From: an uncultured Acidimicrobiia bacterium
Lineage (GTDB): Bacteria > Acidobacteriota > Terriglobia > Versatilivoradales > Versatilivoraceae
NCBI GenBank assembly: GCA_963786955.1
Contig: CAWBAT010000009.1
Span: forward strand, 96,001-160,000
Direction: 5' to 3'
DNA length: 64,000 nucleotides
How positions within the stretch are numbered: position 1 is the first letter of the stretch; every line of letters begins with the position of its first letter. Below the pieces are notes generated by a model. It was not told the DNA's origin, searched no databases, and worked only from the letters and a program-made list of their open reading frames with translations. Positions 1 to 64,000 of the stretch are shown here, piece by piece. The position numbers and the translations under genes are program-made.

Positions 1-692
1 TGTCTGAGATTCAGCAGGAAGCAAGTGAACGTTTGGTTGAAGCTCAATTCAATGAACTCAATACCCAATACCTGGAACTCAAACAGAAGATTGAAGCTAT
101 GGGCCCCGTCAATATGATGGCTTTAGAGGAGTATCAGGAGTGTGAACAGCGATTCCAGTTCCTCACGACTCAGCGGCAGGACTTGATCGATTCCATCGAG
201 GATACCACTGCGGCGATTCGCGAAATTGATCAGGTTTCTCGCGAGCAGTTTCGTGAGGCTTTCACTTCGATCAATGCCAACTTTCAAGAAACCTTCCGAA
301 CCCTGTTTGGAGGCGGGCATGGAGAAATGAAACTGCTGGACGAGTCCGATGAACTGGAGAGTGGCATTGAGATTATCGCCCAACCTCCCGGGAAACGTCT
401 GCAAAATGTCTTACTTCTCTCCGGAGGTGAAAAGGCACTCACCGCCATTGCGCTGCTGCTTGCCATTTTCAGATTCCAGCCGAGCCCATTCTGTGTCCTG
501 GATGAGGTGGATGCCCCGCTAGACGAGGTCAACACGGGACGTTATGCACAGATGATCAAATCGATGAGCTTCAATACCCAATTTCTTCTGATTACCCATA
601 GCAAGAAAACAATGGAAGTCTGTGACACCCTATATGGTGTAACGATGCAAGAGGCGGGTGTATCTAAGATTGTGTCCGTGCAGTTCCAGTAG
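1..692 (+). CDS. smc: Chromosome segregation protein SMC, C-terminal part (gene starts before the window)
   Basis: GPVN motif, LSGGEK signature, PFCVLDEVDAPLD Walker B/D-loop, QFLLITH and GVTMQEAGVS are typical of the SMC C-terminal head. Confidence 0.95.
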   Translation, partial: SEIQQEASERLVEAQFNELNTQYLELKQKIEAMGPVNMMALEEYQECEQRFQFLTTQRQDLIDSIEDTTAAIREIDQVSREQFREAFTSINANFQETFRTLFGGGHGEMKLLDESDELESGIEIIAQPPGKRLQNVLLLSGGEKALTAIALLLAIFRFQPSPFCVLDEVDAPLDEVNTGRYAQMIKSMSFNTQFLLITHSKKTMEVCDTLYGVTMQEAGVSKIVSVQFQ

Positions 693-1001
693 TCTCCTTC
701 CCTAGCCCAGTCTGGATTGAATCCCCCATCTCCGGGTGAAAGACCGCGCCAGCGATACGTCGACTGAGGCTGTTTAATAATTCAACATTTACTCCACTCT
801 CTCGCCTGTCTCTTCTCCTTTGCCATCGTCCAATCAACTCATTGAGATCGCCCACTAGGTTGCTGTAGAGCTCTTCCTCTCCTCCCTCGAGGGAGGCAGG
901 ATCGTTCTTTCCAGCGTAGAATGACCTCTATCCACCGTTTAATATTTGGCACCTAAAATGATGAGTAATTCTTGGAGAAAATCGCAAAAGGAGGGCTGGA
1001 C

Positions 1002-1937
1002 GTGAAAAAAAGTGAGCGTTTACGAATAGCCATCATGGAACGACGGGCTCTAGTCGTACCCGGATGCTACGATGCCTTGAGCGCGAAGGTCATTGAGCAT
1101 TGTGGGTTTGAAGCAATCCAGATTTCTGGATTTGGTGTGGCTGGGTCTCGCCTGGGAAAACCGGACGTGGGATTACTCCAGATTCAAGAACTCCTCGACC
1201 TCAGTTGGAACGTGGCTCAAACCGTCCAGATTCCTGTGATGGCTGATGTGGATACCGGGGGAGGAAATGCCATCAACGCCGCCTGGGTGACGGAACGCCT
1301 GATTGGCATGGGACTGGCCGGAATGAATATCGAAGATCAGGGATTCCCGAAACGCTGCGGGCATCTGGCGGGAAAGACCATTATCCCGGCGGAAGAAATG
1401 GCCGGTAAAGTCAGAGCATGTGCCAAGATTCGAAACAATCGCGACGCGGAATTCATCATCAATGCGCGTACCGACGCCTATGCTGTGGCGGGAATAGAGG
1501 AAGCGATTCGCCGCTGCAATCTCTACTTCGAAGCCGGTGCCGATTTGGTGTTTATCGATGGGATTGGGACTCTGGCCGAGATAGAGAAAGCAACCCAAAC
1601 CATCCATGGTCCGCTTTCCGTTAATCTAATGGATGCGGTGACTGGCGTAAAGACCCAGTTGATTCCCGTCCCTGAACTTGCCCGTCTCGGCGTTGCTCGA
1701 GTTTCTCTCCCGGTGGCTTCGATATTGGTTGCCCACCAAGCCTTGATGAATTTTTTCAAAGCCCTGAAAGCTTCTCCAGAGGGACTCCTGGCGGGCCAGA
1801 CCCACTGGCTATCCTCCTTTTACGATTACACAGATTTCGTAGGTCTGCCAGAATACCAAGCGCTAGAGAAAGAGTTTCTGCCCAAGGAACAATTGGATCC
1901 AAATCCCAGCCAGGGGAAGAAGAACCGAGCTGCCTGA
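1002..1937 (+). CDS. Isocitrate lyase/PEP mutase family enzyme (2-methylisocitrate lyase-like)
   Basis: PGCYDALSA, ADVDTGGG, IEDQ-x2-PKRCGH and INARTDA motifs. GTG start at 1002 follows AAGGAGGG. Confidence 0.88.
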   Translation: MKKSERLRIAIMERRALVVPGCYDALSAKVIEHCGFEAIQISGFGVAGSRLGKPDVGLLQIQELLDLSWNVAQTVQIPVMADVDTGGGNAINAAWVTERLIGMGLAGMNIEDQGFPKRCGHLAGKTIIPAEEMAGKVRACAKIRNNRDAEFIINARTDAYAVAGIEEAIRRCNLYFEAGADLVFIDGIGTLAEIEKATQTIHGPLSVNLMDAVTGVKTQLIPVPELARLGVARVSLPVASILVAHQALMNFFKALKASPEGLLAGQTHWLSSFYDYTDFVGLPEYQALEKEFLPKEQLDPNPSQGKKNRAA

Positions 1938-2349
1938 ACTAGGGCTCCGCCTGAGTACCCGCTAACCCGGCTCTAGAGGCACGCAGGGGAAGTCGAGGAA
2001 AAATCCCTTGAAAAAAATCCGAAGTCAGGGGATCTCCCTGACCGATTGCTCATGGCCCAATCATTTTCTTATCGTCATTTGACTTCCGTGAGCACTTAAG
2101 GAATGATCGGGCAATAGAATCAGATGCAATCGTTATCATGTTTTTGCCGCTCCCTTGTCAGGTGCAATCAACTTAGAGTTTTAAATGTGTGCTCCAGTCC
2201 GGAATCTTACTCTCAGTAGGCAAATCACATCAACGAGCGTAAAACCAAGACCCTCGCTAATCTCCGGGCAGGAGAACCTGCTCGCGAGGATTTTGATCCT
2301 TTCTTTCTAGCTACGGACGAATCGGGTTTACAGGGTGGCTTGTAGCCCC

Positions 2350-2377
2350 TTGACAAGCAACCTAAATGTACTAAAAT
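2350..2377 (+). promoter_or_regulatory. Putative sigma70 promoter upstream of purC
   Basis: TTGACA (2350-2355), 16-nt spacer, TAAAAT (2372-2377), about 125 bp before the purC ATG. Confidence 0.55.
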
Positions 2378-2502
2378 GTCGGCTCACTTTTGCGAAAGGA
2401 CCAATCCATACTCTGTTGACTACTTTTTAAAAAGATCCAGTAGCCCGCAAACGAATCTCCGCATCGGGCTGTTGGATCCAGATCCATTCGTCATGGAATG
2501 AT

Positions 2503-3402
2503 ATGAATACACCGTCTGCTCAATTACAAATCGAGCTTCCAAATTACAAACTTCTCGGCCGAGGCAAAGTCCGCGACATCTATGAAGTCCATGAGTATCT
2601 TCTCATCATTGCCACTGACCGAATCTCGGCTTTTGACTTCATCCTGGGAACAGCCATCCCTCAAAAAGGAATCATTCTGACCCAGATGTCTCTCTTCTGG
2701 TTTCAAATGATGCAGGAAATAGTCCCCAACCATCTCGTCACGGCCGATATCCGCCAGTTTCCGGCGCCTCTGCCTGAATTCAAAGGGCTCTTAGAAAACC
2801 GATCGATGCTCGTCAGGCGGGCTCAACCTTTTCCCGTCGAATGTGTCGCTCGAGGCTATCTGGCTGGCTCGGGATGGAAAGAGTATCAAAGCCAGCAATC
2901 GATTTGCGGGATCCCGCTGCCACCCGGGTTGAAAGAATCTTCTGAGTTGCCAGAGCCCATCTTTACTCCGGCAACCAAGGCTGTCACCGGGCATGATGAG
3001 AATATCTCTTTTGAAACCATGTCGGAACTGATTGGGAGGGATACAGCAACTCGCCTCCGTGAGTATACTTTGAAGATTTATGCCCAAGCCCGCGATTACG
3101 CGCGAACCCGAGGGATTATCATCGCGGATACCAAATTTGAATTCGGACTTTACGACGGAAACATCATATTGATTGATGAAGTGATGACCCCCGATTCATC
3201 TCGTTTCTGGCCGGCCAAGGATTATGAACCGGGAAGACCGCAGAAATCTTTCGACAAGCAGTTCGTCCGGGATTATCTCGAGGAAATTCGCTGGAATAAG
3301 CAGGCCCCAGCCCCATCGCTGCCAGACTGGGTCGCGGAAGCCACGAAGAATAAGTATCTTGAAGCATACGAATTGCTGACAGGCAGTAAGCTTCCGGAGT
3401 AA
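2503..3402 (+). CDS. purC: Phosphoribosylaminoimidazole-succinocarboxamide (SAICAR) synthase
   Basis: RGKVRDIY, TDRISAFD, ADTKFEFG, DEVMTPDSSRFW and SFDKQFVRD motifs. Confidence 0.96.
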   Translation: MNTPSAQLQIELPNYKLLGRGKVRDIYEVHEYLLIIATDRISAFDFILGTAIPQKGIILTQMSLFWFQMMQEIVPNHLVTADIRQFPAPLPEFKGLLENRSMLVRRAQPFPVECVARGYLAGSGWKEYQSQQSICGIPLPPGLKESSELPEPIFTPATKAVTGHDENISFETMSELIGRDTATRLREYTLKIYAQARDYARTRGIIIADTKFEFGLYDGNIILIDEVMTPDSSRFWPAKDYEPGRPQKSFDKQFVRDYLEEIRWNKQAPAPSLPDWVAEATKNKYLEAYELLTGSKLPE

Positions 3403-3405
3403 GCG

Positions 3406-4077
3406 ATGGCCGCGCTCGAGGACTTGACTAATCTGGACTGGCTCGTCCTCGCAATTCTTCTGATATCCATGGTCGGTAGTTATATCCGGGGATTCGCTCG
3501 CGAGCTCATCTCCTTGACCGCTGTCATCGTCGGGCTTGTGCTGGCATGTTGGCTCTATCATGACGTGGGGTCGTTTCTGATTCCCTATGTCAAAACTGAA
3601 GACATTGCTTCCTTTTGCGGCTTCGTCTTTGTTTTCGTGGTCACCGTTCTAGTAGGCGGCATCCTCTCTTTCTGGGTTCGTAATTTTTTGCGTTTTGTAG
3701 ACTTGCAATGGATTGACCGGCTTCTGGGATTGGCGTTTGGGCTCCTGCGGGGATGTTTGATTAGTTCTGTCTTGTTTCTGGGTTTGACGACATTTCCATT
3801 TCACATCCAAACCGTCCAAAAAGCCAAGTTTGCACCGTACCTTCTGCTGGGTGCCAGAGTCCTTTCTGTTGTGACTCCGCCGTCCATCAAAACGAAATTC
3901 ATGGACGAATATCAGAAAGTCAAGCAGCTTTGGCTAGACGAGATCAAGAGCAAGGCCGTAGCCAACAGACTTAACGGCAGCCCTCCGGAAAAGAGCCGTG
4001 AGACCGGTCAAGCGAGTTCACTTTTTTTCAGCAGATTTCTTTGCCATTATATATTTCAATTAGAGCTAATTTCTTAG
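3406..4077 (+). CDS. cvpA: CvpA (colicin V production) family membrane protein
   Basis: RGFARELISL and IDRLLGLAFGLLRG motifs, several hydrophobic segments, adjacent to a purine gene. Confidence 0.85.
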   Translation: MAALEDLTNLDWLVLAILLISMVGSYIRGFARELISLTAVIVGLVLACWLYHDVGSFLIPYVKTEDIASFCGFVFVFVVTVLVGGILSFWVRNFLRFVDLQWIDRLLGLAFGLLRGCLISSVLFLGLTTFPFHIQTVQKAKFAPYLLLGARVLSVVTPPSIKTKFMDEYQKVKQLWLDEIKSKAVANRLNGSPPEKSRETGQASSLFFSRFLCHYIFQLELIS

Positions 4078-4092
4078 AGCTGGGAGCGGGTT

Positions 4093-4299
4093 GTGAAAGA
4101 TCAATTGGAATCCTTAGTCACACAGATGATCGAGAAAGGTCTCTATCTTGAAGAAGCCATGGGCGAGATGGAGCGGCGCTTTATTCTTACCGTCCTTGAA
4201 AAGCATAAGGGGAATCAAACGAAAGCCGCCAAGGCCATGGGTATTCATCGAAATACCTTGAATAAGAAGCTGGCATCTTATAACCACCGTAAGAGATAG
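4093..4299 (+). CDS. Small Fis-type helix-turn-helix protein
   Basis: GNQTKAAKAMGIHRNTLNKKL is a Fis-family HTH signature. Confidence 0.85.
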   Translation: MKDQLESLVTQMIEKGLYLEEAMGEMERRFILTVLEKHKGNQTKAAKAMGIHRNTLNKKLASYNHRKR

Positions 4300-4342
4300 C
4301 GATTCCTCCCTTCTCTAGGCACGATTCTCTCCTAAAAATCGC

Positions 4343-4397
4343 TTGACACGACAGTGCTCGTTTAATAGTATTAGCACTCGTATGTAGAGAGTGCTAA
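4343..4397 (+). promoter_or_regulatory. groESL promoter with CIRCE operator (HrcA site)
   Basis: Perfect TTAGCACTC-N9-GAGTGCTAA at 4371-4397. TTGACA at 4343-4348 and TAGTAT 17 nt later. Confidence 0.95.
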
Positions 4398-4453
4398 CAA
4401 GCCTAGAACATAATCGAAAAAAATCGCAAGCTTATGAAAGGAGAAGAGCTAAG

Positions 4454-4768
4454 ATGAAAGTCAGACCTCTGCATGATCGCATTCTGGTCAAGCGTATCGA
4501 GGAAAAAGAGACCCTGAAGGGTGGAATCATTATCCCAGACACCGCCAAAGAAAAGCCCCAGGAGGGACTGGTGGTAGCCGTTGGTAATGGAAAGATTCTC
4601 GATAATGGGACCAAAGTCAACCTTGACGTGAAAGAAGGAGACCACATTTTGTTCGGAAAGTATTCCGGGTCGGACATCAAGATTGAGGGTGAAGAATATT
4701 TGATTCTTCGCGAGGATGAAGTGTTAGGTATCCTGGCGGAATCCGCAAAATCGAAAGCATCGAAGTAA
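4454..4768 (+). CDS. groES: Co-chaperonin GroES
   Basis: [12 protein letters not shown]...[16 protein letters not shown]. Start moved to ATG 4454 after AAGGAG, because the ORF-track start lies inside CIRCE. Confidence 0.97.
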
Positions 4769-4799
4769 TACCGGAATCTAACACGCAAATATTGAATGA

Positions 4800-6446
<1,647 letters not shown>

Positions 6447-6471
6447 TCCCCTGCCTTATCCTGCTCTTCCC

Positions 6472-6503
6472 AAAAGCCGCCTGCGCTGCAGGCGGCTTTT
6501 TTT
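6472..6503 (+). terminator. Rho-independent terminator of groESL
   Basis: AAAAGCCGCCTGC-GCT-GCAGGCGGCTTTTTTT hairpin with U tract. Confidence 0.9.
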
Positions 6504-6776
6504 GTTTTCAAAAGATGTTACGGAAGAGCGCAGGGGGTTAAAACTGGATTTTACGCTCGTCAGCCAGGATAATGCACTGATGCAAGAGACTCTCTTGAAT
6601 GACTTGGAGTCATACACATCATGGGCGCGAACAGAAAACTGGCTGGGTAATCCACCGGATCTAATTCTTGGCGAAAGGACACCCCTTGACTCATCGAGGT
6701 GCCGGACGGAAGACAATTGAGATAGTAGGTAAACCTGCCCAGTGACTTTTAGATTGTTCAATGAGGAGATACGAAA

Positions 6777-7382
6777 ATGAGGGTTCTAGTTGTCGGGGCA
6801 ACGGGCACTATCGGCCGCGCAGTTGTGGCGGCTCTTTCCCCACGGCACGAAGTGGTGCCAGTGAGCGGCCATCACAGCGCAATCACGGTCGACCTTGCAG
6901 ATTCGGGGTCGATTCGGGCCATGTATGACGCAGTCGGGATGGTGGATGCGGTGGTGAGCGCCGCAGGTCTCGCGAAGTTTGGACCACTGGATCAACTTAG
7001 CGACGACGATTTCGAATTTTCCCTCAGCAACAAACTGATGGGGCAGGTCAATCTCGTCCGCTGTGGTTTCGAGCATGTTCGAGATCGTGGCTCCTTCACT
7101 TTGACCAGCGGCGTGTTGGCGCGATTGCCTATGCCGGGCAGTGCCGCTATTAGCCTAGTCAATAGCGGAGTGGAGGGTTTTGCGAGAGCGGCGGCCCTAG
7201 AGGCGCCTCGGGGGATTCGGGTAAACGTCGTCAGCCCCCCTTGGGTGACCGAGACCCTTCAAAGCTTGGGAATGGATCCTTCGCAGGGTTTGCCAGCGGC
7301 ATCCGTCGCACGATATTATGTCGAGAGCATCGAAGGCACTCAAACAGGCGTGATCCTGGAAGCCAGCGAAATGTCACGCTGA
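6777..7382 (+). CDS. Short-chain dehydrogenase/reductase
   Basis: N-terminal GATGTIG Rossmann motif, VSAAG, IRVNVVSP; GAGGAG RBS. Confidence 0.9.
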   Translation: MRVLVVGATGTIGRAVVAALSPRHEVVPVSGHHSAITVDLADSGSIRAMYDAVGMVDAVVSAAGLAKFGPLDQLSDDDFEFSLSNKLMGQVNLVRCGFEHVRDRGSFTLTSGVLARLPMPGSAAISLVNSGVEGFARAAALEAPRGIRVNVVSPPWVTETLQSLGMDPSQGLPAASVARYYVESIEGTQTGVILEASEMSR

Positions 7383-7410
7383 CTGAAAGACTATCCGCAG
7401 GAGTTCCAGA

Positions 7411-7614
7411 ATGAAGCTCGACTTCACTGTCCTTTGGCTCCGCTTTCTGGTGGGTTTTCTACTTGGGAATATCCTCTTCCTTTTGCTACTCTTCTTGTTG
7501 CCTCTCAAGATCTCTGGTTTCATTCCACTTATTGTCGGACTACTCGCTATGATCTGGGGTGATCGATTCATCGCGGCCTTTCTGAAGCTTATTGGAAACT
7601 GGCCGGCTCACTGA
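7411..7614 (+). CDS. Small hydrophobic membrane protein
   Basis: 67 aa, two hydrophobic segments, AGGAG RBS, co-oriented with neighbours. Confidence 0.55.
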   Translation: MKLDFTVLWLRFLVGFLLGNILFLLLLFLLPLKISGFIPLIVGLLAMIWGDRFIAAFLKLIGNWPAH

Positions 7615-7626
7615 TGGGAGGGATAG

Positions 7627-8031
7627 ATGCTGATTTCTGTGACTCGATTGCGTATCCGCTCACCGCGCTACCTGCCGATGTTCATCATCTATTCGATTCT
7701 TTCATCCCGCCAGGCCAGGCGTGCGCCCGGCAACTGCGGCATCGATTTGTTGCGCGATGCCAATAACACCTATTGGACCAAGACCGCATGGAGCGATGAG
7801 AAGACGATGCACTCTTTCATGTTGGGAGGGATGCACCGTCGGGCGATGCCGAAATTATTGGACTGGTGCGATGAAGCAGCCACTGTGCACTGGACTCAAG
7901 AAAGCCCGCAACTGCCCGCTTGGCAGGAAGCCCATCAAAAACTTGTCAGCGAGGGACACCGCTCCAAGGTGAGGCATCCTTCCCCCGCCCACCTCGCATT
8001 TGAAATTGCGGAGCCGAAAATCCCCTATTAA
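7627..8031 (+). CDS. DUF3291-like (dimeric alpha/beta barrel) protein
   Basis: GGAGG RBS; YWTKTAW...HRRAMPKLLDWCDEA pattern recalled from this family. Confidence 0.6.
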   Translation: MLISVTRLRIRSPRYLPMFIIYSILSSRQARRAPGNCGIDLLRDANNTYWTKTAWSDEKTMHSFMLGGMHRRAMPKLLDWCDEAATVHWTQESPQLPAWQEAHQKLVSEGHRSKVRHPSPAHLAFEIAEPKIPY

Positions 8032-8160
8032 CATTTAAGACGCCCACCCCATTTTTCTTTACGTTTCTTTTGACTGGGTGGGAGGAAAAAGAATGGCCCA
8101 AACTACCCGTACCGCCATTAGCGGTGTGCCAATGCTCATAGTCGTGTATTCTCTACACTT

Positions 8161-8700
8161 ATGGTTCTGACGGCAACCATCTACAACCTTGCGATTCAAT
8201 TGGCAGATATTGACCGGGGGGTTTACGAAAAGCTCGATTTGCGTATGGCTCGCCAACCGTCTGAAACCGTTGAGTACATGCTCACCCGGGCGCTGGCTTA
8301 CTGTTTAGAATACCAGGATGGTATTGCCCTGACTGAAGGAGTTGCATCAGGAGATGAACCTGCCATTCTGGTGCGTGATTTGACCGGTCGCATCATTGCA
8401 TGGATCGAAGTGGGTGCTCCGCCCGCAGACCGGTTGCACAAAGGCAGCAAACTCGCAGGCCGCGCCGCCGTCTATACGAATCGTAACCTGGGTCAAATGA
8501 TGAATCAGCTAAGTGCAAAAAAAATCCACCGGGCGGCCGAGATACCGATCTACTCATTTGGCCCGGGATTCATCGAAGAAATCGCAGGGGCGCTCCAGCG
8601 GCGCGCCGAAATGTCGATCTCAATTACTGAGCGCCAGGTGTACCTCGATGTGAACGGGCAGGCATTCTCTACGACCATCGAAGAGCGTCGGATTGGGTAG
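8161..8700 (+). CDS. yaeQ: YaeQ family protein
   Basis: ATIY...LADIDRGVYE, RQPSET, DEPA and WIEVG motifs. Confidence 0.9.
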   Translation: MVLTATIYNLAIQLADIDRGVYEKLDLRMARQPSETVEYMLTRALAYCLEYQDGIALTEGVASGDEPAILVRDLTGRIIAWIEVGAPPADRLHKGSKLAGRAAVYTNRNLGQMMNQLSAKKIHRAAEIPIYSFGPGFIEEIAGALQRRAEMSISITERQVYLDVNGQAFSTTIEERRIG

Positions 8701-8811
8701 TCACTAACCAGGGAAATTCTCCACTGAGAGTAAAACCTGGGACCGTGGCAGGGGAGAACGAATACAGACGCAGTAAGTTTTGTGACAATTTCCTCCTCAC
8801 CCCCAGCCACT

Positions 8812-8920
8812 GGAGGTGTGAAGAAATTGTAGCGGCGCTCTATGAGCGCCGACCAAGTCGTTGAAATGCAAAGAAGACGGCGGTCACAGACCGCCGCTAC
8901 AGCCAATTCTTGCACATTCC
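8812..8920. repeat. REP doublet (TGTAG...CTACA) inside imperfect terminal inverted repeats, copy 1
   Basis: TGTAGCGGCGCTCTATGAGCGCCG...CGGCGGTCACAGACCGCCGCTACA; near-identical copy at 41452-41560. Confidence 0.85.
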
Positions 8921-9067
8921 CTGCTCTGGAATGAATATACAAGGGGGAAGGATTTGAGGATGACCCAAAGTGTAACTTTACTTCGTGCGTTTGTATTATT
9001 TCGCTTGATTCATCTGGAGCGGACAGGCTCGACTTATTGTCGATAAAAAGCGAGTGGTGCAAAACCG

Positions 9068-10468
9068 TTACGTATTTAGCCAGATCGTAAACTCTGTCCC
9101 CCCTTCGGCCAAATTCTTCCACTCGATCCGTCCCCCGTGGCTTTCGACGATGCGCTGAGCGATTGGAAGTCCTAACCCTGTGCCTCCCCTCTTCGTTGAA
9201 TAAAAGAGCTGGAACAGGTTTTTGGCTTCTTCGGGTCCAATTCCCTTTCCGTTGTCTGCAATCTTGAGAAATGCCTCACGGCTCTCGACTCCGCTGCTCA
9301 TGGTGATCACGCGCTCGCCTCTCTTCTTGAATCGGAGCACGTCCTGGGCGTTGACGATCAGGTTTAGGATCGCCTGCTTCAATAGATCGTGATCTCCTTT
9401 GAGCGGAATTGACGACGGAGCAAGGCGGGATTCAAGAAGGATCTGACTGGCTTCACACTCTCTCGCAACGAGCTCCGCAACTTCTCTCAGTAACTGGTTC
9501 AGTTCCAATGGTTTCTTTTCCATCTCGAACGGCCTGGCAAAGAACAAAAAGTTTGTTGCTAAACGGTCCAAACGCCTGATTTCCTGCTTCGTCCCTTCGA
9601 GAAGAAGTCCGGTTTCGGCCGAGTTGGGTTCTTCCGAACTAATTTCCTCCTCAATCATCTGAAGATTCAAGTTGATCGAGTTGAGTGGATTCCGGATTTC
9701 ATGGGCCAATCCGCTGGCCAGAGTCCCCAGATAGGCCAGTTGATCCGCCATATGTGCTTCGGCTTCCACCATCTGAGCGCGTTTGAGCAGCCAGAGGACA
9801 TAGAACAGAGCTAGAGTCAGAATCAAGACGACAAAAGAAGAGCCTAGCCAGATGCGTTTTCGCACCGAGTTTCGGAATCCGGCAAAGCGGATTTCCATCA
9901 AGTGCGGATCGATTCCGACATGAACGATTAACTGAGGTTGATCGTTCAAGACAATCGGCTCGATGATATCCAGATAGGACTGTTTGATATTGGTCAACGA
10001 ATTGACAACGATTTTCGGAGGGCGTGAATTCCGTGAGGTAAACAAGATCCGTGAAAATTGATTTTGTTCCAGCGCCATGCCTTGGCGGACGGCAGTCCAT
10101 AAGATGTCGCCCTGTAAATCCTGAACAAAGATGTAAATCAGCTCTTCTTGCTGCGCGACGAGGCCTTCAATGAACACACGAATTTCGTTTCCCTTCTGAT
10201 CTTGATTCTGAGGGGACGTCTCTTTGGCGCTTATCCGCATATTCACGCTTTGAATCTGATCACGAATCTGCTGCGACAAGGATTCACAAGTCAAAATGAT
10301 CTCCCCGTCGATGCGTTCATGGAAGACATCGTCAGTCAAGCGAATGAGCAATAATGTGACGAGGACGATGACTAGAACAAAAAGAATCGTGCTGACATAG
10401 AGATGCCTCTTGAATACCGGGCGCCCCTTGATGATATGACGAGTTCCAGCTTCTCTTCGGCTAACCAA
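9068..10468 (-). CDS. Membrane sensor histidine kinase (HisKA + HATPase)
   Basis: Two hydrophobic segments, LAHEIRNPL H-box, NLIVNA, DNGKG and GTGLGL boxes. Start codon uncertain. Confidence 0.93.
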   Translation of the reverse strand: MVSRREAGTRHIIKGRPVFKRHLYVSTILFVLVIVLVTLLLIRLTDDVFHERIDGEIILTCESLSQQIRDQIQSVNMRISAKETSPQNQDQKGNEIRVFIEGLVAQQEELIYIFVQDLQGDILWTAVRQGMALEQNQFSRILFTSRNSRPPKIVVNSLTNIKQSYLDIIEPIVLNDQPQLIVHVGIDPHLMEIRFAGFRNSVRKRIWLGSSFVVLILTLALFYVLWLLKRAQMVEAEAHMADQLAYLGTLASGLAHEIRNPLNSINLNLQMIEEEISSEEPNSAETGLLLEGTKQEIRRLDRLATNFLFFARPFEMEKKPLELNQLLREVAELVARECEASQILLESRLAPSSIPLKGDHDLLKQAILNLIVNAQDVLRFKKRGERVITMSSGVESREAFLKIADNGKGIGPEEAKNLFQLFYSTKRGGTGLGLPIAQRIVESHGGRIEWKNLAEGGTEFTIWLNT

Positions 10469-10560
10469 ATACCCCTCCTCACCCGCTCAAAACAACGCAG
10501 CAGATCTTATCCCATCTGTGGACAGATGAGAATCCGATCCTCTCACCTGCGGGTTGACAA

Positions 10561-11721
10561 ATGGAGGGGCCAACGCTAATCTCACAGCCATCGATTCTTA
10601 TGCGAACTGAAGTTTTAGATTTTCTCATTTTGTCCCTGGCAGACGGCTTGGGTTGCCGCAGTGCCAATCGATTGTTAGAAGCGTATGCTTCTCCTGCGTC
10701 GATACTTGCAGCCCCTCAGGCAGAACTCATGGGACAGGGGATCTCCGAGTCCATTGTCCATTCTCTGCAATCCCAGGAAACGCGACGGAAGGCCGAGTTG
10801 GAACTCGGAAAGTGCCTGCAGAACGGAATCCACCTCCTTGCTCAAGATGACCCGGAATATCCAAAACTTCTGAAAGAAATTTATGATCCGCCGATAATCT
10901 TATTTGTCAAAGGGGATGTAAAGTGCTTAAATACGCCGGCTGTTGCGATTGTTGGCTCGCGACGCGCCACGCCGTACGGTGTGAATACCGCTGAAAGAAT
11001 CTCCCGGGATCTCGCCTCCCGTGGCGTGCTGATCTGCAGCGGGCTGGCAAGAGGGATTGATACAGCGGCACACCGGGGCGCCCTAGAGGCTCGCGGCCTG
11101 ACGATTGCTGTTTTGGGGAGCGGGTTAAACGTTATTTATCCCAAGGAGAACAAGCGCCTGGTGCAACAAATTGAGCAGCAGGGCTGCGTGATCTCTGAAT
11201 TCCCTTTGAACGCAGGTCCGGTGCCGCAGAATTTTCCGATTCGCAACCGAATCATCAGCGGTCTTAGCTTGGGGGTTTGTCTGGTGGAGGCCGCGGAATA
11301 TAGTGGTTCTTTGATTACGGCGCGGATGGCACTTGAACAGGGCCGTGAGGTCTTTGCGGTACCGGGAAACATTACCTCGCGGAATAGTTTTGGGCCTAAC
11401 CTCTGGATCAAGCAAGGGGCCAAGCTGGTGCAGGATTGGCAGGATATCGTGGAAGAATTTCCTCGATCCTTGAAAGAGTTCTTCCTCTTCAATCCGCAGG
11501 AACACCAGCCCGCTGGGCAGGAGGGGTCAACATTCGGACTTCTGACCGAGGCTGAAAAGGCTGTGTTGAAATGGGTGCCCGATGACGAAGCAATTCATAT
11601 TGACCGTTTGCTGGATCTCACTCACCTAAGTTCAGCAGAACTGTTGTCTGCGCTGTTGGAGCTCGAGATGAAAGATAAAATCAAACAACTCCCGGGTAAA
11701 AGTTTCTTGAAAAAGTACTAA
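10561..11721 (+). CDS. dprA: DNA-processing protein DprA
   Basis: YPKLLKEIYDPP, AIVGSR, SGLARGIDTAAH, FPIRNRIISGLS, C-terminal winged helix. Start may be at a later Met. Confidence 0.95.
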   Translation: MEGPTLISQPSILMRTEVLDFLILSLADGLGCRSANRLLEAYASPASILAAPQAELMGQGISESIVHSLQSQETRRKAELELGKCLQNGIHLLAQDDPEYPKLLKEIYDPPIILFVKGDVKCLNTPAVAIVGSRRATPYGVNTAERISRDLASRGVLICSGLARGIDTAAHRGALEARGLTIAVLGSGLNVIYPKENKRLVQQIEQQGCVISEFPLNAGPVPQNFPIRNRIISGLSLGVCLVEAAEYSGSLITARMALEQGREVFAVPGNITSRNSFGPNLWIKQGAKLVQDWQDIVEEFPRSLKEFFLFNPQEHQPAGQEGSTFGLLTEAEKAVLKWVPDDEAIHIDRLLDLTHLSSAELLSALLELEMKDKIKQLPGKSFLKKY

Positions 11722-11746
11722 GTTAAAGGTTGGCTGTCCAGGAATC

Positions 11747-14176
11747 ATGTCAAAATCAATCGTTATTGTTGAATCACCGGCCAAAGCAAAGACTATTAAT
11801 AAATATTTGGGCCCGGACTATGTCGTCAAGGCTTCCATGGGACACGTCAAAGACCTGCCCAAAAAAGGCCTGGGCGTCGATGTCAAAAAAGACTTCGCGC
11901 CAACTTATGAAGTTATCCCCGGAAAAGAAAAGGTTCTTAAGGAACTTAAAGCTGCCGCGCGGGATGTGGAGGCTGTTTACATCGCAACCGATCCGGACCG
12001 GGAAGGCGAAGCGATCGGCTGGCATATCGCCGAAGAGTTAGCCTCCAAGAAACGCAAAGTCTATCGGGTCCTTTTCAATGAAATCACCCGCAAAGCCATC
12101 CAGGAATCCTTTAAGAATCCTGGAGTGATTGATTCCCACTTGGTGGATGCACAACAAGCCAGGCGGATTCTCGACCGCTTGGTCGGCTACAAGGTGAGCC
12201 CGCTACTTTGGGAAAAGGTCAGGCGTGGTCTTTCGGCAGGCCGCGTCCAGAGCGTGGCCTTGCGGCTGGTGGTGGACCGCGAGAATGAAATCCGGGCCTT
12301 CATTCCCAAGGAATACTGGTCCATTACGGCCCACCTCACCGGACACAATCCGCCTCCCTTCGAAGCGCGTTTGCACAAATTTGCGGGAAAGAATATTGAG
12401 ATTGGCAATGCCGCCCAATCCAAAGATATCGTCACAGAGCTTGAAAAAGCCCATTACATCGTCGAAAAGGTCGAGAAAAAGGAAAAGAAACGCTATCCCG
12501 TCCCCCCATTTATTACCAGTAAGCTGCAACAGGAGGCCTCCCGAAAACTCCGCTTCACTGTCAAGAAGACGATGATGGTGGCGCAACGCTTATACGAGGG
12601 GATTGAAATAGCTGGCGAGGGCAGTATTGGATTGATCACCTATATGCGAACGGATTCAACCCGAGTCTCCGATGACGCACTCTCGGAAGCACGCCAATAT
12701 ATTGGAACGACTTTTGGAAGCGAGTATCTCCCTGAGAAACCCATTTTTTACAAAAGCAAGAAATCTGCTCAGGACGCCCACGAAGCCATAAGACCCACCT
12801 CCACGGCCTATCATCCGGACGAGGTGAAACAGCATCTGTCTCCCGACGAATACAAGCTCTACAAACTGATTTGGCAACGATTTCTCGCTTCCCAAATGAA
12901 TCCCGCTCTTTTCGATCAGACTTCAGTGGATATCGGCGCCGGAAAATATCTATTCCGAGCGTCGGGTTCCCTGCTGAAGTTCGACGGCTTCCTCAAAGTC
13001 TATGATGAGAGCAAAGACGAAAAAGATGAAGAAGACGATGAACTCGAGCACAGATTGCCCCAATTGACGGAAGGCGAGAGCCTCGATCTGAATCAGCTTG
13101 TCCCGGAACAACATTTTACGCAACCTCCGCCGCGTTTCACCGAAGCCACACTCGTGAAGACCCTGGAAGAGAAAGGAATTGGCAGACCCTCCACCTACGC
13201 GACCATTCTGACCACCATTCAGGATCGCGAGTATGCAGTGAAAGAAGAAGGCAAATTCAGACCGACAGAATTGGGATTTGTCATCACCGAGTTGCTCGTG
13301 ACGAGTTTTGCCGACATTTTCGACGTTCAGTATACTGCCCGGATGGAAGAAGAACTGGACGAAATCGAAGAAGGCAAAATGGCCTGGACCGATGCGTTGC
13401 ATGAATTCTACGCGAAGTTTGCGGCCGATCTAAAAATCGCCCAGAAGCAGATGAAAGATATTAAAGCCATGGAAGAACCCACGGGCGAAGTGTGTGAAAA
13501 ATGTGGTAGCCCGATGGTGATCAAGTGGGGAAGGCATGGGAAATTCGTGGCTTGCTCCGGCTATCCAGAGTGCAAGAACACTCGCGAACTCGCTACGGAG
13601 GGGAACGCCACTTCCAGTCAGACGAACGAAGTTGAGGCCATCAATGAAGTTTGTGAGAACTGTGGACGCCCCATGACCCTAAAACGGGGCCGGTTCGGCC
13701 AGTTTTTGGCTTGCACGGGCTATCCCGAGTGCAAGACAACCAAGCGAATTGCCGGGAGCCAATCAGCAAAATCCAACCAACCGGATGTTCCCCTGACGGA
13801 AAAATGCCCGCAGTGTGGCAAGAACCTCGTAATGAAATACGGTCGATTTGGAGAATTTACAGCCTGTAGTGATTATCCAACCTGTAAATTCATCAAGAAG
13901 AAAACACTGGGTATTTCCTGCCCCCGCCCCGACTGCAAGGGCGAACTGGTGGAAAAACGTTCCCGCAAGGGAAAGACATTTTACGGCTGTGACCAATATC
14001 CAAATTGTGATTTCACAGCCTGGAACAAACCGATTTCCAAGCCCTGCCCTCAATGCGGAGCCCAATACCTCCTCGAGAAAACAACTAAGAAACAGGGCAC
14101 TATTCAGTATTGCAATAACGAACCCTGCGACTACAAAGAATCGATTGAACTGGTAGAAGAAACGACCCCTGTTTAA
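11747..14176 (+). CDS. topA: DNA topoisomerase I with five C-terminal Zn-ribbon repeats
   Basis: IVESPAKAKTI, ATDPDREGEAI, SAGRVQS, ITYMRTDS, GIGRPSTYA. Confidence 0.98.
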   Translation: MSKSIVIVESPAKAKTINKYLGPDYVVKASMGHVKDLPKKGLGVDVKKDFAPTYEVIPGKEKVLKELKAAARDVEAVYIATDPDREGEAIGWHIAEELASKKRKVYRVLFNEITRKAIQESFKNPGVIDSHLVDAQQARRILDRLVGYKVSPLLWEKVRRGLSAGRVQSVALRLVVDRENEIRAFIPKEYWSITAHLTGHNPPPFEARLHKFAGKNIEIGNAAQSKDIVTELEKAHYIVEKVEKKEKKRYPVPPFITSKLQQEASRKLRFTVKKTMMVAQRLYEGIEIAGEGSIGLITYMRTDSTRVSDDALSEARQYIGTTFGSEYLPEKPIFYKSKKSAQDAHEAIRPTSTAYHPDEVKQHLSPDEYKLYKLIWQRFLASQMNPALFDQTSVDIGAGKYLFRASGSLLKFDGFLKVYDESKDEKDEEDDELEHRLPQLTEGESLDLNQLVPEQHFTQPPPRFTEATLVKTLEEKGIGRPSTYATILTTIQDREYAVKEEGKFRPTELGFVITELLVTSFADIFDVQYTARMEEELDEIEEGKMAWTDALHEFYAKFAADLKIAQKQMKDIKAMEEPTGEVCEKCGSPMVIKWGRHGKFVACSGYPECKNTRELATEGNATSSQTNEVEAINEVCENCGRPMTLKRGRFGQFLACTGYPECKTTKRIAGSQSAKSNQPDVPLTEKCPQCGKNLVMKYGRFGEFTACSDYPTCKFIKKKTLGISCPRPDCKGELVEKRSRKGKTFYGCDQYPNCDFTAWNKPISKPCPQCGAQYLLEKTTKKQGTIQYCNNEPCDYKESIELVEETTPV

Positions 14177-14192
14177 AGAATACATCCCAAAA

Positions 14193-15027
14193 TGATCCCT
14201 AGCAAAATCGGACGCCAGGTGTGGACGCCTGTCACCTCGCATGAAAGTAGCAACAGGACTCTGGCCTGTTGTCCGGGGCCAGCGGCAACCGGCTACAACT
14301 TTTCAACACCCGCTGTAGCCGGCCTCGATGAGGCCGGTCATGGTCCGGGGCCATCGGCCCCGGCTAACACTTTTCAGCACCCGCTGTAGCCGGCCTCGTT
14401 GAGGCCGGTCCATGTCCGGGGCCAGCGGCCCCGGCTACAACTTTTCAGCACCCGCTGTAGCCGGCCTCGTTGAGGCCGGTCCATGTCCGGGGCCAGCGGC
14501 CTCAGGCTACAACTTTTCAGCACCCGCTGTAGCCGGCCTCGATGAGGCCGGTCCATGTCCGGGGCCAGCGGCCCCGGCTACAACAGCGCTACGTAATCTT
14601 GTACAAAAAATGAAAGTACAGAGAGCCCGTGCCATTAAGTCCTCTCCGATGACTTCCAATAAGTTGACATGGGGGCCATCTCATTGTTCATTATTTGAAG
14701 ATGAGATTAGGTTTCATTTTCCCTTCCAATTGATCCCTGGCAACATCGCACGACAGGCGTGGACGCCTGTTGTCCGCGACCAGCGGCCCCGGCTACAACT
14801 TTTCAGCACCCGCTGTAGCCGGCCTCGATGAGGCCGGTCCATGTCCGGGGCCAGCGGCCTCAGGCTACAACTTTTCAGCACCCGCTGTAGCCGGCCTCGT
14901 TGAGGCCGGTCCATGTCCGGGGCCAGCGGCCCCGGCTACAACAGCGCTACGTAATCTTGTACAAAAAGTAAAAATACAGAGAGCCTGCGCCACTAGGTCC
15001 TCTCCGATCACTTCCAACAAGTTGACT
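14193..15027. repeat. Duplicated composite tandem REP array (71-72 bp unit)
   Basis: Unit TGTAGCCGGCCTCGWTGAGGCCGGTCCATGTCCGGGGCCAGCGGCCCCGGCTACAACTTTTCAGCACCCGC starts at 14314, 14385, 14456, 14528, 14814 and 14886. Flanks are also duplicated. Confidence 0.93.
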
Positions 15028-15094
15028 AGATAGAAGATCATGAGCCGTATGGGTAGTTTTTTGATCCCTTGGAAATTGATGCTAAACTGAATCC

Positions 15095-16456
15095 GTGAAA
15101 CCTGAACCCATACTCGTCATTGGTGGTGGACTGGCTGGGTGCGAGGCCGCTTGGCAGATCGCCCAGCGCGGCTTCAAGGTGCAGCTCTATGAAATGCGCC
15201 CGATAACCCCCACACCGGCTCATAAGACCGACCAATTAGCCGAAATCGTCTGTAGCAATTCCTTTAAGTCTGACCAGGAAGGGAGCGCTCCCTGGCTCTT
15301 GAAGGAAGAGTTGAAAAAGCTGGATTCCTTACTGATACGCCTCGCCTACGAGCACCGTGTTCCAAGCGGTGCCTCGCTTTCTGTAGACCGGGAACGGTTC
15401 GCGGCTGCCGTGACGGAGTGCCTCGCCCAGTGCCACGGCATCGAAATCCGTCGCGAGGAGATAGGGGCGGTTCCGCAAGGACCCATTTCAATAATTGCCA
15501 CCGGTCCTCTTACCTCGGAACGGCTTTCCCAGTCGATCAGTGATTTTGCCGGCGAAAGCCATCTCTATTTTTATGATGCCATCAGCCCCATCGTGGACGC
15601 CGACAGCATTGATTATTCAAAAGTCTATCGGGCGTCTCGTTATGACAAAGGGGAGGCTGATTACCTGAATTGTCCCTTCAGCAAAGAAGAATACCTGGTG
15701 TTTTATGACGCCCTCATTCGGGCTGAATCCGTTCCGTTGCACGGCTGCGAAAGCGCCGCCTACTTTGAGGCTTGCCTCCCGATCGAAGAGATGGGGCGCC
15801 GAGGCGTGGATACCCTGCGCTTTGGCCCGATGAAGCCGGTGGGCCTACAGGATCCCCGAACCGGGAAGAGACCTTATGCTGTTCTCCAGTTGAGGCAAGA
15901 GAATTTGCGAGCGGACAGCTACAATCTGGTCGGATTTCAGAACCACTTGCGCTTTGGAGAACAAGAAAAAGTCTTTCGGTTGATCCCAGGACTTGAAAAT
16001 GCTCGATTTTCAAGACTGGGACAGATTCATCGAAACACCTTCATTAATGCGCCCAGACTCCTTGGCCCTACTTTGCAGTCCAAAAAGGATCCGCGAGTTT
16101 TTTTTGCCGGACAGATTTCAGGTGTGGAAGGTTATGTCGAATGCATTGCGACCGGACTGATCGCCGGTGTGAACGCCAGCCTGCTGGCTGCAGGCGAATC
16201 TCTTGGGGTGCCTCCCCGTTCGACAGCCATTGGTTCTCTCATCAATTACCTGGTTTCGGCCGACCCCCAAAACTTTCAACCGGAGAATATTAATTTTGGG
16301 ATTATGCCCCCTCCGGAACTGCCCTTACCCGCAAGAAAAATGGGTAAAATGGAAAAGCACCTCCTGCAAACGAAGAGGGCGTTAACAGATATCGACGATC
16401 TCGCTCAGGATTTGAAGAACACCTTTTCGATCAGGTGCATGGAACAGAATGGATAG
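15095..16456 (+). CDS. trmFO: Folate/FAD-dependent tRNA (uracil-5)-methyltransferase TrmFO
   Basis: GGGLAGCEAA, EIVCSNSF, IATGPLTS, FYDAISP, LRFGPMKPVGL, GQISGVEGY; follows topA. Confidence 0.96.
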   Translation: MKPEPILVIGGGLAGCEAAWQIAQRGFKVQLYEMRPITPTPAHKTDQLAEIVCSNSFKSDQEGSAPWLLKEELKKLDSLLIRLAYEHRVPSGASLSVDRERFAAAVTECLAQCHGIEIRREEIGAVPQGPISIIATGPLTSERLSQSISDFAGESHLYFYDAISPIVDADSIDYSKVYRASRYDKGEADYLNCPFSKEEYLVFYDALIRAESVPLHGCESAAYFEACLPIEEMGRRGVDTLRFGPMKPVGLQDPRTGKRPYAVLQLRQENLRADSYNLVGFQNHLRFGEQEKVFRLIPGLENARFSRLGQIHRNTFINAPRLLGPTLQSKKDPRVFFAGQISGVEGYVECIATGLIAGVNASLLAAGESLGVPPRSTAIGSLINYLVSADPQNFQPENINFGIMPPPELPLPARKMGKMEKHLLQTKRALTDIDDLAQDLKNTFSIRCMEQNG

Positions 16457-16613
16457 AAGCCCATATCGCAAGGGGGACGGCGTTCCCCCTTTATAGTGGG
16501 ATTATTGTAGGGGCAAGGCATTCGATGGAGTAAGCAGCGATGAGCCTCCGTCAAGATCACGAATACTGTGCCCTTCCGGCAGGAACTGACAAAAGGTTTT
16601 GAGAACTAGGATC

Positions 16614-17531
16614 ATGCCCTCATTCGTTGAATGGATTGTCCGATTTGAAGATTATTTACGCTTAAAGAACGCCTCGGGACATACCGTGCGGAACTACGTA
16701 AGCGATCTTACGCAGTTCCAGGAATACCTAACACCACCTGGACATGAGGGAGAATCTATCTCTTGCACGATCGAAAAGCTCGATCATCATCTCATCCTTG
16801 AATATCTGGTTCATTTACACTCGCAAGAAATTGAAAACTCATCAAAATCTCGTAAAATTTCTGCCATCCGTTCATTCTGCAAGTTTCTATGCAAGGAAGG
16901 CGCGCTCGAACAAAACCCTGCAAAGTTGATCCGGCTCCCGAAAGTATCTAAGAAGATTCCCGGCTATCTTTCCGTCGACGACTGTGTTCGATTGATTGAA
17001 TCTCCAGACTTAGGCACCCCGATGGGACTTCGAGACCGTTCAATTTTAGAACTACTCTATGCCTGTGGGATTCGTGTCAGCGAGTGCGCGGGAATGAATC
17101 TGGAAGACATCAATTTCAAAGAAGACCTTATCTTGGTGAGAGGGAAAGGCAAGAAGGAAAGGGTTGTGCCATTTGGCCGCCATTGTCATGCCGCACTGGA
17201 AGCGTATTTGCAGGCTCGGCGGAGCTTCTTCAGAAACCGAATCACAGAAGAAAAGTCTCCACTCTTCTTGAGCCATGTCGGAACGCGTTTGACAACCCGC
17301 TCCATCGCTCGCATGGTGGATAAATACGTACGGACATCCGGACTAGCTCAAAAGATCAGCCCGCATGGTATTCGCCATTCGTTCGCGACCCACTTACTGA
17401 ATTCAGGGGCCGACCTCCGTTCCATTCAAGAGTTGCTTGGTCACAAAAGCTTGTCCACAACTCAAAAATATACTCATCTTTCGATCGGCCATTTGATGGA
17501 GCAGTATGACAAAGCCCACCCAAAAGCGTAG
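16614..17531 (+). CDS. xerC: Tyrosine recombinase XerC
   Basis: RDRSILELLYACGIRVSE, GKGKKER, HGIRHSFATH, LLGH...TQKYTH, KAHPKA; topA-trmFO-xerC synteny. Confidence 0.9.
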   Translation: MPSFVEWIVRFEDYLRLKNASGHTVRNYVSDLTQFQEYLTPPGHEGESISCTIEKLDHHLILEYLVHLHSQEIENSSKSRKISAIRSFCKFLCKEGALEQNPAKLIRLPKVSKKIPGYLSVDDCVRLIESPDLGTPMGLRDRSILELLYACGIRVSECAGMNLEDINFKEDLILVRGKGKKERVVPFGRHCHAALEAYLQARRSFFRNRITEEKSPLFLSHVGTRLTTRSIARMVDKYVRTSGLAQKISPHGIRHSFATHLLNSGADLRSIQELLGHKSLSTTQKYTHLSIGHLMEQYDKAHPKA

Positions 17532-17612
17532 GGAGCTTTTTTCAACGATAATCATTCTATCTGTCTATGTAGTGATGTTTTCAATTCAACTTCGCCAAAA
17601 TTGTTGAACGAA

Positions 17613-17696
17613 CCCACCCCTACGCCCCTCCAATGGAGGGGAATTAAGACGAGTCCCCTCTTGGAAGGGGAAGAGGGGTTTAGCCCTCAGGGGTGG
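17613..17696. repeat. CCCCTC...GAGGGG palindromic intergenic repeat
   Basis: CCCCTCCAATGGAGGGG and CCCCTCTTGGAAGGGG hairpins; related sequences near 880, 28384-28490, 41560-41630 and 51733-51762. Confidence 0.6.
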
Positions 17697-17747
17697 ATAG
17701 GATTCATGATCGTATCAATGAATCCAAGTACTAAGTAATCTCTTTCC

Positions 17748-18897
17748 ATGTCTCTAACGCAAGAAATCAAGGCGAAAGCTCTCGACATAGGATTTTCCAA
17801 GGTAGGAATTAGCCCTGCGGAGCGGCTCGACGAACGGAACGGCCTCCAATCCTGGCTTGCCGCAGGACGAGCCGGTGAGATGGAATGGATGAACCGTTAC
17901 CCTGACAAACGGGTCGATCCCGCGAAAGTCCTTCCCAAAGTACAGTCGGTCATCGCTTTGGCTATGAATTACTACACCCCGCTTGTCTCATTCTGAAAAC
18001 GGCCAACATGGCAAAATCTCTCGCTACGCCTGGGGACGCGACTATCATCAGGTCATGAACGATCGTTTGAAACAGTTGTGGGAATGGATCAGAGACTGCA
18101 ACCCCTCAGCGGAAGGCCTCTTCTATTCGGATACCGGTCCGCTCATGGACAAGGCTTGGGCTCACAGGAGTGGACTTGGCTGGATCGGCAAACACTCCAA
18201 TGTGATCACGCGCGATCGCGGATCATGGGTTTTCTTAGGAGAGATTCTTATCAGTCTGAAACTCGACTATGATGTCGAAAGCCGAAATTATTGTGGCAGT
18301 TGCCGGCGATGCATCGACTGTTGCCCGACTAAAGCCATTGTTGCCCCTTATGTCGTAGACGCCCGTTTATGCATTTCGTATCTCACGATTGAACTCCGTG
18401 GCCCGATTCCCCGTGAGCTTCGATCGATGATTGGCTCTCGAATTTTTGGCTGTGATGACTGCCAGGACGTCTGCCCTTGGAATCGCTTTGCAACCGCCTC
18501 GACGGAGAAGGAGTTTTATCCGGACCCAAGGAATCATGTGCCTGTTTTACGCGATCTAATGGAGATGACTGAAACCGAATTTAAAGAACGTTTTCGCCAC
18601 AGTCCGGTAAGACGTGCCCGGTATGCTGGTTTCTTGCGCAACGTTGCCGTTGCGCTTGGAAACAGCCACGATTCCTCGGCTTGTGACGTATTAGAGAAAT
18701 CGTTAACACACGACGCGCCACTTGTTCGGTCCCATGCGGCCTGGGCCTTAGCAGAAATTGGCAATCCAGATTCACTGCCCGCATTGATTAGAGCCGCCTC
18801 GACCGAGCCCGAAACGTGGGTGCGTGATGAATTCCAGGAGGCCATCAACTCCTTCCAATCCAAGCCTTCTTTGACGTCGAACTTTTCGCCGACGTAG
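17748..18897 (+). pseudogene. queG: Epoxyqueuosine reductase QueG, split by a +1 frameshift near 17980 (may be an assembly error)
   Basis: The N-terminal ORF (GFSKVGI...GEMEWM...AMNYY) joins the ORF with ISRYAWGRDYH, CGSCRRCIDCCPT and FGCDDCQDVCPWN if one base is removed. Confidence 0.9.
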
Positions 18898-19000
18898 ATC
18901 GTATTTGTAACAAGCGGCCCTTTTTGCTAGAACGACAGACTACCCGCTTGGGGTCTCATTTCTTCCAATTCACATAAGGCTTGAAACACCCCGGTGCCTC

Positions 19001-20245
19001 ATGAAGAACCTATTCTACTTTTTCCTGGATGCCACAACGATCGCTTTGCAGGCGATTTTTTCCCACAAACTTCGCTCGTTCCTGACCCTCATTGGCATCA
19101 TCATTGGAGTCGCATCGGTCGTTTTAGTTGGGGCTTCCATCAGCGGCTTAAACACCTACGTTCTTACCAATGTTACCAAACAACTGGGTGCCAACACCTT
19201 TTACTTCACCTGGTTGGGGGCCATTGGAGAGCTCAGCGAAGAAGAATGGGAAAAGATGATGAGAAGGAACAAGCAAATTGAGTGGGATGAGCTTCGTTTC
19301 GTCAAGGAGAGTTGCCACTCCTGTGTGGATGTGGGCGGCGAACAAAGAGCCACAACAGACATCAAACATGAGGGTGAGGAAATGTTTGGGACAACCATCT
19401 ACGGGTATACTGCCGAAATGTCTGACATCGCGGATTTGACGATCACGGAAGGGCGCTTCTTTATCCCTTATGAAGTCGAGCACTCAATGGAGCTCTGTGT
19501 CATCGGTCAAGACATCAAGGAAAAGTTCTTTCCGAATGTAGACCCTATCGGCAAAACCCTGCGGATACTGAACACGGAAATGAATATCATTGGAGTCCAG
19601 GAAAAGTTGGGCTCGATGTTCGGTCAGTCGATGGACAACAGAATTTACATTCCAATTACTACCCATGAGCAGATATTTGGGAAGCAGAGAGGATTTGGAA
19701 TTCGCGGTAACGCTTCAGACCGTGACTCGTTTCAGCCCACCATTGATGAAGTGAGAGTGCTGCTACGAGCGCGGCGCGGCCTTAAGCCAAATCAGGAAGA
19801 TACATTTGCCACTCTGGACACTGGCCAGATCGACAAACAAATAGGGCAATTTACAGGAGCTATCGCCATGGTGGTTACCCCGGTCACGCTTATTTCACTG
19901 CTGGTTGGCGGGATCGTTGTAATGAACATTATGTTGGTGAGTGTTACTGAGAGAACCTTTGAGATTGGGCTAAGGAAAGCTGTGGGAGCTAGAAGAAACC
20001 AGATTTTAACACAGTTTCTCATCGAATCTTCGACTCTGGCCTCTGTAGGTGGCTTGTTGGGTTTGCTTCTCGCAGCCGGGCTTTCTTGGGTGGTGGAAAT
20101 TGCCACTCCGATTCCTATGACAATTACCATCCCGTATGTCCTGCTCTCGCTAACTGTCTCCGGAGGAATCGGAATGATCTTTGGGATTTATCCTGCGTAT
20201 AAAGCTTCAAGACTCGATCCCATCATTGCGTTGACGAAGAATTAG
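19001..20245 (+). CDS. MacB/FtsX-family ABC transporter permease
   Basis: KLRSFLTLIGIIIGV, VGGIVVMNIMLVSVTERTFEIGLRKAVGA, YPAYKASRLDPI. Confidence 0.93.
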   Translation: MKNLFYFFLDATTIALQAIFSHKLRSFLTLIGIIIGVASVVLVGASISGLNTYVLTNVTKQLGANTFYFTWLGAIGELSEEEWEKMMRRNKQIEWDELRFVKESCHSCVDVGGEQRATTDIKHEGEEMFGTTIYGYTAEMSDIADLTITEGRFFIPYEVEHSMELCVIGQDIKEKFFPNVDPIGKTLRILNTEMNIIGVQEKLGSMFGQSMDNRIYIPITTHEQIFGKQRGFGIRGNASDRDSFQPTIDEVRVLLRARRGLKPNQEDTFATLDTGQIDKQIGQFTGAIAMVVTPVTLISLLVGGIVVMNIMLVSVTERTFEIGLRKAVGARRNQILTQFLIESSTLASVGGLLGLLLAAGLSWVVEIATPIPMTITIPYVLLSLTVSGGIGMIFGIYPAYKASRLDPIIALTKN

Positions 20246-20249
20246 AGAT

Positions 20250-21512
20250 ATGCACTCAAACCGTTTTCAACAAGGGGTACCAATCGAGAACATCCGAATG
20301 GCGCTCAGCAACCTCTGGGCCAATAAATTCCGAAGCTTCCTGACGTTGCTTGGAATCATGATTGGCGTGATGACGGTAATTGTGGTCGCCTCCGTACTCA
20401 CGGGATTGCGGCAGAATATCGTCAACTTGATTGAAGAGTACGGTACGAATAATTTGTGGGCATTTCATTTAACGACCGGTATTCAAATTGGTCCTCGAGA
20501 CCGCAAGGAACTGACTCGAAAGCCTCTAAACTTAGCCGACGTCGTTGCGATCCAACAGAGTGCACCCGCTGTCAGAGAAGTAGGCTACAAACTCTTCTTA
20601 TGGCGGCTTGAACACACGATAACTTTCGGCGGAAATACTTACAGGCAAGCAAACCTCCAGGGGGTTTCACCCAATTGCGGAAAACTGGATAACGCTGTCA
20701 TTCGGGATGGCCGCTATATCAATGAAGTCGACGACTTGCACCGTCGAGATGTTATGGTGATCGGAATGAATGTAGTAGATGCATTGTTCTCTAACCGCAC
20801 GCAGATTGTGGGAAGTCAGGTAAACCTGGCGGGAAGAACCTATGAGGTTGTTGGCGTCCTAGAGAAAAGAAGAGCAAGTTTTTTCGGAGAAAATGAGGAA
20901 GATAATGCGGTCATTATTCCATACCGTACGGGCGCCAAGTTATCGAACCGCCTTGATGATTTTTTGATCGTTATGCAGGCATATCCTGGAAAGCTCCAAG
21001 AAGCTGTGGATCAGGTGGAAGCTGTGCTCCGCCGCCAGCGAAATGTGAAATATGATCAGCCAAACAATTTTGATATCAATACGCCCGAAAAAATCGTTCG
21101 CCATTTCGACAGTATTACGGCAGCTATTGGATTGATTGCGATTGCCATTTCCGGGGTCGGGCTTTTAGTCGGCGGAATTGGCGTCATGAATATCATGCTG
21201 GTTAGCGTGACGGAAAGAACGCGTGAGATTGGTATTCGCAAAGCCCTTGGAGCAAAGCGTAACGATATTGTGACTCAGTTCCTCTTTGAGGCCATGACCC
21301 TGACCGTTTGTGGTGGGATTGTGGGAATTCTTTTGTCATTACTCGCAAGCATCCTCCTGATGTTCCTCCTCCCGAATCTGCCCTCAACGATTCCCCTTTG
21401 GGCAGTGATCACCGGATTGACCGTCTCGGTCTTGATCGGTCTCGTGTTCGGAGTCTGGCCGGCACGAGTCGCTTCCCTTCTGGATCCTATCGAATGCTTG
21501 CGCTACGAGTAG
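20250..21512 (+). CDS. MacB/FtsX-family ABC transporter permease (paralogue)
   Basis: KFRSFLTLLG, VGGIGVMNIMLVSVTERTREIGIRKALGA, LDPIECLRYE. Confidence 0.93.
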   Translation: MHSNRFQQGVPIENIRMALSNLWANKFRSFLTLLGIMIGVMTVIVVASVLTGLRQNIVNLIEEYGTNNLWAFHLTTGIQIGPRDRKELTRKPLNLADVVAIQQSAPAVREVGYKLFLWRLEHTITFGGNTYRQANLQGVSPNCGKLDNAVIRDGRYINEVDDLHRRDVMVIGMNVVDALFSNRTQIVGSQVNLAGRTYEVVGVLEKRRASFFGENEEDNAVIIPYRTGAKLSNRLDDFLIVMQAYPGKLQEAVDQVEAVLRRQRNVKYDQPNNFDINTPEKIVRHFDSITAAIGLIAIAISGVGLLVGGIGVMNIMLVSVTERTREIGIRKALGAKRNDIVTQFLFEAMTLTVCGGIVGILLSLLASILLMFLLPNLPSTIPLWAVITGLTVSVLIGLVFGVWPARVASLLDPIECLRYE

Positions 21513-21627
21513 AATTAGCCTGAAAGCCGCAGAGTCACAGTACGACTCTGCGCCACTTCATCCTCTCCCGACAAATTACGACAGCGGTCTCGGTGAGATC
21601 GCCCTACCCATTCTCGGAAACCGCTTG

Positions 21628-22785
21628 CTACTTGAATAACCGGCTCATCACTTGTCCCCCATAGCCGGTCATTTCAAGATACCCTCGACCCTTCACAGGC
21701 CTTCCCTCTCGACTCCCGGCTACTTCTACCGCCCCCTCCCAATAGTTGACTCCGGTAGATTCCTTCGTTCGGAGTTCCTGATTGAGGACAGTGGGTTGCA
21801 CGGTAAGGTTCAACCTGAGCGGAGCGCACTGAATTTCCCACTTTGTAGGGTATTGGGCGCCACTCTGGTCCGACTGCCAGAGCTGTGTCCCTTTCATCTC
21901 AAAGTCACGCATCCGGAGAGGGGTCGCATGTCCAGAGGCATCCACCCAAGTCCCGCTGGAATGCGAATCGATACGGCCATCTGCTCCCCTTAATTGAAAA
22001 AGCATCAAATCCATCCCATCTTCGAGTTGAATTGAGAACCAATCCCATCCAACCTGTCCCTCCTCGAGGAAGCTGGTTCCAAATTCGTGATCCATCCAAC
22101 TGAGCCCCTGGACGGTGAAGGATCGTCCCTCGAAACTCAACCGACCTGAAGTCGGCATACGAGTCAGAGAATAGTAAAGGGATGCATTACCGCTCTGTCC
22201 GCCCTTCTGACTGAACCCATTTTTTCCATGCCGCACTAGGCGTTTACCTGGAGAGAGAACCAGATCAATACTGATCAGGTCATTGCGGGCAACGAGATGG
22301 TGATCCCCTCGCTCATCCAACCGGACTTCCCAACCCTGATTCCAAACGTGATACTGTTCGCTCGACGCTCCAGCCCAGCCTACGCCCGCCCGATTCATTC
22401 GTTCAGAAAAATGATATTTCTTTCCAGAAATATCCGTAATTGCAAAATGCGTCATGAAAAGATCACGCACCGCCCAGCGCGAAGGGTTCACTGGCTGTGC
22501 GTCCATTCCGACACGGAAAAAGGTTAATTGATATCCAAAACGCTCGCCCGTCGCGGAGAGCAGATTCCCCGTGTAGTACCACCATTCGATCTTGTAGTCC
22601 GGATGGCTCGCATGGTCCTTAGGAAAGCTCAGATTAAGCCCTGGTTGGGGTTGTTTCCAGTTCTCCTGTGGGATCGCTACGAACTGGAGAGCCAAAAGCC
22701 AGATAGAGCCTGACATTATCGCCACTCTCGTCCTACACCGACGCAACATTGTGATTCCTGATCTCAACTTTTTTAATCCCTCCAA
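21628..22785 (-). CDS. AttH/CrtC-like lipocalin-fold secreted protein
   Basis: FPKDHASHP, EWWYYTGNL, YYSLTR, WMDHEF, GWDWF, YWEG, GYLEMTGY; follows an ABC pair. Start uncertain. Confidence 0.88.
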   Translation of the reverse strand: MEGLKKLRSGITMLRRCRTRVAIMSGSIWLLALQFVAIPQENWKQPQPGLNLSFPKDHASHPDYKIEWWYYTGNLLSATGERFGYQLTFFRVGMDAQPVNPSRWAVRDLFMTHFAITDISGKKYHFSERMNRAGVGWAGASSEQYHVWNQGWEVRLDERGDHHLVARNDLISIDLVLSPGKRLVRHGKNGFSQKGGQSGNASLYYSLTRMPTSGRLSFEGRSFTVQGLSWMDHEFGTSFLEEGQVGWDWFSIQLEDGMDLMLFQLRGADGRIDSHSSGTWVDASGHATPLRMRDFEMKGTQLWQSDQSGAQYPTKWEIQCAPLRLNLTVQPTVLNQELRTKESTGVNYWEGAVEVAGSREGRPVKGRGYLEMTGYGGQVMSRLFK

Positions 22786-22789
22786 TCCA

Positions 22790-22899
22790 GTCCACGTCCG
22801 GGGCTACCGGCCCCGGCCACAACTTCTTGACGTTAGCTGTAGCCGGCCTCGTTGAGGCCGGTCCATGTCCGGCGCCAACGGCCCCGGCCACAACTTTTC
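22790..22899. repeat. Diverged 1.5-unit copy of the 14.3-kb REP array inside the ABC operon
   Basis: TGTAGCCGGCCTCGTTGAGGCCGGTCCATGTCCGG is identical to the array unit. Confidence 0.88.
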
Positions 22900-22916
22900 T
22901 TCACAATAACATTCAT

Positions 22917-25499
22917 TTACTCTTCGGCTAATTCAGAAATTGCGTTCAAACGCGCCGCGCGTTGTGCGGGATACCATCCCGCCACAAACGCGGCCGCCAA
23001 AATGAGCAGCGAGGACTGCACTACAAAGTGCAAGGGAAAGTGAAACTGGATCGTCCAGCCAAAGCTTTGAACATTAATCACATGGATCAGAACCCATGAC
23101 AGCGCCAGCCCAATGAAGACGCCAATCACCTGGCTCACTCCCGCCAACAAGAGAGCCTCTATAAAGACCATCTTTTTAAGCTGGCGAACCTCCGTACCGA
23201 CCAGTCGGAGGTAAGCCAATTCCTTTCTCCGCTCCAATATCAAGGTCAACAAAGTACTCGCCACACCGAGAATCGCAACAAAAATAGAGATTAGCTCAAG
23301 GGCATAAGTGATCTCAAAAGTGCTGTCGAAAATCCGCAAAATCTCCCGACGCAAGGAGGAATTTGTATGGATGAAAACATGGTAAGTCTTTCCCAGCGAT
23401 GCCAATATTCTGGAACGAGCGCCTTCTGCCGATACTCCTTCCTGAAGATAGATAGCGAGACTGAAGGGCTGAATTTCCCCAAAATTCCGGGTGAAGGTAC
23501 GATTGTCCATCAGGATCGTGCCACGATCATTCGTGTAGTCATAGAAAATCGCTGTCACAAGAAATATCTTTTCCCCCGAAGGCATCGCGAGCTTCAACTC
23601 ATCGCCCACCTGTTTGTTATATTTGTAGGAGAAGCTTTCTGAAACGATGACCACATCCTGACCGATCGCTGCTCGCAATGCTTCCCTGCCCTCCTGCGGA
23701 TTCTTGATCAAAAGCTGTCCGCGCTTTCTAAGCACCTCAAAGTCACGGGCACCCAGATTAATCATGCTTTCCCCAAACGGAAGAGTGAAACTCCGAAAGC
23801 CGTCAACCGCAGCCACATCCGGATTCTCGCGAAAAAGAGTCACCAGCTGGGGTGAAAGGTGCGTTTCTGTCCCATTCGCAGAACGCCCGGCAGGGCGAAC
23901 ATAAAGGTCAGCCTGCAAGGTTTGGCCGACCCAATAGATCACCGTGTCGCGGAAACTTTCGATCATGATGGCAATAGCGGCCATCATCGATAGACTCACC
24001 GCGAGCGCCGCAACCGAAATAGAAATACGCGAGATCCCTCCTTTGAGATTTGCGTTGGCCAGTTTTCCTTCCACTCCAAACATTTTTGACAACGGGATTG
24101 AGCCGACCCGTCCTAAAAGGTAAAGAACAGCAGGTGTCAGAAATGCAGTGCCAAATACAATGGCCACGGCAGAAAGGTATCCGAATACAGGGATACTGCC
24201 TTTAGGCTTCACGTTAGCAAGCCCGGCCCCCAGCGCGAAGAATACAGTGGGAAGAACAATATGCCTCTTCTTCAAGCGGAATCGAGTCTCCAGGCGATCC
24301 GCCCCCGTGATGGCCGACAAAGGAGTGACTCTGGAGGCTTCCCAGGAGGGGATCAATGCCGCAAGCAGTGAGAGAGGCATTCCCATTCCAAAGGCAAGCG
24401 CCACATCCGCCCAGCCTAGTGACGGTAGCTTGGAAGCCGTGGCAATATAGAGAACCTTAACAGTAGTTCCGGTGATTTTTAGAGCCAACTCAGCCAGGAA
24501 GCGGCTACCCAGCAGTCCCGTGAAGCATCCACAGATCGCAATCAGTGCGGCTTCGGCAAGAAACAAGAGCATGACGGTTAACCGCGAAGTCCCCAAGGCC
24601 CGCAGGATACCGATTTCCTGACGCCGGCTGATCACTGAAATGGAGATCGTGTTGTAAATCAAGAAGAGCCCCACCAGCATGGAGATGTAAGACAAAGCGG
24701 TTAGGTTAAAGTGAAACGCCTCCAACATCTTCTCGACTTGTTCTCCCCGGCGAGAAGGAAGCTGGATAATCCAACCCGGGGGTAAGTTTTGGGAAATTTT
24801 CTCTTGCAGCGCTGAGGAAGAGATCTTAGTCCCAGGTATGATCTCGAGCCGGTCAATTTTTCCCAATCGATCGAACGCCCACTGTGCGGCAGCAATGTCC
24901 ATCAACAAGAAATTCCCATCCATGGCCCTGGCGGGTCCATCATCGCGAAGCAATCCGCGAACCAGGAACTTCTGGGATCGATCTCTAATGATAAGATCGA
25001 GTGGCGAACCTACGGTCAGTCCGTAACGAGATGCAAATTTTTCTGTGATCACAACGCTTTGGGGGTCTAGAAGAAGCCGCAGGAACTCTTCAGGGGTGGG
25101 GTCTCGTCTTTGGGCCTCAAATTCCAACAGACGATATTCCCGAAAAGGCCGGTCGCGTAAAATGTCGACGCCCAAGATGCGTAGAGACTCTGCTTCGCCC
25201 TTTGGCCCAACAAATTCGCCTTCTCCCTCAATGACTGGACTAAGCTCTCCATATTCGCTTAGCCAGGAAAGACTGGTTAAGAGGTCTTCGTCGAGGCCTA
25301 TTCCGCTGGATCTAATTTCCAACCCGGCCTTTCCTGATAGAGTTTCCACGGCGGTCGCAAACCCGAGCAGAGAGGCCCGGTTGGCCATCTGAATGGCCAA
25401 GACTACCGCTACTCCCAAAGTAATCCCCAGAATAGAGACGGCAACCCGAAGGCGCTCTTTAGCAAGGGTCCGCAGGATAAACTGACGCAGAAGAGTCAT
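22917..25499 (-). CDS. Fused double FtsX-type ABC permease (AttFG-like)
   Basis: 860 aa, two permease halves ([12 protein letters not shown]; [13 protein letters not shown]). Confidence 0.9.
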
Positions 25500-26170
25500 T
25501 CGTTGACCATTCGCCCATCACGCATATGTAGGACTTTTTTGGCGCTAGAGGCTATTTCCGGAGAGTGAGTGGCCAACAACACGGTAACGCCCAATTGCTC
25601 ATTCAGGTGTTGCAGGAGTTGAATCACCCGCTCCCCGTTCTGCGAATCGAGGCTACCCGTGGGCTCATCGGCAATCAGTAAAGCCGGCCTATGGACCAAC
25701 GCCCGAGCGATCGCGGCGCGCTGCATTTCCCCGCCGGAAAGCTGTTGCGGATAGTGAGTCAAACGTGCTTCCAACCCTACCTTGCTTAGCCAGTCCTCCG
25801 CTTCCTTGGTGGAGTGAATGTTGCCATGACCAGCAAGCTGCAAAGGCAAAGCCACATTCTCGAGAACCGTCAAGGTAGGCAAAAGGTTAAAAAATTGAAA
25901 AATAAATCCAACCCGACTGCGGCGAAGCCGGGTGAGCTGTGAATCCGTCAAGCGGTCCAAACGGACATTCTCAATAGAAACGCTTCCGGAGGTTGGCAAA
26001 TCCATTGCACCACAAAGGTGGAGCAACGTGGACTTGCCGCACCCCGAAGGGCCCATCAGAGCCACAAAGTCCCCACGTTTCAACAGGAGACTGACTCCTT
26101 TGAGCACTTCGACAGGTTCAAATCCATTGTTATAATTTTTTCGAAGCTCTTCCGCGTCTAAAATGACCAA
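25496..26170 (-). CDS. ABC transporter ATP-binding protein (LolD/AttE-like)
   Basis: [21 protein letters not shown] start at 26170 follows GGAGG. Confidence 0.93.
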
Positions 26171-26441
26171 ACAGGCCTCCAATTCGAAGTAATAGCCGGC
26201 AATACCAACAAAACCTTTCAGCCTCAAAACAAGGATATCGAAATTACTTTCATATGAGAATCAACGGACTGCTAAAATGTGACCGATGTTTTCTTTCCCC
26301 GCAATAATGGGATGCAAACCACCTCATTTTCGTCTAGCCCAGGGAGTTTTGCTCGGAGGAGCAGCCCATTTGCAGTGGCTAACACCAAGAGACTAGTTTC
26401 ATTCATTGGTCACGGTCAATCACTAGAAAGGTATCTGAAGT

Positions 26442-27863
26442 TTGAAAAAACGGTTCTTTATTAAGCGATCCCGCATCGAATCACCGGCGGAAAAAGTATT
26501 TCGTTGGCATTGCCGGGCTGGTGCGTTTGAGCGCCTTCAACCTCCATGGGAATCGGTTCGAATCCTCGAAAGAACCGGAGGGATTGAACCCGGGTCGAGA
26601 GTGGAACTCAGTGTGGGAATCGGCCCGCTACGCCAACGCTGGATTGCCGAACATCAAGGATTCCTCATGCCCAAAGCAGGTCAGGGAGATGCGACAGCCG
26701 AGTTCTGGCAATTTCAAGATGTCCAAGTCCAGGGTCCTTTTGCTCATTGGATTCACACTCATAAAGTGGAAGCCGACGGCAATAATGCTTGCTATTTGGA
26801 AGATCGTATAGAATATGCATTGCCATGGGGCAGGATCGGGGATTGGATTGGCAATCCGATTATGATTTCTAAATTGAAGCGTCTATTCACGTATCGCCAT
26901 CGGGTAACGGCAAATGACGCAGCATATCAGAGTGGCCCGAAAGGAGATCGCGTCATGAAGATTCTCGTTACTGGATCAACAGGATTCATGGGTTCTGCCC
27001 TGGTACCTTTCCTCACAACCGCAGGACATCAAGTCAGCCGTCTGTTCCGATCGAAGTCGACAAAGTTCCATGGCATGGAATCAGCAATTTCGTGGAATCC
27101 AGAAGCGGATGTGCTCGACTTAGCAAGCTTGGAAGGCTTTGATGCTGTTATTCATCTTGCCGGGGAAAGCATCGCGGGCGGTCGTTGGAGTTCGCAACGA
27201 AAGACCCAAATCCTGGAGAGCCGTTCCAAGGGAACGCGATTGCTTTCCGAGACTCTCAGCAGACTCGCTCATCCTCCCAAGGTGCTTATCAGCGCCTCCG
27301 CCATCGGGTATTATGGCGATCGTGGAGAAGAAAGGCTGAATGAACAAAGCTCCCCCGGCTCCGACTTCCTCGCAAAGGTTTGCCAGGAATGGGAAAAAGC
27401 TTCAACTGCCGCATCCGACGCTGGAATTCGGGTTCTAAACCTTCGTTTTGGCATCGTCCTTTCGACTACCGGGGGTGCCTTGCAGCGGATGCTGACCCCT
27501 TTTCGTTTGGGAGTAGGTGGTATTATAGGCAACGGCAGCCAATTCATGAGTTGGATTGCACTGGATGAACTTCTCGGCGTGATTCAGCACACACTGGTGA
27601 CTGATCAGCTGAGAGGTCCGATAAACGTGGCCTCACCCAACCCGGTAACGAATCGGGAATTCACCAAAACGTTGGGTCGAATTTTAGGACGCCCGACGAT
27701 TCTTCCAATGCCTGCTTTCGCCGCTAAATTGGCATTCGGGGAGATGGCCGAGGCACTGCTGCTTTCCAGCCAGCGAATAGAACCGCAACGTTTATTGCAG
27801 ACAGGTTACTCTTTTCGTTTTCCCGAGCTCGAAGGAGCGTTAAGATACCTGATGGGAAAGTAG
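26442..27863 (+). CDS. SRPBCC/cyclase domain fused to TIGR01777-type NAD-dependent epimerase
   Basis: N-terminal VFRWH...AFERLQPPW...QGPFAHWIHTH; C-terminal MKILVTGSTG, HLAGE, ASAIGYYG, SWIALDE. Confidence 0.9.
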   Translation: MKKRFFIKRSRIESPAEKVFRWHCRAGAFERLQPPWESVRILERTGGIEPGSRVELSVGIGPLRQRWIAEHQGFLMPKAGQGDATAEFWQFQDVQVQGPFAHWIHTHKVEADGNNACYLEDRIEYALPWGRIGDWIGNPIMISKLKRLFTYRHRVTANDAAYQSGPKGDRVMKILVTGSTGFMGSALVPFLTTAGHQVSRLFRSKSTKFHGMESAISWNPEADVLDLASLEGFDAVIHLAGESIAGGRWSSQRKTQILESRSKGTRLLSETLSRLAHPPKVLISASAIGYYGDRGEERLNEQSSPGSDFLAKVCQEWEKASTAASDAGIRVLNLRFGIVLSTTGGALQRMLTPFRLGVGGIIGNGSQFMSWIALDELLGVIQHTLVTDQLRGPINVASPNPVTNREFTKTLGRILGRPTILPMPAFAAKLAFGEMAEALLLSSQRIEPQRLLQTGYSFRFPELEGALRYLMGK

Positions 27864-27903
27864 TTTCGTCGTTTAAAAATAACATTCATCAAGGGGAATG
27901 CAA

Positions 27904-28251
27904 ATGAGTGCCATCGATTGGTCTTATCATCGTCCGGGTTGAAAGACCTGCGCCAGAACGCAGGAGTTTCTTGCGAAGAAAAAAATCAACCCGACCACCC
28001 AAATTGACGCCAGGAAGACGACTTTGAAGGAACAGGATGCTTTGGCGTTAATTCGCGATATTGATGAAATCTATGCCATGAGAGGAAAGAAAATACTGCA
28101 TGTTGACCTCAAGAAAGAGAAGCCTGACAACGCCACACTTTCAGGCATGCTTCTTGGCCCAACCGGAAACTTGCGCGCCCCGACTCTCCGAAAAGGTCGC
28201 ACCCTTATTGTTGGGTTTGATCCGGAAACCTACTCGAAATTACTACCTTGA
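27904..28251 (+). CDS. ArsC/thioredoxin-fold selenoprotein (UxxC), 115 aa, UGA at 27940 read as Sec
   Basis: AGGGG RBS then MSAIDWSYHRPG-TGA-KTCARTQEFL, in frame with ORF 28024-28251 (GPTGNLRAPT...LIVGF). Hairpin directly after the UGA. Confidence 0.88.
27943..27972 (+). promoter_or_regulatory. Candidate bacterial SECIS element
   Basis: CCTGCG-CCAGAA-CGCAGG stem-loop at 27947-27964, with possible AAGA/TCTT outer pairing, immediately 3' of the UGA. Confidence 0.6.
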
Positions 28252-28355
28252 CGTTGCTTCATATCCAGTCGTTTTCAAAGAATTATGAAAGGGACCAAAG
28301 CGCAAATCCAGTACTATTCCTGTCCGCTGATTGACTGCCTACCCTCTTTGCAAGG

Positions 28356-28530
28356 GAAGGTGTGAAGAAATTCAATTTTGGTTCCCCTCCTTGGTTGTTT
28401 TCTTTTGGGACATAGGTAAGGAGGGGGCAAGGGGGTGGTCGTAAGTCCTGCGGGACGAACCCCCTGAAGTCCCCCTTAACCAAGTGGGACACTCGCAGAG
28501 CAACACCGAATCCAATTCCTTCAAACCTTC
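28356..28530. mobile_element. MITE-like cassette with 17-bp imperfect terminal inverted repeats
   Basis: GAAGGTGTGAAGAAATT (28356-28372) and AATTCCTTCAAACCTTC (28514-28530) enclose CCCC/GGGG palindromes. Confidence 0.6.
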
Positions 28531-28762
28531 CGGGGTCGGAGGGGAGCCCACGCCTATGGAGGTTTACGATGATTTTTATTCCCACTCCGACGGGAACAGT
28601 TTCGGCCAGAGTTGTGGGGCCAACTTGACTTATTGTATTCATTTATCTGTAGCTTAGTGTCATTTCGACCGATTAGTTATTGTTCTCGCGAAGGGCTGGA
28701 AGATTAACCGCACACGGCCAAAACCGTGTGGCGCTATTGACGAACACCTCATTCAATCCAAG

Positions 28763-30043
28763 TTGGAATCACTTTCTAAGGAGCCTATCGTTTTGTCTAA
28801 TCCAGAGATTGTAATTGTCGGTGGTGGAATTGCTGGCCTCTGCTGTGCCAGACGGCTACACCAAGAAGGCATTGCTTGCTTAATCTTGGAAGGATCGGAC
28901 GCCATTGGTGGAAGGATTCGGACCGATTCTGTAGACGGATTCTTATTGGATCGCGGTTTTCAAACTCTGTTGACCTCTTACCCTGAAGCCCAGAAATTCT
29001 TGGATTTTCCTTCGCTCGATCTCCACTCCTTCTTTCCCGGCGCCTTGATACGACTGAATGAGGGATTCCGCAAGCTTTCGGACCCCTGGAAAAGCCCCAT
29101 GGCAGTAACCCGGCAACTTTTCTCTTCCGTGGGCAGTCTTTCAGACAAATTGCGGATCGCCAAACTTCGCTGGAGAGTCCTCTCGGCTTCACTCGACGAC
29201 CTGCTGACCGCTCCAGAGACTACAACCCTGGCCGACTTACAAAACAGCGGTTTCACTCCAGCGATCATCGAACAGTTCTTCAGGCCTTTCTTTGGAGGGG
29301 TTTTCCTGGAGCCCGACTTGCAAACTTCAAGTCGGCTTTTTCATTTTGTATTCAGAATGTTCGCCACCGGAAAGGCCTCATTACCCGCATTGGGAATGGA
29401 AAGAATTCCGCAGTCGATTGCCTCTGGATTGCCCCAGGGCTCCATTTTAGTAGATGCCAGGGTGTCCAAGATTGAGGCTTCTGGAGTAGTTTTGGAGGCC
29501 GGAGAACGAATTCCAGCCCGCACCATTGTCCTTGCGACCGATGGCCCCCAGGCCGCTCGGTTGTTGAGCCATATTCCTCGGCCCGCTTCGCGCAGTGTCA
29601 CTTGCCTTTATTTTGCAGCCGACAAATCGCCGCTGAAGGATCCGATCCTAGTTGTAAACAGCACCGGCAAAGGTCCGATTAATCATTTCTGTGTTCCCAG
29701 CCAAATCGCTCCGAGTTACGCTCCCTCCGGGGCAGCCCTGCTGTCCGTCACGGTGCTGGGGAAACTTAAGCAGCAATATGAACCATTAGAGACGGCGGTC
29801 AGGACTCAGTTATACGATTGGTTTGGATCGGAATCTCTCGGCTGGAAGCATCTCAGAACTTATAATATCCTTCATGCTCTGCCCGCCCAAGAGCCTCCCA
29901 CGGTGCCTTCTTTGACCCGTGCGACCCAATTGAATCGTGGGCTTTACATTTGTGGAGATTACACCGACACCGCTTCAATCAACGGAGCTATGGCGTCTGG
30001 TCGGCGAGTGGCAGAAGCCATCATTCAAGACTTGCATCAATAA
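28763..30043 (+). CDS. FAD-dependent oxidoreductase (amine oxidase/protoporphyrinogen oxidase-like)
   Basis: VGGGIAGL, GGRIRTD, LDRGFQ, CGD...SINGAMASG. Confidence 0.9.
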   Translation: MESLSKEPIVLSNPEIVIVGGGIAGLCCARRLHQEGIACLILEGSDAIGGRIRTDSVDGFLLDRGFQTLLTSYPEAQKFLDFPSLDLHSFFPGALIRLNEGFRKLSDPWKSPMAVTRQLFSSVGSLSDKLRIAKLRWRVLSASLDDLLTAPETTTLADLQNSGFTPAIIEQFFRPFFGGVFLEPDLQTSSRLFHFVFRMFATGKASLPALGMERIPQSIASGLPQGSILVDARVSKIEASGVVLEAGERIPARTIVLATDGPQAARLLSHIPRPASRSVTCLYFAADKSPLKDPILVVNSTGKGPINHFCVPSQIAPSYAPSGAALLSVTVLGKLKQQYEPLETAVRTQLYDWFGSESLGWKHLRTYNILHALPAQEPPTVPSLTRATQLNRGLYICGDYTDTASINGAMASGRRVAEAIIQDLHQ

Positions 30044-30180
30044 ACAGCCCTTGCGGTTGCGCTCTAATGCCGGCGAAAGTTGCCCGTCGCAACAGAGAAT
30101 GGCAACGCAGGCAGTTGCACTTCGGGGCGCAACTTGCCCTGTCTTCAAACGGCAATCACTGATCCCGATTCGAAAATGGG

Positions 30181-32193
30181 CTAAAACTCGTCAGAGTTTA
30201 CTCGAGGGAAGCGCCCAAAATAAAGCGCATGAGCGAAGAGGGCTGTCACCTGAAAATCCAACCACAAGTTTGTCACGAAACGCACGGGCGACAGGCCGAA
30301 GATACTGCGCCGTCGGAATCGATCAATGATGCGCATCCAATTACGATTGATATCTTCGCGGGTGTAAACAAGCTGGGTGGCATAAAACAAGTTCCATTGC
30401 TGCCAGTATAAAATGATTTTAGATGGCACTTTCATAGCCGGCAAATGGGTGCGCGCACGTTGGTACGCCAATTGCAGTTCAGCAACCGTCAGGCGCCTCT
30501 CCACAGAAGCATAAACCCGGCGCAACTCTTCCGACAACACTTGTTCAGCCGCGCTGCGGGGTCGAGTCTGGATCCATAGTTCCTGCATTTCCCAAATCAG
30601 TTGGATCATCCCCTTAAAATACGTACTCAGTTCATGGAAACGCATTCTCGAAAATGCCCAGAAAGCGGGGGCCACGACTCCGCTTCGCATGGCACTCCTG
30701 CTCTTCTTTCGCAGGAAACCTGCCATCATGGGGTGACGTTTTTCTAGCAGCGAGGCATTTTTATACCAAATGAAGTTCTTCATGATGTTCCAGTAGTTCC
30801 GGGCAGAGGCATTCGAGAGAACACGCTTCATGTTCTCGAAACTGTAAAAGGTTTCCCAGGCTTCGTCGTAGATCCGCCGGAGCGACCCCGGCTCTGGAAA
30901 ATTTGCGAAATTCATAAGCTCATGCATGGAATCATACTTATTGTAATCCGGATCCATGTATTCACCCCGCTTCACCATTTCCTGATGGTCGCGGGATCCT
31001 GGCAGGGGGATTAGAATAAAAAAGGAGGCCTGCTCAACCTTAATCTCATGCATCAACTTTTGGAAGTCCGCGCGCAAAGATTCCGCCGTATCGTGCGGAA
31101 ATCCGAGGATAAACCCGACATGCGTCGCGATCTCGGCATCATGCCAGGCCTGGATGAGATTAACATAGTCACTGGCCTTGTTTTGCGTCTTGCCGGCATC
31201 TTTCAAGCTCATCGGGTTGATACTTTCCATTCCAATAAAGACCTGCGTGCAACCGGCCTGCCGGGCCTTGGCCACAAAATTCGGGATCTTGTAGGAGAGC
31301 ACATCCACCTGCATCATGAACTGAACCTTAATTTGTTCCGTCTCTCGAAGGGAAATCAGGGCATCGAAAATGGATTCCCAAGCCGTATTGCGAGCAAAAT
31401 TATCGTCGGTAAAAAAATAGAAATTCACCCGGCGGCGGCGCCAGTTTTCCCGCAGGGCCTCCGCGACGGTTTCCGCTGACCGAACCCGCATCTTGCGTCC
31501 CTGAACATTGATGATTGTACAGAAGCTGCAGTTAAACGGACAACCCCGCCCGCAATCAATGGTCCCGTAGTTGGAGGCCATAAAGCGCTTCATGAGTCGC
31601 TTGTCAACCAACGGAATGGGTTGATAGCGCAGATCCGGGCTATCACTCACAAAATCGTAGAGCGGCTTCAGCTGCCCATTCACCGCGTCATTCAACAATC
31701 CAGACCAGGTCTCTTCCACTTCACCTTTGACGATCGTGACCCCTTCGTCCATGAGAGACTGGATATCCTCCGGGATGCCGGGGATCATCGAGAGAAGACC
31801 GCTGACATGAAATCCCCCAATCAGTACGGTGATTCCGGCAGCTCTAAAATTTCGGGCCAGGTCGGAAGCGCGAGGGAATTGATTACTCTGCACGCCCACG
31901 AGACAAACAATCACCTGCTGATCCTTGTTCCGGGCCGACTGGCAGATTTTTTTTACGGGAATCTTCTGAACCGTCTCATCGAAGAGATGCACATTCAAGT
32001 CGAGATGGTCTCCGAGGGATTTGTTTCGGATCACGTCTTCGGTCAGCGCGGCCAAACAGTTCAGGGTGTTCGAGGGCAACACGCCTCGAAAATAGGTAAC
32101 GACATAACCGTCATCATCGTAGTTGGAGGGCTTGATCAAGTACAGCTGCACCAAGCGAGTGGGGATAGAGGTCATGCGTGAACGCTTGAACAT
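30181..32193 (-). CDS. Radical SAM protein with N-terminal cobalamin-binding-like domain
   Basis: RGCPFNCSFC (CxxxCxxC), IGGFH, FFTDDNF, FIGMES, FILGFPHD. Confidence 0.88.
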   Translation of the reverse strand: MFKRSRMTSIPTRLVQLYLIKPSNYDDDGYVVTYFRGVLPSNTLNCLAALTEDVIRNKSLGDHLDLNVHLFDETVQKIPVKKICQSARNKDQQVIVCLVGVQSNQFPRASDLARNFRAAGITVLIGGFHVSGLLSMIPGIPEDIQSLMDEGVTIVKGEVEETWSGLLNDAVNGQLKPLYDFVSDSPDLRYQPIPLVDKRLMKRFMASNYGTIDCGRGCPFNCSFCTIINVQGRKMRVRSAETVAEALRENWRRRRVNFYFFTDDNFARNTAWESIFDALISLRETEQIKVQFMMQVDVLSYKIPNFVAKARQAGCTQVFIGMESINPMSLKDAGKTQNKASDYVNLIQAWHDAEIATHVGFILGFPHDTAESLRADFQKLMHEIKVEQASFFILIPLPGSRDHQEMVKRGEYMDPDYNKYDSMHELMNFANFPEPGSLRRIYDEAWETFYSFENMKRVLSNASARNYWNIMKNFIWYKNASLLEKRHPMMAGFLRKKSRSAMRSGVVAPAFWAFSRMRFHELSTYFKGMIQLIWEMQELWIQTRPRSAAEQVLSEELRRVYASVERRLTVAELQLAYQRARTHLPAMKVPSKIILYWQQWNLFYATQLVYTREDINRNWMRIIDRFRRRSIFGLSPVRFVTNLWLDFQVTALFAHALYFGRFPRVNSDEF

Positions 32194-32472
32194 TTGGACT
32201 CTCCTGGCAATCGATGGGAAACCATCAAAAGGAAGGTGAGAACTGGTTTACTATCGGTTATTGGCCCGAGCTAATGAGTTATAGAGGAAACGATAACTCA
32301 AGAAGAAATAAATTCAGGGACAAAAATACCAGATTTGCCGTTTCTAGAGAATCGAAATCGCAGATCGAGTTTTCACCTAGGACAGCAATGCGTTAGTTTA
32401 GGCTCAATTTGAGAGGTAATGAAATGCACGGCTAGCACATACACGCGTTGTCGGCATGTCCCTTAAGTAGTC

Positions 32473-32549
32473 GTAGGGCAGAGTCGAAGTTTGACTCTGC
32501 GGCAGTTCTACCAAAAAGCCGCAGACCCGGGAAATCGGGTCTGCGCTAC
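32473..32549. repeat. GTAG-type REP doublet
   Basis: GTAGGGCAGAGTC...GACTCTGCGG followed by CCGCAGACCCG...CGGGTCTGCGCTAC; related half-copy near 21527-21556. Confidence 0.65.
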
Positions 32550-32648
32550 GAGACTGTCTGTCCATGCAATGTGTTCCTACGCAGACATGTAAAAAACACA
32601 TGTCTGCGCCAGCCAGCGTCATCTGGTTTATTCTCAGAGTCTCATGAT

Positions 32649-32996
32649 TTACGATCGAATGAGCGTCAAGATCATCTTGAACCGTTTCACAGCGTTGAGG
32701 GCATGAGGCACATTGGCTGGCATGATGATCATCTCCCCTTCTCCGAGTTGGAAAGGTTTTCCTGCAATGAGGATCTCGGCCTGGCCGTCCAACAGATAAA
32801 CTAAGGCATCAAATGGCGCAGTATGCTCGCTGAGTCCTTGGCCTTCATCGAAAGCAAACAGCGTGACGGTTCCCGTTTTGCGGGTAATGATCTCCCGGCT
32901 CACGACTGAGCCTTCCTGATATCCGACCCATTCGGAAGCTTTGACCACCTGCGAGACGAGAGTCTTGACTTGGGAGGTTTCTTGATTTCGTTCCAT
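32649..32996 (-). CDS. Cupin domain protein
   Basis: GSVVSR, TLFAFDEGQGLSEHTAPFDA, MPANVPHAL. Confidence 0.92.
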   Translation of the reverse strand: MERNQETSQVKTLVSQVVKASEWVGYQEGSVVSREIITRKTGTVTLFAFDEGQGLSEHTAPFDALVYLLDGQAEILIAGKPFQLGEGEMIIMPANVPHALNAVKRFKMILTLIRS

Positions 32997-33432
32997 TTCT
33001 CAATCCCCTTGATTATATTGAACCGCCTATACTCTATAATTTGCTGACGTTTCCTGCACTAGAGATTGTGCAATCAGCCTCAAACAGGACCTAACTGTTG
33101 TGTATGTTGCTAATTTCGAACCGTAGCCCATGAACTCAAATTTCTCATGATTTTTCTCTTTAACCGACTGAAAAGCTATAAAAACTCGCTACTTGTGAAG
33201 TTTTTGTTTGCATTTCAACAGGGGATCCGATACATTGGTGATGGCTTAATCAGTTTTTGTGATCTCAAGAGTAACCAGCAGGCCACAGAACATTCGATTT
33301 TGTGGCCTTTTTTTAGTTTACGGCGGTTATGGGACATTGCTTGATGCAGGTTGAATTAATTGCCGGGCCTGAGTTCTCAAAGACGATGACAGCACAATCT
33401 AAACATAATTCAGTAAAGGATAGAAAAACAGT

Positions 33433-33636
33433 ATGAGAGAACAAGGTATCGTCAAGTGGTTCAACAATGAGAAGGGCTACGGATTCATCCAACGTGCATC
33501 CGGCGCCGACGTATTCGTCCACCACACCGCCATCCAGGAACAGGGATATAAATCTCTGAATGAAGGGCAGGCCGTGGAGTTTACAGTAAATAACGGCCCC
33601 AAAGGATTGCAGGCTGCCGAAGTGGTGAAGATCTAA
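33433..33636 (+). CDS. Cold-shock protein (CspA family)
   Basis: [13 protein letters not shown] and DVFVH RNP motifs, 67 aa. Confidence 0.97.
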
Positions 33637-33654
33637 TCTGAATCACGAACCTTC

Positions 33655-33691
33655 ACGGGAAACCCATTCATTTGGGTTTCCCGTTTTTTTT
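33655..33691 (+). terminator. Rho-independent terminator after the cold-shock gene
   Basis: ACGGGAAACCCA-TTCATT-TGGGTTTCCCGT followed by a T run. Confidence 0.9.
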
Positions 33692-33738
33692 CCCCCCTGA
33701 CTTCCCGCTTCCTTTGACGCTCGGAAAGGATTTCCTCA

Positions 33739-34053
33739 GTGACGATTCAATTTCTGGGCACGCATCAGATTCTCACTTCCCGCATTTACAGCTTTCGAGT
33801 GATTGGGACGCTTCGCGAGGAGCGGATGATTGAATTCTCGATCGCGAATCAATTGGTCACAGACAACAAATTCAAGATTCAGGATCTCCCGGATCTTTGC
33901 TTTGCCCGGTTAAAGAACGAACTCAGCCTCGAAAACGAACAGAATGTTCTCCCCTCGGGTCTCTGTGTCACAGATTTAGAGTTAAAAAAGTATCTGGAAT
34001 TGCATTACCCCGCAAAAGTTAGACGTAACTCCGCAGTCAACCCTGAATCCTAG
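33739..34053 (+). CDS. Hypothetical protein
   Basis: 104-aa ORF with AAGGA RBS filling the gap between csp and the convergent gene; no family recognised. Confidence 0.6.
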   Translation: MTIQFLGTHQILTSRIYSFRVIGTLREERMIEFSIANQLVTDNKFKIQDLPDLCFARLKNELSLENEQNVLPSGLCVTDLELKKYLELHYPAKVRRNSAVNPES

Positions 34054-34085
34054 CCCCAGCTGCCCCGCAGTCTCGCCGCATTGCT

Positions 34086-36167
34086 TCAGGGGAGTGCGAA
34101 TGCAACGTACTGGCTGCCCGAAGGCCTTCCCCTACCCCCTCCAGCGGCAATCACTACATACTGACGGCCATCCACCTCATAGGTTGCGGGCGTGGCATTT
34201 CCGGCAAAAGGCAGAAGCGTTTCCCAGAGCAACTTTCCGGTCAGTTTGTCGAAGGCACGAAATTTGCTGTCGAACTGCGTCGCTCCAATGAAGAATAGAC
34301 CGCCAGCCGTCACGATTCCCCCCCCATGATTTGTGCTCCCTGTGTCCTTGATGCCCTGGGCAACTAGTTCGGGGTACTCACCGAAAGGAATCTTCCAGAC
34401 GAACTCTCCCGTGTCGAGATGAATCGCACTCAGGCTGCCCCAGGGCGGGGTGATTGCCGGGTAACCGTCAGGATCGGTGAATTGGTTGTATCCATCGAAG
34501 GTGTACTTCAGTTCTATGGGGGGTTTAAAGCCGCTTTCTATTTCTACTTCCCGGTCTTCTCCCTTCAGAAGAAACACAGCCAAAGCTCGCAATGCGGGCT
34601 CACCGAGTGAAGCAAACCCGGGCATTCGCCCGCCCCCACTAGAAATAAATTGGGTCATTTGATCTTCCGTGAGACGGCCTGTCAAATGGTCAAGGGCGGG
34701 AAATTCGGGGGGAGATCCCTTTCGATCGGGCTTGTGACAACTGGCGCAACGGCTCAAGTAAATCTGCGCGGCCTGGTCTCGCTTCTTCATGCCGATGGCC
34801 GGAACCAGCCGGAGTATCCAGGCCACCTCATTCGCATTCACATAGTAAAGATGAGTTTCCGGGTCGTAAGCTTCGCCACCCCATTCTGCTCCTCCCGAGA
34901 AGCCGGGGAAAACTATCGTGCCTTTAGTACTTGCTGGAGTGAAACGACCACCGAAGTCGAGATTACGTAGGCTTTCCAACGCCGCCTTGTGAGCAGCCTC
35001 GGTGCGGTTGGTGACCGTCGCTTCCGTCATCTCCTGCCGGACGAACGGTGCAGGCTTTAAGGAAAATCGCTGAGTTTTTGAAAGCAGTTCGCCTTCCATG
35101 TTTGATGCTGGCACCGGCCGCTCTTCAGAGGGAAACAGGCTCTCCCCTGTTTCCCGATTCAGCACATAGATGAACCCATCTTTACCCGCCTGCACAACCA
35201 CATCCATCAATTTTCCGTTGTGCTTTACCGTGGCGAGCAGTGGCGCGGTCGGGAAATCTAAATCCCAGGTGTCATGCTTGACAGACTGGAAATGCCATTT
35301 TCGCTTCCCAGTAGCTGCATCCAAGCAAATGATACTGTTGGCAAACAGATTGTCTCCATGGCGGTCTGCCCCATAGAAGTCAAAAGCCGCCGATCCAGTG
35401 GGGACAAACACCAGTCCTCGATCGAGATCCACTGTCATACCGGCCCAGTTGTTTGCTCCTCCGCTGTATTTCCACGCATCCGGAGGCCAGGTATCATAAC
35501 CAAATTCGCCGGCCCGAGGAATGGTGTGAAAGGTCCAGCGTAGTTTGCCCGTACGCACGTCATAGGCACGGATATCTCCCGGTGTCGAAGGAAGTGCTTC
35601 GGGCACGGCGCTCCCCAGGATAAGTAGGTCACGATAGATCACTCCCGGCGTGCTGGAACTGATCTTGACGGGAGTCGGTATATCTTTGAAGGCCTCCCGC
35701 AAATCGACAACCCCATTCTGGCCAAACGCTTGGTCAAGTTTTCCCGTCCGAGCATCGAGAGAGATCAAATCGCTGTTTAAAGTTACCAAAATGCGAGCCT
35801 GCTTCCCATCCGTCCAATAGGTCAATCCTCGGTTTACGGGAAATTGGCCTTTGGCTCCATTGAGCCCGTCATACTCCCAGATCAATTTCCCCGTAGCAGC
35901 ATTTAGCGCGATCACGCGCAACGACGTCGTCGTAGCGTAGAGAACGCCATCGATGATTATGGGATTACACTCGATGGTGGAACCCTCGGAAGCATCGCCG
36001 CTATCATAGGTCCAGGCAACTTTAAGTTGACGAACATTCCCCCTATGGATTTGATCGAGTGAAGAATAGTGGGTGTTTCCCGGCCCACCTCCAAATCTTT
36101 CCCACCGGGAATATTGATCTGCTGCCAGCAAATTCATGGAGCATAGAAAAAACAGGAAAATCCTCAT
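34086..36167 (-). CDS. PQQ-dependent dehydrogenase with inserted cytochrome c domain
   Basis: Signal peptide MRIFLFFL..., PQQ beta-propeller W-motifs, HDTWDLD, CASCH heme motif, PPWG, ATPATY. Confidence 0.92.
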   Translation of the reverse strand: MRIFLFFLCSMNLLAADQYSRWERFGGGPGNTHYSSLDQIHRGNVRQLKVAWTYDSGDASEGSTIECNPIIIDGVLYATTTSLRVIALNAATGKLIWEYDGLNGAKGQFPVNRGLTYWTDGKQARILVTLNSDLISLDARTGKLDQAFGQNGVVDLREAFKDIPTPVKISSSTPGVIYRDLLILGSAVPEALPSTPGDIRAYDVRTGKLRWTFHTIPRAGEFGYDTWPPDAWKYSGGANNWAGMTVDLDRGLVFVPTGSAAFDFYGADRHGDNLFANSIICLDAATGKRKWHFQSVKHDTWDLDFPTAPLLATVKHNGKLMDVVVQAGKDGFIYVLNRETGESLFPSEERPVPASNMEGELLSKTQRFSLKPAPFVRQEMTEATVTNRTEAAHKAALESLRNLDFGGRFTPASTKGTIVFPGFSGGAEWGGEAYDPETHLYYVNANEVAWILRLVPAIGMKKRDQAAQIYLSRCASCHKPDRKGSPPEFPALDHLTGRLTEDQMTQFISSGGGRMPGFASLGEPALRALAVFLLKGEDREVEIESGFKPPIELKYTFDGYNQFTDPDGYPAITPPWGSLSAIHLDTGEFVWKIPFGEYPELVAQGIKDTGSTNHGGGIVTAGGLFFIGATQFDSKFRAFDKLTGKLLWETLLPFAGNATPATYEVDGRQYVVIAAGGGRGRPSGSQYVAFALP

Positions 36168-36438
36168 GAAAGACCTCGATTCCCTAACGGACCGAATAGA
36201 TAGACAGCGATTGCAGCTCGACACTTTTAAGCATGATTCAATCCACTGGACGCGCGTGATAATGGCAACCTATTTTTGGACCGAAAAACTAGCACTATTG
36301 CCAGGCAAAAACAAGCGCTAACACAAACGGTGGCCTTCAAGAATGTTCCCTGTCATTCCCAAGTCTGATAAGAAGCAGGCGGCGAGAGTCCTGGCGCGTT
36401 ACACGTTTTCATTGGATCTTGTGTACTACTTTAAAGAA

Positions 36439-36532
36439 TGGCGGAGAGGGCGGGATTCGAACCCGCGTGGGAGTGTTTAGCCCCCAAACCGCTTTCGAGG
36501 CGGCCCCGTTACGACCACTTCGGTACCTCTCC
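36439..36532 (-). tRNA. tRNA-Ser (anticodon CGA)
   Basis: Minus strand GGAGAGG...GCCGC-CT-CGA-AA-GCGGT, long variable arm, GGTTCGAATCC, CCTCTCCG-CCA. Confidence 0.96.
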
Positions 36533-36633
36533 GTGGGATGAGCAAGCAGAAATAAGGAGTGTGAGATTACAAAGAGCTGACGGGCGAAAGAGCAGAGAAA
36601 ACGTTCTCTGGAATTCGTCCAAATTCCGTGAAG

Positions 36634-37116
36634 TTACTTTCGCGACCTTCGCTTGTTTTTAAAGAATTGCTTGAGCAATTCAGCCGAATCCTTCCCCAAA
36701 ACACCCGAAATTACGGTATAACGGTGATTCGAGAATCGGGCTTGGGCCAACCCGAGATGCGAATCGATTGCACCTGCCTTGAGATCTTTGGTTCCGTAAA
36801 CCAGGCATTGAACACGTGCCCAAATCAACGCGCCCGCGCACATGAGGCACGGTTCGAGAGTGCAATAAACAGTGGCTGATGTCAATCGGTAATTTCCTGT
36901 TTTCCGGGCGGCTTGGCGTAGAGCCAGGATCTCCGCGTGGGCCGTCGGATCATTCTTTCGGATGCTTTGATTATAGCCTTTCCCGACGACTTTTCCTGAA
37001 ATGACGACGACGGCTCCCACCGGAACTTCTCCAATCCTGCCGGCTTTTTGAGCCAGGGTTAAAGCCATTTTCATGAATCGATTGTGTTGCGCTTTCACTT
37101 GTTCTTGATTTGTCAT
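36634..37116 (-). CDS. tadA: tRNA adenosine(34) deaminase
   Basis: [23 protein letters not shown]. Start at ATG 37116 preferred. Confidence 0.94.
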
Positions 37117-37156
37117 ACCATTCACTGCTCGATTCGAAGATATAAGGAGAGCCAAA

Positions 37157-37831
37157 ATGCCTCGGAAATCAACCCTCGTTCACCTACTTCAGATTCAGTG
37201 CCTGATTTTGCTCCTGCCTGGCTTGATCATCGCCCAGCAAAAAAACGATTACAAGAATTACGTATCATTATTTGACGGAAAGAGCCTGGCCGGGTGGTTG
37301 TTAATGGGGAAAAAAGGTCAGGGCTACCTGGTTGAAAATGGCATCCTGGTCTGCCCCGCGGATGGCGGAGGAAATCTCTTTACCGTCAAGGAGTACGCAA
37401 ATTTTATTTTCGACTTTAAATTTCGGGTTGCTCCCGGGGGGAATAATGGGATCGGGATTCGCGCCCCCTTGGAAGGCGATGCTGCTTATGTTGGAATGGA
37501 GGTTCAGATCCTCGATGATGACGCCCCCGAGTACAAGGGCAAGTTACAGCCGGCCCAGCTTCATGGATCTATTTATGGTGTCTTCGCCGCACAATCCGGA
37601 TACCTCAAGAAAGCCGGAGAGTGGAACCAAGAGGAGATCAAGGCCGACGGCCGGCACATTCAGGTCACCTTGAATGGCCATAAAATAGTTGATGCAGACC
37701 TGGATTCGGTCAAAGATCCAGAGGTCTTGAAAAAACATCCCGGCCTGGCTCGGACCACGGGGCACATTGGGTTCCTGGGGCATGACTCCCGCGTGGAGTT
37801 TCGTGAAATCCGGATCAAGGAGCTGCCCTAA
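37157..37831 (+). CDS. DUF1080 (3-keto-disaccharide hydrolase-like) secreted protein
   Basis: Signal peptide, [44 protein letters not shown]. Confidence 0.9.
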
Positions 37832-37936
37832 AACTGGGCTCCGTACTCGCTTACCGCTCCCTTTCCTTGGCTGTTTATTAGTCTTCGCAATGAACCCGAG
37901 AACGCCGCCAGAACGGCGACTTTTCGGTTGTTTAAA

Positions 37937-38245
37937 TCATCCAAGCAGGTCGAGAACTGATTCGAGTTCCCCTTTTGCTTTATTATCCTTAAGCCGGGAT
38001 GCCACTTCGATTCCCTTCTGGTAGATTTGTCTGGCTTCATCGTACTGGCCCAAATTCTCCAACGTCTGTCCGGTATGGTAGTACGCGGCAACGTAATCCG
38101 AATTGATCGAGAGCAGATGTTTAAATTCGGATACGGCCTCCGCCAGATTCCCTTGCCTGGCAAATTCCATCGCCAGACCATAGCGAGCGAAATTGTCTTC
38201 TGGATTTGCCTGCAGAATTTCTCTCAATGCACTAAGACGATCCAT
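37937..38245 (-). CDS. Tetratricopeptide repeat protein
   Basis: FARYGLAME...YVAAYYHTGQTLE...YQKGI TPR pattern; AGGAG RBS. Confidence 0.88.
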   Translation of the reverse strand: MDRLSALREILQANPEDNFARYGLAMEFARQGNLAEAVSEFKHLLSINSDYVAAYYHTGQTLENLGQYDEARQIYQKGIEVASRLKDNKAKGELESVLDLLG

Positions 38246-38498
38246 GGCGATCCGCTCCTATGAGTATTGTTCCGAATACGTCCTTCCCCGTTGTCTGGGT
38301 TCGGCGGGCTCTTTGACTTCTAGGACCCGGTGCCATCCCCATCTCCGCTGAGGCAACGGAATGGGCCCATGAGTTCCGCTCTAAAGTACTGAAATCACTT
38401 GTCGCCAAACTCTTAGAAGTATATGATTTTTGCGCTTCCCTGTCGTCCTCTAAAGCCTTAGCCGATGTGAACGTGGTGTGCTGAACCAGACAAAAGGA

Positions 38499-38744
38499 AT
38501 GTCCATGAATAAGAATATCACACTGACAGAATCCCAATACCTGCGGCTTCTCGAACTGATCTCTGCATTGGAGGAACAGGCGGTGTTATTTTCCTGGACA
38601 AGCCTGCAGTATGGGACCACCCTGAAAATCATCGCAACGGGGTTGAAGGATATCTTGGAAGGAAATAAACTGATCGATGACCTGCTCGAAGAAGTAGATC
38701 AAACCCTGACAGACAGGCCTCGCGCAAGAGCGGCGGCTTCCTGA
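38499..38744 (+). CDS. Hypothetical small helical protein
   Basis: AAAGGA RBS before ATG; ORF fills an intergenic gap. Confidence 0.55.
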   Translation: MSMNKNITLTESQYLRLLELISALEEQAVLFSWTSLQYGTTLKIIATGLKDILEGNKLIDDLLEEVDQTLTDRPRARAAAS

Positions 38745-38772
38745 CAAACCCCTTCAAAGATGAATCAATCCC

Positions 38773-40317
38773 TTAGTAGTTTGTGATCCTGCCGGCTGTT
38801 TCCGGGAAACTCATGCTCTCCACAAACGTTGCGTGAAAATTCTGATCGGAGGCCAGCGAGAGGTGACGACTCATCTTGCGGACCTGTTCCATAGTCGTGT
38901 TGAAGAGGGTCTTGGAGAGGAGCATCATCTTTGCGCCACGAAGTGCGGTGTTTCCGGCCGAGTGGATCTTCCCCGGACTCACCTCGAGCAGACCGATTCG
39001 GCGGGCACTCTCCCGGTTGACATAGTTCCCGAAAGCTCCTGCCAGGTGGAGTTTGTGCAGATCATTGAGCTTCTTCCCAAACTGATCCAGCAAGATCCGA
39101 AGGCCCGCCGCTATTGCGCCTTTTGCCAGCTGTAGCTCCCGGATGTCTCCCTGACTCAGGCTTACGGGAGAAAGGAGCTTCCACTCTTTCGACCCGTCGC
39201 TGAAGCGTCCGTTGCTTTGAAGGAACCCGAGATTCAACCCAGCTGCCGCGGCATCCACCAAGCCGCTCCCACAGATCCCTCGCGCGTGCCCTTCCCCGAG
39301 AACATGACAATGCAGCTTCCCGTTGCGCAGCGACACTCCGGTGATGGCCCCGGCCGAAGCCCGCATTCCCATTCGAATCCGGCCGGCCTCAAAGGCAGGT
39401 CCCGCCGCGGTCGATGCACAAATCAGACCGGAACGGTCGCCCACAACGATCTCCCCGTTAGTTCCAAGATCAGCCAGCGCGACCAATTCCGCGCTTTCGG
39501 CCATCCCCGTGGCAATGATCCCGGCCAGGACATCACTCCCCACAAAACCTCCCAGGCACGGAAGGAAACAGACTTTCGCGTCACCGCATCCAGTCCATTC
39601 GAGTTCCCGTGCCGTCAAGCGGATCAGGCCGTCGTTTTTGGGTTCAAACGGCACATGCGAGAGGGGCTCAACATCAATTCCACAAAAAAGGTGATGCATC
39701 ACCGTGTTTCCCACAATCATCACATGGCGCAGTCTTTCGGGTGAAAGGCGGGCCAGTCTGAAAGTCTCTTGGATCATTTCATGCAGACAATTGCGAATCT
39801 CGCGAGTCAACTTCCCATGGGTCACACTTCCCTCAGCGAGCGCAAACTCAATGCGGCTCATGACGTCCGCCCCGTGGGCAGCCTGAGGATTGAGTGCCGT
39901 CTGGACGGCTAAAACCTGCCCCGTAGTTAAATCGACCAACTGGGCAACCAGAGTAGTTGTCCCCAGATCGATGGCAATTCCAAGCCCTTCATCTGGTTCG
40001 AAATCAAACTGGGCATCGTCAGAGAGAATGGGAGTGTCCCACTGGGCAATCTCCAGTTCCAGCGGACCATCGACGCACCCCTGGCAAGCCAGACGCCAGC
40101 CGGCCGCGATTTCTTCTGGACTTAATATTTCTTCCATTTCCAGGGTCTTGGGGAGATTTCCTTCGAGGACACGAACGCGGCAGCCACGGCAAATACCCAC
40201 TCCGCCACAAGGAAACTCCACCCCATATTTGAATAGGATATCTTGCAGTGGAGTGCCCGGTGTGACTTCCAGACTCTCACCGAGGGGAGCTAGACGGATC
40301 TGAATCTTCTTTTGCAT
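38773..40317 (-). CDS. ASKHA-family reductive activator of corrinoid proteins (RACo/RamA-like) with N-terminal [2Fe-2S] domain
   Basis: CGGVGICRGC...RLACQ, IDLGTTT, GADVMSRI, DLGTNGE, TAAGPAFE, GICGSG, AGAFG. Confidence 0.92.
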   Translation of the reverse strand: MQKKIQIRLAPLGESLEVTPGTPLQDILFKYGVEFPCGGVGICRGCRVRVLEGNLPKTLEMEEILSPEEIAAGWRLACQGCVDGPLELEIAQWDTPILSDDAQFDFEPDEGLGIAIDLGTTTLVAQLVDLTTGQVLAVQTALNPQAAHGADVMSRIEFALAEGSVTHGKLTREIRNCLHEMIQETFRLARLSPERLRHVMIVGNTVMHHLFCGIDVEPLSHVPFEPKNDGLIRLTARELEWTGCGDAKVCFLPCLGGFVGSDVLAGIIATGMAESAELVALADLGTNGEIVVGDRSGLICASTAAGPAFEAGRIRMGMRASAGAITGVSLRNGKLHCHVLGEGHARGICGSGLVDAAAAGLNLGFLQSNGRFSDGSKEWKLLSPVSLSQGDIRELQLAKGAIAAGLRILLDQFGKKLNDLHKLHLAGAFGNYVNRESARRIGLLEVSPGKIHSAGNTALRGAKMMLLSKTLFNTTMEQVRKMSRHLSLASDQNFHATFVESMSFPETAGRITNY

Positions 40318-40422
40318 GGGTTAAGCGAGTTCAACTTTTCAGGGGCTAGCGGCAATTCAACGTCCGTCGCAGGAGAAATGGAGTAAACGTGGAAGACTGA
40401 ACAGGATATACAGACGCCGGGA

Positions 40423-41169
40423 TTACTCTTTACACTCTTCCAGCTCGATAATGTTTTCCTTATAGGAAGCCTTGATTCGGAAACCTTTGGGAACGACCAG
40501 GAAATCATTTTCCGGCCATTCCCCCGAAAGGAGCCGCTCAAACAGGCTCAAGTCTCCGCGAATTTTGTCAAATGTCCAACCCCGCTGTTTGGCTTCTTCT
40601 TGAGCCTGCTTTTCGAAATGGTCATCGGCTTCAATTCCAGTTTCGATAAACGTCAGCTGGCGGTAATGCTTCTGATATTCCGTAAATTGTTCATAGAGGA
40701 AACGCCCGTTATCTTCCCCATATTGTTCGATCAAGTCCTGCAAGTTGTAGTTGACCCCTTTCTTGGACATGACCCGATTGCTGACTTGCTCCAAATTTCC
40801 GCCTCGCTCAATCCATCCCGTCGAGCGAAAGTAGACTCCGGAATTGTTTTCGAAGTATTTCTGATAGTTTTGGCGGCTGCCCATGAGAAGAGTGATGCAA
40901 TCATGCGCTCGCGGAACAACGATCGGGAGCGTTCTGGCGGTAAGGCCTTGAATTCCATTGCCACAGAGCGCATACCCTAACAAGACGGCATCATATTGAC
41001 CCGGGTCGACCCGGTCGATCAATTCCTGCAACTTTTCCCGCATAGACTGCCCTCCCAGATCATGGAGTCCTTTGGAGCAAAACTCGACGTCAATCTGGTG
41101 TGGCGAGCGGGCCAAAGCTGCACACATCTCGCGAAAGACTACTTCACAGCTAATGAGTTTATATCGCAT
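40423..41169 (-). CDS. DUF1638 domain protein
   Basis: KLISCEV, GLH, LGYALCGNG, PRAHDCITLLMGS; typical neighbour of corrinoid activators. Confidence 0.88.
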   Translation of the reverse strand: MRYKLISCEVVFREMCAALARSPHQIDVEFCSKGLHDLGGQSMREKLQELIDRVDPGQYDAVLLGYALCGNGIQGLTARTLPIVVPRAHDCITLLMGSRQNYQKYFENNSGVYFRSTGWIERGGNLEQVSNRVMSKKGVNYNLQDLIEQYGEDNGRFLYEQFTEYQKHYRQLTFIETGIEADDHFEKQAQEEAKQRGWTFDKIRGDLSLFERLLSGEWPENDFLVVPKGFRIKASYKENIIELEECKE

Positions 41170-41451
41170 GGATGGATTCTTCCGATTTGAAATCCTACCC
41201 CCGGTGTTGAACAAAAAATTGGCCTCGCAGAGTACAACGCTCTGGGGAGGAGACCAATCATGGAGCGCCAGCCTCTACGAGGCCTATTGAACTCGAAAGC
41301 GTGCTTTCCAGACTATCTAATCTTATATAAACGCAATGATAATATTATAAATCCGGCAGGGACCCCCAAGACATCGCCGTGAAGTCTTCTCAAGACTTCA
41401 CCCTGTGGCTACCGCCATGATCCAAGGGGGACCTTTCCCAATTCCCCTGAA

Positions 41452-41560
41452 GAGATCTGAAGAAATTGTAGCGGCGCTCTATGAGCGCCGACCAAACCAT
41501 TGAATTAAAAAGAACACGGCGGTCACAGGCCGCCGCTACAGCCGATTCTTTCACACCTTC
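41452..41560. repeat. REP doublet inside imperfect terminal inverted repeats, copy 2
   Basis: Near-identical to 8812-8920; right end GATTCTTTCACACCTTC. Confidence 0.85.
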
Positions 41561-41663
41561 CCTCCTGTTAAGGGGGAAGCAAATAGATCATCGTCTCTCC
41601 TTGCACAAGGGGGGACTTCAGGGGGTGGAGAATTATTAGTAAGCAACATTTAGTGCAACTGCT

Positions 41664-42293
41664 TTAGTTTGTCATGAAACTACGCGCAAGATTCACGGCC
41701 GATGCAGCATTTTCGCCATACCCATCCGCACCAATCTGGTCAGCAAAGTTTTGAGTGATGGGAGCACCGCCAATCAGGACTTTCACGCGATCTCGCACCC
41801 CAGCCTGCTTCAGGGCGTCGATCGTGGACTTCATGGAAGGCATTGTGACGGTCAAAAGTGCGGAAAGGCAAATCAAATTCGGATTCTGTTCTTTGACAAC
41901 TTCCACGAATTTCTCGGGAGCGACATCGGTGCCCAGATCGATCACCTCAAAACCTCCCCCTTCGAGCATGGAAGCTACCAGGTTTTTGCCGATGTCGTGC
42001 AAGTCGCCCTTCACGGTCCCGATCACCACCCGTCCCACCGGCTTGGAGCCTTGCGCTGCCAATCGGGGTCGAAGGATTTGCAAACATCCCTTCATAGCCC
42101 GCGCAGAAATCAACATTTCCGGAACAAAATACTCTTCACATTCGAATCGCTTTCCCACTTCAGCCATGGCCGGAATCATGAACTTCTGCACCAAGTCTAG
42201 GGGATCTGCATTCTCGGCAAGGGCCTTTTCAGTCGCGGCAATCGCTCTCTTTGCGTCTCCATCAATAATTGCATCGTAAACTTCTTTGGACAT
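41664..42293 (-). CDS. Corrinoid (B12-binding) methyl-carrier protein
   Basis: FVPEM cap domain, GTVKGDLHDIGKNLV (DxHxxG), LSALLT, IGGAP. Confidence 0.95.
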   Translation of the reverse strand: MSKEVYDAIIDGDAKRAIAATEKALAENADPLDLVQKFMIPAMAEVGKRFECEEYFVPEMLISARAMKGCLQILRPRLAAQGSKPVGRVVIGTVKGDLHDIGKNLVASMLEGGGFEVIDLGTDVAPEKFVEVVKEQNPNLICLSALLTVTMPSMKSTIDALKQAGVRDRVKVLIGGAPITQNFADQIGADGYGENAASAVNLARSFMTN

Positions 42294-42432
42294 TATTGCC
42301 TCCTCTTCGATTCACTCAAGTGTTGACTGACGCCACTGCCCAAGAACAGATGGCCGACAATCGAATACGCAAACCCACAAAAAATCCCGGAGGGCTTCGA
42401 AGGATTCTACTTCAGCTTGGCCTCCGGGCTCT

Positions 42433-43692
42433 TCAATTTCTACCTCCAAATTCCTGAATGGCATTCAGCATCGCGACGATGTTTTCAACCGGTGTTCGGG
42501 CCTGGATATTGTGAATGGTATTAAAAATAAATCCGCCGTCTTTAGAAAACACACGGCATCGCTCTAGAACCTGATCACGAACTTCAGTTGGGGTCCCAAA
42601 AGGGAGCACCTTCTGCGTATCAACACCTCCACCCCAAAAGACAATCCGGTCGCCAAATTCTGCTTTGAGATTCTCCGCCGCCATGCCTGTTGCAGAACAC
42701 TGAACAGGATTGAGAATATCAAACCCGGCTTCAATCATGGACGGGATAAATCTTATCACGGACCCGCAGGAATGTTTGAAGGTTTTCCAGGTTGTGTTTT
42801 TGTGGATCCAGTCATTGACCCGTTTGTAGTATGGAAAATATAAATCACGAAAGGTGTCGACGGAACAAAAACTAGAGGTTTGCGTCCCAAAGTCAGTTCC
42901 GCAAATAAAAAGGACGTCGATCTTGTTTCCCACGATCGGAAAAATCTTTTCCAGATTTGCGATGGCGTAATCACATTGTTTGGAAAAGACCGTATGAATG
43001 TAATCCTGCCGGGTGCGGGTCGATACGTACCATTCGGCGATGTCCCGGATGCCCTTGGGATGCTTGAGAAAAGGGGCTGGGACTAAGGCAATATCGCCGA
43101 ACCCCGTCCCCCCAAAAGTCGCAACTACGGCTCGATTTGTGCCTTCCAGCTCTGCGATCGAACGTCGAAGGTATTCCAGGTCCTTCTCGGTGATCGGTCC
43201 GAATTCCTCTAAGTTGTCTTCAGGATCGAGTTTATCTTCATCAAATGGTTCTTGCCTGACAATGCTATCAAAGAAATAACCGTCCTTCGGCATCCGGCCG
43301 CTTGGCGGCGCAGAAGTATCCCCTTCGGGATAAATCAGGATGTCACCTTTTTCGTCCGTCGTGGTCCGAAAATCCTTGGAAACCAAAACCTCAAGACCTT
43401 GCGGCGTCTTCCACGGTCTCCAATCGTAATTCGCAAACCCGAAAATCGTCTTTACCGGATAGACCGCGTCCGTATCAATACCCATGACATTCTTCAAATC
43501 ATCTTCAACCAATCCCAGCATCTGATAGGGTTCGTGAACCTTCACGGCGTGTTCGTCCAGCCCGTAATATTTGCGAAGCTCAGAGACGCAGCTGACATGG
43601 ATTCCCGTCGTCAACGTGCTTCCAAAATCTATCGGTATGCGGTCAGGCGCTCGATGGGACAAGCTGGCAACGACACGCTCTTTACTGTTCAT
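42433..43692 (-). CDS. Uroporphyrinogen decarboxylase-fold methyltransferase (MtaA/CmuA-like)
   Basis: MNSKERV...PDRIPID, FKHSCG, NPVQCSA, FWGGGVDTQ, HNIQ. Confidence 0.88.
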   Translation of the reverse strand: MNSKERVVASLSHRAPDRIPIDFGSTLTTGIHVSCVSELRKYYGLDEHAVKVHEPYQMLGLVEDDLKNVMGIDTDAVYPVKTIFGFANYDWRPWKTPQGLEVLVSKDFRTTTDEKGDILIYPEGDTSAPPSGRMPKDGYFFDSIVRQEPFDEDKLDPEDNLEEFGPITEKDLEYLRRSIAELEGTNRAVVATFGGTGFGDIALVPAPFLKHPKGIRDIAEWYVSTRTRQDYIHTVFSKQCDYAIANLEKIFPIVGNKIDVLFICGTDFGTQTSSFCSVDTFRDLYFPYYKRVNDWIHKNTTWKTFKHSCGSVIRFIPSMIEAGFDILNPVQCSATGMAAENLKAEFGDRIVFWGGGVDTQKVLPFGTPTEVRDQVLERCRVFSKDGGFIFNTIHNIQARTPVENIVAMLNAIQEFGGRN

Positions 43693-44127
43693 GACTTCAT
43701 CCTCGGAGAATGATTCAAAACGAAGTCATTTACGAACCAATCTGCCGGATAGAAATGATTTGTTGAATGTTCCCGAAATCAAGACCTATGCATACTCCAA
43801 CCTGTTGAAAAATTGCACATGAGCTTCCAAAGCTACGGCTGGGCTCCATAATTTTATCTTCTTATTATTCAACTGTTTAAGTCATTAGACGCCGAGAGAC
43901 AAAGAAAACAACTGCGTCATTTCACGCTCTAGTGAGTGGTATCGAGCACCTTGCATGAATGAAACTCGAACGATACCTCTCCTGGTATTGAGTGGGCCAC
44001 TCCTTTGGGATCGAGCTCTGCGAGACCGGAATCCCCGACAGGCCAAGAGGCCTGTCGCTACCAATCGGCGTCGCTAAGCTCCGCCCTCCAACCAAATTCT
44101 GAGGTTGAGGGATGAAAACTGGAATTT

Positions 44128-45432
44128 CTACGGCTTTACTAATGACCCATCGATTTGTCGGACATTCATCCAGCCGGGCTCTGTTGGTGGATACGGTATT
44201 GGATACTTTTTGGCCATTTCTTCGTCAAGATCGATCCCAAGCCCTGGCTTATCGTTACCGTAGAGATAACCTCCTTTGATCTCTGCCGTGCCCGGCATCA
44301 TTTCATAGACCAATGGGGGAAAATGGTTTTCCTCCTGGATGCCAAAACTGGGAATGTTCATATCGATATGATAGGCGGCTAACTGGTTTACGGGGTCATT
44401 GTCTCCCCCTTCCTGCCAGGCTGTGCGAACTCCAAATGCTTCGCAAAGAGTCGCCACTTTTTTGGTAGGTGTGATTCCACCGATGGCTGAGACCCGGCAC
44501 CGAATGAAATCAATCAATCGTTCAGAGATGAGGGTGGTCCATTCCATTGGATGCGTAAATAACTCACCCATCGCCATTGGGGTGGTAGTCACTTTGCGAA
44601 TCAGTCGGAACCATTCGATCTGTTCCGGAGGCAGAATGTCTTCCACAAAAAACAATCGATAGGGCTCCATTTGTTTCGCAAACTCTCTGGCCACGGTCGG
44701 AGTCAGATGTTCATGAACATCGTGGAGCAATTTGACATCCCACCCCAGTTGAGTCCGAAGATGCGCGAACAATTTGGGGATTGTCTCCAGGTAAATGTCC
44801 TCGTCAAAGCCGGGTCCGGCGTAACCACCGGCGACACGACTGCCCATCCCTTCGGGCACAAATCCACCGCCGCCATAGCCCCCCATCTGGGCGCGAACAT
44901 GGCGATAGCCTTCCGCCATATACTTTCGAACATTGTCCTCCACTTCTTTGGGATCGCGACCGTCTGCATGCGCGTAGCACGGAACGGCATCACGCACTTT
45001 TCCTCCAAGGAGTTCGTACACAGGCATCCCGGCTCTCTTGCCTTTGATATCCCACAAAGCCATATCGAGCCCGCTCAAGACATTGTTCGTCACGGCGCTG
45101 TTCCGCCAAATCGAATGGACGTTCGTTTCCTGCCACAGTTCTTCAATGCTATCCACCCTTTTTCCAATCCAAAAAGGCGCCATATGCTTTCGAATGGATT
45201 CGACCACGGCAAAGGCCTGGTAGGCATGGCTCGCGGAACCGATGCCATAAAGCCCCGGCTCGCTGGTAATGATTTTGACGAAGATCCAGGGATAAAGTTT
45301 TCCAGGGCTAGTTGTCACGACTCGCACTTCTTTGATGAGCAAGGGAGGTAAACCGCGTGTCCGCTCAGCATAAAGTTCAGCCGCCGCCAGCGGCATAGCC
45401 AGTAGTCCTTTCAAAAGCTCTCGTCGCTGCAT
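44128..45432 (-). CDS. Enolase-superfamily acid-sugar dehydratase (ManD/RspA-like) with Tat signal
   Basis: MQRRELLK after GGAGG; DMALWDIKGK, LLHDVHE, FFVED, GELF, IQE. Confidence 0.88.
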   Translation of the reverse strand: MQRRELLKGLLAMPLAAAELYAERTRGLPPLLIKEVRVVTTSPGKLYPWIFVKIITSEPGLYGIGSASHAYQAFAVVESIRKHMAPFWIGKRVDSIEELWQETNVHSIWRNSAVTNNVLSGLDMALWDIKGKRAGMPVYELLGGKVRDAVPCYAHADGRDPKEVEDNVRKYMAEGYRHVRAQMGGYGGGGFVPEGMGSRVAGGYAGPGFDEDIYLETIPKLFAHLRTQLGWDVKLLHDVHEHLTPTVAREFAKQMEPYRLFFVEDILPPEQIEWFRLIRKVTTTPMAMGELFTHPMEWTTLISERLIDFIRCRVSAIGGITPTKKVATLCEAFGVRTAWQEGGDNDPVNQLAAYHIDMNIPSFGIQEENHFPPLVYEMMPGTAEIKGGYLYGNDKPGLGIDLDEEMAKKYPIPYPPTEPGWMNVRQIDGSLVKP

Positions 45433-45595
45433 GGAACCTCCTTTGCTTGTTGGTGCGACTGAAAAATTCAATAGCCAGTAAACTATCGCCCAGCAGCTGT
45501 ATCGCGGACCCTGTTTCTTGGTGTCCACGGCTTATCTTAGGGTAGAATCGCCGTGGGTTCTCCAAGTGATTCTGATGGACAACTCTGGGTATTGA

Positions 45596-48500
45596 CTACA
45601 CTGCTAACTTAATCGTGACGATCTCCCAGGCCGCCACCTTCAACTCCAGCGAGCCATCTGACTTTACTGGCAAGGCTTCGGGCTCTTCCTCGATCAAATT
45701 GGTTTTCCAAGCCTTCTTGATTGCCTTGAACAGCACTACTTTCGCGAGCGACTGGCGTCCTTCGGCTTCATAGAAACGAATCACCACATCCTGCTCCTCC
45801 TCACTTTTCTTCATGGCGGTCAAAATGAGATTGGATGGTGACAGCTTGAGAAATTCAGCCGTATGAGGAAGAGATCCACCTGCTGAACCGCTTCCCGCAG
45901 CCCCTAAAAATGCTATGAGAGGATAATTGAATTCAATTCCTTCACGATAACGCAGACGCCAGTTACCTCTGTGCGGCAGCAAGGCCATCTGATAGCGATG
46001 ATTCCCCTCTACCTTAAACCAGTATTCGGGATTCCAGGCAATGCTCTTTCGAGTGGACAACAACACATGCTGCAACACGGGGTACTGCACGGGGTTCGCC
46101 GTTTCATCTCGAAACAGATGAACCGTGCAGTCGGAGGGCAGCAAACAGCCGAATCCCTGGTAACTGGACGAGGAAGCATCAATCCAGTTGATCGCCTCCC
46201 GAAAGGGGAGCGGTTTGTCTCCTCCGTAGACGTCCTTCCTCCATTGCGTATCGGGGCTGAGGGGGAGTAATGAGAAGTCTGCTTCATCTTTCCCCATTTC
46301 GACAACACCAAAAGGAGCTTCGTAAGAGAAACGGTTCATTTCGGAAGCCATTGGGAAGGCAATTCTCAGTTCCCGTTCCTTTTGTCCGTCCCAATTCAAT
46401 ACCTCAATCCCAATGTCCACCCGGTTAAGACGGGAGTAAAGATCGAAAGACTGGCGCAACTGAAAATGCTTGAACTGCGACACACCGACAGCCCTAGTCC
46501 GCACTGGGCCTCGTAAGAGGGTCCACTGGCTGACAGGATGATTACTGGTCTTGTCGAAATCTTCCATCGTCACGTTCTCGACGTCATCCCAAGCCAAACC
46601 CGGGGCTGTGAATTGCAGAATCTCCCCACCAAAAAATTTTTCTGTGCGCAAAATCTCCTGTTTGAGTGTCTTATCGTAAAGGCTCTTCAATCCTCCGGCC
46701 CCGAGGACCAATCGCAGGAATTCGTTTTCCAGAATGTTCCCCGAACGCTGTTCTTCGGGCGGCAAAGGTGCCAAGGAAGACTCGAGGTAAAAAGTCCGGT
46801 ATCCTACCGAAGGCACTGCATCGGCGACAAAGAGGACATCTGCCGACTTGGTGTCGGTGCTTTGGGTTAGTTGAAAAGGAACTTCACGCCCGCCCTCATC
46901 ACGGAGAAGGAAAGATGGCCACCCAGAGGGCTTTTCGAAGCGCATGCGGACAACATCTGTCCGCGTCCATGACACCGGATTAAACACGACCAGCGGCCAT
47001 TGTTTGCTGGTGTTTTCCTGTCTGGAAACACTCCGTACAACCTTTGAACCGGCCTCTGCCAGGACCTTGTCAGCCAGTTGCCTGGACTTCTGGTAGGACT
47101 CTGCATAGACGGCATCAGTCAGAATGCCCCGATTCCCGCCCCATCCATGGTCAGGCCAACAATTGGCCTGCCAGACTTCAGCGAGGGCTTCCTGGGGATA
47201 CGAATCCCATCCTTCTGCTAGACCGAGGCCTGACAACAACCGCTCCGCTGTTAATACGCGGTTGTGCCCCTGCCGGCCTGCCAGAAGTGCCTCTCGATTT
47301 GCCGGCTCGTCATAATAAACCCAATTCAGCGGCCATTCGCCCTTGACCGTTTCAATGTTGAGGTCCTGTGTGGAGACTTCGTCTAGAATCTCCGTGGGTT
47401 CGACAAATCTGAGCTTTGGGGGATTGATTTGCTGTTGAGGTTTTCCGGCATAGTATGAATTCCACAGGGCCGCAAAATTATTCATCGATTCGTTTTGCTT
47501 ATGAACGTAGGGAATCAAATCGGTCGGCGGAGGGAGATAGTCGCCATTGAAGTCATAGATAAAGATGGGAGGCAAGCGGCGTGGTGCGTAATAGTCTTCT
47601 CTCAAAGCCGCCAGGCCAAGCCAGCCTTTGTTTTTCTTGGGATTCAGCAATTTCTTGGGGTCGGCGTAACGAAATGCAAAAACAAAAACTTGGGTACCAT
47701 CCAGGCCCTCCCAGTTATAGAACCCCCAGGGGAAACGTCCCTGAATCACGTATTTGACGCCAGCTTTCCGAAGAATCTGGGGCATCTGGATCGTCATGGA
47801 TGGAGGATCGGTTTTGAAATAATAAATAGAGTCCGCCCCCGGAAAGTTTTTCTTCAGCCAGCGCCGGCCGAGATAGAATTGGCGAACGAGTTTCTCAGGG
47901 CCCACGTGGACTTCCTGGCACTGCACATAACTTGCCCCCCAGGTGAATCGCCTTTCTCTCATCAGTTGGGCCATTTCTTCCTTTTTTTCTGGATGACGTT
48001 CCAGAAATTCCCTCAAATAGACAACCGATTCCATTGAGTAGCGAAAATCCGGATATTCCTGTAGGAGCGCCATAGCAGGAAGAATGAGTTCCGCAGAGCG
48101 GTAATCCGCAGTGATTGCCTGCGTATCCAGCCACCCCAGGTCATTATGGTTGGTACAAAGGAAATTGAAGGTGCCCTTCTCAAAATAGGACCGGTATGCA
48201 GCCACTTTCAATCGTCGTGTCTTTTGGACAGCCTGGCTGATAAATCTGAATTCCAAGGTTTCATCTTCAAAGAGTGCCGGGATCCACATATCATGATTCG
48301 TTACGGATTGTGCAGGAATGTTGTTGAGAGCGATAGTAGCCAACACCTGACCCTGCCGGAACACTTGCAGCCGACCGTCAGGGATGTCTCCTCCTGGGTT
48401 GACAAATTCTAAGGTAGCGCTTTGAACGGGCTTCCCGTCGTGGACCTCATACATCTCGAAAACAGTGAGGTCAAAGTCAGAAACGTGGGCATACGGGAAA

Positions 48501-49078
48501 ATCCTGATCTTCCCCAGGCCCGTGCCGCGCTTGCCCGATTCCTGCCAGACGTTCTGAATCCGGATCCGAACCGATTTCGCTTTTTCTTCCTGCGGGAGCA
48601 GGATGATATGGAAGTAAGAAGCCTGGTGAAGTTCTGCGTCACCTTGAGCCCCGCCGGAAAGTGAATAGGTAATCCGATGAGGCGTTGCCATGAGGCCCCC
48701 TCGCATATAAGGATCGAGCACAATGTCATAAGGGAGTGGGCGGGGCAGCAGCCAGATTTCGCGCACCGGACGGGGTTCGTCAAAACTAACCTCGAGCCAC
48801 GCTCCATCTGACTCTGTGTCAGTCTCCCAACTTGTCTGAAGAATATCTCCGAAGACATTGCTGGGTTCAAATCCCCAGGGCGGGTTCCCCACAAAGGACG
48901 AGGTCTTTACCGAAGCGCCTAGTTTAGGATCGGCCCAATTTAAGTCTTCTACTAGGGTCGCCTTCTCGCCTTCAGCAGCCAGAAGTCTGCTTCCCGTTTG
49001 CCAGTTATTGAGGCTCTTCCCCACTGTCCATGAAATCGCGGCGGCTCCGCCGGTTTCCAAAAACTTTCTGCGATCCAT
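45596..49078 (-). CDS. Glycoside hydrolase family 38-like protein with Tat signal
   Basis: MDRRKFL after GAGGAGG; HNDLGW, LVRQF, PDHG, VFNP...R, ENEFL, TAMKKSEE...RFYE, EIVT. Confidence 0.82.
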   Translation of the reverse strand: MDRRKFLETGGAAAISWTVGKSLNNWQTGSRLLAAEGEKATLVEDLNWADPKLGASVKTSSFVGNPPWGFEPSNVFGDILQTSWETDTESDGAWLEVSFDEPRPVREIWLLPRPLPYDIVLDPYMRGGLMATPHRITYSLSGGAQGDAELHQASYFHIILLPQEEKAKSVRIRIQNVWQESGKRGTGLGKIRIFPYAHVSDFDLTVFEMYEVHDGKPVQSATLEFVNPGGDIPDGRLQVFRQGQVLATIALNNIPAQSVTNHDMWIPALFEDETLEFRFISQAVQKTRRLKVAAYRSYFEKGTFNFLCTNHNDLGWLDTQAITADYRSAELILPAMALLQEYPDFRYSMESVVYLREFLERHPEKKEEMAQLMRERRFTWGASYVQCQEVHVGPEKLVRQFYLGRRWLKKNFPGADSIYYFKTDPPSMTIQMPQILRKAGVKYVIQGRFPWGFYNWEGLDGTQVFVFAFRYADPKKLLNPKKNKGWLGLAALREDYYAPRRLPPIFIYDFNGDYLPPPTDLIPYVHKQNESMNNFAALWNSYYAGKPQQQINPPKLRFVEPTEILDEVSTQDLNIETVKGEWPLNWVYYDEPANREALLAGRQGHNRVLTAERLLSGLGLAEGWDSYPQEALAEVWQANCWPDHGWGGNRGILTDAVYAESYQKSRQLADKVLAEAGSKVVRSVSRQENTSKQWPLVVFNPVSWTRTDVVRMRFEKPSGWPSFLLRDEGGREVPFQLTQSTDTKSADVLFVADAVPSVGYRTFYLESSLAPLPPEEQRSGNILENEFLRLVLGAGGLKSLYDKTLKQEILRTEKFFGGEILQFTAPGLAWDDVENVTMEDFDKTSNHPVSQWTLLRGPVRTRAVGVSQFKHFQLRQSFDLYSRLNRVDIGIEVLNWDGQKERELRIAFPMASEMNRFSYEAPFGVVEMGKDEADFSLLPLSPDTQWRKDVYGGDKPLPFREAINWIDASSSSYQGFGCLLPSDCTVHLFRDETANPVQYPVLQHVLLSTRKSIAWNPEYWFKVEGNHRYQMALLPHRGNWRLRYREGIEFNYPLIAFLGAAGSGSAGGSLPHTAEFLKLSPSNLILTAMKKSEEEQDVVIRFYEAEGRQSLAKVVLFKAIKKAWKTNLIEEEPEALPVKSDGSLELKVAAWEIVTIKLAV

Positions 49079-49544
49079 AAGTGCAGTCCCTCCTCGCATC
49101 AATCTCCACTCAAGAATACGAAGTACAGATGAAATCTCAAAGGAACTCCTCGTCACATCCTTTGAATTAATCGCCTGGTGAAGATAAACTTCCTGCCTGC
49201 CATGGTATCAACGAGGGCTTTAAGCCCATTACAGAAACAAATGATACGCCGTGGCCCGTTCTACCCAACGATGCATTGTGAGTCGCTTTGGCAGCATTTA
49301 GAGAACTGGCTCCATCCGAAAATGTGCGTGGAACTGCATTGTGAATCTGCGTCCTAAAGTGCAATCCGTGTTTTCCGAGTCAGATAAGCTGTAAGGTCTG
49401 ATTAAGACAAGGATAAAAAATGGAGAGGCCCAAACCAACCGACGTTCACCGGAAGTTAAAAGAGTGGATGAGGCCCTGGATTGATAAAGAGCCCAGACCA
49501 CTTCCGGATGGAAGTTTCTGAAGACGGCCACCCTGGGTACACCT

Positions 49545-50060
49545 TCATCGAAGGCCGATACGCGCGTCAATAAGTGTTTTCTGTTTTTTGCGAGCCGGCA
49601 AAAGGGAAAGTCTTCTAAGCAAGTCATTTTCTTTCTTGATGGCGGGAGAGCGCAATAAGGAAAGTAATAATAGCTCGAGCAATTCTTGAACTTTCTTGTC
49701 ACTGAACTGGATGAGGAAGTTGGAGAGCTGCATGAGCCGGATTTGCCTTGCCGAGTACCCCTCCACGTGAAACTTTTGTCCTTTGCGCCCTGTCCCGTAG
49801 ATAAGATCCGCCACACACCGTCCACTCAAGCTCACTGGACATTGTCCCTGAAAACGCTTCTGTTCATCATAGCCAAAAAAGTCAACCAGATTGACTTGGA
49901 GAGCCTCAGCGATCTTGTGGAGAGTAGTGAATGAGGGTTCAATGCGGTTATTCTCAATCCTGGACAAATAAGTAACAGCCAGCCCGCTTTTGCGGGATAT
50001 CTCTAGCTGTGTCAGATTCCTGGATTGTCGGATTTCACAAATTCGATTGCCTAAGCTCAT
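49545..50060 (-). CDS. XRE-family HTH transcriptional regulator with a two-Cys C-terminal region
   Basis: AGGAG RBS; MSLGNRICEIR...TQLEIS...YLSRIENNRIEPSFTTLHKIAEAL; then CPVSLSGRC. Confidence 0.9.
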   Translation of the reverse strand: MSLGNRICEIRQSRNLTQLEISRKSGLAVTYLSRIENNRIEPSFTTLHKIAEALQVNLVDFFGYDEQKRFQGQCPVSLSGRCVADLIYGTGRKGQKFHVEGYSARQIRLMQLSNFLIQFSDKKVQELLELLLLSLLRSPAIKKENDLLRRLSLLPARKKQKTLIDARIGLR

Positions 50061-50121
50061 GAAACTCTCCTGTAATACACGGGGGCATGGCACGGCATTC
50101 GATCGAATGCGTGTCCCCTAC

Positions 50122-51197
50122 TTAGATGAGGTGAATCGGAGAACGCTTGGCTGTAGAGCGCTTCAGGTGCAGTTGGTCAAAATAGGCTAGTGAGATGATC
50201 AGCAGGTGATGATGAAATAGGCTCTGTAGCGCGATCCAGCTGTTCTGCAATTGCTCTTTATCCGGAAGAACTTGGAGTAACGTGGCTATCAAACTCTTTT
50301 CATAAAGGTGCACGGCATGAAGTATCAGAGAAAAGGGAACCTCAGCGGTCGCTAAATTGCGGCCCGCATCCGTCACCATCTGGTCATATTTATCCAGGCG
50401 CCCATCCTCGAAGGCAAAGATCGGGGTGTTATCCCAAGAGCTTCAATCGGTTTGCGGATCGAGTCGGTATATCTTCCACCAAATTCCGACACTTGATCAA
50501 GCCAGCGCATTTGCATTTCTGCCAGATGGGGTCTAAGAGGCTGGAGAGCTAGAGCGATCGCCTCTTTCTCCCCAACTGAAAACCCGCTCATGATATTCTC
50601 GTGTGAAATTGGCAAATCAATGGCCCCAAAGTCCTGCTGGACCGGGCCGACCTCCAAGGTGTCGATTTTGGCTGACTCCCAGAGAATTTCAATATCCGGA
50701 ATTCTGCGCCGCGAAGAGCTCGCCTGCCCTTCTTTCAAGTAGGAGATCGGATCCTCCAGGTGGCGAATGATCGGCACGATGTCCACGGGTTGGCCGGCCA
50801 CTAAGTCTTTGACCAGTTGAACGCCCATGGAAGCCGCGAGGCGGCCTGTCAAAAAATCCTTCGCCTCATAGTGAATAATATAGATACTGCCGTCGGGATC
50901 AGCCTCTGACTTCCTCCTCGTCCATCCCCGATAAACACGTCGAGCGCGATCTGCCAAGTGCTCTAGTTCAAGCAGAACATGCTCAAGAACATGAGCAAAG
51001 TCTGTCCCTTTTCGCATTTCTTTGACGAACCCGCCGTCCTCACCAGCTATACACCGATGCGACATCAGACTCGGGATTAATTGAATCAGTCTCTCAATGA
51101 AGCTCGGGAGGTCCTTGGTGGTCAAAGAGGCAAGATTCCCGACGTCCACTTCCACTTCGTAAATGGAAATGCGGGAGTTGACGATTTGGAGCGTCAT
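50122..51197 (-). pseudogene. Cyanophycin synthetase N-domain-like peptidase fused to a globin-like domain, split by a -1 frameshift near 50435
   Basis: PSLMSHRC...GGFV...GTDFAHVLEHVLLEL...GWTR matches the CphA N-domain. Adding one base joins ORF 50373-51197 to the frame of 50122-50379, giving about 358 aa. Confidence 0.7.
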
Positions 51198-51210
51198 GAA
51201 TGTCTGAAGG

Positions 51211-51627
51211 TGACGTCTTCTTCCCTGTAAATGATTGATGCGCTTTCAAAAGACTCGAAAGCGGTTATGTTGAATCCCTACAATCTAGAAACCCGGGGAG
51301 TTGAAACCAATTGAGGGGGACTAGTTCAGCGCCTCGCAACAACTTCTTTCTCTAAAGGCTGCAGATTAAAGAGTATCCTTCCGAATCTTCTCAGCCAGAA
51401 CGGCGAGATAGTCCTTGACCAGCAAACGGGCATCCTCAATGTCAAATGGCTTGCCTTTCGCTCTCTCCAGAGTCTTGGTGATCATTGGATCAGACCACAG
51501 GTAGGGATTGTTCAAAAGGCCGATGAACGACTCCTTGGTGTGTTCAAACACCGGTTTGAAATACTCAGGGATTGTAACCATGATCTCTTCCTCCTGTTTC
51601 TAAACGCTGCCAGGGAAGAAGACGTCA
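51211..51627. repeat. Perfect 17-bp long-range inverted repeat
   Basis: TGACGTCTTCTTCCCTG at 51211-51227 and its exact reverse complement CAGGGAAGAAGACGTCA at 51611-51627. Confidence 0.92.
51366..51581 (-). CDS. Small hypothetical protein (71 aa)
   Basis: AGGAGG 8 nt before ATG, protein-like composition, lies between the inverted repeat arms. Confidence 0.75.
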   Translation of the reverse strand: MVTIPEYFKPVFEHTKESFIGLLNNPYLWSDPMITKTLERAKGKPFDIEDARLLVKDYLAVLAEKIRKDTL

Positions 51628-51849
51628 TTCAAATTCTTTAATAACAATTCCGATCCAACTTCATCTATCTGTCAAGGGGAATTGCACTCTTTTTAAATAT
51701 TAACATATGTGTAAAGACCTCATCTTAGGGCGCCCCCTCCCGCAATAGAGGGATTCAGGGGTTTACCCCCTTTTTTTTGCCTTGCTGGTGAAATACGTTT
51801 TAAGTATTGTGCTGTTATTCTGAAAAGATTCCTTGTGGAGAAATAGAAG

Positions 51850-52722
51850 ATGAAGACATCAGCAAAAACGTGGAACACAAATTGGCTCTTTTCTCACGAC
51901 TTCGCCTGGCGGCGCTGCATTGGCAACGCAAGCTTTATTGTGGGAGTCATTTCTCTGGCTATTCTCGTATCCCCGATAATGCCCCTGAACACTAACGCTG
52001 GGACAGGGAAGACAAAACTCAAGCTCGAGCCTGGATTTAAGTCGCTTTTCGACGGGAAAGATCTCAAGGGATGGCACAAGAATCCAACTAAAATCCATCA
52101 TGGGACCGGAGGGCTGTGGACCGTTGAAGATGGAGCGATTCTCGGCCAACAGGATCCTCCGGGCAGCGGAAACGGAGGGATACTGCTAACAAATAAAAAG
52201 TATGGAAACTTTGAAGTCATCTTTGAGGTCAACCCCACCTGGGGAATGGATTCTGGATTTTTCTTGCGCAGTACCGAGATGGGGCAGTGCTACCAAATTA
52301 TGGTGGATTACTACGCAAACGGAAACGTAGGAGAGATTTACCGTGAAAGACTGGACGGGATGACCAACCGCACCTTCATGCTCGAAGGAGTCTTTGCTGA
52401 TGAATTGAAAACCCTGATTGGAGTGAACGCGATCCCAGCTCCTAAGAACGACAAAGGTCAAGGGGGGCCACCCTTTATCAAGCTTGCAGACTGGCCTCAC
52501 ATTTGGAAAGTCAACGAATGGAACACGGTTCGCGCTCGGGTCGAAGGGAACCCGCCAAACATCGTCACCTATATCAACGGGACACTCATCACCAAATACA
52601 CCAGCGAAAAGATGTTCGAAGGGATCCTGGAAGACCGCGGCTACCTGGCATTACAAGTTCATGGAGGAGATCCAGGCAAAAAACAGGTTCGATATCGCAA
52701 TATTCGAATCAAGGAACTTTAG
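51850..52722 (+). CDS. DUF1080 family secreted protein
   Basis: SLFDGKDLKGW, DSGFFLR, YQI, NEWN, LQVHGG, YRNIRIKEL. Confidence 0.88.
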   Translation: MKTSAKTWNTNWLFSHDFAWRRCIGNASFIVGVISLAILVSPIMPLNTNAGTGKTKLKLEPGFKSLFDGKDLKGWHKNPTKIHHGTGGLWTVEDGAILGQQDPPGSGNGGILLTNKKYGNFEVIFEVNPTWGMDSGFFLRSTEMGQCYQIMVDYYANGNVGEIYRERLDGMTNRTFMLEGVFADELKTLIGVNAIPAPKNDKGQGGPPFIKLADWPHIWKVNEWNTVRARVEGNPPNIVTYINGTLITKYTSEKMFEGILEDRGYLALQVHGGDPGKKQVRYRNIRIKEL

Positions 52723-52762
52723 CCGGGAGTGCGAGCATCTTCCCCGCCATGGCACACAGGAA

Positions 52763-54980
52763 TTATCGTGCATTCCAAGAGGATCCCCACGGAATCCTGG
52801 GACCAATCTTCGTCGCGTCGATTGGCACGAAGCCGAGCTTGAATGCCGGGGAATCTGTTTTCAAACGATAATCATCTTTGGCCATACCTAAAAAGAGCGG
52901 GTCGCCGATTACAGAATCCTTGTCATAACCTTGCTTCTGCCACTCAACGAGTGAGGAGCTCTTCACCAGATTTGAAACGTCGCGGGTGTATTGAATCATG
53001 TATTTCCCGTTTTCTTTCTGAAAGTAGAGATTCCCTTCCGATTTCAACAAAGTGCGATCGGTCCACCCGGAATCGAGACTATAGAGGACTGCCGAAGGGT
53101 CATCCTGATAGAAAATGTTGTGGGTAAGATAGTTTCCCGTCATGAAACCTTCCATCGCCTTGTAGAAACCTTTTCCTTGGACAAGCGTGACCAGGTCCTG
53201 AAAGCGCACGTTGGTCCGGCAATCCACAAGAACATTATTTTCAATCAAATTGTTTTTTCCCGCATGCACCAGGACACCCGTCTGAGCGCGCGCAACGAAT
53301 GTTTCCATGTATCAGGCAGTTACTCGAGTAGTTATCCAGATAAATTGCGCTGCTGAATCCCAACTCTTTCCCCACTTTCCCGTTGGCCGCTTGGAAGCTA
53401 AAGGTATCCAGAATCATGTTGTACCGGATGACATGTCCATCTCTCTCCGCATCCTTCTTAGCGATTTCCTCCATCCACATATTGATTGCGGCAGTATCGG
53501 CAATCTCCAGGCAGGCATAACGAATTAAGTTGTATTCCACGAAGTTCCGCCCTGACGGGTTATTCCCCAGGTTGACCGCATGATGGGGAACAAATTCAAT
53601 TCGGTTATGACTAATGATGTTGCCATCACTCATCCCGGCGAAAATTCCAGCCACATATTTGTTCAATACCCCAACATGGTGGATGAAATTGTCAGAAATT
53701 TCGTTGAACAGAGGATGCATCAATTTTGAGCCGAGCAGGCAGATACCATCGGCACCAGGATAACTGATCTCATTCTCGCGGACCACATTGCGATAGTTGT
53801 GGCCCTCCAGATAGATCGCATTGCATCCGACAGCGTCAAAATGGTTGCGCTGAATCGTACAATTCTGGGCTCCCTTCATGTGCAAGGCATCGCCACCATA
53901 CTGCAGGCCCGGCCGAGGAAACATCGGTCCGGTACCCTCCACCCCTTCGTGTTGATAGTTGTCACCGTCTTTCGTCTCGGTAAAGGTGAATCCAGAGAAT
54001 CGCAGCCACGAAGCTCCTTGAATATCTACCAGGCAATCCAGCGCCGGGACCACGATTTGGTCGGACGCTTTCAAATTCCCGGCTGGAGGCCAGAAATAGA
54101 GCAGTCCATCTTCCGAGTCCAGGCACCACTCCCCTGGCTGATCCAACTCTTCCAGCATGTTTTCCAGGAAGAAGGCGTTCCCGGGGGAAAACGGAACCGG
54201 GGGATAATACCAGGGTGCCAAGTCAAACTGCATTCCCGGTCGGACAAGTGTAATCGAATCGTCTTGTTCATTGACCGACAAGATTGGAACAGTACTCCTC
54301 CAGGAACCCCACCCACCTTGGTAAAAATTCACTTCCCCCTCACTCGGCTTGGTCCAATGATGCGGAAAACTGCCTGTCTTATATTTAAAAGTCGTACTGC
54401 TCAGTTTTTCAGGGGGTCCTTCTACGAAGCCCCAGCCTCCATACATAGGGTCACTGGGGTCAAGGTTGGGAGTCCTCGCCCGGATCTGCCGCAGGCCATT
54501 CAAGAAGAGTTGACGCGACTTCCATTTTCCCCCTCTGGCACCCGGCAATGTTGCCTGAAGAATTTTTCCCTGGTAGGACTTCCACCCCGTAACTTTTCGC
54601 CCACCGCTGAGAATTGGCTTCTCCCCTGGGTAGGCTTGATAAATGGTCGGGAACTCTCTGGTTCCTGAATCTTCGGCTGTAAATACGATTGTCCGGTCCA
54701 GATAATATTTGCCGCCCCGGACCATTACGGTAACTGATTCCTTGAAACCTTGTTCCGATTTGAGCTTGCGGATGACATCGCGGGCCCTTTCCAGGGTAGC
54801 AAAAGGACCATCACTATCGGCTGCGTTCGGCACTTCAAGTGTTCCGGACCAGCGGTCATTGCCATTGGGGGCTACGTACCACGTCACCGCCAAAGCTGGC
54901 GCGGCCTTCGCGGTGATAAGACTTATCAAACAAAAAAAGGGTGTTAAGAATGTGTGGATCAGTTTAGCGCGATTCAACAA
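52763..54980 (-). pseudogene. Secreted right-handed parallel beta-helix protein, split by a +1 frameshift near 53298
   Basis: YVAPNGND...DGPFATLERA, LDQPGEW, IYLDNYSS. NCLIHGNI joins VARAQTGVLVH...DPLF...DSPAFKLGF if one base is removed. Confidence 0.85.
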
Positions 54981-55033
54981 ACAAACCTCCTGAGGCGGAA
55001 CTAGATGTCTCGTTCGCCTTATGGTGGACGAAG

Positions 55034-55324
55034 CCGCCTCGTAGAACTCGGCCCTCCAAGATGAATATCACCCACTGGAGGGCAGAGCTCTGTGACCCCG
55101 CTGTTTCTGCGGCGCAAGTGACCCGCAGGTCGCTCCTAACGGAGCTAAGGGGTTTAACCTACAATTTCTGCTATAAACAGGTCGCCGCTACGCGGTTCTC
55201 TTCTAAATGCACTGGCACTGTTCTGAATAATAGTGCTTACGTTCCGGCTTCGCTAGGAGCCTCCTGTTGATAGTCCCCAATCGCAAAGGTTCGATTAAGC
55301 TCCAGAGGAGCGACCCGTGAATAG
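55034..55324. repeat. Cluster of palindromic REP-like repeats
   Basis: CAGGTCGCTCCTAACGGAGCT-type copies at about 55126 and 55171, inverted at about 55247 and 55298; GGAGGGC-type pair at 55034-55100. Confidence 0.7.
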
Positions 55325-55468
55325 CGCGTGTCCCCAGCGGAAAGAGGCGTACTGTCCGGCACAGCCCTCAGCACGCTCCGAATCAAAATCGGTTCATCCC
55401 CCGGTACCATGCTCGTTCGCTACCGCAAAACAGAGCTCAAGTGAGTCGCGCTCGGTCTCATTGAAAGA

Positions 55469-58057
55469 CTATTTGATCTGCTTATAAATCAGAATTGCCG
55501 CCGCAGGTTTTTCTTTCAACCTAACCAACAGGCCACTTTCCATAAGTTCCTGCCCGGCCACTTCGCGGGGGATGGGCTCATCCAGGTCGGTTACAACGTA
55601 CCGGGCCACGGGCTCCAGTCCACGGAGTCTGAAACGGGCTGACTCGTATGGGCTTGCGGATCGTCGGAAAGCTTGCACCATTCCGTCTCCCCTGCGAAAG
55701 CTATCAAACTGCCACGCGATCCAATCTTCCGTTGAAGTGCTGTAGCTCGTGAGTGGATAAAAGTCGCCTTCATAAAAATCAGAAACCTGACGCCACTGGG
55801 AGACAAAGCGGCGAAGCTGTGACTGATCCACGTCTTTGCGACCTGGATCCCACGCCGTCACGATCGCAGGGGCCATCTGGCTGCGAAATGTGTACGCATC
55901 GAACGAGTTAATCCCGGTTCCAAAGTACGGGATCCACAACGCGATTCCATAAGTGAGTTGTTGCATGCCGGCCGGTTCATAGGCGTAGTCACTGCGCCAG
56001 AGTGGCACGGCTCTTCTTAAGGTCTCAAGATCATTTCGACGCCCGCCCGAAGCACAGGTATCAATGAGGAGATTCGGGTGGCGTCGTCGGAGCTCATCCC
56101 AAAAGGCCAGGTATCCTGTGACGTGTTTGATTTCTGTGATGCCTTGCCGGTCTTCAGCGTCGTTCTCCCTCCAATACGGAAGGGGATCAAAGTTGAAATC
56201 CTGCCGATATAGATCGATCCCCTGTTCGATGATCATTTTGTCAACTTGATTGACCAACCAGTTCCAGGCCTCAGGATTACCCAGATTCAAGAGTCTGTTT
56301 CCACCGCTTCGTCCGAGCAGCCACTCCGGATGTGTCTCAAAAATCCAGCTGCCTTGCGTTACCCGTTCCGGCTCAAACCAAACGATGATTTTTATTCCTT
56401 TTTCATGGGCATGCACGGTGACGGGTTGGAACCCACGCGGAAATCGCTTTGTGTCCAACTCCCAGGTGCCGACGTTCCACCACGCCTCTTTGAACGAATA
56501 CCATCCGGCATCCATCCACCAATAATCGATGTTCAATCCTGCCGCAAGGTAACGATCGATGAACGCGATCTGGTTCTCTTCCGTGGATCCTTGCATCTCA
56601 ATGTCCTGGCGGCCACTGCTTGCCGCCCACTGCGGCGGCGGTAATTTTCCGTCAGGGCGAGGAAGGTTGTGAGCGTTCATCCAACGACGCCAGATGTTTT
56701 GCCCGTGAATCCAGTCACCCTCCCAAAACAACAACACGACTAGCGGACCGCGAACCTCCTCGCCTGGCAGCAACTTGAAATGCGTCAACTCTTGACCGGC
56801 CCGCATTCGCAAGCCAGTCCCTTCGTCGCGTGTAAATTGTGCGGCCCACTGCCCCGGCCATCCCAGGCCGATGATTACTCCTTGCCCTGACCATTGCAGA
56901 TTAAAGTAACAGAGGTCGCTATTCGTCGGTCGCCCTCCAGCCGCGGCAATTCGCTTTTCGGCTTTATGTTCAAGTTTGGTTTCCAAGGGTTGGTAGTCTG
57001 TGGGGGAATTGGGTGTACCTCGACTGTGATGTAAAACAAATTCTTCATTTAAATTCCGCTCAAATCGGGTATCGAGCGCTTGGATGTTTTCGAGAATAGG
57101 TGTCGTTGCCGAACTGTTATTCTTGAAAAAGAGTGTCCATTCAACCACGGGGAAGTCATCATAGGCAATTCCTACACAACGAACGACTAACCCAGTCTTC
57201 GGGTCCGTGTATGTGAGTGTGTGTTCGATACGGAAGTTGTCCAGACGAAGCACACTTCTCTTGAGTTCCCAGGTTTTCAACAACTCCGCCGAAGGTTGGT
57301 TTCCGTATCGAAACGAGAAAGGAACTTCAGAAGTAAATGGCTCTGGAAGGGGCCCCACAGGAAGGTCTTTAAGATGAATCGTGTTCCCGTTTACAAGAAC
57401 CACCTCCGCTTCAGCCCAATCCGCTTGATTAAAATCATTTCCAAATACAATACCGTCGCCAGCGTCCGTCAGCCGGAGAGTAAATTCAGTAGCCCCAGCA
57501 AGATCAACGTTCACAGCAATTCCTGCTATCCCTTCCCGAAGCACGACCGACCGAAATCTCTCTTCTCCGCCCACTTCAACCGAAGCAGTGAGGCTTCCGC
57601 GACCTTCGTTTGCATAATAGCCGACATCATTGCTGTCGACCCCGACGACGGCATGAAATGCTTTGCCTGCGCTCGGTAAGTGCACCTCTAGTTTTCCTAT
57701 AGAAGGACAATGGAGTCCGTGCTGGTAGACTTTGTCTCTGATGCGCAGGGGATGACCCGCAACGTTGTCCCGTTGGATCGAACCGCTTTTCAAATATACG
57801 CTCAAATAGGCCTGGGCCGGCTCCGGCTCTGGCCGTCCCGAGAATTTCGCTGCTACCCATCGCTTAGCGATGGGGATTTCGTCGCTAGCAGGCGACTTTG
57901 CGTAAGTTATGAAGGCGTTAAGATTCGAAAATACAAGAACACCAAAAAGAATTGGGAGAGAAAGCCCCTTTGCCGGGCCTCTCGGCAGGCTATTCCCTGA
58001 CTGCAGACCCTTTGACCCTGTTTTGCGCCGGTGCCAGAACTGTTCATGCGAGATCAT
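55469..58057 (-). CDS. Alpha-galactosidase (GH36-like) with N-terminal NPCBM domain
   Basis: FHAVVGVD...ADWAEA (NPCBM); WWMDAGW, WFEPE, YRQDFN, CASGGRR, WRSD. Confidence 0.88.
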   Translation of the reverse strand: MISHEQFWHRRKTGSKGLQSGNSLPRGPAKGLSLPILFGVLVFSNLNAFITYAKSPASDEIPIAKRWVAAKFSGRPEPEPAQAYLSVYLKSGSIQRDNVAGHPLRIRDKVYQHGLHCPSIGKLEVHLPSAGKAFHAVVGVDSNDVGYYANEGRGSLTASVEVGGEERFRSVVLREGIAGIAVNVDLAGATEFTLRLTDAGDGIVFGNDFNQADWAEAEVVLVNGNTIHLKDLPVGPLPEPFTSEVPFSFRYGNQPSAELLKTWELKRSVLRLDNFRIEHTLTYTDPKTGLVVRCVGIAYDDFPVVEWTLFFKNNSSATTPILENIQALDTRFERNLNEEFVLHHSRGTPNSPTDYQPLETKLEHKAEKRIAAAGGRPTNSDLCYFNLQWSGQGVIIGLGWPGQWAAQFTRDEGTGLRMRAGQELTHFKLLPGEEVRGPLVVLLFWEGDWIHGQNIWRRWMNAHNLPRPDGKLPPPQWAASSGRQDIEMQGSTEENQIAFIDRYLAAGLNIDYWWMDAGWYSFKEAWWNVGTWELDTKRFPRGFQPVTVHAHEKGIKIIVWFEPERVTQGSWIFETHPEWLLGRSGGNRLLNLGNPEAWNWLVNQVDKMIIEQGIDLYRQDFNFDPLPYWRENDAEDRQGITEIKHVTGYLAFWDELRRRHPNLLIDTCASGGRRNDLETLRRAVPLWRSDYAYEPAGMQQLTYGIALWIPYFGTGINSFDAYTFRSQMAPAIVTAWDPGRKDVDQSQLRRFVSQWRQVSDFYEGDFYPLTSYSTSTEDWIAWQFDSFRRGDGMVQAFRRSASPYESARFRLRGLEPVARYVVTDLDEPIPREVAGQELMESGLLVRLKEKPAAAILIYKQIK

Positions 58058-58346
58058 TGTTTGCCTCCTTCTGAGCGGATTTCCAGGATCTCCACCTTGT
58101 TGCTCTCTGGGAAAGCTACCGTAATGCCGCGCGGGAATCAGTGCCGGAGTATGCGCCAGCTAGCCGGTCTGTGATCACGGATCTAAGAGGCGATCATTCA
58201 CCACGACCCTGAAGTAGTGACCAATTGACCGCGTTTTAGGAAACGGACGCTATTCCGTTCCTGGTTGATTGATAAATTCATTGGATTCCCGTCCCGCGTG
58301 GCAAGGGGGAACGCTACGGCGAGCGTTCCCTATAAAACACGAATCT

Positions 58347-58556
58347 TCATGTCTTTTCCGACACTGCTGATTTGTCAGGCCTTGTCTTTTCCTTCGTCGC
58401 CCATACTGTGGCAAAGAAGATGTAGGAAATAGATCCCAGCAAAAATAACTGTTTGTAGTTCGCCATGCTCGTCTTCCCCAGGAAGACCAGCACGGCCGAG
58501 GCAAGACAAAAGAACAGGCTGGCAATGGAAATGAGTAAGCAGACAAGTCTCAACAT
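58347..58556 (-). CDS. Small two-helix membrane protein (69 aa)
   Basis: AAGGAG RBS then MLRLVCLL...; two hydrophobic segments; directly after the permease. Confidence 0.65.
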   Translation of the reverse strand: MLRLVCLLISIASLFFCLASAVLVFLGKTSMANYKQLFLLGSISYIFFATVWATKEKTRPDKSAVSEKT

Positions 58557-58572
58557 CGTGTTGCTCCTTTCT

Positions 58573-59967
58573 TCATGAGAGTGATCGAGTGAGTTTTGCA
58601 ATCCGATTTCGCTTGAGGCCCACTTCGATCGCAATGTAGGAGACCAGTGCGAATCCGTACCCAGGCAGCCAACGATAGAACAAATGAAGTGGCATGACGG
58701 CACAAGCCGCCAAAGTCCCAACCCACACCAGGAGCACCGACCAGCGGATCGAGATTCCGTACTTTTCTGCGACATATTGTTCCAGACCAAGTTTGGGGAA
58801 TATCCAGTGCTCCGCAAAAACAATAGCGCCTACAGGCATGAGCACCAATCCGTAGAGGGCAACAAAGTCCAATAGCTTCAAAAAAAAGACTGGGAAGCAG
58901 GCCAGGAAGGTGGTGATGAGGCCGGCAAGCAAAGTAACTTTCCAGCGCGACCAACTGGGGATGATGCACTGGAAGGCCATCCCTGCACGGTAAAGAGTCG
59001 GATTAGCCGTTGTCCACCCTGCGAGGAGGACTGCGACGGCCCCGGATATCCCTAGAGCTTCGACTGCCATCAGGCCGGGATTCATTTCACGGTTGACAGC
59101 CACGACCATGACACCCGAACAAATCCAAGCTAGATAGTGTCCCAGATACATTCCAAAGGCCGAATAGAGTCCGTAGGACCAATGCCTGGCAAACCGGAAT
59201 AAGGCCAAATCGGAAAGTCCCACATGCATTGCGAGATTACAGAACCAGGCGAAAAACAAGACATGCCATAGTCCAAATTTCTCCTGACCCGCTGTCGGAA
59301 CCCCGGTCCAGATTTTTGTTTGCGCGATCTGCCACAAGTTGTCCAGATTGGGATGAACGCCCAGTCTCGGCAGTGTTGCGATGGCTCCTGCTGCAAAGGC
59401 CACGAAGATCCAGGGAGAACAAACCCCTCCAAACCGGCTCAGCGTTTTGAAACCCAGGATGGCCAGAAGGGTGAAGGCCATTCCGATGACGAAAGTAGTG
59501 AGGATCCACCCCAAGCTGTGAGGCAGAACATCATTTAGAGCCGGCGCCGGAATCCCCAGAGTGATCCCGACCGCCGTCGCAGAAACAGAGATCATCGCTC
59601 CGGCAAGGATACAAAACAAGACTCCATTGGCAATGTTGTAGATCAGAGTCAGCCCTGGACCTGCAATCCTCCTAAGGTACCAATACAACGTGAGTCGTGT
59701 GTCCGTCGCAATTGGAGCGCAGATAAAAGTCCAAGAAAGGACGGCCAGGAGATTTCCAAGAAATAGTCCCAAGAACAAGTCTAGAGCTCTAACACCATGC
59801 AAAACGAAATACGCTCCAATGACAAACTCCGTGCCGGCCACATGTTCCCCCGCCAACAGCCCCGCGTAATATCGACCCGGTTGAAGCTTTTCGGGGGGGA
59901 TGGGCTCCCGTTCGTATTCATAGAGCTGGTCCATCGTATTCGTGAGTTTCGTAATTGCCCTGGCCAT
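58573..59967 (-). CDS. Purine-cytosine permease (NCS1)-like transporter
   Basis: About 12 hydrophobic segments, GEHVAGTEFVIG, GWTTANPTLY; AAGGAG RBS. Confidence 0.78.
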   Translation of the reverse strand: MARAITKLTNTMDQLYEYEREPIPPEKLQPGRYYAGLLAGEHVAGTEFVIGAYFVLHGVRALDLFLGLFLGNLLAVLSWTFICAPIATDTRLTLYWYLRRIAGPGLTLIYNIANGVLFCILAGAMISVSATAVGITLGIPAPALNDVLPHSLGWILTTFVIGMAFTLLAILGFKTLSRFGGVCSPWIFVAFAAGAIATLPRLGVHPNLDNLWQIAQTKIWTGVPTAGQEKFGLWHVLFFAWFCNLAMHVGLSDLALFRFARHWSYGLYSAFGMYLGHYLAWICSGVMVVAVNREMNPGLMAVEALGISGAVAVLLAGWTTANPTLYRAGMAFQCIIPSWSRWKVTLLAGLITTFLACFPVFFLKLLDFVALYGLVLMPVGAIVFAEHWIFPKLGLEQYVAEKYGISIRWSVLLVWVGTLAACAVMPLHLFYRWLPGYGFALVSYIAIEVGLKRNRIAKLTRSLS

Positions 59968-60622
59968 TTTTCTCCTTTCTCTACGAGGAGCCTTGAAGGG
60001 GTGAGATCGATCGACAGAAACTTCAATTCCTTACCCTGTCCTGGCACACGTCAGCCATACTTGATGATTGAGGGATGATTGGAATTCTTCCAAAATTGAA
60101 TTTTTCAACCTGTTTCGGCAGTAAGGACTTATCAGAGGGAGTATTCTCCTCTACTGGACAGAGTAAGGATAATCTTGAAACAAACTATACTCGGTCTGCG
60201 AGTCCTGAGTCAAAAAAACGGGTATTCTGTTCTTGCTTTTCAAGCGATACCACTTTTTGATAGCGTGTCACTAAGGGATCAGTGGGATTTCCCATCTTCC
60301 CCCTTTTCCAGGAGAATTTGCATTCTCTTGAGAGTTGTCGATTGCAAACCGGGTCCCTTGATGCACTGTGATTCTCTTGTGCCGAGCGCCGTCTGAGGGC
60401 AGCCGGTCTGCAAGAAGAGCGGACTTCTCAACAGGCTTTGCAGTCGGGTCGCCTGACCCAATCTGATTTACTCTTCCTTCAACCACCAAGCGAGGCTGGG
60501 GTTTAAGAATGCCTCAAACTGATCCATCAGCAATATAGAAACCAATTTTCTTCTCTTCCCGAGATTGCAGCGAAGGCACTCTCCGGTCGAGAATAAGAAC
60601 CTCTTAAAAAGGAGACGTTCTC

Positions 60623-63600
60623 ATGACATTCATCTACAACCGAAGATGGTTTCTGAGGAACTCCGCTTTATGGGCTTTGGCGGCACCCACTCTTCCCGGC
60701 ATAAGTACTCCATACCCCTTGATTCAAGCTGGTCAAGTTGGAGTTGAGCCGGCAGGAATGCTCGCGCACGCGTTTCTGGATCCGCCGGAAGCCGCCTGGC
60801 CGTGGGTTTACTGGGTCATCACCGATGGGACCCTCACCCGTGAAGGCATCACGGCAGACCTCGAAGCGATGCGCAGGGTGGGCATTCGCGGAGTCTTGTA
60901 TTTGGAGGTGGATCTGTTTGTGCCGAAGGGACCCGTGCGCTTTTTGAGCCCTCAATGGCGAGAGTTGATCCAGCATACTGTGAAGGAAGCCACACGTCTC
61001 GGCATCACCATCAGTATGAACAACGATGGAGGTTACACCGGCAGCGGCGGTCCTTGGATAACCCCGGAATTATCGATGCAGGTCATGGTCTGGAGTGAGA
61101 CGGCTATAATCGGTCCGAAGCGCTTCTCCGAAGTACTGGCACAACCAAAAGCTGTCCAAAGCTACTATAAAGACATTGCCGTGCTGGCTTTCCCCACACC
61201 CCCGGCAGAAGGCGAGGGAATGGCCGCACGATCTCCCAAAATGACCTATGGACTCGACCGGAAGAGCTTTAATGCTGCCGGGCTAATCAGCGGCGATCCC
61301 GCCGCAGTGACGCTGCTGCCGCCGGTCCAAGAAGGACAGTCGCAGATCTTGAATATTGACTTCCCTGAACCCTTCACGGCTCAAGCGCTGACGATCGCGT
61401 TGGATCCTTGGAACTCCGAAATAACCGGTACGCTAGAAGCTTCCGACGATGGCCAACACTTCGAGACAATCCGCCCGTTCAGGTTGCGTTGGCCCCGTTC
61501 GTCGGTCAATTTTCTTAAGGTAACCGCTCGCTATTACCGGATTATCATGAAAGGCCCTTCAGAGGAGGTCGATTGGCTTTTCCGAACGTTTGCTAAGGGG
61601 TTTCCACTCAACGAAGTCGAGCTTCATCCCGACTTACGCCTTGAAGACATACCTGGGAAAGCTGCCTACATGCGCCAAGAGGTATTTTCCGGAGAGCCTG
61701 CGATAACGGCCGAGATGGCCGTTCAACGAAACCAAATTCTAGATCTGAGTAGCAAGTTAGACGGTGAGGGTCGTCTCAGCTGGGATGTTCCTGCCGGCAA
61801 TTGGACGGTGCTTCGAATCGGGCATACGTCCACGGGAAAAATGAATCATCCGGCACCAGAAGAAAGCCTCGGCCTGGAGTGCGATAAGCTCAGTAAGAAG
61901 GCCATCGAGGTGCACTTCGCCGAATTGATGGGCAAACTGCTGGATGACCAGGCGGCCATTCACGGGACAGCTTTGAAAATGACCCATATCGATAGCTGGG
62001 AGACGGGTGCGCAGAACTGGACGCCAGGGTTCCGGGAAGAATTCCGAAAGAAATGCGGGTATGATCTGCTCCCGTATTTGCCTGTCCTCACGGGTCGGGC
62101 AGTTGGAAGCCGGGAGGTATCAGAACGATTCCTGTGGGACTTACGGCACACGATTGCCGATCTTCTGCTGGAGAACTACGCCGGACATTTGAGGGAGATT
62201 AGCCACCAGCATGGGCTGACTTTGTCCATCGAAGCCTACGGTGGTGGCCCATTCGACGACGTTGCCTATGCCGGCTACGCCGACTTGCCGATGTGTGAAT
62301 TCTGGTCCGGAAAGCCCTTTTGGTGGGATCTGTTGATGGGCTGGTGCAAGGCCATGGCTTCGGCTGCGCATATTTCCGGCCGGCCTATTGTTGCAGCCGA
62401 GTCGTATACCGCCGAACCTGAAAGTGCAAAGTGGCAAGCTCATCCATTCCGGATGAAGCCGCTCGGAGACATGGCTTTCACGCTTGGGGTCAACCGCTTT
62501 GTCTTCCACCGCTATTGCATGCAGCCGTGGACTGACCGGCTGCCCGGCATGACGTTTGGACCGTTTGGTGTTCATTACGAACGAACTAACACCTGGTGGG
62601 AACTGTCGCGTCCGTGGCATACCTATCTTGCGCGGTGCCAAACCCTCTTGCAGAGCGGCCAATTTGTTGCCGATGTGGCCTATCTCGGCAGCGAAAATTC
62701 GCCAAACTCGTTTCCAAGTCGGGAAGCAATGGATCCCCCCATCCCATCCGGTTATGACTTTGACGATATACCTCCTGCGGTTTTATTGACACAAATGACA
62801 TGGAGTGGTGGACGATTCCTTCTGCCGAGCGGGATGAGCTACAGGATACTCGTTTTGCCTCCGGGACGGACGATGACGCCTGCTCTGCTTGGAAAGATCA
62901 AGGAACTCGTGCTTGTGGGGGCAACGGTCGTCGGGCCACGTCCCGCAAATTCCCCAAGCCTGACCGACTATCCAACCTGTGACGCCGAAGTCCAACAATT
63001 GGCTGCAGAGTTGTGGGGCGACTGCGATGGCGTGAGCATCACCGAGAACCGTTACGGCAAAGGCAAAATCGTGTGGGGAAAACCTCTCACGGAAGTCCTG
63101 TCGGGATTGAGTGTGAGACCCGACTTTTCAGCTCTCGATGTGAAAGTGGGAGAGGACATTCGCACCATTCATCGCCAGGTTGATGGCAACGACCTTTATT
63201 TTGTTGCCAGTGGACTTCCGGAAGCCCGGAGATTTCTGTGCTCCTTCCGCGTCACAGGAAAGCGGCCGGAGCTGTGGTGGCCGGATACGGGGCGGATGGA
63301 ACCGGTGGCAGTTTTCGACGAACGCAACGAGAGCACGGTCATTCCTCTATCACTCGATCCTTATGGATCTGTCTTTGTCGTTTTTCGAACGGACGAAAAG
63401 CCTACGCCAGACCGGGTGATTTCTCTGCGCCGAAACGGCGTGGAGCTGTCAGGACTTGCTCCCACGCCTGCTCCGGAAATTCAGCTCCGGCATGAACCCG
63501 TTTCCGTTAGCGTGAACCCTGGTGATGCGACAGGATTTCACATCGAAGTAGCAAACCCTGGGAATTACGAGCTGAAGACCTTTGGCGGCCGCAGACTTAG

Positions 63601-64000
63601 AGCCGAGGTTCAGGTGCTGCCAGATCCAATTGCGATCGACGGGCCATGGGAATTAGCTTTCCCTCCAGGATGGGGCGCACCGGATCATGTGACCTTGCAG
63701 CAACTCATTTCCTGGACAGATCACCCTAATCCAGGAGTGAAGTATTTTTCAGGGACAGCCATTTACCGAAGGCAATTCAATCTGCCTTCAGGTCTGCTGG
63801 ATCGACAGCGCCGTTACGATCTGGATTTGGGACATGTGTTCGTCATCGCGCAGGTGAACCTAAACGGTCGCGATCTCGGCATCTTGTGGAAACCGCCTTT
63901 CCAAGTGGATATCACAGATACCCTTCATCCGGGCGCGAATGAGCTGGTGGTAAACATCGTCAACCTGTGGCCAAACCGTTTGATTGGCGATGAACAACTG
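60623..64000 (+). CDS. Alpha-L-rhamnosidase-like GH106 protein with Tat signal (runs off the window; absent from the ORF track)
   Basis: AAGGAG then MTFIYNRRWFL...FLDPP...PWVYW...GITADLEAM...GSGGPWI...GLECDK...HIDSWE...CEFW...NLWPNRLIGD. No stop seen in the stretches translated by hand. Confidence 0.88.
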   Translation, partial: MTFIYNRRWFLRNSALWALAAPTLPGISTPYPLIQAGQVGVEPAGMLAHAFLDPPEAAWPWVYWVITDGTLTREGITADLEAMRRVGIRGVLYLEVDLFVPKGPVRFLSPQWRELIQHTVKEATRLGITISMNNDGGYTGSGGPWITPELSMQVMVWSETAIIGPKRFSEVLAQPKAVQSYYKDIAVLAFPTPPAEGEGMAARSPKMTYGLDRKSFNAAGLISGDPAAVTLLPPVQEGQSQILNIDFPEPFTAQALTIALDPWNSEITGTLEASDDGQHFETIRPFRLRWPRSSVNFLKVTARYYRIIMKGPSEEVDWLFRTFAKGFPLNEVELHPDLRLEDIPGKAAYMRQEVFSGEPAITAEMAVQRNQILDLSSKLDGEGRLSWDVPAGNWTVLRIGHTSTGKMNHPAPEESLGLECDKLSKKAIEVHFAELMGKLLDDQAAIHGTALKMTHIDSWETGAQNWTPGFREEFRKKCGYDLLPYLPVLTGRAVGSREVSERFLWDLRHTIADLLLENYAGHLREISHQHGLTLSIEAYGGGPFDDVAYAGYADLPMCEFWSGKPFWWDLLMGWCKAMASAAHISGRPIVAAESYTAEPESAKWQAHPFRMKPLGDMAFTLGVNRFVFHRYCMQPWTDRLPGMTFGPFGVHYERTNTWWELSRPWHTYLARCQTLLQSGQFVADVAYLGSENSPNSFPSREAMDPPIPSGYDFDDIPPAVLLTQMTWSGGRFLLPSGMSYRILVLPPGRTMTPALLGKIKELVLVGATVVGPRPANSPSLTDYPTCDAEVQQLAAELWGDCDGVSITENRYGKGKIVWGKPLTEVLSGLSVRPDFSALDVKVGEDIRTIHRQVDGNDLYFVASGLPEARRFLCSFRVTGKRPELWWPDTGRMEPVAVFDERNESTVIPLSLDPYGSVFVVFRTDEKPTPDRVISLRRNGVELSGLAPTPAPEIQLRHEPVSVSVNPGDATGFHIEVANPGNYELKTFGGRRLRAEVQVLPDPIAIDGPWELAFPPGWGAPDHVTLQQLISWTDHPNPGVKYFSGTAIYRRQFNLPSGLLDRQRRYDLDLGHVFVIAQVNLNGRDLGILWKPPFQVDITDTLHPGANELVVNIVNLWPNRLIGDEQL

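Follow-up and report, generated by a model that had tools for sequence, protein, structure and literature searches.

A perfect inverted repeat that brackets a small gene may well represent the two halves of a long-range RNA duplex, formed within one minus-strand mRNA and controlling translation of both the small gene and the gene that follows it; our confidence in this reading, the best explanation we have, is evenly balanced. The repeat lies in a window of 64 kb (the whole stretch of DNA analysed) at 51211-51227 (TGACGTCTTCTTCCCTG) and 51611-51627, where the first-pass annotation had placed it, with arms that are 17 nt long, 100% complementary and separated by 383 nt. Three inverted repeats were found in the whole window (seed 11; length 14 nt or more; arms no more than 1500 apart), and this one is the sole perfect case. 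When 200 windows were simulated with a first-order Markov model, the longest perfect inverted repeat (spacer 20-1000 nt) reached 17 nt in one of them and at least 16 nt in two, so that chance seldom gives such a repeat. Even when up to 3 mismatches are allowed, the window has no copy of the 17-mer besides the two arms (0.29 expected; two or more copies in 3 of 100 shuffles), and both arms are kept in the two orthologous loci available for comparison, L001 and L002; neither a dispersed repeat in the 64-kb window nor a loss of the repeat in these loci, two observations named beforehand as refuting the first-pass readings, was seen.

Read on the minus strand, the 5' arm (A, 51611..51627, UGACGUCUUCUUCCCUG) falls in the presumed 5' UTR of the small gene, with its 3' end 29 nt before the ATG, and is pyrimidine-rich and anti-Shine-Dalgarno-like. 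The 3' arm (C, 51211..51227, minus strand, CAGGGAAGAAGACGUCA) is intercistronic and purine-rich and mimics the ribosome-binding site of the small gene; it has no functional Shine-Dalgarno role of its own, since its end is 13 nt from the downstream ATG and its purine run more than 20 nt away. The ribosome-binding site that C resembles, site B (51580..51596, minus strand, CAGGAGGAAGAGAUCAU), includes GGAGGAAG at 51587-51594 and is the alternative, local partner of A. The first-pass annotation overlooked that the small gene's own Shine-Dalgarno sequence has its anti-Shine-Dalgarno counterpart in arm A. Each arm contains the palindrome GACGTC, and the 17-mer as a whole has neither dyad nor direct-repeat symmetry. 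Rfam 15 gave 0 matches at E<=1 on both strands of 49000-53000.

The small gene (51366..51581, minus strand) encodes 71 aa and lies wholly between the arms; the open reading frame and its strong ribosome-binding site were found as first annotated, and the energy of the duplex with the anti-Shine-Dalgarno sequence is -10.3 kcal/mol, against -1.5 for the downstream gene. The protein is a member of a genuine family, with 9 close relatives and, at E<=0.001, 30 representative clusters, and 18 synonymous and 8 non-synonymous codon differences separate the window from L002. The family is unassigned, with no match in Pfam or NCBIfam and no Atlas lead, and the model, a soluble helical protein (pLDDT 80), gave 0 Foldseek matches against the PDB at E<=0.001 among 37 at E<=10. 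Long multi-stretch matches to the small-protein profile (P0022, P0028, P0036 and P0044), which had scattered Pfam matches and no significant stretch, were set aside. The protein has a GRAVY of -0.23, a highest 19-residue hydropathy of 0.58, and 11 basic and 11 acidic residues; identity as a hok-like type I toxin was excluded by the low hydropathy and the modelled soluble helices.

The downstream gene is split by a frameshift, a 1-nt deletion near 50424/50425, into a first piece of 274 aa (50373..51197, minus strand) and a second piece of 85 aa (50122..50379, minus strand), where relatives have 358 aa. No Shine-Dalgarno sequence is present in the last 25 bases upstream of it. It had first been called a peptidase, a name that Pfam does not sustain, since the only domain given is PF18921, the cyanophycin synthase-like N-terminal domain (E 2.5e-25, in the first piece). 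A full-length cyanophycin synthetase with ATP-grasp and Mur-ligase-like domains was rejected, as the N domain only is present and TIGR02068 reaches 92.5 bits where 850 is the cut-off. The rest of the protein model resembles sensor globins, the second piece holding the rest of this globin-like C-terminal domain, and on the model the product is a putative CphA-N-like plus globin-like sensor protein. Complex prediction for the small protein with the downstream protein gave a median score of 0.37 (runs 0.37, 0.00 and 0.38) and a best control of 0.00; agreement between runs is at least 0% of contacts, with a partner pLDDT of at least 58. Of 80 solved complexes 58 come up to the score mark, as do 2 of 110 mismatched pairs, counts that are only roughly valid here because own alignments were used, and among those reaching it 7 of the 80 solved complexes and both passing mismatches score 0.60 or lower. 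Support for binding between the two proteins is weak, and no claim is based on it. The window and L001 share an XRE-type helix-turn-helix gene, placed two genes downstream, that L002 lacks.

Conservation was compared over three loci, the window, L001 and L002, the last being more distant, with a downstream protein 69% identical to that of the window. Between the window and L002 the arms are identical at 33 of 34 positions, against 93 of 186 (about 50%) summed over four flanking non-coding stretches, a contrast read as selection on the arms. Arm C is identical in all 17 positions in both orthologous loci, and arm A in 17 of 17 in L001 and 16 of 17 in L002. The sole change, C to U, gives U-G with C and U-G with B on the sense RNA and A-C on the antisense strand; neither sense-strand helix is predicted to suffer from the substitution. 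L001 and L002 also share the placement, with 13 nt between the arm and the ATG for the downstream gene and 29-30 nt for the small gene, and the 17-mer is found twice only in each of these 12.8-kb loci. Over the three sequences all 51 of 51 cells of the A:C helix are paired, with 16 of 17 pairs invariant and one C-G changed to U-G, and so are all 44 of 44 cells of A:B, where 14 of 15 pairs never vary. Double-sided covariation was found for neither A:C nor A:B in these three sequences, and arm invariance of this kind would be equally expected of protein-binding DNA sites. On a fourth contig, an ORF called too long reads LQGRRR through arm C. Comparable over-long calls for distant relatives of the small protein (P0024 and others) contained no arm-like sequence and were uninformative.

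Independently of the two arm helices, the RNAalifold consensus contained 15 pairs with double-sided changes outside A:C and A:B, including a nested helix AAUCCCUA / UAGGGAUU that joins the coding region of the small gene to the intercistronic region, where L002 is poorly aligned. Given this poor alignment, and since an 8-bp match is expected by chance, the nested helix is not claimed as covarying.

Folding of the leader and of the growing transcript was predicted in all three loci. The leader alone forms a hairpin of -17 to -19 kcal/mol in which arm A pairs onto site B, including the AUG of the small gene, and the Shine-Dalgarno sequence of the small gene is paired with a probability of 0.99-1.0 in 3/3 loci. 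With the upstream part shuffled, mean Shine-Dalgarno pairing fell to 0.53-0.54, and the observed value was reached by 0, 1 and 0 of 300 shuffles. As the transcript grows, Shine-Dalgarno pairing stays at 0.96-1.0 up to 20 nt before C and is 0.61-0.73 with C included, the residual pairing being with weaker partners. The A:C duplex has an energy of -33.6 to -42.3 kcal/mol over the three loci and an arm pair probability of 0.90-1.0 in transcripts of about 500 nt, and to keep C unpaired by force costs 13.9-20.4 kcal/mol. Taken whole, the 531-nt region has no exceptional stability (z = -1.39; equally good or better folds in 10 of 100 shuffles). A hairpin just upstream of the 3' arm (51241..51263, minus strand, CGCUUUCGA-GUCUU-UUGAAAGCG) is present in all folds; L002 has a shorter hairpin of other sequence at this position.

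Similarity to L002 sets in abruptly 43 nt upstream of A, at a block (51647..51675, minus strand) of TTGACA (51670-51675) followed by AAGTTGGATCGGAAT (51647-51661), which is identical at 24 of 29 positions against 28 of 89 further upstream. This fits a promoter at the TTGACA block, with A lying within the transcript. A sigma-70 consensus scan gave no match on the minus strand upstream of the 5' arm and no internal promoter, and inspection of the upstream region by eye for sigma-54, ECF and extended -10 patterns found none conserved. A palindrome of 14 nt was also noted near 51700-51714, 86% in L001; it is absent in L002, was not found by the repeat search in the window, and was judged too weak for an operator.

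We infer one minus-strand mRNA, started upstream of A and folding in the cell much as computed, that would carry the 71-aa gene and the downstream sensor-like gene, with A in the leader facing two partners. While the RNA is short, A would pair with the Shine-Dalgarno sequence and start codon of the small gene at site B, and this anti-Shine-Dalgarno hairpin would block translation of the small gene. Once C has been transcribed, 400 nt on and 13 nt before the next start, it would displace B, pairing with A by about 14-20 kcal/mol better; C is the better partner because it copies site B yet is perfectly complementary to A. The A:C pairing would free the ribosome-binding site of the small gene and tie the 5' end of the mRNA to the region before the second gene. 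Translation of the small protein would then be delayed or conditional, the region upstream of the second gene would be moderately masked, and the long duplex could also be a substrate for RNase III or shield the 5' end. In predictions at equilibrium A:C always wins, so that no trigger for a switch is evident and the model rests on the order of folding; and as the helix ends at -14 of a gene lacking a Shine-Dalgarno sequence, its effect on that gene may be small. Distant complementary segments, competition for the Shine-Dalgarno region and complementarity kept in orthologues, the marks of a long-range mRNA duplex, are all found here, on a transcript that the two arms presumably share.

The version favoured in the first-pass annotation was that the helix chiefly represses the downstream gene, the leader folding back over its initiation region. 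The general preference expressed there for an RNA fold-back over DNA inversion agrees with the arm conservation, the G-U pair kept on the sense strand and the pair probability of the arms. As to the target of the fold-back, the 3' arm does occupy -30 to -14 of the downstream ATG in 3/3 loci, the predicted pairing of the -20 to -1 region does rise, modestly, from 0.28-0.47 without the 5' arm to 0.59-0.75 with it, and the fold can reach the AUG in the window and L001; long isoforms of Bacillus subtilis mRNAs provide a precedent (PMC8208050). The extension of the helix that had been described also exists in the minimum-free-energy fold of the window, where GAAUUUGAA (51628..51636, minus strand) pairs with UUCAGACAUUC (51198..51208, minus strand, directly before the downstream ATG) to give 9 extra pairs with two 2-nt bulges, ending one base before the ATG at 51197. 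However, pairing at least as good was obtained in 479 (window), 185 (L001) and 819 (L002) of 1000 shuffles, the register differs between the loci, the stretch that holds the 5' half is only 9/19 identical to L002, and so are just 8/13 of the nucleotides between the 3' arm and the ATG. The start-codon extension was accordingly rejected as part of the element, being neither above shuffles in any locus nor conserved, and in 3/3 loci 13 nt separate the end of the conserved helix from the ATG. There is moreover no Shine-Dalgarno sequence in the downstream gene to be hidden, its AUG in the window is paired similarly with the 5' arm (0.61) and without it (0.60-0.62), and why A should also match the small-gene ribosome-binding site is left unexplained. 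Repression of the downstream gene as the chief function is consequently held to be rather unlikely, and support for sequestration of its initiation region is weak.

The duplex could also act chiefly as a processing stalk for RNase III, by a likeness to the stems that flank rRNA, excising the small cistron and giving the two genes different stabilities. The 17 perfect pairs, or 26-35 nt together with flanking partial pairing, come into the length range of double-stranded RNA substrates, and cleavage would remove A and so free the ribosome-binding site of the small gene for good, which makes this proposal compatible with translational control by the A/B/C elements. The duplex between the 5' and 3' UTRs of icaR mRNA is indeed cut by RNase III (PMC3868564). 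Here, cleavage is putative and drawn by analogy, and only the 17 bp are conserved and not the flanks, so a primary role in processing is thought doubtful.

At the DNA level, the arms could be two binding sites for a regulator in opposite orientation, 400 bp apart, with looping between them controlling the promoter region. Both 17-mers are invariant without covariation, as binding sites are, each has the GACGTC palindrome, and the window and L001 have the helix-turn-helix gene close by. Against this, L002 keeps both arms without such a neighbour, the arm spacing is 400, 400 and 394 bp over the three loci, a 6-bp difference that amounts to half a helical turn, the 17-mer as a whole lacks symmetry of either kind, and both sites would lie downstream of the candidate promoter. 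Looping also gives no account of the complementarity between A and the ribosome-binding site or of the transition that keeps a wobble pair, and we consider it improbable.

A functionless relic, left by a local duplication or template switch or by the ends of a miniature mobile element, might be suspected since site B and arm C resemble diverged copies of one sequence. Such a relic is very improbable, as the arms are far better conserved than the neighbouring non-coding DNA, the 17-mer has just two copies in the window and in each 12.8-kb locus, no target-site duplication lies beside the arms, whose flanks are not direct repeats, and no match was found in plasmid or phage collections. Hardly credible is the other possibility raised in the first-pass annotation, that the 17-mers are recombination sites at which the small gene is flipped: 17-bp inverted repeats around 383 bp are the geometry sought by inverton finders, and the plus strand of the segment carries two weak promoter-like matches, but such matches are about as frequent as chance predicts (3, with 1.8 +/- 1.3 expected), all 3 assembled loci agree in the orientation of the segment, the only recombinase among 47 window ORFs scanned against Pfam is XerC/D-like (16599-17531, in the context of dprA, topA and trmFO) and 34 kb away, none was found among 9 ORFs scanned next to the gene pair in L001 and L002, and a complete gene lies inside, with a ribosome-binding site that pairs with an arm, which points to RNA.

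Translational control by competition for the leader arm has several relatives among known systems. Riboswitch and RNA thermometer platforms share its three-element logic of a ribosome-binding site, a masking sequence and a third sequence that competes for the mask. Unlike these, the present locus has no recognisable aptamer or sensor domain, in line with the empty Rfam search, and unlike in compact riboswitch leaders the competitor is 400 nt away, past a whole cistron. In phage MS2 RNA and the rpmI-rplT operon of E. coli, how far a downstream cistron is translated depends on pairing over hundreds of nucleotides within the polycistronic RNA, and ribosomes on the upstream cistron melt the helix. 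Here, in contrast, neither arm is within a coding region, so translation cannot directly open the helix.

The closest comparison is with icaR of Staphylococcus aureus, in which pairing of the 5' and 3' UTRs over a complementary region of 40 nt blocks initiation and makes a substrate for RNase III (PMC3868564). As in that mRNA, the leader pairs with a region several hundred nucleotides downstream, past the coding sequence, and the partners are a pyrimidine-rich, anti-Shine-Dalgarno-like and a purine-rich sequence; the icaR authors also propose that the 5' UTR refolds stepwise after transcription of the distal element (PMC3868564). The polarity differs. The distal element of icaR is the anti-Shine-Dalgarno sequence, which closes the ribosome-binding site (OFF) and creates the RNase III site (PMC3868564), whereas the present leader carries the anti-Shine-Dalgarno sequence itself and the distal mimic of the ribosome-binding site is predicted to open the site (ON). 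The distal element here also fronts a second cistron, unlike the terminal 3' UTR described for icaR. A precedent for action over such a distance comes from anti-Shine-Dalgarno-like 8-mers, which act in vivo on a ribosome-binding site from 467 nt away (PMC12697547).

In Bacillus subtilis, long-range stems repress translation of sigma-A-dependent long isoforms such as those of ctc and yvrE (PMC8208050). As here, a sequence upstream in the operon pairs before an internal gene, and the paired region spans the end of the upstream gene and the intercistronic region (PMC8208050). In the isoforms as described there, the downstream Shine-Dalgarno sequence is deep in the stem and is freed by an internal promoter in the loop (PMC8208050), in contrast to our locus, where the downstream gene is without a Shine-Dalgarno sequence and an internal promoter was not found by the consensus scan. 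In hok mRNA (hok/Sok of plasmid R1; tac/fbi), a 5' element likewise chooses between a local, co-transcriptional partner and a distal 3' partner, and the choice decides whether the Shine-Dalgarno sequence is sequestered (PMC9841398). There, long-range pairing locks the mRNA OFF, trimming of the 3' end activates it, and an antisense RNA takes part (PMC9841398). The small protein of the present locus is no Hok-like membrane toxin, and an antisense gene comparable to that of the hok system is not evident.

A further step, which we regard as speculative and not very likely, is a toggle that spans the cistron, in which the small protein is made only from transcripts that reach the sensor gene and each mRNA translates one cistron or the other. 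A ribosome or factor at the start of the sensor gene would release the anti-Shine-Dalgarno arm, and the small gene would be shut off again. If true, the ratio of the sensor to its small partner would be fixed at the level of the RNA, and RNase III would possibly make the choice permanent.

The general principle of such control is known; its place in this locus is new. The practical weight is modest, given a narrow element (three loci), a known general principle and computed evidence. If the translational model holds, the locus would provide a natural anti-Shine-Dalgarno leader relieved by a decoy beyond a whole coding sequence, mirroring icaR and resembling, in simpler form, the hok fold-back, and would be a compact, portable device to time or balance two cistrons. 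It would also add to the recent evidence of pairing over hundreds of nucleotides in bacterial gene expression. For the family itself, an unstudied conserved gene pair, encoding a 71-aa helical protein and a CphA-N-like/globin-like putative sensor, comes into view as a unit with apparently controlled dosage.

The first-pass annotation had described a perfect 17-bp inverted repeat, and this was confirmed with arms at 51611-51627 (the 5' arm of the minus-strand transcript) and 51211-51227 (the 3' arm), separated by 383 bp. As had also been stated, the arms enclose one small ORF with a strong ribosome-binding site, GGAGGAAG (51366-51581, minus strand, 71 aa). A scan of all 64 kb, with a minimum length of 14 nt and a maximum arm distance of 1500 nt, yielded three inverted repeats, of which this was the sole perfect one. 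No third copy of the 17-mer was present in the 64-kb window with 3 mismatches allowed, and the arms were not dispersed repeats within the window and orthologous loci, a possibility which had been named as counting against the element. Given this uniqueness, and since the longest perfect inverted repeat (spacer 20-1000 nt) reached 17 bp in only 1 of 200 first-order Markov versions of the window, the repeat is real and unlikely to have arisen by chance. A 23-nt inverted repeat of 78% complementarity within a histidine-kinase gene (9817-9839/10189-10211) is probably fortuitous.

Two orthologous loci, L001 and L002, were obtained from one scan of genome contigs, with downstream proteins 85% and 69% identical to that of the window, respectively. 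In each, a divergent DUF1080 gene precedes the small gene, which is followed by the 358-aa gene, and both keep the repeat, the loss of which would have spoken against it. In L001 it is a perfect 17 bp and, when extended, 35 nt at 80% complementarity; in L002 a single base of the 17 bp is altered, from C to U in the 5' arm. The arms of L002 match those of the window at 33/34 positions, and the flanking non-coding DNA at 93/186, summed over four stretches (9/19, 8/16, 68/138 and 8/13). In all three loci 13 nt lie between the 3' arm and the downstream ATG, and 29-30 nt between the 5' arm and the small-gene ATG. A fourth contig, that of the relative P0013, was seen only through an over-extended ORF call, which reads LQGRRR across the 3' arm like the window and L001 but continues with R where these have H; the simplest reading of this sequence would be an A-to-G change at the last 3' arm position.

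Three points favour the arms acting as RNA on the sense (minus) strand. The C-to-U change of L002 turns a C-G pair into a U-G wobble on the sense transcript, and on the antisense strand would leave A opposite C, a mismatch. In the leader alone the 5' arm has a second, local partner: UCUUCUUCC.UG pairs with CAGGAGGAAGA, which belongs to the Shine-Dalgarno region of the small gene, and at that gene's start codon AUGA pairs with UCAU. The 3' arm thus looks like the ribosome-binding site of the small gene, yet matches the 5' arm perfectly. Across the three loci this leader hairpin has an energy of -16.8 to -19.1 kcal/mol, its helix with the Shine-Dalgarno region is paired in 44/44 cells, and the L002 change is again a wobble. 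The Shine-Dalgarno octamer was predicted to be paired in the leader with a probability of 0.99-1.0, compared to a mean of 0.53-0.54 when the upstream part was shuffled, the observed value being reached by 0, 1 and 0 of 300 shuffles.

As the third point, the two arms were predicted to pair with each other in ~500-nt transcripts (probability 0.90-1.0; duplexes of -33.6 to -42.3 kcal/mol). When the 3' arm was barred from pairing, at a cost of 20.4, 19.7 and 13.9 kcal/mol, the 5' arm returned to the Shine-Dalgarno sequence. For transcripts truncated at different points, predicted pairing of the small gene's Shine-Dalgarno sequence was 0.96-1.0 up to 20 nt before the 3' arm, and fell to 0.61-0.73 once the 3' arm was included. 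The region as a whole was not unusually stable in folding. Intercistronic UAGGGAUU (about 51267-51282) is complementary to AAUCCCUA (about 51480-51495) in the small gene's coding region on the minus strand; both are invariant in the three loci though the intercistronic surroundings have diverged, and they may form a second helix nested inside the first.

The arms could instead be paired protein-binding sites in DNA. The compensatory changes sought in the orthologous loci did not appear as double-sided covariation, since 16/17 pairs between the arms and 14/15 between the 5' arm and the Shine-Dalgarno region are invariant among the three sequences and a C-G to U-G wobble is the one change; conservation alone thus does not separate an RNA helix from such sites. 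However, L002 keeps the arms while lacking the XRE-type helix-turn-helix gene found further downstream of the pair (minus strand) in the window, the arm spacing differs by 6 bp, and the match to the ribosome-binding site is left unexplained. A GH38 gene, which lies there as well in the window, is also absent from L002. The alternative proposal, that the 17-mers are recombination sites of an invertible segment flipping the small gene, was not borne out, as the only recombinase among 47 Pfam-scanned window ORFs is an XerC/D-like gene (16599-17531) 34 kb away in a dprA-topA-trmFO context, and segment orientation is the same in 3/3 assembled loci. The region has no match among the plasmids or phages searched.

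The helix had also been proposed to sequester the downstream initiation region through an extension reaching the ATG at 51197. Shine-Dalgarno sequences are in use in this genome: of 37 ORF starts (46 ORFs minus 10 without Pfam support, plus the small gene; starts being those of the longest ORFs), 9 bind a canonical anti-Shine-Dalgarno string at -8 kcal/mol or better. The small gene scored -10.3, and the downstream gene, at -1.5, was one of the 7 weakest. The conserved helix spans -30 to -14 of the downstream gene, and predicted pairing of -20 to -1 rose from 0.28-0.47 without the 5' arm to 0.59-0.75 with it, but pairing of the AUG in the window was hardly altered. The extension did form in the minimum-free-energy fold of the window, over the last 11 bases before the ATG, but shuffles were equal or better in 479, 185 and 819 of 1000 cases and the register differs in each locus. 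The downstream start may therefore be masked, to a modest degree, and this masking does not make up the element's conserved core.

The downstream gene itself is not the peptidase it had been taken for. ORF 50373-51197 (minus strand) carries PF18921, the cyanophycin synthetase N-terminal domain, and scores far under the cut-offs for the enzyme itself. Its relatives are 358 aa long, including the intact, 98%-identical P0010; the window copy is broken near 50424/50425, where ACACC-CCG lacks 1 nt present in L001 and L002, with the remainder in ORF 50122-50379 (minus strand) beyond the frameshift. The break may stem from a sequencing error in a homopolymer, or the gene may be a recent pseudogene. 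A GH141/beta-helix-like gene is likewise split into two minus-strand ORFs in different frames (52763-53308 and 53241-54980, 68-nt overlap), possibly a second frameshift, which would point to an error-prone assembly. The downstream start codon is secure: relatives begin at the same methionine, except P0013 (over-extended N-terminus) and P0017 (three residues upstream). The model of P0011, the 358-aa L001 protein (6001-7077; pLDDT 76.5), matched CphA1 N domains at E ~2e-6. Its C-terminal half, a globin-like helical domain, gave weaker matches to sensor globins (E ~0.03), with target TM-scores reaching 0.72, the value for AfGcHK. This pairing of modelled domains looks like an undescribed sensor architecture; a receiver domain is present in three more distant relatives.

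The small ORF is a genuine gene despite having no match in Pfam or NCBIfam. Nine relatives share 65-99% identity; when 1.84 billion representatives were searched with a profile, 30 matched at E<=0.001, mostly of 63-98 aa; and codon differences from L002 are 18 synonymous and 8 non-synonymous. The protein was modelled as soluble and helical (pLDDT 80), with no fold match in the PDB. Complex prediction with the downstream protein scored 0.37 (best control 0.00), weakly suggesting contact at most. The minus-strand region 38773-45528, downstream of the pair in the window, contains an enolase-superfamily gene plus a corrinoid methyltransferase set (URO-D-like, B12-binding, DUF1638 and, in the window, a RACo activator). 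The first four of these genes directly follow the pair in L002 (7112-11869), and the pair may be part of the regulation of this pathway. Upstream, 80 nt or so before the start (51850) of the divergent DUF1080 gene (3-keto-disaccharide hydrolase family), a plus-strand terminator-like hairpin with a T8 run (51757-51781), partly conserved in L001, stands where no plus-strand gene ends, and might act as an attenuator or terminate an antisense RNA.

Conservation with L002 starts abruptly at a TTGACA-containing block (51647-51675). A sigma-70 consensus scan gave no promoter match on the minus strand upstream of the 5' arm. An invariant 15-mer, AAGTTGGATCGGAAT (51647-51661, minus strand), follows TTGACA; if transcribed, its AUCGGAAU can base-pair with the variable stretch immediately 5' of the arm, by eye in 6, 7 and 8 of 8 positions in the window, L001 and L002, a G to C change in L002 gaining a pair. 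We infer the transcription start, co-transcription, folding in vivo and all functional effects as follows. A single mRNA would begin upstream of the 5' arm, and during transcription its leader would fold into an anti-Shine-Dalgarno hairpin, keeping the small gene silent. The 3' arm, made 400 nt later, would displace the ribosome-binding site from the 5' arm and open the small gene to translation, while the mRNA 5' end would become locked in a long helix beside the second gene's start, possibly as an RNase III substrate. Since the long helix always wins at equilibrium, regulated switching would have to depend on kinetics or on a trans-acting factor.

The logic is that of anti-Shine-Dalgarno/anti-anti-Shine-Dalgarno switches, here stretched over a whole cistron. 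Related published cases are the icaR 5'-3' UTR pairing, of polarity opposite to this locus (PMC3868564), the hok tac/fbi fold-back with its metastable nascent hairpin (PMC9841398) and long isoforms of B. subtilis (PMC8208050), and anti-Shine-Dalgarno-like 8-mers pair in vivo with a ribosome-binding site 467 nt off (PMC12697547). In sum, the repeat is a genuine and conserved cis element, and its likeliest form is a long-range helix in the mRNA that has an anti-Shine-Dalgarno hairpin as its alternative. It is an element of known type, found here in a so far uncharacterised module of two genes from uncultured bacteria.
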